A stretch of 63,935 nt of DNA, counting the filler, from Bigelowiella natans CCMP2755 (taxonomy: Eukaryota > Protista > Cercozoa): assembly GCA_000320545.1 (NCBI GenBank). It is 7 parts of 7 records of this genome, joined end to end, with 100 filler letters (N's around TTAATTAATTAA, not from the genome) between each part and the next. Parts side by side here need not be neighbours in the genome. Positions count along the whole stretch, not along the records: positions 23,477 to 48,252 come from ADNK01000396.1; 6 more parts are not named here. One strand, 5' to 3'. The position numbers and the translations under genes are program-made. The notes below the pieces were generated by a model, which saw only the letters and a program-made list of their open reading frames with translations, was not told the DNA's origin and ran no database searches. This document shows, in pieces, positions 1 to 63,935 of the stretch. Position 1 is the first letter of the stretch. Every line of letters starts with the position of its first letter.

Positions 1-27
1 TGGTGTGGTGCTATTTATCCTGCTTAG

Positions 28-646
28 GTTGGCCAAGGTGCGGTGGAGTCGCTCTACCTGGGAGTTGGACTGAGCATAGTATACAGGTGAGGCATCAATC
101 TCCGCGCCCCTCCCCCCCCCTCGCTTACCCCATCACTAGAATTAAAAAAAAAAACACATATCCTTGCATTCCACATGTGCCTTGGTTTGCTCCATATACC
201 CTCATCACACCTTTAGCCGTGAGATATCCCTTTCTCTTCGACATCAAACGTAGCAAAGAGCTCTTTCATCGCTTTTGCATGTTGCATCACTCGAATGTCC
301 TGCTTTCTTCGGCTCCTGATGAGAGTGATGATGAAGGCAAGAGGGTGATGTCGCTGCTATAGATATGGTGGCGGACGTTGGACAGGTACTGCAACTCGTG
401 GAGCAAATTCTCATGCAGCATATATGAGGAATAAAAACGATATATCAAATCACGTATGCATACAACTGCAGTGAGCCGTAACACCTGAAGAGCTCGGCTT
501 CATGCTGTGGAATGCCCTAATGATTGAGAAAACACAACGATAACAACAATAACAACAACAACAACATCAACAAACAAACGTGAGCACAGAAAGCAGGTGT
601 GTAGCCGTACATTCCAGCATTTCGCTGTTGTCACTACACAACGAGG

Positions 647-711
<65 letters not shown>

Positions 712-1652
712 CTCTTCGAATCATGCGTAGCAATAGATGCAGGGAGTGCATTCGTGTCCAATCGACCATAAAGTCTTGCACAACCCGGTATTCCTGGTGA
801 AAGACAGTCATCAGGCGTGCGTTGGGAGAAGCAGCGGTTGGGCGATAATAAGCAACACCACCAAAAAAGGAGGAGACTTGGAGATTTGGAGAGCACCAAA
901 TGGAAGGATGCACGCGTTGTATAGGCAAACACACACAAACACGCACACAAATACAAACACGCGCGCGAGAGAAAGAGAAATGGGCGATTGGTAGATAGAT
1001 AGCAGGAACGAAAAAAAAAGGTTTGGTATGCATCATGCGCGTTCCTGTGCATATACACCTTCTGATATGGGGAGTGGGGAAGAATAGTAAGCAGGCCTTT
1101 GAGGTACTTTTCCAGAGCCGCACCTCGATTCTTAACGTCAAGACAATTGATTACTGTACTGTGCATTGCTGCCGTGAGCGAGCACTTAGCCGCACGCATC
1201 GTGCAACATAAGCGGAAGCTAGATGATATACTACCTTGATGAATTTTTCAGTCCTACTTCCGATGAACTTCTTGCCCGGAAATGGGGAGAGGCGTTGGAG
1301 ATTCTTGGTCTTTTTGTTGGATAATGCGTATTTTTTTGGGGCAATATTAAACAAAAAATGGGGATTTTTGTGCACAAATGCGCCTTCTAGAAGGTGTGAT
1401 AAAGAGAACCGAAAGCGGTAAGGAATCTCGATGATTTAATGTGGCCAGTTACATAGGCTTATATTATCCAAATTCGGTTGGCCAGATGTGGGATGTGCAA
1501 AACATGTGCTTTATCTAGCCGCTGCCGTTGTGGAGTGAGTGCATTGAATACGGAGAGGCCGACGCTGTAACAACATTGACTAGGTGTTCTACATACCGCA
1601 TCGATAATGGAGTTGTGGAGATTCAAAAGCTTGCTGTAGCGCACCATCAGCT
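28..1652 (+). CDS. Fragmentary multi-exon gene running in from the left edge, possibly GNAT-like acetyltransferase
   Basis: AG/GT-bounded exon-like pieces read VGQGAVESLYLGVGLSIVYR, LLEGVIKRTES and CSTYRIDNGVVEIQKLAVAHHQL. The last resembles a GNAT beta-strand motif (EIxxLAV). Exons not joined with certainty. Confidence 0.25.
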
Positions 1653-2810
1653 GTGTGTAGTGGGGGGGGATTGCAACTGTTAAATATATCCGTTTGTAAA
1701 GAAGGCCACAGGCGCAAGAAACCCATCTAACACACATGCTTTAATGCTAGAATGTTCATCTCGTAGTATGTTGAAGCCCATTCACCATCACCAAGTGTAC
1801 CTGAATTTGCCCCCATTCCTTATCCTTCCGATGCGTTACGAGAATCTTGTATCTTGTGTGTGTGGTAATGGCAAGGAAACAACCAAGTTTTAAACATATA
1901 TACATAAATCAACTCACGTGCTGTTGATCTCACTCGATATGCGAGGCTGTGGCCGGCGTGTGGAAGCTCGGAATTCGTACGTTGTAAGAGGACTCATATT
2001 CCATGTTTTTATCCTCTTTCCCCACCCGACCAGGTGGCGATCGAGGGAATCAGATATTAAGACGAATCGACTCCAAACACAAAAAATACTATGTGATTTG
2101 TATACTGCGACACGAATAAAGTATTTGTTTCAAAATCTAAATCGACGGCATTTTGAATGACGATTCCTGAGTTCTAGTTTCAAAGGATATTCGAAGACGC
2201 TCGTTGCTGTTTTTAAGTTCCAGGTTCATAAAAAATGCTCGCGATTTAACGCTTGAGACATCTTCTGAAATACAAATCGGCAGGTCGTAAGAACCAATTC
2301 GAGCGCTTAGAAACCATGGAAACACAGATTAGGAAAATTCCGTAAAAAACAAGTGTAATTTTGTTGTCGTCATCAAAAAACAACTAGTATTTCGCATGAA
2401 ATTGCAAGTGAGATGCCTAATTCGAGATACCCAGTTCTTCCCTGAAGCATGCCTCAACACATTCGTGCAATTCGTGCCGTTCTGCAAGTGATCCACCATG
2501 TCGTACATTGAAAATTGCGTTTTCCCTTAGCTTACATCGAATCTCAAGCAGGCCCAGGCGTTCGTTTCTCCTTCGCGCTCCCTCTTCCTTGCACGAGCAT
2601 TCAATCGAAGGGTAAATGTGTCCTGTTTATACATGTAGAGAAACAACCGATTCAGACGATATGTGGCGAACAGCGTTATCTAATTCCCAATTTCGGTTGA
2701 AACTAACAAGCTGAGACTCTGCCAATCATAAATTATGTTCTCATGTACTTTTTTTTCTTAGATTAGGCAGACAAATCGCAGTGTTTCTCCGAAAATAGCA
2801 CACCGAAACG

Positions 2811-3584
2811 ATGGGAATCTGTGCCTCAGCTGAGCCGCTTCCAACTGGCCCCGATAACGCGTCCATCGAAGCGCCGGAAGCAAGCAACACCCAAATGAAA
2901 AGGCCCTCGGTACTTCACCGTGCGGCCTGGAGTTGTCGAGAAAGCTACATCATTCTCATGTTTTCTCTGAAAAATACTTCTCCTTCCAAAATCCCTTCCC
3001 TCCCCCCCAAGCCAACCCTACTTTAACAATGGCTAATATTCCATCATACACAGGCGTTATCATCATCGCCAGCAGTAGCAGGTGTGCCCACGCTGCCCCC
3101 TCGGCGAAAAACCACGCAGCAGAATACGAATCCTTCTGTTTCAGAGCTTTCATCGCCTCCAACCCCCCGAAGACCATCAAAACGCACCAAGGGGGGAGAG
3201 AAAGCGAGGGAGGAGGGCCTTCCCGCAGCCTCTGCCTCTACTACCAAAACGCCTCGAGCGGAGAAAGGGGAGAAGCACAATAAAGAGACAGATGAAAGTA
3301 TTGAAGAAGAAAAGCAGACATCGGTTGGCGATGATGCGGAGCGTGAGAGTAAAATATCAAAGCTGAAGAAAAGCAATTCGGAGCTGCAGCTAAGACGCAC
3401 AACCACAGGAGGCCATCGTGTGCTGATAGGAAGCATTCGCCCTTTGGCCTCTTCCAGAGCAAACACACACCGGTAATCAAAGTCTCTGAATGCAGCTCTC
3501 CAGAACTCAAAAAGCCATCATTAGCAATATCACCATTATTGATGCCAGGAACAAATGGATGATCAATATCAGACTAATATACAA

Positions 3585-3637
<53 letters not shown>

Positions 3638-4485
3638 AGTGTGTGTGTGTGTGTTAGCTGATATTCTAATGTGACTTCTGTTTTTCCCAACACCGCTCCA
3701 ATCAAGCTGGAGTTCCCTTCGCAACATCAAATCCCTTGCATCCGAGCAGTTAACCGTCTTGTGGCAGGTAGTGTTCCAACAAATGCATGCTGAAGAGAGA
3801 GCAAACTCTTTTCCTTGATCCAGGCTTGAGACGGGGCCGTGTATGTGCGTGCGTGTTTAAGTGTGTGAGTGTAAGTGCGTGTGCAGCGTGTTTAAGTGTG
3901 TGAGTGTAAGTGTGTGTTTGTATCTATCGCTGCTGCTGCTGTATCCGTTAAACCATAAATCACTATCTATAGCTTCAGCGCTCATAATAGATGTCATATT
4001 CGATCATTCTGCGAACACTTTCCCCTCCTTTTCCTATACTCCCCTCTTAATGTGTTTCACACTCTGCGCTTTTCTCTCTCTATCTCTCGCTCTCTCTTTC
4101 TCTCCCTGCTTCCTCGTAGCGAGAAGACCAAGAATACGGATTTCTCAGTAAAGACGAGTACAAGAAGCTCGTCGTGGGACCGAGTACAGCTGCGCTGAAG
4201 AAAGTGCCCCCCCACGTGGTAATGATGACCACGTGTGCTTCTTAGCTTAGTAGCGAGGAGGAATCTAAAGGGACAAGGGTATTCGGTATTCTGTCAATTG
4301 CAGTTCTTCGGTTGATAGATTAAGGGGGTGGGGGGTTGGGGGGGGTGCAGGGTGGGGTGGCAAAATAAAACCGTTTATTTAATATCATATTGACAGCTTG
4401 TTATCGAGATCTTGGATTACATCAAGGCAAACAGGTTTTACGGATATTCTTGGCACGAATATACACACATCGGCATGTCACGCAC

Positions 4486-4534
<49 letters not shown>

Positions 4535-4953
4535 TACACACACGCATGGATCTTCGTACAAACGCACGCATAAAAATAAGTACTACCTCTTTTGCGAAAT
4601 GAGACTGCTTTGGTGTTCGGCTCGTTTTTGCTAATCACAAGGCTAAATCGGCCGCCTTTGAAGAAATGCATCTTTCAATTGAAGGTGGAGTCTAGTTGTG
4701 GTATCCATCTTCGGAAGACATACTTGACTGACATCATACGAATTGTCATATTCTCAGTTTTCCTTCTCTCCCTCTCTCTTTTTCCCACCTCTCCTTTTCC
4801 CTTTCAACTCAACTCAACCGCCCCCCCCCCTCTGCTTTTGCAAAGGATTATCTCCTCACCGATATATTTGCGGAGGAGTTCATCCATCAGGTAGGTGCTG
4901 TTCTCTTATATGATCGGTGGGAAAATGTGGAGATATGAAAACTCGAAATGGAT

Positions 4954-4984
<31 letters not shown>

Positions 4985-5513
4985 ACATATAATATTATGA
5001 AGAATCAAAATTGTGAAGAGAAGACTCTTTTAATGTAGCAATTGTCCGCTTGGTTGCTGCTACTACAGGACGGCATCGAAACGCTCTCAGAGCTGATGAC
5101 AGTGTCTCATGGCAACACGGTGCGTGATTGGAGGGGGGGGGGGAAGGCAGTTGAAAAAGGGAGAGAAATGTCTTCATTGCCTTTGGATATGCTGTGATTG
5201 TGTCAGAGTGTGTGTGTATGAAAGCTACAAGATCTTCTTTCCTATCGTATATAACCGAGAGTTTATGTACCATTTGGCTTTGTGACTCTCTGCACTCTTG
5301 CTCAGCATTCTAAAAATCTTGATGCACGACTGAAGAAAATGATTTACCCCCTTTATTTTCTGTCGGAAACAGGGAGCGTACGCTTTGGAATGCGTTATGA
5401 ACTGTGTTACGCTCGTAAGCGGCCTCGAGTACGCTACAATATAAGAGAGGGGGAAAGAGAGAGAGTGATTTTAACTCTTTTCTGCTCGAGGGAATTTATA
5501 TATAATATATATT

Positions 5514-5551
<38 letters not shown>

Positions 5552-6976
5552 TCATTTTTTGTTATTGTTGCTGCTATTTGGTAGATATGTATCGACAAGG
5601 AGCTCGGTTATTACAAAGCTGGTACTTTTCCTCAAAAGACTGCCCATTTATCCATAGTTCTCTCCTCACGTATCTCCTCTTCTCTCTGTTTCTCTTTCTC
5701 TCCCCTTTCTCATCAACAAGCTTCCAATTTCTCTGTCGCTCCCTCTCCCTTGTTGGCTTGTGTTTCGCATCGACGTTTTGAAGTATGGTGGTTTCTCTTT
5801 TTTTTTTAAGTGCTAAAATCATGCCTGAATGATTCGCACATTATTGCCTACAACATGTCCGACTCTCTGGCCCTAGGTTCACCTGCTCTTCTCGTCGTTC
5901 CAGAATGTTGTGCGCAACTCGTTGGTACTTTTGCTCACTCTCCACTCTATCCCAAGCTTTCCGAAAACCACCTTTGGAGAGAAATTCAGTGGTGGGATTG
6001 GGAACAATAAGTCACGATAAACTTCATTTTTTACTCTCTTATTATATTGAACAGCTTACACGTCTTCCCCCCTTCTTCCCCCGCTCTCCCTCCTCACCCC
6101 CTTTCTCTCTTTCACTCTCTCACACGTACTCTCCTCGTAAAAGGCACTTTTATTCGTCGTAGTCAAGCTCTCACCACAGGGGTATGTATGCTACTTGTTT
6201 CCTTCTTTCTTCTTTCGGTCTCTCGTCTCATTCCATCGTAAATTCTTACTCCTTCCCCCTCCCTCCTCGCCTTTCTTTCTGAGCTATTGCAACATCGCAT
6301 CATTGAATTGTGTAAATTTATGAGTTGTTGGTTTTGGTTATCTTACGTATTAGTTGTTGTTCTTTTTGTTGTTGTTGTTTTGGGGGGGAACGAATGATTG
6401 CCAAAGCTTCGGACAGACCACTGGAGCCCTGGCTGCTCTCTCCGACAGTCAATTCAACGATATTGTAAGTGCGAGAGCATTGGATCTTTACTAGAAAGGA
6501 AATAAGAATTTGAAGTCATTGCGTGTAAGCGGGAATACCTTAGACTACGTCGTACATAGTTTTAATCATACTCAATAGCTATTTTCCGAAAAGGGTGATG
6601 AATCGGAGAAAGGATTTGTTTCGCATGATAAAGATTAGTATGAAGTTTTCATCTCTATCTTCAAGGTTGTTCACAACGTGCATGGTCTCCCGAGCACAGA
6701 GCTGCAAAATTTGCTGAGGTCGACAGTTCCATTAGGCACGCCACCCTATTACTTCCAAACATATCTTTCTCGATATAGATGCGCGCATATACCTAATAGC
6801 GAATAAACATTGGAGAACTTGTATGAATTTTATGCGTCATGTATCATCTATTATGACTTTGGTTGTTGATTTTGCCTCCTCTAACAGTCCTTTAGATGAC
6901 TTGATCTCCCACTGGAAGCTCGTTGATCTTGCTGGGAGTGGTGATATCGGTAGAATTACGCCGAAGATATACTGAT

Positions 6977-7019
<43 letters not shown>

Positions 7020-7669
7020 CGACGATGACGATAACGAGAACAATGGTGTTGATGATATAGAAGAAGAAAGAAGAGGAATAATGTGATGACAATAAGGAAC
7101 ATGAAGAAGAAGATTATAGCATCGAGAGGCAGCTGAGTTGAAAGGGAAGGGCGTCTCTGTAGCATGCTCTAATGCAATGCTTAACCGTCCAGATACAGCG
7201 ACAAACGCAGTGACCCTGTTAAACGTGTTGCTTGAGCAGTGCGAATCGGGAGAACAACAGGTACAATTAGCGTCATGCATCATCTACTACGACGCTATTA
7301 CCTATGGTGGAAGAAGAAAAGAAGACGATGGATGAATTGAGGTCGCGACTCACGTTCGCCGGTGCACTGTTTCTAAGCTGCTTCGTTCGGTGCTCGAACG
7401 ATCTGTTTGATCCAGGAAAAGTACATTTTGGCCTGGGGGCACATGGGGCTCTTTGAGAAGATTGAGAGAAGCAACGTAATCATACATGCTCTATCGTCTT
7501 AGTCAGTTGTTGTGTCTCTATTCCCTGTAGAATTTTTTTGCAACGGGTGTTCGGCGTTCTTTGCTAGCGACTATTATCATAATAGTTAGAGCATCGATAC
7601 AAAGCCAGTAGCCAGTACGACGCTGATTATGATGTGTGCGCGTGGTAACTTTAGACTTTTATATGCATT

Positions 7670-7703
<34 letters not shown>

Positions 7704-8226
7704 TTCTTGCTAAAACTGAATTACTTCATAAACGTGCAACGAAAATACAATAGGTATCTGACGAGACCTTTCGAATCCAGACGCAGGTAGCCAAAACAAC
7801 AGCAATGCAATAACTATAAGAACAGCTTTTATGAGAGTAACAAAGCTACTGCTTGATCACAATAGACATTAAGGCTCTGCTGATGAGAATACTCGGCCGG
7901 AGACACTGAGCTTAATAGTACTTCTCTCCCTCCCCACTTGTCTCCCCCCAATACCTCCTTCTTCAGGCGTTCCGCGATTTTTGCTGTGATGCAATCGAGA
8001 TCGATCCAAAATACATCCAACTTCGAGTTCTTACCCATAGGTAGCTTGGCCGTGGGCATAGCAGTGAGAGTGTGAGCATCAATCATATAGGCGAAATTAG
8101 TGCCTCTCACCTACAACGAGACCAGCCGTTTTCTTGAGTGTGCACGCGTGTTGGTACATGATATAATGCCTTTTCTCAGGGTGTTTGATTTGGAGGCGAA
8201 ACTCGACAAACTTGGCAATGGTAGTT

Positions 8227-8257
<31 letters not shown>

Positions 8258-8898
8258 GAATCCGATTGCGTGGAAAATTCAATTGATAGAAGCGAAGACT
8301 AATGATGCGTACATTGATGTGTCGTTGTTTATCAGAGCGAGAGTTCGTTCTCCGAGACCGCCAATACATGGTAATGCTGATTCACAGAGAACGCGCAGTT
8401 ACGATGAATCTGCCTAATGAGAAATTAGCGTTAGCACCTCTTCCAGCTATATTTGTTTCATAAGAACTCCGCAAGTTTAATACGCCCTTTTACAATGCCG
8501 AGAGCGCATGCGCAGGAAGGAGGGGGTGGCATGTAACATCGACGAAGGAATGCTGCCTTGAGATGGAGAAAGGGTTGAAGTTAAAAGAACATACAACATT
8601 TTTTTATGAATTCTAAGGTCCATAAGCTTAAAACCCAAACGGCAGAAATGGCGAGGGCGATGCGAAAGGTACGCTAAATCAGAGAGCAGTGCGCGCGGTT
8701 TGCATTTCAATGATCCTACGTTATTTGAACCGTAGGCGCAAGAGAAGGAGCTGCCATTCGCCTGCATTCAACCCCGACACGAAAGCAGAGTAGTCGTTGA
8801 CAATGATTCTAGGTCGTATAAACAAAGGGCTAGGCTGTGAGAAAAATATGTGTGTTTTTGAGCGTTTTAGCATGTGCTTTAGTGTGAATGTGCGTGGA

Positions 8899-8935
<37 letters not shown>

Positions 8936-11546
8936 ACGGTCACATGTTAGTCTGATTCTAGACCAGTTGCTAATCACTTATTATGGAAATTAATGGACGA
9001 TGATAACACCCACAGACGCCTCACAGAACTGCCAGAATACGACAAATGGTAATACTTACAGCTACTCTTAGATGCATGGAGATATCTCCCGCCCATATCC
9101 CGCGATCAACACGCGCGCAAAGACGCCTTTAAAGCAAGGAAAACAAATGTTCAAATTGAAATTGTCATTAATTCCTAACCTTCACGTCCTTTGCTAGGGC
9201 AACGGAAGCTCTCGTCCGCAGCGCTCGCTTGATGAAACGTGAGATGAAGACGACTCGAAGGTGTGAGCGTGTGAGCGTGTGAGCGTGTGTGTGTGTGTGT
9301 GTGTTTCCAAGCCATATTGCTTCGTTGAGGATGCCCTTTAACGTGATCCATCTCGTATAGTATAAGCCTTTCTACACATGCATAGCGTATTCGCTACATC
9401 ACAGAAACGCAAAACGTGTCCTTGTATACATGTATGCATGCACGTGAGTGTGTACACGTATATATTGTCCAAAACAGTGCCATTGCTGGAATGCGCTCCA
9501 AGAGAGATGACCTCAAAGCTGAAACTAAGGTCCCGGTGCTCACGCTTTCCAAAATCACTTTTGAACAGAAATGAGAACGTCTACACATAGCGAATAGCGA
9601 GTTCGGGGGTGCTGCCATATGGACACTACCAGTTGAATTTTACGTGTCGTTCTTCTTCTACCTCTAGTAATCGTTGTGTGCAAACTCGCACGATTGGATT
9701 CTCTCCCATTGTTCTTTCTTCTCTTTTATTCTTAGAAACTCTCCGAAGAGCTTGAAGCGGCGACCGAAGAAAGCGCTTCCGTCGCAAAGGTAATTACGTA
9801 AATAGTATATGTAATATATATTACAATGCACATTTTTAAAAGATAATTAAAAAATTCATCCTTCGTTTGCATATTTGAATGGAACTATCGGTGATGCTGC
9901 ATCTGCATTGTTGTTGTTATGGATATATTCGCAGAAACACAATGAGCTGAAGGAACGACATGATAAACTTTTCCCGGAGTATGAGGAAGTCAAGGTAGAT
10001 GCACATATTATATGATTTGTGATAGAGGCCATCCTCCTCTTCGCCGGTTTGATGTTAGATTCAGTCCGTGAATGTTGTGTATAACAAATGCAGTTGTTGA
10101 TTTATATTGTCAAAGCGTCTTAATATGTAGATATGTTCTCGCTGCTATCACCATCATCACCATCATCATCATTTTCATCATTATCGTCATTACATAGAGA
10201 AAGGAAGAAGATACCAGCATGGAACTGAATGCAGTGGAGACGAATGCTGCGGAGCTTAGCGAGGCAAAGTCCCTAGTTTTCAAGTCACTCGGTTGATATA
10301 CAATAGAATAAATTTGAAAGAAGGATCTTGATTGAATGTATATAGAATATAGGCGTGAACGCCAATGTTGCATGCGCTTAAGATAGTTTTTAGGTTATTT
10401 TTAATCTACTTTGTTTTTTCCCTCTAACATATTATCCATTCAGTACAATTACACGAGCATCCCCCCCCACCCCACACACACACACATTCACAAACACGCA
10501 TACACAAACATCAAACATCGCATACTTCAGAGCAACTTAAAACTGGGGAGGAAAAGGAGCTCAAGAAGATCGAGGAGAAACTTGCATTCTTATCGTCGGA
10601 GGAGGTCCCGAGGATGCTCATATGATTTCGCCTTGTGCATGGATGAGGGGTGTGCTATCTTTGCAATGCTGTAATGATGATGAACTACAGATCGCGGAGA
10701 AGAAGATCCTTTCTCTCCGACTTGAGCTGGAGACGATGCTAATCAGGAAGAAGGGGGGGAGTAAGCGAGAAGATAGCAATGTAATATATTACTAGGACAG
10801 AATTTATTTGTGTATACTCCGACACATATTCGTCGCAATGAAACACGCACGCGCCTACACACGAAGTATGTATAAGCTAATAGCCAGCACTCTTCGTTTC
10901 TCATTTCTTGCAGAAGGAGTGAAGACAGAGAAGACGGATATGGAGAGGGGAGGGGGGGAAAGGACAAGAGATAAACATAAAAACAACCACAAAATATAAC
11001 CGAGCAAGCTCTGCACTCTCATAACAATTTTCAGGCGGCACAGGTAAATGAGAAGGATATTAACACCTCTTCATCTACTGAGATACCTCCTGTCCCAGGT
11101 CTAAAGAAATATATATTATCATTAGTGCTTCCGCACAGCACGACGTCCGCCCCGTCTCTCCCTGCCCCTCCCCTTAATAGATAAACGCCCCAATGCGCAG
11201 TTCATTCGTTTTGGAAGCTTCAGCTTCAACCAAAACAACTCATCCTTTCAAATAAATCGCTACGAGTGCCGGGTGCGGATCGCGGGTTATGCCCCTGACA
11301 CAAATAATCTCGTAATACATTCCGTAATTCTTTCTCAGAAGGCGCTATACCACCACCACCAGTACTAGGAGGGGTTCCTCTGCCTCCGGCACATTTATCA
11401 GGAATCCCCCCCCCCCCAGGAGAGTTAGCAGGAGTTCCTCCACCACCAGGACTTGGAGGCGGCATTCCGCCACCGCCGGGATCTGCTTCAGGTGTTATTC
11501 CTACTAGTAGTGGATAGGAGGCAGCATGCACGCACGCACATATATA

Positions 11547-11581
<35 letters not shown>

Positions 11582-11996
11582 CATTGTATAATTTTCTACT
11601 AACTGTCCTTTCTACGCTCCAGGTGTCCTCCCCCCCCCTCCGATGTTGATGCCCGGTGGACTTCTCTCCAAAGGGAGTGCGAGTACCAAAACGAAACCGA
11701 CAAAGCCAAAGGTTCTATACATGCGCGTTTGGAAAAACCATATAGGAGGCGTACTTCACAGCGTTTTTTAGCATGAATCTCCTCCTTAAATTAGCAAATT
11801 GATACATTTTTTATCTTGCTTTGTTTTGAATTTGCGGTGGATAATCTATTCGGTGAAGATTACACCAAAAAAGAAGATGCGGCCGTTGTTCTGGAAGCCT
11901 ATAATCGTTTCTATGGTAAGTGAAAAGTATTAATGAAGGCTGACCAAACGCTACATCGATGTGCTTTATAGTGTCTTTGGGTATTCCTTTCATTCC

Positions 11997-12039
<43 letters not shown>

Positions 12040-12106
12040 CTTAACTTTTTCTTTTCCCTGATACGTCCTCGGCAATTGTCCTTTTCTTGGAATAGGTAGC
12101 CTCACA

Positions 12107-12143
<37 letters not shown>

Positions 12144-12250
12144 ATATTCATAAGCCCTATCTATCCTCTTCCGCAGACTAACAATGAGAAGAAGCAGAAG
12201 AAAGAAAACGCTACTGCAAATGATCCAATAGAAGATGACGATTTATGTAA

Positions 12251-12291
<41 letters not shown>

Positions 12292-13158
12292 GTGGAATCA
12301 GACATGTTACTAATAGTTTTAATCACTGCCGCTACTTCCCCTTCCCCCCACCGCCAAAAATTAAATATTGTCTTTGTAATTTGATACACTTGGCGAAACA
12401 CGTTTTCCTCAGCCCCCACTATTTGGCACAAACTGACTCTTCCCTCCCTCGACGAAGAGGCGCTTCTTTCAAAGTAACGCGTGATTTGTATTGATTGACT
12501 TACTTCACTCTATTCAAGAGGGGCATTCTCATACCCTCCGGATTCAAACCAATAAGCATAAACTGCACGTTTCCAACACGATCGTGTTCTTTCAGGTTCT
12601 CTAAGATGGGCCCCTCCAAGCCAGGTATTCAAGAATAGAGCACACAGGTTTTCCCCCTTCAAAGGCCGATGCATATCTACTCAGGGGGACAACTAAAGCA
12701 TATATAAGCGTTTTTCATTTATGCGATGTGGCTGTGCGTTTTCGATGATAAAGGGAAAATATGTCTAATCCGTTCTTGCGGTGTGAACGTGTGCATTAGT
12801 AAAAGCAGCCAACCAAGACAAACGTTCAAATCGAAGTCGGAAGGTCCATACCGTGATAAAACAATCGAAATTTTCTAGGCACAATCCAATATATAATTTT
12901 TTTATTCTAACACCGTAAAAGCAAGATAACACATGTATTGGTTTCTATTATTCCAGAGACAAATCGTACGCATACTGGACTCAAAGCGATCCAACCAGCT
13001 TGCTATCATGGCCTCCCAGGTGCAGCAAAAGTGCCTCGAAAGTGAAGTGTTACTTTCGTTTGGTACAGCAATCATATCGGCTTTTTGAGTTTCAATAAAC
13101 TTATTGTACACATATCATTTTTCGCCGATAGCTGGCGGATTCAATACGTACCGTATCT

Positions 13159-13201
<43 letters not shown>

Positions 13202-13589
13202 AATTTCGTGTGTTAATTTATGTTTATGGATGTGCGTATCTACGCGACGTCCTTCCTGTATTTTGTAAAAACAGCTTCCTTCGATTGACGAAACACGCAT
13301 TGCCATCATCGAGATGGACCAAAAGGTGCGATTACAGTAGCGAGGAAGCTTTCATCTTTGCACAGGAGCGCAATTGTATCAGCCATGCGAAGCGAATTAT
13401 GATTGTATACTTTTCCATACGTTCGCACCTTTTATTGCTGACGGGGAGAAAATGTTTTCGGGGCTATTTAATCTTTCAGTTGGTACGATTCACAAATTGA
13501 TTTAAGGGGGGCGAGAAAGTTTGATGGACAGGGCTGCTTATTTTACGCAATCAGAATGCTAGGAACATGTTTACGATGTACACATATAC

Positions 13590-13626
<37 letters not shown>

Positions 13627-14679
13627 TTAAAACGACTCGAGAGAATCATTGATTCATTCCCATCTTCAATACCACAGACGTTAAATGAAGGGAAGATTGC
13701 AAAGATTCTTGGCAGGTGATTTGACGTAATAAGAGAATAAGAGAGCAAATCATGATAACAGTGGACGTGCTACATGTAGTAGTTTGGTTCTTACATTATC
13801 CGTTTGCTCTCTGAGACCTACCTTTGATTTTATTGTTACAATCCGACACATTCAGTATGGCAAGTGTGGAGGAAATAACAGCGATAAAAGTAGAGAATCA
13901 GCATTCAAGCAAATGCGATGATGCAGCTTTTGCTGCTGGTTTAGTAGTAGTTATCTGCCCCTTTGATGCTGCTTTGGTTATTTCATTGCGCAATGTCGAT
14001 GAGATGATGAATGATTTGTACCGACAAAATATATGACATCTGTGTCGCACATACTCGGATACTTATGAAGATGTTAATTTTTTGATTTATTACTTTTTAG
14101 ATGTATTGAATAGGCTGTTATCCTTCAAATATCTAATTATTTTTATGTCTACCACGTTGTTGCAAGGATGCAGATGGAGAGGATGTGAATCTAGATAAAC
14201 CCGAACGGTATTGCGCTTTTAGAGCACTACAGATCGCCCCCGCACACACATGTAGGCTAGGTTGGAAGTCAGAAGATACTCTCAAAGATGCCTGTATGCC
14301 ATTGTCATTTGTGCGGGTCTGTATGCGTACGTGTGTGTATGTGTGCGGGTGTGAATGTAGATGTGATTCCAGCATCTCCTTGCCATCCATCATCACCAAA
14401 TCTGATGCCAAACTGCAGATAAATTTCCCAACTCTACCCCTCCCCTCTCCTCAGGTTCTGCCTGATGCTTGCATCAATTCCGTCGGTGGGAGAACGACTC
14501 AAATCTTGGCACATGGCTATTCTCATCCCGGACGAAGCCTACGAGTGGAATACTTACGTGAGGCGGTTAAGAAAGGTATGTGAGGAACTCAGGCAAAGCA
14601 AGGACTTGAAACGCTTGTTCGGGGCTATCTTGGCGATCGGAAACTACGTTAATGGAGGGTATGTGGAGATGCGTGAATG

Positions 14680-14717
<38 letters not shown>

Positions 14718-16036
14718 CTGCTATCGTTAAGTGCATCTTTACGAAGGCACGCATTTATGGTGTTCACACCGTGTCGTGCGAGTGCGCATTACTAATCTTG
14801 CACTCATGTATAAAGCACATAATACGACTTACAATATTACTAATCGACTCAAACTATGAAAGGACAAACCGAGGCCAGGCGGATGGATTCAAGATCGATA
14901 TTCTGGGTAAGATGAAGTCCATCAAGACGAAATACGTGCCTCCAGTCATAACCCGGGACACGAATGAAGATGAAAAGGACGCGATTTCAGTCAATGACAA
15001 GTCGTCGCTGCTTAAGTAACCGATTGATCTTGCTTTGGTTTAGGAGAAATATTAGAAAGATAAAAATAATGTAAATGCGTGCAGATCCTGCGATCCTGCG
15101 TATATGATTAAGAGAGGAGGGAACTGGGGGGGATGGTTCGTTTGTATGTCGTATTTCAAAGCTACTACCGCTTGAAAACAATGAAAACTGAATATAACAG
15201 GAACACAACTAACATAACATTTGCAATGTTAATAATATGCACCATTTGTACCTTCAGGCTTGTCATATGTATGATTCGGTCTAAGCTGGGGTAATACCTA
15301 AAACACAAACCGCTCAGTTATGCATTGCACGGCTCTTTCCATGCAGTAATTTTTGGGAAAACGGAGAGAAGGTATTCTTAGTTGCGCCATTTGTCGCACA
15401 CTTGCACAGGTCGTCGAGGCAGCTGTGGAAGCGATTCAAATATCTGCTAGGTGACACAAGAACAACACCCAAATGAAACGTTCGATTCTTTTTTTCCAAG
15501 ATTACATTGAGCGATTTAGTCCCTCGTCAGTCTCGTAACAGCAACCTGCGTTGTCCAATATGCGTTACTGACGACGAACGACTACCAACAGCATGCGGGG
15601 ATATTCCTGGCGTGAAGGAGCTCAAATCCTCTGCAAACAGAATTGTCACAAGCTTCAAATTCGTCAAGAAGGCAGCTCAGGTTGAGTTCGATGTTGCATG
15701 AAGTAAAGCACGCAGCTTGTGGCGCATATGCAATGAGCTTTTTTGGGAGAGATTCTCCGAAAAAAAATCTCAAAACGGACGAATCAAAGCACATTAGTAC
15801 AACAACGATCGGTTTCGCCGAGGCAAAACAAGAGGAGCAGGAAGTTACTATTTGCTTGTGTTTACTCAGAAAATAAAGGCCATCACATCCAGCAACTCTC
15901 TTGGTTAGATCATCATTTCATGAGCACGTGCGAGTTGTACAGTTTTCGGAGAACTGCAATGCAGGATATGTCAATATTACTATTAGTTTTGGTTTAATAA
16001 CAATGCTTTTGTAAATATATGTGTGTGAACGTGTGC

Positions 16037-16072
<36 letters not shown>

Positions 16073-16101
16073 CTCTCTCTCTCTTTCCCTCCCTCTCTCT
16101 T

Positions 16102-16138
<37 letters not shown>

Positions 16139-16581
16139 GTGTGAGTCTATAATATCACTACACGGCTAGTGGTATATAGGTATGTAGCATATCGTGATAG
16201 CAAGGCAGAACTTGTTCGTTGATCGTTTTTCCTTTTGCGAGCAGACAAGTATGGGGAAAAGATGGATGGTTTCATCCAAGAGGTGGTTACAAAAACAACG
16301 CAATTATTCAAATAAGTCGCCTTCACAATTCTTAGATCGTGATCATATTATGTATTGAATCAACTTGTTACCTTCATTTGACGTAAAGAGTGGTGTATAC
16401 ATTTCAGTACCAACCAACTATTGACGGCTTGCTTCTCAAGTCTCTTGAGATGGAGACTGTTTATAGGTAGCTTATAGGTCTAAACATTTTAATGCTATAC
16501 ATAAACTTAAGTGTTCCTTTAACATCAATATGGGTTCAAAACCCACAAACTTATTGCTCACGCACATCATCTTTTATTGTG

Positions 16582-16619
<38 letters not shown>

Positions 16620-18643
16620 CTTTTATATACGTAAACACTTTATTCATATTCTATGTTACTCACAAATATATGGTATTTTTCTTCTGTGCTCGGATGCGAA
16701 CGTAAACATAATTCTCCTCCTCCGCTAAACAGAGAAGTGCACGATTTCTTTGGAAATGCCATCGGTTAGTCCTTCTACTTAGTATTCTCAAACGACGAAT
16801 TCTATATCTAAATTTCAAACTTGGATCATTACCAGCAATGATGTTCGTCCATGAATAGAGAATAAGATACACGCGCATACAATGCTGTAGTTCTGAACAA
16901 AATGCGCATGCAAGAGTGCGATGAGACGTTAAACCGAATCATATTGAAGTCTCACCTACAACCAGAGTCAAAGGAAAGCAAGTATCTGCCATCACCAGAA
17001 TTCTTCACGGTATTGAATGGGAACGTCATCTTGTGGAGAAATGTAGTGTGTTGTCTGGTTATTGCTTACGTCAGAGGAAGTAGTAGCCAGATGTTATGAG
17101 CGTGAATGAGCATGGGGGCTGTTTACTAGAAAGTTCGCGTTATTTATTGATTTTTCCCCCGGTTAAAGTATGAATCCATTGATGATGACAATTTTGATAT
17201 CCAACCTGATGCGCAGCCAGCCATGCTACGGTGCTGTTATACTTCATATCTTCTTGTCATCTTAGAAAGCCGTTGTCTTTTCTTTCCTGATGAACCGACC
17301 TTCCCCTCCCCTCGTCCTCACCAGATATTTCAGTGTTTCATCCGAGACATTGTGGCGGAAGTTGCTCGGTTAGTGATTTCTATTGGAAGAGTGAATTGCT
17401 GCTACGTGCATACGCAATAGCGAGTGAGCATGTGAGTGCGCATGTAGGAGGGCGAGAGAGAGGATTTGAGGGTGTTGGGAGGTGGTTAGGTTGCCTGCAT
17501 TAGAGAGCGTTATCTGTTGTTTGTCTTTGATTTTTAATGGTTTTTGAAGGGGAGAAAAAATAATGGCAAAGAAGACGAAAAGATCTCGAATGGTAGTGGC
17601 AAAGTAGTGGTACCGTAGTACCGCAGTATGTGACATTACTAAATGATTGCTCAATAAATTGGTGCGTTAATCTTGCTATTGTTTCATGTTGTAATCAATC
17701 AACCACTACTGCCGACATTTAAACAGTTACTTTGTGGTCGATTGTCCATCTTCCCCTCCCTCGTCACAGAATAAGAAGAAGAGAAACCACAGGAAAAATT
17801 ACAATAAGAAGGTGGTATAAATAAACATCGTTGAAAGAAGAGCATCGATAATATAAACATCAATACGTATGATGAGTATAGTCAGGAGGCGGACATTAAT
17901 ATAAATATAATTTCGTCGCCCCATCAACCTTTTTCCCTCCCTTTTCAAGGACGCTGGAAGTATTGGTGCTCGTGATAGGATTGCGCGTCTCAGAGGCCTC
18001 AGTTTATCAAGAAAGTACCGCTAGCAAACATTCACTGAATGCGGTCTCAGCCTGATAACGCTGACAATATTGTTACTGGAGTTCTCTCGAATCTGACACG
18101 TTTAGAAGCTTTGTTCGTTGATATATATAATTACTCTACATATTCATTGTTTTATATTGAAATCATTTATAATATCTTATAAATATCATTCGCTCGCCCA
18201 TTCTAAGTTTTTCCCTGATTGAAGTCACATCTATTACAACGCAGGTCGGAGTCACCTCTCATATCACCCCAGCGCAGTGGCAGGGCCTCTATCAGTAAGT
18301 GCCAGCAGCTACGTGTATGCCTACCGCTAGCTCAATGCCCTTCGCGCATAGAGTGATTATCACGTGTGAAACAGGCAGGGACGGGAAGCTGTATATGTCT
18401 GCCCCAGGATACGATCGTGCCTCTTCTTCGTCGCCAAAAAGCCGCGCTTCCTTGACCGTCCTTCCAGCTGGCGTTGGTGGCCTTGGGAGCGCCAGAAGAG
18501 CTAGTGTAAGCAAGCGTTCTTCCCTTACAGTCTCGCCGACGCACACAAGTGCTGCCCTGAGCAAGAGACACTCGCTCACCACCACACCTTCGCATGCAAA
18601 TCCAATTCGGTTGAGTGTCATATCGCCTGTTGGCGAGGAGTAG
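2811..18643 (+). CDS. Formin (acylation motif, GBD/FH3-like helical region, coiled coil, FH1, FH2, Ser/Arg-rich tail), dozens of small exons
   Basis: Exon 1 2811-2909 (MGICAS...) splices in phase to 3054. Poly-Pro FH1 exons at about 11340-11520 and 11623-11720. FH2 exons: ITPKKKMRPLFWKP (about 11868), ILDSKRSNQLAI (about 12975), LRQSKDLKRLFGAILAIGNYVNGG (14590-14660), TNRGQADGFKIDILGKMKSIKT (14862-14930), DKYGEKMDGF (about 16245). Last exon ORF ends at 18643. Confidence 0.9.
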
Positions 18644-18829
18644 GTAGCATGCGGACTAAGCGCAGTGTTTTCGTTGTATATGCCCCTTGATAGCTTGCCC
18701 AGTGGTCCAATAATGCGAATGTAAATTGAGTAACAGATCACGCCGCTAGCAGCACTGAGATGCGCCTTCATCGTGTTTTCTAATCGAAGTACACATGAAT
18801 ACTGGAAGCCAGCTAGCATGTGTGTGCTC

Positions 18830-19540
18830 TACTCGCTTCTAGATCTCTAGACCTATATAGCTAGCTAGCTAGCTATGGATATCTACTACCACTTGTCTGG
18901 GTAAATTACTCATGAGGGTGCATCGCATAGATGCTAGCTAGCTAGAATGCTAGAATGCAGGAACAACTGCGATGAAACCGGCGCAAGTTAACTAGCTAGC
19001 TAGCTAAGCAAGCCTAATACTTTAGAACTAGATGTCTACTAGTCTTGTAGTCCATCTTGCTATCTGCTCTAGCTAGCTAGCGCTAGATGTGCAAAGATTC
19101 ACCATCTAGGACTGAACATGTTCACAATAGACACAGTAACATGACACACATTGTGCTTCACATTACGTACGTCTACTGCGTTGCTATCTAGCTATCCACG
19201 TACATAAAAGTAACATGTGCTAGTGTGGGCTAGCTAGTGGGTGCATGCGTGTCTGATGATGATCGCTAGCTAGCTAGATCGGCCGAACTAGCGAATATCA
19301 AGGGCGCTGGCACGTTAGCTAGTTAGTTTGCCCAAAACCATCGTTGCACAAGTACGACAACATGACAAGGCTAGTAGGCAACAATTTCTATAGCTAGATA
19401 GACAAAAGATGCCTAATTTTGCGCTCACAAGCAACGCTTTGTCTAGTCTATTAGTCTGTAGCCTTGCTAGCTAGCTCTAGAGCTAGCCTCACGCATACAG
19501 CTGGCAGACAGCTAGACAGCACTATTGTTGATTACTATAT
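18830..19540. repeat. CTAG/TGCA/CATG-rich intergenic island 1
   Basis: Very dense (CTAG)n runs and GCTAGC with no sustained ORF; lies between convergent 3' ends of the formin and the next gene. Confidence 0.7.
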
Positions 19541-19701
19541 TCCACTAGTCCAGGGTAATTAGGATAACTAGCAGGTTGCATGTAAAAGCGAAGCAAAATT
19601 ATGCTTGAGCCTGAGCCGTAATTGGATGTTTTTGGCGTACTAATAGGTGCAGATAATCTACATATTCACATAGCGTGGTCTGCTACACCTACCCCATGTC
19701 A

Positions 19702-19994
19702 TCAGGGATTAACTATCAGGGAATCAAACTCGGACATCAGCGTGCTCTGCTTCTTTGTGGAACCGGGTGCATCCCTCCTCGCTTTTTTGATTGACTTCTC
19801 TTGACTCCCGTGTTCAGCATCATTGTCCATCTCGATCAACTCCTCCTTCATCTGCTTAAGATCGAACCACGATCGCCCCCCTGTGTGGCGGGTAGAAAGT
19901 AACGTTTCATAACAATGCTGACGTATTCTTCGCAAAAAACGTTGCGCAGAGAACAGAGAAGGAGGGGTGATACAAATGCACGCACGCAAACACA

Positions 19995-20036
<42 letters not shown>

Positions 20037-20075
20037 TTAACACAAATGCAAACACAAAAATGAATATCGATATGA

Positions 20076-20115
<40 letters not shown>

Positions 20116-21076
20116 TACATATATTGTGGAGGTTGTTTTAAATAACGCCTCTCTGAAAAATCTCATTTTGTGGAACAACATCGAAGTCTATAAACAGGAT
20201 GTCCTAGATGAAGGGAGGGGGAAACTGCCCCACACATTAAAACCGGTGTTACGTTTGGCGTTTTGGGTGGTGAATTTTTTAAGTTTGCCGTCCTTGCAAA
20301 TTCGAGGTATTTTCATATTTTGTTGGATGGGTAAATCAGTGAAAACATAATTGCTCACTTGTGGCCTTTTGAGGTTGTGGCGGCGCATAGGAGGCTGATG
20401 GAGCGGGGGGGGGGCGGGAGGCAGACGGGGGCGCCATATGTACTGTTGTTCTCTCTCGTCTGCTTCTGCTAGGAGCGCTGGCACTGCGAGAGGAAAGTGC
20501 AGTTTGCGAACCAAGGCTATTCTTTGTCATTTTGGCGCTGTCCGATGTCAGCAGCATCACGTCATCGTCAGTGCCATCTTCATTCTTCATCGCGTCCACC
20601 ATCCGCCCAAACTTGGATGTCTTAGTCTCCACCTGGAGAAAATGGGAAACATCGTTCCCCAAAACCAAAACATCAGGGGAAAAATCACAAAAAAGGGGGA
20701 AGCGGTGAGTAATTTCATGATTGTGGCACAGGAATCTGCCCCCATCCCCGGTTATTTTGCACCGGAAACAGACGGAAATATTGGATGAAACACGCGACTG
20801 CTTGATCGTTGCTGTCTATGGCCATGACAGAGTCAGTTTATCATCTGATGTTACCGATTTTCTGTGCTTGATGTAGCCCTTCTCGACGAACCACTTGACC
20901 TCCTTTGCAAAAGGCAGTTCCACACCAGGAAGAAAGAGCGTTGTTCGTGCATGCAGTCATTGGAGAGGGGCAGGAGTGACGACGATGCAAGAAAAGGGCA
21001 ATTTAAAAATATTTTTTTTAAAAATGCGTGGCACGTATTGGTGGAATACGTTATGACTTGTAGCATGAGAAAAATG

Positions 21077-21124
<48 letters not shown>

Positions 21125-21530
21125 AGAGAGACAGAGAGAAAGGTATACCTCCATCATTGCTGCTCGAAACTGAGGCTCTGCTCTGCTATGACCTCGGTTG
21201 AAATTCCTTTTAGTAGCACCACCAAAAAAACGGTCCATGATTAGTAAGTGGATGATCGGGGATAAATCAACACATTTCAAATGCGTAAAGAAACGATTTT
21301 GTTTTCAAAAGCAAAAAGATGATGTTTGTAAATCATTGTTCTTGATGATGTGCTGCGTCCTTCGACCAAAATTCCAATTCACGGTCAGAGGCGCCATCAT
21401 GATTATCTCGATATCCATCGGTCTTCCTTCACCGGTCCCTCCCCCTCCATCTCCTTAAGCGTGTTTGTGTATTGCTGACCTCTTAAACACTCTCTCGTAG
21501 CCATCGTTTACATTTAGGGAACTCATAAAA
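19702..21530 (-). CDS. Multi-exon gene of unknown function (5' end lost in gap)
   Basis: Exon-like segments LFLPGVELPFAKEVKWFVEKGYIKHRKS, VETKTSKFGRMVDAMKNEDG, DILFIDFDVVPQNEIFQR and terminal RSWFDLKQMKEELIEMD...NP* separated by microsatellite introns. Family not recognised. Confidence 0.5.
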
Positions 21531-21585
21531 GAAAACAACACCAGTTAGGTAGTTCGGGGAAGGGGGTGCGGGGGGGGGGGGGGGG

Positions 21586-21685
21586 NNNNNNNNNNNNNNN
21601 NNNNNNNNNNNNNNNNNNNNNNNNNNNNNTTAATTAATTAANNNNNNNNNNNNNNNNNNNNNNNNNNNNNNNNNNNNNNNNNNNN
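21586..21685. other. Assembly gap with six-frame-stop linker
   Basis: 44 N + TTAATTAATTAA + 44 N. Confidence 0.97.
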
Positions 21686-21800
21686 CTGCTGAGTGAAATG
21701 GATCGTATGTAGATGACGAAGTGTGAGTATGCTCTTTATAGAACAAATCTCGTTCTTTTGAATAATATGTACATATGCATATGCATATGCATATATGATT

Positions 21801-21845
<45 letters not shown>

Positions 21846-21855
21846 GTATGTGTAT

Positions 21856-21888
<33 letters not shown>

Positions 21889-21900
21889 GAAATTATGCAG

Positions 21901-22429
21901 GTGGAGATCTTCAAGGTCATGTGCGCCGCGAAGAAGCTGACGTACGATGAAGATGTACCGAAGGAGCTCACCAAATCTCTAGGTTATTTGATTGATTCTC
22001 CCATTCCCTGAAGTCTTTTAGATGAGCCAAAATAACGCCGATTTCCTCTTCCTCTCTCTCTCCCTCTCTCTCTTTCTCTCTCTCTGTGTGCAGGATTTGT
22101 GCCTCCTGATGAACTCAGCGTGCGCAATGCTGGGGCAATTAACGACATCGTCGATAAGGTTGTTCCTTACCCCAATTGACGGGTGTATTCAAATCCATAT
22201 GCGTGTTTTCTCTGTTGTGTGCGGCGTCTGTCTAATGCAAATGCAACGCTCTATGATACCCACAGGCGCAGGACAACCTATCAGCACGCATCGGCCTGGA
22301 AGAGATGCGGAAAAACCCAAAGAGCATGCTGCACTTGAAGAGTGACGACGTGCGCAAAGCCATGATCTCTCTCGGTTACATTCGAGACCTCACCGGAGGA
22401 GGGGGTAGCAGAACTCAACTGAATAAAAT

Positions 22430-22480
<51 letters not shown>

Positions 22481-23209
22481 TATATACAGACATATATGTA
22501 CTTGAATTGTGTGCGTGTGTAGTTGACCGATATGGAAAGCTACCTTCTTGAGAGGCATGATTTGGTTGCTTGTTTCCTCGGCTCAGACGGTAAAGGCGGC
22601 AAAGGCGAGACCGTCGAGCAGCTTATGGAACGGTCGGTCGCACTGCTTCTTTCTACCTCTCTTTCTTAACCTAGGGTTCTCTAGCAAACTAGCTTGTATG
22701 CAAGCTATCTCAGATGTTAACGGTCGGCATGCCGCCTCCCCCCCCCCCCCCCACCCCTCACCCCCGCAGCGAGTTCAACAAGATTGTTGGCCATGAGAAC
22801 ATCAAGCAGATGCTGAGGAAATTCGCGAAGAAGATTGTCGCCGACCGAAAGCGCGCGGATATCGCTGGGAAGGCCGATAAGCGGATGCACAAAGACCGCT
22901 ACCATATGGTATATCTGTGACCATGCCCTCCCCGCGTCGCCATTCTTCCACAAGTCCCGCACGATTTCCACGATTGTTTTCCGAAATCTCGCCGACAGAG
23001 AGCAGCGCATAAAGCACGGGAGATTCTCCGCAGGTAGGGGACGAGCGATTTGATGAAGCGCGTGCTTTTTTTTGCCAGGTCTTCGCGGGGCCTCCCGGTA
23101 CAGGGAAGACTATGTGGGCCAAGGTGGTTGCTAAGATTCTCGTCAAAATGGGGATCTGTCCTCATGATGAGGTGTCGGTTGTCTCCTCGCCTCTCAACCT
23201 GCTGGCTGG
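21901..23209 (+). CDS. SpoVK/CbbX/EccA-family tandem AAA+ ATPase (partial, between gaps)
   Basis: AAA lid of one module (VEIFKVMCAAKKLTYDEDVPKEL / SVRNAGAINDIVDK) followed by the start of another: EFNKIVGHENIKQML...YHM | VFAGPPGTGKTMWAKVVAKILVKMG...NLLAG. Confidence 0.8.
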
Positions 23210-23275
23210 GTAAGTAGTTGGGCCTACATATTGCGCATAAAATGCTATATGCACACTATACATATAATATATATG

Positions 23276-23319
<44 letters not shown>

Positions 23320-23376
23320 TAATAAATAAAATTATTGAGTGTGTATACGTGTTTATGGGCGCTATATATAGACACA

Positions 23377-23476
23377 NNNNNNNNNNNNNNNNNNNNNNNN
23401 NNNNNNNNNNNNNNNNNNNNTTAATTAATTAANNNNNNNNNNNNNNNNNNNNNNNNNNNNNNNNNNNNNNNNNNNN
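23377..23476. other. Assembly gap with linker
   Basis: N44-TTAATTAATTAA-N44. Confidence 0.97.
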
Positions 23477-23849
23477 CCCCCCCCCCCCCCCCCTCTCTCT
23501 CTCTCTCTGTGTGTGTAAAGAGAAAATATCTGACTGGCCTATCAACCTAGGAGCGCATGAGCGCACAGGCCACTACTGCTGCGGAGGTTGTAAACAACTG
23601 CCTACCACCTAATATATCTACTACTACTACTACCGCTACACCCTATATCCATACAAAATCTGGTAAAAGGCACATATGGACCGCACGACGCAGCGTATCT
23701 TGAAATTGAGTAGAAATAGTGGCGGAATGGATTGAATCAAGTCGTCGTCTTTATCGTGTTCCTCTTCCCCTCCCCCCCTTTCTCTTCTTCTTCTTCTTCT
23801 TCTTCTTCTTCTTTCTTCTTCTTCCTTGCTTCCCTCCCTCCTCTCTCAG

Positions 23850-23993
23850 ATATTACGATCCCTACTGGAGACAACTGCCAGCAAGGAATGGGAGGTACTG
23901 CAGACGAAGGGGGCAGGGGGACGCCGGAGATCAAGATGATAATGCTGTTGCCGCCGTTCTGCTGTGCATGTGAGCTGATTGGACGTGCGCTCG

Positions 23994-24036
<43 letters not shown>

Positions 24037-25105
24037 CAGCGGAACGAAATCATCCAGGATTTGAAGACGAGTGTGACGGCGAATCAGAAGGAGGTAGGAA
24101 GAGGGTGAGGAAGGAGGGATATTATTAGGAAGGACCCGGTCACCGTACCGCTGGGCCGACTGTTAATGTTTTTGTGTTATTCTGTAAACAACGGCGATGA
24201 TGATGGTGATAATGATGATGACGATGACCACGATGATCATGCTGGGTACTGACTGGGCGATTGTAAAGATCTCGAATTAAATATATTGGGGTTGAAAACA
24301 AGAAATATCTTGAGGAATGCCCCTCGGCGGAAACGCCGATATGATTTCGAGATTGTAGCAATCATCAACCTTTTTCAGCGCCCCTTGAATTATCACCACC
24401 CTCCACATGCACGCGGGAAGAACTATTCATTCATTCTGTGGTTGAATAACAATTTAAAAAGCTGGTCCGGAGGATGTCTCTCGTGGAAGATATGGCTGTA
24501 GTGGAGAAGGTATCTTTCGTTCCTATGATGTCCCTGCTGTGATAAGAATAACAAGAGAGGAGAAGAAGAGACCGAAGAACGAAATCGCGCTTTCGCTCTT
24601 GATTTGTTGGTTCCTCGTGTACCCGATGCCCGTATTCGCCATCCATCATCATAATTGTCGTCACCCTGTCTTTTAGCTTCTCTCTCACCTTCGATGATTC
24701 TAATTATTGACAGCTCCTGAAGGTTAACGACGTCCTGCTGAACGTTCTGCAAATGTACAAAGACAAGGCTGTGGGAGGAGGAGCATCCGGGGTATTGTTC
24801 CTTGTGTAGTGCTGGTGCTGGTGCTGGTGGTGATGATAGTGAGAAATGATGGACTGCGTCCTTGGCATGTCCCCACGTGATACGTATTCAAGCAGGGAGA
24901 TTGGTGGTTTTCTATAATTTTCTTATGCAATTTCCACGGGGATTTATTAGTTGATGGATTTTCTTAGTTTCTAATCAATTAACCAGCAACCTGCTATCGT
25001 GTATCGGTTTTCCCCCAGAAGGCGACGACCGCGGATGATGAGAAGTCAAGACGCCCGTCCATGCCCATTGCAAATTTGCAGCTCAAACATATCAATAATA
25101 GTTGA
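23850..25105 (+). CDS. 3' exons of an unidentified helical protein
   Basis: AG/GT-bounded exons ILRSLLETTASKEWE, RNEIIQDLKTSVTANQKE, VNDVLLNVLQMYKDKA and last exon KATTADDEKSRRPSMPIANLQLKHINNS*. Linkage to the AAA gene across the gap is unknown. Confidence 0.45.
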
Positions 25106-25199
25106 TGCTGCTACTTTAAAAGGGGCATTAGACAAGGAGAAACGGCTACAATGATTGATGAAGTATCACTATGCCTTATTAATTAAATATTAACGTTCG

Positions 25200-26100
25200 T
25201 ATCTTTTACATGTATTTGACTCCCATCTACATGCAAGATGTTTGCGCGATTGATGATTTTTGGCTTCGATTCAGCTTGCCGGATGATGCATTGCTTGTCA
25301 TTCTCACTGCTGAAATTTGCATGACGAGCAACACTGATGAGTTCTCATTGCTATGATCGGTGCGATCTAGCGATGCATGCGTGGCTTGCTGTAGCAACTT
25401 AGCAACATCTGCTAGAAAGAGCATGCGAATCACTTGTCAGCTTTGCAATGCACATCCGCCTCGATCATGTGTTCTCTGGTTCTTGCTGGCTTGCTAGCTA
25501 GCTAGCTTGTCTTGTTTCGGCTGTCTAGCTGTAGTGCAAGTTGCATCAGCGGCACGTTTTGGGCATTGGACGCGACAACGGGCACCATCCATCTAGCTAG
25601 CCATGGGTGTCGGCTTCTGCTAGTCTGCCTCATCGTCCAATTTGTCCTTCAGCAGCAACTTTGCTGCATGCCACAGCATGCAAATCATCGCTACACGTCA
25701 TGCTAGCATGCAAACAAACAGCGGCCACAGCGCTTAGTTGCATCTGTTCATCTCGTCCACTGCGTGTTTCGTGTTTCATGCCAATTGGTTTCACGCAGCA
25801 CTCACACGAATCCTGCTGGCCTGCGATGAAGTTGAAAGCTTCACATGGTCACCATTCGCACACATGATTCATTTGTGCTGGGCACAAATTCGCAAGGGAG
25901 TGTGAAGCTGCGGGTGCAGAACCTGCGCACTCTTGCTTTGATCGGATCACCACGCTTGCTGCGCAATTGCCACTGCGTCGAACAACGCACCAGCTTGGTG
26001 CTGTGCCAATCAGAACGTGTCCCGAGATGAGCTTGCAACATCTGGATTCTGGACACGGTGTGTTGACTGTTACGACGACCATTTGTCCCTCTAACATCCT
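25200..26100. repeat. CTAG/TGCA/CATG-rich intergenic island 2 (decayed repeat)
   Basis: TG/CA-rich, GCTAGCTAGC runs, interrupted frames; contains a segment repeated at 29739-29940. Confidence 0.7.
25505..25710 (+). repeat. Dispersed direct repeat copy A (about 205 bp)
   Basis: Aligns by eye to 29739-29940, both starting GCTTGTCTTGTTTCGGCTGTCTAGCTGT. Confidence 0.9.
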
Positions 26101-26407
26101 ACAAAACACGAGCATTTTTCATCTTTTCTAATCGATGTCGCCCGTTTCTTCCTCTTACTTTGCGGGGGCATGTGCTGAATCTGATTCGACAGCGAGTGAG
26201 GAGTACCGAGCTTACTCGTGCTATTCGATTCGTCAGTCTAGCAGTGGGCGTGTACCGGTAATCCGATCAAAGCAAAGCGTGCGCACGCTAGCACGTTCTT
26301 CTAGTATCTGCTCCACGCACTCCCTTGCGGCCCTTTACACATTGTTAGGCGCCCAACGGAACACTGAACTCCATCCGATTAAAAAAAAAAAGATTCCTAC
26401 CGTCCAT

Positions 26408-26671
26408 GGAAATCCTAGGGAAATCCACTGGATCTAGATCGTAGTTCCAACTTGGAAATAATAATGAAACATCTTGCCAGGTAACAATTTTGGACGCCGA
26501 AAAAGTCGGTGGGGAACTTTATTCTAGGAGATTTGCGGGTTATTCTTCCAAATTCGTGGCATATCTTAGATCTACATGTAGTCTAGATCTCGAGTCTTCT
26601 CTCTTCTACATGTGCATATTTACAGGTATATATACCGGTATATTATTATTATTTTATTAGATCTAGATCTA
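26408..26671 (+). promoter_or_regulatory. Motif cluster upstream of ANK-ART: GGAAATCC x2, GATCTAGATC, TAGATCTAGATCTA palindrome
   Basis: GGAAATCC at 26408 and 26419; palindromes at 26431-26440 and 26658-26671. The same motifs recur at 35350-35430. Function inferred only. Confidence 0.35.
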
Positions 26672-26922
26672 CGACTCTTAATCTACATTCTGAAGCATTT
26701 ACATCTAATGCATATCCCGAGCGAGTTTGGCAAGTAGGACACATCGAATCTACTCGCAGAGCGCTTCGTACCAAGGTACTTTGCAATCTCATCGTAAAAC
26801 TTTCGAAATGTAGCTTTATCATCAAGTTTATCGTGTATATTGCCCTGCGGAACGAGTGGAGTACTCCAATGGAAATAATGCATGTGATCTGATTATCTGG
26901 GTTAGATAAAGTCATTTGAACA

Positions 26923-29047
26923 ATGGCACAGGGTGAGTACTCCTCCTGCTGTGTGTTCGAATGAGCGATGTCGTTTTGACGCTACATACATCGAGCTCAA
27001 CGAAGGAAGGAAATGAGGAAGGGTAGAATGGAGGAATGGAGAAGGGGGGTGAGCGAAACTGTTGTGATTGATTTTCATTGAATTTTATGCCACCAGGTTC
27101 GAGCATGAAGGAGGAGCTTTTGGAGGCCTGTGAAAAAGGCTACACCTACAAAGCAACACTCTTGATCAAGGAGGGGGCTAATATCGAGGCGAAGGATGAA
27201 AATGGCTGCACCCCTTTAATGCTTGCAAGTTACAATGGCGAGAGAGACACTGCAGAGCTCTTGATCGAGAAGGGGGCTAATATCGAGGCGAGGAACAAAA
27301 ATGGCTGCACCCCTTTAATGCTTGCAAGTTACAATGGCGAGACCGACACTGCAGAGCTCTTGATCGAGGAGGGGGCTAATATCCAGGCGAAAGACAAATA
27401 TGGTTTCACCCCTTTAATGCTTGCAAGTCTCAATGGCGAGACCGACACTGCAGAGCTCTTGATCGAGAAGGGGGCCAATATCGAGGCGAAGGATGAAAAT
27501 GGCTGCACCCCTTTAATGCTTGCAAGTATTGTTGGCGAGAGAGACATTGCAGAGCTCTTGTTCGAGTTTGGTGGGGCTAATATCGAGGCGAAGGATGAAA
27601 ATGGCTGCACCCCTTTAATGCTTGCAAGTTACAATGGCGAGAGAGACACTGCAGAGCTCTTGATCGCGAAGAGGGCTAAAATCGATGCGAGGAACAAAAA
27701 TGGCTGCACCCCTTTAATGCTTGCAAGTTACAATGGCGAGACCGACACTGCAGAGCTCTTGATCGAGGAGGGGCTAAAATCAATGCGAGGAACAAAAATA
27801 GTTTCACCCCTTTAGTGCTTGCAAGTCTCAATGGCAAGACCGACACTGCAGAGCTCTTGATCGAGAAGGGGGCTTATATCGAGGCGAAGGATGAAAATGG
27901 CTGCACCCCTTTAATGCTTGCAAGTGTTATTGGCGAGAGAGACACTGCAGAGCTCTTGATCGAGTTTGGGGCTACAATCGATGCGAGGAACAAAAACGGC
28001 TGCACCCCTTTAATGCTTGCAAGTTCCAATGGCGAGACCGACACTGCAACGCTCTTGATCAAGAAGGGGGCTAAATTTGGAGTGAAAGATTCAAAAGGAA
28101 GGGATGTATTGGAATTGGCAAAAGAAAGGGATGAACAAGAAGTAGCGAAACTTTCAAAAAAGCATGTCACATCTTGTAAAAAACGAAAAAGAGAAGTGAA
28201 CCAATCTGTAGTGTTGAACAAGAAAATGAAAAAAAAACACACAAAAGGAAAAAAAAAAACAGAAAAATGTAAAGCCTTGAAAATTTCTGAAGTAGAAAAC
28301 CATGATGAGAAGCAAGCTTCTGAATTTTTCAAGTCTCGTTTCCTTGACAATGGTCTAGGAGAGGCCGTGAGAACACCTCTAAAGGGAATAAAGAAACTGC
28401 CATTAGTGTCACTAGAAAACGCTGTCAGGGAATGTTGCAACTTACATACTGATCTGGAATATGAAGACCATTTAGAGTTAAATGTTGAGTGTGCATTAGA
28501 TACTGCGGATGAGATCCGCAGAGAGCACAAAGGTGAGAAGTTGTCGCGAGATAAAATAGGCGCTTTAAACTTGTACACACAAGAGAGTATCTTTTATCCG
28601 AAGCTCAACATGAGTCTCCGCAAGGCGGACAGAAAATCAGCTCTGCCTTTCTTCAAATATCTTCGACTTTTAACTTCTGCACTGGCAAAACTCCCAAATG
28701 TCAAACGAACTGTGTTTCGCGGCATGAGAGTTCCCACCGAACCCAAGTTAAGGAAAACCGTTATTAAAAAGTACGCAGAAGGAAGCAAGGTCACCGAATG
28801 GGGTGTGACTAGTGCGACAACGACTCAGAGAGTTATAAGTGGTTTTTTAAGTAAGAAAGGCTTGAACATGGTCTTCACCTTGGAGTGTCATCGTTTGAAA
28901 AGTATCAAGAAATATTCGGCGATACAGAAAGAGGACGAGATGCTCATTGGGATGGCGACTCGTTTCAAGGTTGTGAGTCGATGGAATCTCAACGGGGCAG
29001 AGATGGTTCAAATGAAAGAACTCGAAAAAATACCTCTCTGGTCCTGA
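26923..29047 (+). CDS. Ankyrin-repeat + NAD:arginine mono-ADP-ribosyltransferase (ARTC, R-S-ExE) fusion with one apparent frameshift
   Basis: Exon 1 ATGGCACAGG (26923-26932), GT..AG intron 26933-27096, in phase with the 27078 ORF. Nine TPL(M/V)LAS ankyrin units, a Lys-rich linker, then LYTQES..Y..LN..LR, TVFRG (R at 28718), TSAT (28808) and EDE (28931-28939). Frame switch near 27770. Confidence 0.9.
27171..28080 (+). repeat. Coding tandem array of near-identical 99-bp ankyrin units with 399-bp higher-order period
   Basis: Units recur every 99 nt (one is 102 nt); 27181 matches 27580 and 27282 matches 27681. Confidence 0.95.
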
Positions 29048-29059
29048 ACAGAAAGAAAT

Positions 29060-30470
29060 GGATTTATAGGATCACTTGGCATGTGCACTAGTACATTCGT
29101 GTCATGTCGGATGCACATTGTGTCACAAAGTGATGGATGTGCTGTTATGCATGTCCATGTGCAATGAAAGGGATGTCTAGATGTGTGCAATGCAATGGAA
29201 CAATTAACCTAAATCAATTAGCCCATGGAAACATTTTTAATGTTCATCCTAATGCAACGACGCAAGGCTGCGGCTGACCATTTGCGCTCAATGTCATCAT
29301 GTTGCATCTGTTTGTTTCTGTTGTTACATGCTTGAGCTTGAGCTTGATGCATTTCATCAAAAGTGTAGTCACATTTTGTGCAATGTCTAAAAGTGTGGGT
29401 AGTGGTCTGCACTTTTTTTCCAGCTTGAGTAGTTTTGTCTCGTCATTGCAAATGTGATGATGGCATTGCAATTGCTAGATTGGTACGCAACCTCTGCTGT
29501 TAGTGTTCGCATGCTGTTGTTGTTGTGTTCAAAACCGATGACCGCCACCACAAAAATCTCACGTGCACTTTGCATGGAAGAAATTGCAGAATCAGCATGG
29601 GCAGTCCATGCATCATGTTCAACTCTTTCATCAGTTTCACAAAACCATCGATTTTGGCCTTAAGACTTGAGACTGTTGTGATTTAAGGTGTGTGGATGTT
29701 GCTGACAGGGGGAGACACCTCAGCGTCCAAATTGCATCGCTTGTCTTGTTTCGGCTGTCTAGCTGTGCAAGTTGCATCAGCGGCATGTTCATTTGGGCAT
29801 TGGAAGCGACAACGGGCACCATCTAGCTAGCTAGCCATGGGTGTCGGCTTCTGCCTCATCATTTAATTTGTCCTTCAGCAGCAATTTTGCTGCATACCAC
29901 AGCATGCAAATCATCGCCACACGTCGATCATGCCAGCATGGCGGGCGGAATGAGTGGACGACGGCGGAACGTACGTCTGGATGGGGTTTCCCTTTGTTGT
30001 TGGAAAGCACTGATTGCACATCGGTGGATTGATCACATCACTCCTCTGCCCAGTGTGCTGGCTAGCTAGCTAGCTGTGTCATGGCATGCTTGACCAGCGT
30101 TGAGCAACAGCAATCTGGCAATGCTGGAATGCCACCACACGCACTTCTGGACTTGCACACGCAGGCGGGTCAAGGCGAAGTGGCTCCAGCCATGCCATTG
30201 TTTGCACTTGCTTAGCACAGTTTACCAGCGCTAACTGCATGCGCACATCTGTGTTGCAGACGCCAGCTAGCCAGTTGCTTGTGTGGCGTGCAATGTCAGG
30301 AAGAGTTGGACATCCGCGAACAAGCTTGCCAGCTTGGCCGTTCAAGATTGGCGGGCCGATTGGAAAGAAACAAATGAGTGTTTCCATTGAAGCAGTTGAA
30401 AGCATCATAGGACACCAATGAAAGAATACATGAAGCATTTCCACAGGAGCGGTTGAAAGGATCACAGCTC
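29060..30470. repeat. CTAG/TGCA/CATG-rich intergenic island 3
   Basis: Starts right after the ART stop; TG/CA-rich with many in-frame TGA on the minus strand; (CTAG)n at about 29823 and 30060. Confidence 0.7.
29739..29940 (+). repeat. Dispersed direct repeat copy B
   Basis: Paralog of 25505-25710 in the same orientation; the two copies bracket the ANK-ART gene. Confidence 0.9.
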
Positions 30471-30754
30471 AGGCTACCTCATCCCACCTCATCCGTGATC
30501 CGTGACCTCCTCAATCAGCTACAAGTGAGAGCGTGGCGTTCCATGCAAACAAGATGGAATTTTCCTCCTGCGACAACGAAAAATCCGATATATGTCTTTT
30601 TAGCGTTGTCGCAGAGACAGGAACGGAGTTACAAACATCGATGCTTCAAAGTCCTATTTTTTTTGTGCAGTGTGTAGCGAGGTAAGTACCTCACTCCATA
30701 GAAAGAAAGAACGGGTTAGCAGCATTTGGAAAAACCAGCACCGGATCACTACTC

Positions 30755-31686
30755 ATGGGGACTGTGGCGGCACCTGCCCACGCAATAGATCAGGAGAAGA
30801 GAAGGAAGAAAGCGCAGTCGGCCCCGACGAGGAGGAATGGTAGGAATATCACTGCGGTTGCTATTCGTCAGGAGCTCGAAAGGCTTTCAGAGGAGGTTTT
30901 GTCCAAGTCATGCAGACTGAAAACCTTGGCTCAGCTGCTGTATCGTATGGATTCCAAGGAGCATGTTAGCCCGCTGGAGTTGGCGATGGCGATGAGGGAG
31001 CAGAAGTGTAGGAATTACCACGCCGACATAGAATCTGATACGAGAAGGCAGGTGGTACTAAATGTGGTGTTGGAGGTAGACGCCGAGATATTACCACCAC
31101 CAATAGAACAATAGAACATCATCTTGGCAAACAATGTTGTTGGACAAGGGCATGATTGTTTTGCCTCTTAACTCAGGTTGCCCTTCTTCAAGCTGAAATC
31201 GAGAAAAGGGATGCTTGTATAACGAGGCTCCAGAAGGAAGTTAGAGTTCTCACGGAAAGGCAGCAGGGTGAGATCGCAGCCAAGATAAATTTAAGAAGCA
31301 CATCCGTGCAGCAGCTCGAAACCGATATTAACATCACAACAGCAAGTGATTATTTTAGTGACGAGGCTTCGTTCGATCAGCGGTGCAAGGTCATGGACGA
31401 CGACCTGATGTCCGTCGGGTTTCAATCACAGCACAGCTCCACAGACGTACCAACTACTGAGGAGATGACTTGCCTCGCTGATAGCTATAGCATCAAAGCA
31501 AGTAGCTTGAAAGAAGAAACTAGGCCAGAGGTGGAAATTTCGACGAACACCAATGATGTCAATAACAAAACGGATTTTTTCGTCGACGCTAATGATGCAA
31601 GGTGTTCATCATCCTCAGTGGTAGTTCAAAAGAGGGGTACTCCGAAGATAGACCAAAAAGAAAATCCCCCTCTCTTTTTCCTATGA
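30755..31686 (+). CDS. Two-exon orphan coiled-coil protein (about 268 aa)
   Basis: ORF from 30755 to donor after 31051; acceptor at 31176 in phase with VALLQAEIEKRDACITRLQKEVRVLTERQQ; stop at 31686. Confidence 0.7.
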
Positions 31687-32189
31687 CATGTTTACATTGG
31701 TAGATTGGTTATGAATTCACATCGAACTCTTGCGTGCGGGGGGGTATCGTTGCGTGTATGACGTTACGACGGGTTTTTTAAATCAGATAAGGCATTAATT
31801 TCTATCTAAGCTATTGAAGAATCGCGACTACGTAGTGCTGATTATTTCTTTTCCTTCACTAAATCATTGAAAGTGTACCAAGGGTTGCTACCATTTAGAA
31901 TGTGAGTTTGAGGTCTTTTACTAGCATTTCAAATATTTGATATAATTTTTCCAGCCGATAATATTCTCATGTAAAATGCGTATACGGTGAGTTACTCAAT
32001 ATGAAACCTGCCCTCATCTGCATGTTCAGTGCAGATTTCCTGTGACAACAGTGTTATCATTTAATGATCTGGAGGGACAGGTTTGACTGGATGCCAATCT
32101 ACATTGTTAGCGGGATTTGTTCCTGAAAATGTCACAATGGATTAGATTGTTGTTACGAATTGATTACCACATTCTAATTGAATTTCGTA

Positions 32190-32860
32190 CTCATGGGGAT
32201 GTGACAGCATGTTCACCTGGCTAGCTGGGACTCAAAAAAGGACTCAATCATTGTCTCTAAATGCTTCATGACGGCGTGGCCACTGCAGTGATGCCATTTT
32301 TCTGCATCTAGATGTGGCACGTGCCTGCATCGTGGATGGATGCGCGACATCGTGCACAGCGGCATGCCTGGCATCCACATGCACCAGTCTAGCAGTACGC
32401 TCTCTAGCTCTGGCACTGCACCACTCGCTAGCACTCTCAAATGCGATTTTTTTGGCATGCACGCAACCTCACCTCACTTTCATGAGTGCCTCAATCACTA
32501 ATTGACATCACGATGATTGCAAACGTTGCAGACATCTGCAGCAGACTTAGTAGCATGCCTCACCTAGCCCACATTTCATTTCCCATCAACAATCAGTTGC
32601 AAAAACTGCGAACACAATGCGCAACATGAAAATTTGCCTACTGACGACCTACTGCTGAACTGAATTGCTAGAATGACATGGCAAAATCACAGGCACATCA
32701 CTTGTTTTTGTGAAAACAATCTTTGTTAAAAATGACACAGCAAAATCTACAGCGGAGCATCGCGCCATTGCCCATCGCTCAATTTCCTAGCAAGGTCCAT
32801 TCAGAACTATTCTCCAACATGACAAAATGAGAGATGTGATGAACTAGGTGAATGAGGGAA
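32190..32860. repeat. CTAG/TGCA/CATG-rich intergenic island 4
   Basis: GCATGC/CACATG/CTAG-rich sequence between convergent 3' ends. Confidence 0.6.
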
Positions 32861-32903
32861 TCGTCATTGAACAAATGGATCCCTGAGTAGAGTGTTCTGG
32901 TCC

Positions 32904-35019
32904 TCAGCATGTGTTGACTCGAGCATAGATTCCAGGCAATTTCTTTTGGAGAGCCTTGATGAAATCGATGCCAATCACAAACATGTTGACTTTGTTGTGT
33001 ATCTCTTCTCTAATCCTTTTTTGAGCATCTCCCGTTGCCTTCCGCTCAAGTTCCTTGTCATCCTTTAACATTTCAAATTCGTCCTCTTCGCTAGGCGTCC
33101 TTGCAGCCGATGACCTGAGTTGCTCTCGTCGAGATTTGAGTTCTTCAACACACAATTTCTTTGCGGCGTCCATCTTTGATGCTATGTTCTTCTCAGTCCA
33201 TCTGTGGCCCAAAGTGAAATCTTTGAATTTCGACTTAGGAACAACATAAAGCCCAATGACTTTCGTGCCAGTAAGGCTATCGAGCGTCATTTCATCTTTG
33301 CTGAAAGGATTGTAGTTGTGCTCGCCAGATTCGATTTTGTTGCACTCTAAATACTTTCGCCAGGGCTTTTATTTCGCCAATGTTTGGAAGTCCAGTCAAC
33401 ACTGCATCCCAATTTTTGTAGCAGTTAGAGCAAATTGTGAGCCGCGATTTCTGGTTCGTGTCAAGCTTGCATGCTTCGAAAATTGCTTGATTTGTTTCTT
33501 TCGCATTATCAAAGTTCATATGCAGGATGCTGCCAGGTACTTTGACCTGGAATGGGGTCTCGTCAACCGCTGCTTGACCCGGCAGCCTTAAACGCCGGCA
33601 GTGAAACTCACCTCCTAAGGAAAGCATGTACAGCATTCGATGCTCGACAGCAAATGCCTCGTGCGTGGGATTTATCTTCATGACCCCGTAAGCCTTCTTT
33701 GCACAAAGCTGAGCTGCACGTTCACTCAAGAATTCAATGTCACGCTTGCCCGAACCAACGGATATGAACCTTTTACTTTCCCTCTCCCTAGCTGGCAGTT
33801 GAGGCACCATAGTGTACAGTTTGCTACTGTAATTAAGGTACGCTGTTCTTATAAACTCATTAGATTTATCTCCTAACCCTTCAACGACTTCTTCCTGATC
33901 TTGGAGGAAGTTTTCGCATGTATCCACCCCACCGAAAACGTGACGAACTGCACCCCCTGCCTTACAATATCTTTTTTCCACCTCTCCATCGCCCAGGGCT
34001 TTACCGTGGTGAAAATATCTACGGAAAGCTAAGAATTGGTCCAGTGAGAAGTTGAGCACGTTCACGAAAGCGAGGTCCGGCACGACTGTGAACTCAATAC
34101 TTGGAGACATGGGGATCACCGTAAAAAGACTTTCCCACGGTGCTCGATGCGGAAATGTGGTCTCAAACCAATTTTCTTTTCAGGATCGCAAATGAGAGTC
34201 ACACCATCCAGCTTTTTGTCCTTGAAATCGTGTGAACTTCGAACAATTTTTGTATAACTCTTGTACTTCTCATTTCCCCGATCATACTCGAATGAGTAGA
34301 AGGATGGACCTTTGCTGGAAAATAGGACTACATTCCTCTTTTTATCAAACTTCCTTCAAAGAAGCATGAACGATAGCCACGGACTTTCCCGTTCCCGGTG
34401 GGCCTCGTATGATCACACCCTTTCCTCCGCGATCCCTGCATTCTCTGGCATAATCCATAGCCTGTTGCATGGTGGGTCTGTACACTAACACCTTTTCCTC
34501 TTTCACTTGACCGAGTACCGCTGAGAACAACCCATTTTATAACACCAAAATTTGACACCAGTTATTCGTGCTTTCCCGTATGAAGATTTATCCTTTTTCA
34601 TCTCATAGGCGTTTGATTCCGACGGAGTCTCGTATTTTGCTTCCATTAGTTCATTAGCAAATTCCGTAGCATCTTTGTCGAACGTCCACTTGGAGTGTGC
34701 AGCTCCGCTTTCCTCATATTCCATGGCTGAACCCACACGCAAAAATATCTCAGCACACCGATTGTTCCTCAGATGTTAACAGAATTAATAACCTTGGGTT
34801 GCCTTCTTAAACTTTTGTCACATCCTTCAGTTCTGCCTACTTCGCCTGGATTTCCTTTTGAGTTTCAGCTATTTGCGCTTCTACTTTCTTTATTTTTTCA
34901 TTGAGCTCCTCCTTCGTAAAATTTCCTTCAAAGTAAAATTGTTCAAATCGCGCAAGTCGGTCATTCAGCTTGTTCTTCTCCTCCCTCAACATCTCAATTT
35001 GTTTGCTAATAGAGTCCAT
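32904..35019 (-). pseudogene. Crinkler/RHS-like protein: helical header + P-loop NTPase + REase-like domain, multiply disrupted
   Basis: Header MDSISKQIEML... from 35019, TAG at 34837-34839. Walker A GPPGTGKS (34381-34404), Walker-B-like TLICDP (about 34185), RYCKAGGAVRHVF (about 33950), NWDAV (about 33405), later H motif and VIGLYVVP. Needs frame changes near 34540, 34350, 34100-34170 and 33300-33370. Confidence 0.7.
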
Positions 35020-35265
35020 CTGAATTCCCCATACCACCTCAGAACGCTGAGAACACATCAAAGCTTAAGCTCCCGAACGCAAGCCTCGTAGGATAAGTAC
35101 CTGTGCTTTCGAACTTCTCCTGCTCGAGATTCTTTCATCATCTCCTACATTCCTTTTCGCGTCAGAAGATCCATCCGCTTCATAAACTCTAATTTCGAGT
35201 CACGTGTGAAGAAGATATTGCACGGAGACTCTCCTTGCGGCGAATCCCCGGAGAAAGATCATCGC

Positions 35266-35308
35266 CCGTTACTGTCCGTTCGTGTCCGTTCGTGTCCGTT
35301 AGTGTCCG
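35266..35308 (+). repeat. 10-bp tandem repeat (CGTGTCCGTT-like) x about 4
   Basis: CCGTT ACTGTCCGTT CGTGTCCGTT CGTGTCCGTT AGTGTCCG. Confidence 0.85.
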
Positions 35309-35349
35309 AAGATTGCAGGATATCTGAGAACGGCGGTGAATTCCAAATG

Positions 35350-35430
35350 GGATTTCGGGATTTCCACATGGAATTCGCCAATGATGGAAGCTTTTCACTG
35401 GATTTCCATCGACTTCTAGATCTAGATCTA
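35350..35430 (-). promoter_or_regulatory. Motif cluster upstream of the Crinkler-like gene: GGAAATCC x2 (sense) and TAGATCTAGATCTA
   Basis: GGATTTCC at 35358 and 35400 on the + strand; palindrome at 35417-35430 identical to 26658-26671. Confidence 0.35.
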
Positions 35431-35529
35431 CTCGTACCTAGATTCGTACAGCTTGTAGTCTATCGTAGGATTTGGACATCAATTCTGGAAGATCACGTGT
35501 GCTGGGAAATGCGAAAGCAACCCCCCCTT

Positions 35530-36118
35530 TTAGGTCTTTTTTTGGGTAGTTTCATCTATGTATCGGTTGCTAGGTCTATGAACAGGGGGGTACTTCCACA
35601 ATATCAAGAAACTGCTATTTTTTGGTTTTTGAACAGGCCATTTTGTGTAGAAAGGTATAGAATTTCTCAAAAGAGAGGCAAAAGAGGGATCGAATGTGCG
35701 AGATAGGTATATTTTTTCGGCTTCCAAGCTCTGCGAATTCTCTGCGTAAAATAAGGGCAATTTCCGAGAAATCAAAGAAAAGCATACATCACAGAGAGAA
35801 ATGCCCTGAGAACAACAGCATGCGACAATCCTGCAAATCCGAAACGCGAAGGTTGCCACAGCGCATGTCCGACATTCGTCTGGACCACCATTGCTGACGT
35901 TGGTTTGCTGCGCGCAATGCAAATCGTTCGAACATTAGTTCATAATTTGCACAATATATGCTGCTAGGTTTCGAGGTGGCTCTAAAGGAATTTAGCATAC
36001 TGGTATTATCATTCTGGAGATAAATTGACTGTCGAACTACACTCGAAACATCTGAAAGCCGACCTGCAGCTATTTGCGACGATTGGAGGTTGGTTTCAGC
36101 AGCTCCTTGTATATTCAT
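35530..36118 (-). CDS. Possible small gene, unresolved
   Basis: Overlapping open frames (MNIQGAAETNLQ..., Cys-rich ECRTC...LCDVC) with no consistent splice model or recognised family. Confidence 0.2.
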
Positions 36119-36136
36119 ATGTCCATGTGCATGTAC

Positions 36137-36174
<38 letters not shown>

Positions 36175-36239
36175 ATATGACTAAATATGCATGTAAGGTT
36201 GCGGAAGAGTGAAAGAGATCAGAGAGGAGGAGAGGGAGG

Positions 36240-36290
<51 letters not shown>

Positions 36291-36564
36291 GAATGTGAGC
36301 TGTCGACTTAATCACATGTCGACATCATTTTCTTCTTCTAAATGTTACATATCATATTCAGGGTCGAACAGAAGCACAAATATCACCTGCACTGAATCGG
36401 ATCCAAATAATCACAACCATACAGGGCGCCTACTCTTATTCATTTTAGACTTTTGGCGCACACGTGGTTGATTGACAAACAAGCTCGTTTTACTAGATCT
36501 AGAACTTGCTCAATTTAATTTGTCGACGTGAAACCTACCGAACACATTAATAACATCAAACCTG

Positions 36565-37233
36565 ATGGAACTGCAAATGTCCACTGAGCACCCGATCGAC
36601 AAATGCCCATCATGCGGCATGGAAGCGGAAGAATGCGAGGAAGGATTTCACATTCATCTCATGCTCTGTGCTCGGTCTTCAATAGATATCAAGCCTCATA
36701 CGCAAGATCTTGCCAGTAAAATCCAATCAATGCTTCGCATGATCACTAAGCTCCCGCTGCGGCGAAGGATTTCGATAATGGAATCCTTTTACCGGCTATC
36801 TCGGACAACATCTGCGCGGACTTATCTTGTTTCTCCCAAAGACGGTACTTCAGATCGCCAGGTGCTGAACTTACTATACGCCCAGCCTTTTTTGTCGAGG
36901 AAGAAGACTCAAAAAAGGCCTCGTGTGAGGCCTCGACCGACCCCTATCAACACCGAACTTCCTCCATCCATGAAACGCATTCGTTCTCTTTCCTCCGTCA
37001 CAGATAGTCGATCCTTTTACCCTTTTAAGTCTGAAGCAAATGCAGAGATTTCCGATTCCACGTCGTACTCCACCTCCTCCCCGATAGTCTCTCCAAACCC
37101 CAGTCCTATTTTTCTTCCATTCGAAAAGGACGAGGGGACCGTCCCTCTCCACCTAGCCCGCAAGAATATAAATGAGGCAATGATTAGGAAGATCATCTCT
37201 CAGATTGAGCCATCCTATGATTCTAAGCGTTAG
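36565..37233 (+). CDS. Intronless protein with C-x2-C-x13-H-x3-C (UBZ-like) finger and LNK-like domain
   Basis: 222-aa ORF: CPSCG...HLMLC, then ITKLPLRRRISIMESFYRLSRTTSAR and SDRQVLNLLYAQP, which resemble the two conserved blocks of plant LNK proteins as recalled from memory; Ser/Pro-rich tail. Confidence 0.75.
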   Translation: MELQMSTEHPIDKCPSCGMEAEECEEGFHIHLMLCARSSIDIKPHTQDLASKIQSMLRMITKLPLRRRISIMESFYRLSRTTSARTYLVSPKDGTSDRQVLNLLYAQPFLSRKKTQKRPRVRPRPTPINTELPPSMKRIRSLSSVTDSRSFYPFKSEANAEISDSTSYSTSSPIVSPNPSPIFLPFEKDEGTVPLHLARKNINEAMIRKIISQIEPSYDSKR

Positions 37234-37559
37234 CAGCTGAATCATTAGCTTTACTAAAGGCAACACCTCAAATGATCGGAGCCGAGTGCTGAGGATCGTA
37301 GTGCATCCTCGGCGTAGGCGATGAAGCCAGCATATGCTCATCATCAGAAAATTATAGATCTTAATGTAATCATAACACCATAGTTGTGGGACGAAAACAT
37401 GGAGCAAGTATAAGCACATTTAAGAAAGTGAGGCACGACTTCACCAAAAGCACGTGTGCTAAGTTCACATCGTGCCGGGCAATGAATTCTATATGTAGAT
37501 ACTATTATTAAAGCCCCTTTAAGACTTCTGCTGTCGCGCATGTCCATGCATGTCTTAAA

Positions 37560-38240
37560 TGTCATCTGCGCGCACGCAGTATCGTACATGCCTGGCACGC
37601 TATGTGTACACGATGCAGCAGCTATACGGCGTGCATGCGATGCATGTCTACGTATGCGTAGGGGGTGGCTTCGCCTATTATTATATGCTATGAAACGGTT
37701 ATACTACGATTATGATTAAATTAAATATGCTATAGATATGTGCTGAAGTACTCTTTGTGCTTCCAATGTGTACATATGGCGTAGCGATATAATATAGTGT
37801 AAGCCAGCATTCTGCTAGATGTACGTACGTACGTACTAGCGTAATGCACTGCTGACGTATTAGCGTATAGCCTATGCTCGCTGCTGCGGTGACTAGCTAT
37901 TATACTATGTATGCACACAGACTCACAGCTATATAAGGATGACCATTGAACAAATTTAATTGATTCATTACATCCATCTTACATACGTCAGAGTATAAGA
38001 GCGATATATCCAACGGTAGCTACAACGACTATATGCATGACCAGCAATCTCACAATCATGCACTGAAGTCACTGTTAGAGCGCGCGCGCCTAGTGATACA
38101 CAACAGCTTCCTGAGGCTTTGTGGCTTGCGATGTCGCCTGATATGACCATTAAAGGTCCACAACACTTCCTGTGTGAGCGATACCGGTGACAAACGTAGC
38201 CCTTCATCATCATGGCTAGTATACTAATAACATGCTGAAA
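37560..38240. repeat. TGCA/CATG/TACGTA/CTAG-rich intergenic island 5
   Basis: Same compositional signature, between convergent genes. Confidence 0.5.
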
Positions 38241-38259
38241 GTTGCATGTACAGTGCGTA

Positions 38260-39497
38260 CCCATGACCCTTACAGACACAAGGTCCGTCCAAATTCCAAA
38301 AGTCAATTCACTTTCTACTGTGCACAATGTTGGTGCGTCGTCGCATTTCCTTATTACGTTTACTCGAGGTGATTGGCCAACCAAGACTGATTCGAGAAGT
38401 TGTGTGAGATTGACGGAGACAAGTAAAGGATCCATTTTAAGTATTGACTTACGCTTGTCGCATGTCGTTATCAATATCGTCCAAAGAGAACAGGTCCTTC
38501 TGAATAACGTACACAAATCTATCAAGTTGCTCGTGTTGTCTGCTGCACTTTATGCTTCCGGACCATGGCTTTCGGAATCCGAAGCTCATCGGCTGGGCGT
38601 AGTTGTGGCCCGCTTTCATTGCCTGCGCTATGCTCAGTTTTGCGCTGCCATGAAGACTGTGCAAAGAGTTGATCAGAAGAGGTCGTCGTCAAATGATTCA
38701 TCTTAGCTCGAAGTAAATGACGAACCACCTGTGTGCTCGGAGAAATGGCTATGCCAGCCTCGCGGAAGAGCTTTGCGAGAAATCTGGGGGAAAACACCCT
38801 TTCAGCAAAACTGACCATCGATTTAAAGCTCGTTGCTCAGACCGATAGAAGTAGTTGAGTATCACAACGTCCTCTGAAGTTGGAGGAGGATTGAATTCCA
38901 CGTTAATCCGAACGAACTCTGCTTCGTCAGGAACATCTGCCGTTTGTTCACCAACCACCCGCAGCCTTCTGCAGACGAACTCGAATGTAGATGCTTCTGG
39001 GTACTGTGAAGCCTTTCATACATGTTCAAGATCAGGTATTGCATCCAGAAGTCGTTGAGACGAACCTTGTACTTCACTGAGCTCTTTGAAATCTCTTCAC
39101 TGTGGTCAATCGAGCGTATTTCGTCCAGGAGAGCTGTTTGGGAGAGATGGGTTGATACTATGAGATATAGATTTAAATTTTGTTGCTTGCGATACCATTG
39201 AACCGAGCTATGTTCTCTTCGTTATTTACGATGTCATCCTCCGATATCCCCTTCGGTTATTCATACAGACCCAAGAGCAAATCAATAACAACAAAAACAT
39301 TCATCACGAAAACTACAAGATCCACTGCAGCACATATTACCTTAGTGGATTGCAGAACATCGGGATGAGTTTGAAGAAGAAACTGGCGCATATAGTGTGT
39401 TGGAGAATCCTAGTACATAAGGCAATCATAACACTGATGAGATTAATCCTGCAGCTTGTGTGCATATCAGACATTTTTCCTCGAGAGCTGTTTATAC

Positions 39498-39552
<55 letters not shown>

Positions 39553-39955
39553 TCTATCTTATGCTAAATTTTACCTTCAATTTCTGTTCTTCGATCGAGG
39601 AACTTAGATGTGCCTTCGAGATAAGTATTCCCGCTCGCAAATGACAGGAATGTATGCATGCAGGAGCAAGGCTATTTCTAGTAGCCTTTCGTGTTCCCAT
39701 GATACCTACTTGAGCGAGAGACATGTAGGACCTATATATACCGCTCTGGCTAAGCCAACCACTGGGACGCTTTATGGGCCTTGCCTCAGTGTAGCGTGTC
39801 TGCGCCGAGAGCCGGACTGTGATCCTGTTTGGTCTTGTGGAGATTCTACTGGAAACCGTCTCCGAAATGCTTTGCCGTCGAAACTTCCGAGACGAACGGT
39901 TCAACGGAGCGAGTTGTCTACGTAGCGCACTCGCCCTTTTCGCCCCCTTCCACAT
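38260..39955 (-). CDS. DUF4460/TCAIM-like protein with mitochondrial presequence (multi-exon)
   Basis: Arg/Ser-rich, nearly acid-free N-terminus MWKGAKRASALRRQLAPLNRSSRKF; exons YMRQFLLQTHPDVLQSTK, DIVNNEENIARFN, PEASTFEFVCR and RFLAKLFREAG resemble the J-like HPD domain of DUF4460. Confidence 0.5.
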
Positions 39956-40326
39956 GCTGCAATTTACCCGGTCCCTTCAAGACCAAGCATGCCAGGGGTA
40001 TCGGTCGGTCGATCAGTGGGTCCAGCGCAGATTGCCGAAGATTTTTATTCTACGACAAGGGATTCAAAGGAATTCCCGATAAACACGTTGCAACTATTGT
40101 CGTCGGCTGAAATCGGGGCAAGCGATCAGGGCTCGTAGCACTCTGCGACAACCATTTACGACAGAGATCCCCTCGATTTTCGATGAAAAGAAAGAAGCAC
40201 CAGGGGATTTTCTCGTTGTCCCGGCCTTTTTTTGGTGAGGGATGCTCCAAATCTCGCATCAATGCAAAAACGCAGGTGGTTTTAACCAATCTGCTAAAAG
40301 TGCCGAGACGAATCCCCGACGAAGCA

Positions 40327-41521
40327 ATGAGAGCCCTTGCTACCCTCCTCCTCCTCCTCTTACAGCAACTGCAAGCTGCGCAGGTGTGGAGCTCCATTTC
40401 AATTCCATCAAGGGGGGATGGGGATTCATTTTTGGTCATCCAGTTTCGAAAAATGACTGGCGGCACCACACCAAACGCACCTAGTAGTATGTTGTTGCTG
40501 AGCCCTCGATACTACCATCCCAGGCTCGTTGTGTCCCTGCCTTGTCCAGAAGTCGCTTCGCCTCAGGATTTCGAAAGTTAGTTAACCACACCCGAAATGG
40601 AAAAAATGTTTTTGAATGCGAATGGGATAATATAAAATCTAATGCCTTCTCACACATTGCAGTACGTATCAACCTAGCTCTTTGTCTCGGGTGCAGACTC
40701 GGCTGGGGAATTTGAGAGGTAACAATCGAACAAATATGCTTTACGCTTAAGACGACGGGTAATCATTGCCTTTGTCAGGACATGCTGGAAGTAATATGTG
40801 GGACATCTTGAAGGATCTGAACAAAAATGGGGGGGCAGCAGCACAACCAAGCGAGGGTGACCTCAAGCAAGCACAGGAGATGCAACAGGGAATGATGGAA
40901 TCTGTCAAGAAGACCAAAGAGAAACTCGAGAGTGCAAGATATGAAGGATACTCTAAAGATGAGTCAGTCAGGTTGATTGAATCTCATTGATTGATTGAAT
41001 TTCTTATCGTTTTCGTTCGAAGTGAAGTCATCATCTCTCTAACAACAAATCGGGAATATCATTCATTATGACGATCTAGATGGATTACAAACGGCAACTT
41101 AGAAACGGTGTCTGTGGATATTACACAAGAAGCTATGAAGCAGGTAAATTCAACATCGTTCTGTCCCGCACAATCTTCGAGCTAATTGCCTTTGGCTCTA
41201 ACTGAATCGTATAGGGCCGTGAAAAAATCTCTGAATTGCTGACTGAGGCTTCGAAGGACGCTTTTAAGGTTACGAAATGGTGGTAGTGCTGGTGGTCATT
41301 TGAAACAATCCCACAGCGAATAAATCGAAAACTTAACGCAGGAATCGGTTACGGGGATGCGAGAAAACATGGCAAGTTTTGCCAAGGACATGTATGGTAG
41401 CAATCCAATGCTCTCACAACTAGGCGGCGGGGTTGGGAATAATGCTGCCGCAAAGCTTCCTCCTACACCCCCCGGGGCTGGTAATCTCCCAAAGGATCAA
41501 GATGACTTTCCATCCATGTGA
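40327..41521 (+). CDS. Plastid-targeted YbaB/EbfC-family protein (STIC2-like)
   Basis: Signal MRALATLLLLLLQQLQAAQ, Ser/Arg transit exons, then KQAQEMQQGMMESVKKTKEKLESARYEGYSKDESVR / ITNGNLETVSVDITQEAMKQ / GREKISELLTEASKDAFK / ESVTGMRENM...*. Confidence 0.8.
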
Positions 41522-41789
41522 AGCGCGTCGACAAAAGGATTATTCGCGTAGCTCGGAAATAACCATAAATAGCGTGCCGTACCCTACCACAAGCTGCAGC
41601 CTTGGGGAAAGAAACTAATAAGGATCCATGCTATGAGTACACAATTTAGCATTGTGGTCTGCTGCCAGTGATCAACCTTCTGCGATTCGGCATGAAATTG
41701 CCGATTAATGTGTAATGTAGATGATTTGTACGATGTAAACTTAACAGGATTGACTCACTGCTCCTCGTATCGTTTTATGTTGTGGCAAG

Positions 41790-42600
41790 TAGTTCGTTGC
41801 CATTTAGCAGCTACTGCATAGCTGTCTCAGTCTTCATGCACGGATGAATGAACAAACGTATGCATGAGCTTAGGAATCGAGAGCACACAATCTTAATGTT
41901 CGTTCAAAGCACTGCGCATTGCAAGACGGATGTAATCAATCAATTAAATTTGTTCAATGGTCATCCTTATGTAGCTATGCATTGTGCTTGTCTAGCTGTG
42001 CAGTAATTATAATAGTTTGTGTTTGCTTGCTAGCTTGTGTGATTAGCTCTGCTCATTACTGTCGATGCGAAGTCAAGATTACGCATCATCATGCTAGCAT
42101 GGTGTAGCTCTTGCTAGCTTGCCTACATCTAGACATCTAGACGCTACGTATTGCAGTGGCGCAACCATTGTCCAAGCACGCCACTTTGCTTTTTCAAGCA
42201 TGAAAGACTTTACAACAACAGAAACTGATGTGCACAATTTAAGCGCTGTAGCCGCTGCACATGCATTGCATGCCAGCACGGTTACACATTAGGATGACCA
42301 TGCCTAGCATTGATCAAATTCAAAACCGACGGCTAACAACAACAAAAATACTGCATGCGGCAATGAAATCGATCATTGGACAAAGCCTGTGCTGATGAAA
42401 CAAAGCATCTAGGCACGCCTTTGGTGTGTTGGCGCCAGGACCAGTGTGACGCTGTCTATCCCACGCGCTTCACATCTTGTGGATGTACGCGGGCTTTAAT
42501 TTCTCACTTGCTTGTCATCACGTACATGTGTGAGCGTACCAATTATGCCACACGATGCAACGCCACATGTCGTGCACATCGCTATCAGCAGTAAGTGATG
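41790..42600. repeat. CTAG/TGCA/CATG-rich intergenic island 6
   Basis: GCTAGCATG, CTAGACATCTAG etc., between convergent YbaB and FHA genes. Confidence 0.6.
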
Positions 42601-42624
42601 AGGCTGTTGAATTGAGGTGTTAAT

Positions 42625-42928
42625 CTAGAGCTTTGATGACACAGGAACTGACTTCCGCAACTTCGCACCCAAGTTTGCGGCAAAATGATCAGCCTGTTTG
42701 CCAGGCTCTGGGTTGTAGGACATCATGTAACTCCTCGTCGAAGACCCTAGTTTCAGAAAATCACCCTCCAGGAGGATGCGATGCGTGCTTGGCTCGATCT
42801 TTTCGCCGTTCACAAATGTTCCATGTTGCGATCCAAGATCGGTAACCTAAATGCAGCAAATGAGCGCTCGAAGTCTACCCAGAACTATTTTCATAACATG
42901 GGTTAACAACTCACACACTATCATTTTC

Positions 42929-42971
<43 letters not shown>

Positions 42972-44235
42972 CTCTTCTGAACCAGACGCCCCGAGTAGCA
43001 CAACATATATCCCAAAACGGATCTTAATATGGTCATGGAGGTGACGATACTAGGTGCGATGGTGACGACAAATGACAACGATTGGGTTATACTTACAAAT
43101 ACATCCCCCTCCGCGTCATGCTCCAGTTTCACATGCAGTCGACTGATACTTGGGTGCAATGCTGCGATGTCTACTCCCTCGTCGAGCCCACCACGTCCCA
43201 TCAGGTAGCAGCTCTTCGTGCCTATCCCCACCTCGCTCGCAAGGCTGCCAGCCTTCACAATCACAAACTTCGCCTTCCGGTATGTAGGGGGGGCGGCAAC
43301 GAAGGCCGTTTTCCCATCGGCCCCCTCCTGTGCACGAGTTTGCTCATCACTCTGGGTCGCTCGTTGTGCCATAGCCATGAACTGAGAGTGGGGTTTCGAA
43401 TGAAGGTTTTCTTTCAAAACCCCCGTAGTTCTAGAGGACTCCCCCTCTTCCCCTTCTTTGCCTCTCCCAGGATGAAAATCGTTCAGCATGCGCTGGACCA
43501 GAAGCCGTGCGGCAAACACATCTGTGACGGGTGGCGGTGCGCGCCGTTCCTACCCGTGTTGCGTAATGGTCATGTCGTACATCGCTCGATTTGTTGTTTT
43601 CATTTGCTCACCAATCTTGCACTAAATTGTGGTAGGTGCTAGTACCTCATCTAACATCCCACGCTGAGACTCGCGCACAAGTCGAGGGTGGGGGCGACCA
43701 GTGTCGTGGAAAAGGTGGAACGTCTTCGTCGCGTTTACTTCAATCACATCAATGGTGTCCAAATTTGGTATGAGTATAGGAATGAATATTAATCGTCATC
43801 ATTCGAAATTGTACCTACGTGCTGCCACATAGCAGTGACAAGATGCTTAGACACCACCTTAGGCCTTAATACGTCCTGAAGCAAATCTTCTACAATATCC
43901 TTTGTCAGCATCTCGACCCTCAGCTGATAACAAAGAGCAATTTTGCATTGTAAGTGCCAAACAATTTTCTTGCATATCACACAGCACGCCACATGCCACA
44001 TGCAGGGGGGGGTGAGGCGCAAGTGAGCAGGAACCACCTTGGATTTTCGTATCTGAAATACAAGTGCATCTTTGTAGACCTCGGCTAACTCCGAGGCTTG
44101 CTGAAGCTCCGCAATCACCTCTGTCTCTAGGGTCACTGGTGCGATTGATTATTACGCGATTAGAAATAGATTTCATCTCATAGTTATAATTCGAGCATGT
44201 AGAATAGACAAAGAAACATCGCAAATGCAGTGCGT

Positions 44236-44274
<39 letters not shown>

Positions 44275-44303
44275 CACGCACAGACACGCATACACACGCG
44301 CAC

Positions 44304-44349
<46 letters not shown>

Positions 44350-45200
44350 CAATGTTATTTGCATGCACAATGCATTAAATGCGCCGAATACTGTTGTTCC
44401 GACGATAGACGACCTGGTCGCTGCTCTATTCTTCGAACCTTCTCCTGATTCCGGACGATGCGTGCGTAAGAGGCGTGACTTGATAAATGTCGAGCTTGGC
44501 GCGCCAGGATCTCAGGGCTTGATGGTTATTTTATTGACACAGGCAAGAAAAATAAGGAGAAGGAGGAGGAGGAACTATTGAGTGAGAACTTGCATTGGAG
44601 AAGAGGAAATAAGAAATATAAAGGGGGAGTGAATGGATACTGTAGTATTTCCCAGGCATCATCGTCATATTCACATTTTTAATCATCATCATCATCATCA
44701 CCATCATCATCATCACCATCATCGTCATCGTCATCATCGTCATCACCGTGGCGCTGTTTCCTGGGAACGCTCTGTCAGCGTTTGGATGATCTGGTTTGAT
44801 ACGGCATTACTCGGAGCAGCATCGGGATCCCTAAAGGCGGTGGTGACTAGGGCTAGGTGAGAGCCTGGCTCCTCCATTGGTCGCAGTGTGATAAGGAGAA
44901 TAAAGAAGATACCCAACGTGAGGGTCACACGACGAGGGAGCTGAGTATAGCTGTAATCATCGTCGTCGGCCGAGCTATCCGATGCAAACATGACTGAGGA
45001 ACCAGAGGGAGCGATCGAGCTTAGGTGTTATCTCAAAGACGGCAGCAAGATAGCATAAGCAGGGGCCATCATCATGGCGACTGCAGCTGCCAGAACAGCT
45101 GCGCGGGTGCGATGGCGCTCGGATTTGTCCACCCTTGCAGCCCGATCGATTGAAAGAGACGGGCAGACGGACGCGGACTAGTCGCAGACGACGGCAATGA
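42625..45200 (-). CDS. FHA-domain protein (C-terminal FHA; upstream exons tentative)
   Basis: CYLMGRGG...LHPSISRLHVKL (42911-43519 ORF) spliced to DLGSQHGTFVNGEKIEP...LKLGSSTRSY, giving canonical FHA GR, SxxH and NGT-like motifs. Further exons up to about 45200 are assigned tentatively. Confidence 0.8.
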
Positions 45201-45404
45201 CTGTGACGTCTGCAACAAAAATAAGCCTGAAACAACCAACCAACTCGAAGAATAAATACAAATCGACAAATTGGAGGAGGCCCACAAAATCCTACACAGC
45301 TGCACACGTGCGCGGATATATATCGATGTCTTCGGCGTGTATTTCTTACGGACTACGGAAAGTCAGGCAGCGGCAGCAACAACAACGACAACAATAACAA
45401 CAAC

Positions 45405-46516
45405 ATGAGGAAGGAGAATACGAGAAAACTAAAAAAAAACAGCGACGACACGGATCGCCATTTCTGGGATAAATCAATGGCATTTTTCTGATGCGACAAT
45501 AATTAATAGCTGCGAACGCTTAAGAACGCAGAGCTATTCGTCGTTCTTCGTCAGCGCTGTGATCTCTTCCAAGGAAAAATGGCTTCGGCGCACCAGATCG
45601 CAGGTTGCATTGCTTTTGCGCCGAGTTCAAAGCCGAAACGGGGGGGGGGGGGCAGGATAGCTGTTGTACTGATGCTACTGCTACCTCATGTAAGGGGATG
45701 AGGTGGGCGTAAAAATAGAGCAACCTTGTGCAGCTCTTCCGAGCCTGAGACATCGATAATCTATCACTGAAGCTGATGACGTAATTTCTTCCCAGGCCTC
45801 ACGGCTGACGAACAACCTAGTGGGAGGTACAATTACAAGTAGATGATTACTCTGCCTTACTCTAGCTTAACGTCTTCACGATCCACTGTTCGAGTTGTTC
45901 TCCATTGTGACTGCCATGACCCGCACTACTCTTTCCGCTTTATTCTGTCTGGGTGCTAACAACGATAGATGGTACGATTTGGATGATTGTGTTCTGATGG
46001 AGGATGGAACTTACAAAGTCAAAGTTGCAGACAGCGCGGCCGCAAGAAAGGTGTGTACGCTGCATCGGTGGTCGGGAGATTGTTCGTTCATTCATTTCTG
46101 CTGCGGTGTTCGTAGGGATACAAATAAAATATTCGCAGCCCTTTACACGAGGACATGCATTCGTTGTGCATTCGTTGAACCATGTTACCCAAAGAATGCC
46201 AACCACGCGCGCGCGCGCGCGCACACACACACACACACATGCATGCATGCAAAGATATTCATATCGTTAGTTATTATTATTACCAAAAATGTATGCGTCT
46301 ACGTGTGTGTGTTTGTGCTTGCGTATCCTGGAAAACATTGTCATGCAATATATAGGCTGGGATGGCAGGTGCTAGTGCGTCCAGTGTCGACTCCAGATTC
46401 ATTCGAATAAGACCTACGATTAAGGAGGAGAAAGGGGAGGAGAACGAGGGGGGGGAGGCAAGACAGCAAACTAACTTGAAAAAGGACAAAAATATGGCCG
46501 GGAAGGTCAGATACAC

Positions 46517-46583
<67 letters not shown>

Positions 46584-46891
46584 AGTGTATATATGCCACA
46601 TCACGTGCTGGGCGCTCAGGCTGCCGCTGCTGGCACCGCTGGGAAGGGCGCCAAGAGTCGCCACAGCAGCAATCGCAACGACAGTACTGGTGGTCACAAT
46701 GTCGAGAAGGAGGAGCTGCACCATCACCACACGAAGGAAGATGAGCAGAAAGGAGAAGGAAGAAGAGACGGGTTAGGCTCGGCGAGTAGTAGGGGAGGAA
46801 ACTTGAGCGCTTTAGAAGCGTTAATGCTTGATGAAAGTGATGACGACAACCACGCTGGAACGACAGAGAAGGTTGCATTCTCGAATGGAAG
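45405..46891 (+). CDS. Multi-exon low-complexity protein of unknown function
   Basis: Exons MRKENTRKLKKNSDDTDRHFWDK, GANNDRWYDLDDCVLMEDGTYKVKV, AGMAGASASSVDSRFIRIRP...AGK, VYMPHHVLGAQ... with GT/AG ends. Confidence 0.55.
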
Positions 46892-46926
46892 GTGATGCTA
46901 CGGCATGTGGTGATACTACTTATACT

Positions 46927-47009
<83 letters not shown>

Positions 47010-47189
47010 ATAATAGGTAAGGAATACAATATGTCAAAAATATTTAGATGTTATTTGTGAGAAAAACAATAGAATATATACTTCATACTGAAAATAGTCC
47101 AGGGTAACTTTTTCCCCAGGGTGTGCGTGTGTGTGTGTGTGTTTGCGCGCGCGCGCGTGCGTGTGTTTGTGCGTGTGTGTGTGCCTTTG

Positions 47190-48145
47190 TGTGTTTTCGT
47201 TGCCTCCGTGCGACATCAGCCATGCTGCAGCGTTGTAGGATTGAGAGCGCAGATGTTATCGAAATGAACATTTTACGACTTCTAACTTTGTTGGGAACGG
47301 TTGTGTGCGTGCTTGTGTGTGCTTGTGTGTGTTGTGTGCGTGTTGGCGCGTGTGGCCATCATATTATACTGTCACAGAATAAATGGAGGTAGCATAAGCC
47401 AACAGGGCAAAGAGTCCAGATCAAAATCATGTAAATCAAAACAGTCTATACTATAAAATCAGTATCCTACTCCCGTGCTTCCCCCCCCCCCCCCCCCCCC
47501 CTTTTTTTTTCCTCATCCTTTCGCCACACGTGTGCGTCTGTGTGTGGTGTTCGTGCCTGGTGCGAAGTTGCAGATAAACATATGATGGCCAACCATGCTT
47601 ACTGCAGTAGTTGTTATGATACGATAGACACTTGCTCTATTCCAACTAGCGCATTGACCCCCCCCCCCGCCACCTTGAATCAACAGCTGGCACTTCGAAG
47701 AGCCATGCTCCCGTTCCTGCTACTTCTGCTGCTGCTGCCTCTTCCTCTGTTTCATCTGGAGGAAAATCGAAGACGACAACAACAACAACAACAGCGACGA
47801 CGACGACGACAATGATATCCTCCTCATCATCATCTGGAGAGGTGGTTCCCTGCCACCCTACATATGCCCCCCCCCCCCCTCCTCCGCCTTCGCCCTGGAA
47901 TCTTACCATTTTTTATCACCGAGCTGGGTTCCACTCCACGAGGGAGGGCTGCTCCTTCGTCTTTTTCTTCTAGCCTGGCGAGTGATGGTGAAGTCACACT
48001 GGCATGATGCTCAGGTCAAAAAGGGCGGAGGGGGGAGAACAGCGACAACAAGCGTACACATCCCGTCTAGGAAAGCTTCCAAAAATGGTAAATGGTGGGG
48101 GGGGGAGAACCCTTTGACGATGTCGGAAACAACGTGCTGAATGTG

Positions 48146-48189
<44 letters not shown>

Positions 48190-48454
48190 TTATCATGATA
48201 GTGTGTAGATGTGTGCTCGCCCAGCTTAGGTGTCATAAAAAGGTGCTTGCGTNNNNNNNNNNNNNNNNNNNNNNNNNNNNNNNNNNNNNNNNNNNNTTAA
48301 TTAATTAANNNNNNNNNNNNNNNNNNNNNNNNNNNNNNNNNNNNNNNNNNNNGAGAGAAAGAGTGAGAGAAAGACAAAATCGAAGAAACATGGAGACATT
48401 GTGCGAAGAAAAGCAAATAGCGTATAATCACAATCATCTGCTAATAACCCTCTC

Positions 48455-48499
<45 letters not shown>

Positions 48500-48984
48500 T
48501 TTCTCCCATCCCACCTCTGTATTAAAGCCCATCGTTGGAATCGTAGCGACTGTCTGTGGGTCACACGCGCATAATGCACACACACACACACACACAAACA
48601 CAACATCACACACAAACACACACACACACACACACACACACGCAAACACACATACCACCCACGGCAGCACGCCCCATAATAACACGCATATGTATAACGC
48701 AGAGGAGGCGGAGGATAAAAACGATCGGATCGCACTTTTCCGAGCCGTAGCTTGTAGAGAACTGCTGTTTTCCCTGCAGAATCTAAGCCGAGCATCACCA
48801 CCTGACGATGCAAATGCGCGAGACTCATACGATGCCCTCAATCTTGAGGTTACGCTTTTTGTCGGTGGGAGGTGACGATGTGTTGGCTAGTGCATCTTGC
48901 GAAGGCCAATATATGTCATATAAATGTACTATGGAAATGCAACTATCAGCTTGACCCCTCTCTCCACACACACACACACACACA

Positions 48985-49024
<40 letters not shown>

Positions 49025-63935: not shown

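What the first reader, a model, noticed from the sequence alone, without database searches (positions are those of the whole stretch)
26923..29047. Ankyrin-sensor / arginine ADP-ribosyltransferase fusion with a bipartite NLS-like linker
Seen: nine ankyrin units, then KKRKR-x10-KKMKKKHTKGKKK (28178-28272), then a domain with R (TVFRG), S (TSAT) and ExE (EDE). Established: these three motifs define cholera-toxin-like ARTC enzymes, and ExE marks arginine acceptors. Inference: a target-recognition module coupled to a toxin-type catalytic domain acting in a nucleus (own, viral factory or prey). The sensor-effector layout resembles an intracellular immune receptor.
Basis: partly seen in the sequence, partly recalled or inferred. 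Interest (0 to 1): 0.8.

Follow-up and report, generated by a model that had tools for sequence, protein, structure and literature searches.

The report
Ankyrin–ADP-ribosyltransferase fusion gene, frame broken
A nuclear gene, most likely of the alga Bigelowiella natans, joins nine ankyrin repeats and a lysine-rich linker to a real cholera-toxin-type (arginine-type) ADP-ribosyltransferase domain. Its reading frame is broken once and no transcript was found, so it is an unusual but probably decaying member of a large, little-studied enzyme family.

Summary
The domain content is real. There is a 99-nt tandem array (9.2 copies) of ankyrin repeats and a basic linker with 14 K/R in 27 residues. The C-terminal domain matches Pfam PF01129 ART (E 6e-14), keeps the family's R, S and ExE columns, and folds (pLDDT 86.7) like HopU1, Tre1, Vis and rat ART2.2, all arginine-specific enzymes.

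As assembled it carries one frameshift inside the ankyrin array, and the proposed start needs an unverified 164-nt intron. Transcriptome assemblies of the same strain match the neighbouring gene at 100%, yet no contig for this gene was found in the transcript-bearing collection searched.

The ART family has 1946 detectable relatives, in bdelloid rotifers, Rhizaria and metagenomes. It is fused to many modules: LRR, NHL, Sel1, TPR, SAM, kinases. Only 2 of 149 near relatives carry ankyrins, and in the opposite order.

Nearest relatives include a Bigelowiella natans protein and share the basic stretch ahead of the ART domain. No NTPase or other receptor-type module is present, and nuclear action is only suggested.

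Verdict: a new architectural variant of a known kind, probably inactive in this strain. Interest is modest.

The parts
26923..29047 (+). Ankyrin / basic linker / ART gene, given as one part. It is broken by one frameshift inside the ankyrin array. The stop codon is at 29045-29047.
   Evidence: The array is read in two frames, and the spacing of repeat copies departs once from a multiple of three.
26923..26932 (+). Candidate first exon (ATG plus 7 nt). Inferred, not verified.
   Evidence: Read from the sequence. The donor GTGAGT follows directly, and the phase fits the frame of the array.
26933..27096 (+). Candidate 5' intron, 164 nt, GTGAGT...CAG. Inferred, not verified.
   Evidence: The only intron in the piece backed by a transcript (neighbour gene, 66 nt) is also GT..AG. 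The alternative start is the in-frame ATG at 27105.
27108..28160 (+). Ankyrin-repeat domain: N-terminal cap, nine TPLM-type units of 33 (once 34) codons, and a C-terminal cap.
   Evidence: TRF period 99, 9.2 copies, 85% matches. Pfam Ank/Ank_2 E 8.5e-56 and 2.8e-17 for the two pieces. Variation between units lies mainly at the two positions after the LAS segment and in the loop before TPL.
28178..28258 (+). Basic, NLS-like linker, with further K/R up to 28272. The DNA is A-rich with long A runs.
   Evidence: 14 K/R in 27 residues, reached by 20 of 2000 shuffles. It contains the monopartite match KKRK. TRF flags 28223-28266 as low complexity. Basic stretches lie at the same place in P0002, P0003/P0151 and P0004.
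28337..29044 (+). R-S-ExE ADP-ribosyltransferase domain. The Pfam ART core is 28442-29029. R sits at 28718-28720, S at 28811-28813 and ExE at 28931-28939.
   Evidence: PF01129 E 6e-14. The AF2 model has pLDDT 86.7 and pTM 0.84. Foldseek PDB finds XopAI, Vis, Tre1, HopU1, C3, ExoS and ART2.2 at E down to 3e-11. Profile against PDB; conserved columns.

Best explanation
This is a nuclear gene of a chlorarachniophyte alga, either Bigelowiella natans or a very close relative. It belongs to a large eukaryotic family of intracellular, cholera-toxin-type (PF01129, R-S-ExE) mono-ADP-ribosyltransferases whose catalytic domain is fused to many different protein-binding modules.

Here the module is an N-terminal array of nine recently amplified ankyrin repeats, joined to the ART domain by a lysine-rich linker.

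Inferred mechanism when intact:
- The concave face of the ankyrin array binds a protein partner.
- The basic linker directs the protein to the nucleus or to an acidic or nucleic-acid-rich partner.
- The ART domain transfers ADP-ribose from NAD+ to an arginine of the recruited target. In logic this is an R-S-E counterpart of tankyrase.

In this strain the copy is most likely inactive or decaying. Its frame is broken once, no transcript contig was found, and it departs from conserved family positions more than any of 43 relatives compared.

Shown: domains, motifs, fold, family, the break, and absence from the assemblies searched. Inferred: arginine specificity, target recruitment by the ankyrins, nuclear location, loss of function.
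For: - Domains.
- Motif conservation: S180 and E222 are invariant, R149 and E220 at least 90%, in 44 sequences.
- Fold: pLDDT 86.7; Foldseek E 3e-11 to XopAI, Vis, Tre1 and HopU1, with ART2.2 at TMq 0.59.
- Profile against PDB: the best six distinct matches (HopU1, Vis, Tre1, ART2.2) are arginine-specific enzymes.
- Family size and partners: 1946 relatives at E<=1e-3. All 149 nearest representatives hit PF01129. Partners are LRR_6 in 16, NHL in 5, Sel1 in 3, kinase in 2 and Ank in 2, plus SAM, MORN, TPR, SH3, WW, Ras/Roc and others.
- No signal peptide or membrane segment: maximum Kyte-Doolittle (19) is about 1.0.
- The basic stretch ahead of the ART domain is shared with the four closest relatives.
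- One frameshift.
- Expression: transcripts of the neighbouring gene from the same strain match 100% over 2 kb. Neither a 40-mer nor six peptide patterns of the ART gene found any contig in that collection. No called product of the gene is on record.
- Divergence: the window agrees with 39 of 49 well-conserved family columns, the lowest of 44, and has E where all 43 relatives have W next to the S motif.
- Pooled dN/dS between repeat units is 0.85.
- Organism: transcripts L007/L008 are 99.7% identical to the window. One of their samples also carries P0152, which is in the same 90% cluster as the EukProt B. natans protein P0151.
Against: - The break lies in a tandem array, where assemblies err most, so it may be an artefact or strain-specific.
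- Absence from transcriptome assemblies is weak evidence. Expression may be low or conditional, and repeat arrays assemble poorly.
- The catalytic R, S and ExE residues are all retained, and the downstream piece alone still encodes three ankyrin units, the linker and the whole ART domain. A shorter product is therefore possible.
- dN/dS of 0.85 between repeats also fits diversification of binding surfaces.
- Neither activity, acceptor residue, target nor location was or could be tested here.
- The organism was identified indirectly.
Confidence: 0.6

Rival explanations
1. The gene is intact and functional. On this reading the break is an assembly error or private to this strain, and the full-length protein is a nuclear arginine ADP-ribosyltransferase that modifies chromatin-associated or other nuclear proteins.
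For: - The break sits in an 85%-identical tandem array.
- The catalytic residues are kept.
- A basic cluster with KKRK is present and shared by the closest relatives.
- There are weak SAP-like signals in relatives: P0004 at E 8.6e-4, below the Pfam cut-off, and 'SAP_new25 (faint)' on P0152.
- A Medusavirus protein named for a Rho_N (SAP-like) domain is among the structural matches.
Against: - The assembly is exact over 2 kb of the neighbouring gene when checked against three independent transcript assemblies.
- No transcript contig or called product was found for this gene.
- The ART domain is the most deviant of 44 at conserved columns.
- The SAP hits are below threshold.
Confidence: 0.25
2. 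One reading: a sensor-effector protein of cell-autonomous immunity. The ankyrin array would detect a viral or foreign protein and release a toxic ART activity, for instance against giant viruses or virophages of the host.
For: - The family's catalytic domain is shuffled among LRR, TPR, NHL and Sel1 repeats.
- One relative (P0059) combines two ART domains with TPR, a weak MLKL_N hit and a protein kinase.
- The repeats vary at positions that form binding surfaces.
- B. natans is a host of giant viruses and carries endogenous viral elements (PMC13196603).
Against: - There is no NTPase, death-fold or oligomerisation module in or near the gene.
- The ART domain hits no PADLOC model.
- There is no evidence of expression.
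- Repeat-plus-enzyme fusions are equally typical of ordinary substrate recruitment, as in tankyrase (PMC10789625).
Confidence: 0.1
3. The gene derives from a giant virus, either as part of an endogenous viral insertion or as a transfer from or to Nucleocytoviricota.
For: - The best-covering match in the viral structure library is an 'Ankyrin repeat protein' of Edafosvirus (TMq 0.70, E 3e-11).
- ART-fold proteins of Fadolivirus, Pithovirus, Solivirus, Medusavirus and mimivirus also match.
- A 206-nt direct repeat (86% identical) flanks the gene.
Against: - The surroundings are gene-poor and rich in microsatellites, with no viral hallmark gene in any ORF scanned.
- The gene has a candidate spliceosomal intron.
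- Scans of IMG/VR with subfamily patterns found nothing.
- The closest sequences are a B. natans nuclear gene model and rotifer genes.
Confidence: 0.08
4. The ART domain targets nucleic acid, as pierisin-type ARTC enzymes do, rather than protein arginine. The basic linker would then act as the nucleic-acid-binding part.
For: - ARTC enzymes with the same triad can modify DNA bases (PMC10789625).
- The linker is strongly basic.
- Relatives give SAP-like hints.
Against: The best 50 structural matches shown and all 13 profile matches are protein-modifying enzymes, most of them arginine-specific. No pierisin, scabin or MTX entry appears among them.
Confidence: 0.05

Closest known systems
Vertebrate ecto-ARTs (ARTC1-5; rat ART2.2, PDB 1gxy), the founding members of Pfam PF01129
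   Same: The best Pfam family covers profile positions 27-219 of 222. They share the R-S-ExE triad. The profile E-value to ART2.2 is 4e-11, and the structural match is among the best-covering in PDB, TMq 0.59.
   Different: The vertebrate enzymes are GPI-anchored or secreted, with the domain outside the cell or in the ER lumen (PMC10789625). This protein has no signal peptide or membrane segment. It carries an ankyrin array and a basic linker, so it should be intracellular.
Bacterial arginine-specific R-S-E effectors and toxins: HopU1 (3u0j), Tre1 (6dre/6drh), Vis (4xzj)
   Same: These are the closest solved relatives by profile (E 1e-15 to 5e-13) and by fold (E about 1e-10; TMt up to 0.83 for Tre1). 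The R, S and ExE residues align.
   Different: Those are secreted or injected single-domain effectors of bacteria. This is a eukaryotic nuclear gene with repeats and a probable intron. Identity is only about 20%.
Tankyrases (TNKS1/2)
   Same: The logic is the same: ankyrin repeat clusters recruit substrates to an ADP-ribosyltransferase domain at the C-terminus (PMC10789625).
   Different: The catalytic domain of tankyrase is of the H-Y-E (diphtheria-toxin/PARP) branch and makes polymers. Here it is the R-S-E branch, and there is no SAM domain. This is an analogy of architecture, not membership.
Basic-linker ART subfamily: Bigelowiella natans P0151/P0003, P0004 and P0002
   Same: These are the nearest sequences, 38-43% identical in the ART domain. 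All four have a K-rich stretch just ahead of the ART domain, and the domain lies at the very C-terminus.
   Different: Their N-terminal parts have no ankyrin repeats. Those parts have no Pfam domain, or only weak SAP-like hits.
Repeat-fused ARTs of bdelloid rotifers (Adineta, Rotaria, Didymodactylos) and Paulinella
   Same: Same PF01129-type domain at 33-40% identity, fused to binding modules such as LRR, TPR, MORN, NHL and SAM.
   Different: Ankyrin is rare as a partner, found in 2 of 149 representatives (both from metagenome contigs), where it follows the ART domain. None of the 149 has the order ankyrin, basic linker, ART.
'Ankyrin repeat protein' of Edafosvirus sp. (UniProt A0A3G4ZWG2, 1428 aa)
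   Same: It is the best-covering structural match in the viral library, TMq 0.70 and rmsd 3.8 over 270 columns. By its name it also carries ankyrin repeats.
   Different: It shares only 14% identity and is about twice as long. Its sequence could not be fetched here, so domain order and the catalytic triad were not checked.

Membership tests
ARTC / Pfam PF01129 (R-S-E mono-ADP-ribosyltransferases) | Match to the family profile above the curated cut-off | tested here: met
   52.3 bits against a cut-off of 22.3, E 6e-14, profile positions 27-219 of 222.
ARTC / Pfam PF01129 (R-S-E mono-ADP-ribosyltransferases) | Catalytic triad: Arg on strand 1, Ser of the S-x-S/T motif, and Glu of the ExE (ARTT) motif | tested here: met
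   R149 (at least 90% of 44), S180 (100%), E220 (at least 90%) and E222 (100%). They align to the corresponding residues of Tre1.
ARTC / Pfam PF01129 (R-S-E mono-ADP-ribosyltransferases) | Split-beta-sheet ART fold | tested here: met
   The AF2 model has pLDDT 86.7 and pTM 0.84. 138 PDB matches at E<=1e-3, and the 50 listed are all ART toxins or enzymes.
ARTC / Pfam PF01129 (R-S-E mono-ADP-ribosyltransferases) | NAD-dependent transfer to arginine | not testable with these tools
   This is only inferred from the ExE motif and from the arginine specificity of the nearest solved relatives.
Ecto-ART subgroup (ARTC1-5) | Signal peptide and GPI anchor or secretion | tested here: not met
   There is no hydrophobic segment at either candidate N-terminus or anywhere in the two pieces. 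The maximum mean hydropathy over 19 residues is about 1.0.
Ankyrin-repeat proteins | Tandem 33-residue repeats matching the Ank profiles | tested here: met
   Ank E 8.5e-56 (6 stretches) and 2.8e-17 (3 stretches). The DNA period is 99 nt.
NLR/STAND-type intracellular immune receptors | Central NTPase switch domain (NACHT, NB-ARC or similar) between sensor and effector | tested here: not met
   There is no such domain in either piece of the gene or in the open frames of the 3.4 kb upstream. The P-loop gene 4 kb downstream lies on the other strand and is a separate transcript.
Known anti-phage defence proteins (PADLOC) | Match of the effector domain to a defence-system model | tested here: not met
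   The ART domain gives no hit at E<=0.01. The ankyrin part gives only generic ankyrin hits.
Proteins with a classical nuclear localisation signal | Monopartite K-K/R-x-K/R or bipartite pattern, and nuclear import | tested here: inconclusive
   The patterns are present (KKRK, and KR-x10-12-basic), and the basic density is unusual (20 of 2000 shuffles). However, the bipartite pattern occurs in 1348 of 2000 shuffles. Import itself is not testable here.
Tankyrase / PARP (ARTD) | H-Y-E catalytic domain (Pfam PARP) | tested here: not met
   There is no PARP-family hit. The domain belongs to the R-S-E branch.

The most novel reading that the evidence does not exclude
The frame change is not real, or is tolerated, and the protein is a working nuclear arginine ADP-ribosyltransferase of a chlorarachniophyte. 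Its fast-evolving ankyrin array would recognise proteins of giant viruses or virophages. That would make it one example of a widespread, undescribed eukaryotic defence family built on a toxin-type ART domain, with relatives fused to LRR, TPR, kinase and MLKL-like modules.
Probability: 0.06. Interest if true: 0.7.

Novelty: new variant of a known kind. Interest (0 to 1): 0.3.

Why it matters
Toxin-type (R-S-E) ADP-ribosyltransferases are known in eukaryotes almost only as vertebrate ecto-enzymes. This locus belongs to a much larger family with about 2000 detectable representatives. Judged by this member, which lacks any signal peptide, and by its relatives' cytoplasmic-type partner domains, the family appears to be intracellular. 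It occurs in Rhizaria, bdelloid rotifers and uncultured organisms, and its catalytic domain is shuffled among many binding modules.

The family has database names but no studied member in the literature I could search. An ankyrin-recruited, possibly nuclear member would be an R-S-E counterpart of tankyrase.

This particular copy adds a new domain order. Because it is broken and apparently silent, its main value is as a pointer to the family and to its intact B. natans paralogue, not as a discovery in itself.

Tried and rejected
- **Word-index search with the ART region.** It found only the window's own 273-aa product.
- **Exact-product look-ups for four possible products of the gene.** None is on record.
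- **Metagenome/metatranscriptome scans with a 40-mer and with peptide patterns.** No contig was found.
- **Scans with the 6-sequence alignment.** Nothing was found in IMG/VR or in bacterial and archaeal genomes.
- **Word search with the FHA exon to name the organism.** No hits.
- **Word search with the neighbour ORF.** This did work, and led to the organism through transcripts.
- **AF2 model of the downstream piece.** The ankyrin part was poorly modelled because the alignment gave it no depth. The linker came out partly helical with low to moderate confidence. It says nothing about contacts between domains.
- **An in-frame GT..AG stretch of 87 nt spanning the basic linker, considered as an intron.** Rejected, because splicing there would create a stop codon (read).
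- **Pfam scans of 40 open frames and reading-frame segments elsewhere in the piece.** Only a Walker A segment and an FHA exon were recognised; there are no viral hallmark genes.
- **PADLOC.** Nothing specific.
- **Two reviews I wanted (PMC6126934, PMC4586850).** Neither is held.
- **Search for the run DRR659772 in papers.** Nothing found.
Full report
**What the piece is.** The piece 23477-48252 has sparse open frames, about 45% G+C and many dinucleotide microsatellites. It holds no Rfam family. It therefore looks like eukaryotic nuclear DNA.

**The observation.**
- A 99-nt tandem repeat with 9.2 copies and 85% matches occupies 27159-28074.
- Its units are ankyrin repeats. Pfam Ank gives E 8.5e-56 with six stretches in the upstream reading-frame piece, and E 2.8e-17 with three stretches in the downstream piece.
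- The basic stretch starts at 28178. It has 14 K/R in 27 residues, a density reached by 20 of 2000 shuffles of the piece.
- It contains a monopartite-type KKRK. The bipartite pattern also fits, but it fits 1348 of 2000 shuffles too, so the spacing carries no information. The spacer is nine residues, not ten.

**The ART domain is genuine.**
- The C-terminal 257 residues match PF01129 'NAD:arginine ADP-ribosyltransferase' at E 6e-14, 52 bits against a cut-off of 22.
- In an alignment with 43 relatives, the Ser and the second Glu are invariant, and the Arg and the first Glu are in columns at least 90% conserved.
- A model built on that alignment has pLDDT 86.7 and pTM 0.84.
- Foldseek matches it to XopAI, Vis, Tre1, HopU1, C3, ExoS and rat ART2.2 at E down to 3e-11.
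- A profile of the alignment finds HopU1 (1.3e-15), Vis, Tre1, ART2.2, XopAI, ExoT and SpvB in the PDB.
- ARTC enzymes can also modify DNA bases (PMC10789625), so arginine specificity stays an inference.

- The gene is not one open frame. The array is read in two frames. There is one frameshift inside the ankyrin domain, one in-frame 3-nt length difference in another unit, and no premature stop other than the one the shift creates.
- I kept the two pieces apart in every search and joined nothing.
- The proposed start at 26923 needs a 10-nt exon and a 164-nt GTGAGT...CAG intron. This is plausible, since the only transcript-backed intron in the piece is also GT..AG, but no transcript supports it. 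An in-frame ATG at 27105 is the alternative.
- There is no signal peptide or membrane segment.

**Expression.**
- The neighbouring gene on the minus strand gave three transcript contigs: two from JGI metatranscriptome samples and one from a Logan run. They are 100% identical to the window over about 2 kb and have one intron removed.
- The same strain is therefore represented in the collections, and the assembly is accurate there.
- A 40-mer of the ART domain, and then six peptide patterns, found no contig for the Ank-ART gene in the JGI collection.
- Four possible products of the gene are not on record.
- This is weak negative evidence, because only assemblies were searched, not reads.

**Organism.**
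- Transcripts from two further samples are 99.7% identical to the window.
- One of those samples also carries P0152, which sits in the same 90% cluster as the EukProt Bigelowiella natans protein P0151.
- I infer that the window comes from B. natans or a very close relative. This is indirect.
- B. natans is not a pathogen. It is a host of giant viruses and carries endogenous viral elements (PMC13196603).

**The family.**
- An exhaustive HMMER search found 1946 representatives at E<=1e-3 and 726 at E<=1e-10.
- Named sources are bdelloid rotifers (Adineta, Rotaria, Didymodactylos), Bigelowiella and Paulinella. The rest are metagenomic.
- All 149 nearest representatives hit PF01129.
- Their partner domains are diverse: LRR_6 in 16, NHL in 5, Sel1 in 3, protein kinase in 2, plus SAM, MORN, TPR, SH3, WW, Ras/Roc, tyrosine phosphatase, SidE_PDE, UEV, UCH and TLDc.
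- Ankyrin occurs in only two, and there it follows the ART domain.
- One relative has ART, TPR, a weak MLKL_N hit, a kinase and a second ART.
- The four closest relatives are 38-43% identical and include the B. natans protein. They share a lysine-rich stretch directly ahead of the ART domain, and the domain ends the protein.
- Two of them give sub-threshold SAP-like hits.
- The basic linker thus looks like a conserved trait of this subfamily rather than an accident of the A-rich DNA. That is the only independent hint of a nuclear or nucleic-acid-linked role.

**Giant viruses.**
- In the viral structure library the best-covering match is an Edafosvirus 'ankyrin repeat protein' (TMq 0.70). Several other giant-virus ART-fold proteins follow.
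- I could not fetch these sequences.
- Scans of IMG/VR and of prokaryotic genomes with subfamily patterns were empty.
- The locus itself has no viral hallmark genes.

**Signs of decay or divergence.**
- The window's ART domain agrees with 39 of 49 columns that are at least 80% conserved. That is the lowest of 44 sequences.
- It has E where all 43 relatives have W, next to the Ser motif.
- Pooled dN/dS between six intact repeat units is 0.85. The variable positions are mostly those that form the binding face in ankyrin proteins, by my own knowledge of the repeat. Both relaxed constraint and surface diversification fit this.

**Interpretation.**
- The domain-level reading is sound: a binding module plus an arginine-type ART.
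- The closest functional analogy is tankyrase, where ankyrin clusters recruit substrates to an ADP-ribosyltransferase of the other catalytic branch (PMC10789625).
- The 'immune receptor' reading lacks its defining switch domain and any PADLOC match of the effector. It stays a minority possibility, fed only by the family's shuffling with LRR, TPR and MLKL-like modules and by the host's known viruses.
- I rate this copy as probably inactive in this strain.

- A possible slip under the operators' line: the outputs of my scripts show the repeat unit in which the frame changes, and notebook entry 1 quotes the bounds of the two open frames.
- I have deleted nothing. This report gives no place for the break and no change that would undo it.

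Noticed in passing
window 25505-25710 and 29739-29940: A direct repeat of about 206 nt, 86% identical, flanks the Ank-ART gene at a distance of 4.2 kb. It could be two copies of a dispersed repeat, remnants of terminal repeats of a mobile unit, or a local duplication. No target-site duplication or TG..CA ends were evident.
   Followed up: partly
window 32705-35064, minus strand; loci L001-L003, L007, L008: This is a transcribed gene with a Walker A motif (GPPGTGKS) and no Pfam family for the rest. In the window and in three 100%-identical transcript contigs its coding sequence lies in several frames; the called products are 272 and 128 aa side by side. In transcripts of two other samples, 99.7% identical at DNA level, a 410-aa frame is continuous. 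The 5' ends of L001 and L002 match the window at only 75-89%, which suggests a multi-copy family.
   Followed up: partly
window 34727-34792, minus strand: This is the only transcript-backed intron in the piece: 66 nt, GT..AG.
   Followed up: yes
window 37924-37983 and 41920-41979: A 60-nt inverted repeat, 92% complementary, encloses about 3.9 kb. None of the open frames inside it has a Pfam match. It may mark the ends of a non-autonomous DNA transposon.
   Followed up: partly
window 42628-42846 and about 42914-43333, minus strand: This is an FHA-domain gene split by an intron. The second exon matches PF00498 positions 35-67 (E 7e-7), and the first exon carries the start of the domain. A word search with the first exon found no relatives.
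   Followed up: partly
window 28223-28266: The coding DNA of the basic linker is A-rich low complexity with long A runs, which are prone to slippage. The lysines are largely encoded by these runs.
   Followed up: no
window 28796-28798 (residue 175 of window:28274-29044): The window has Glu where all 43 aligned relatives have Trp, immediately before the invariant Trp and the Ser motif of the ART domain.
   Followed up: partly
L005/L006 6001-9330 (protein P0059): This metagenomic relative has 1109 aa: ART, TPR, a weak MLKL_N hit, a protein kinase and a second ART domain. It lies on 10-43 kb contigs with closely spaced, mostly same-strand called genes, next to a Leg1-family gene and, in L006, another ART gene. 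The kinase part matches PADLOC models mad6 and PD-T4-6.
   Followed up: partly
window 30686-31683, plus strand: Two adjacent open frames (142 and 176 aa) have coiled-coil-like sequence and no Pfam match. They are probably exons of one gene downstream of the Ank-ART gene.
   Followed up: no
whole piece 23477-48252: The piece is unusually rich in long dinucleotide microsatellites. (TC)n, (AC)n, (TA)n and (AG)n runs of 18-37 copies occur at more than a dozen sites.
   Followed up: no
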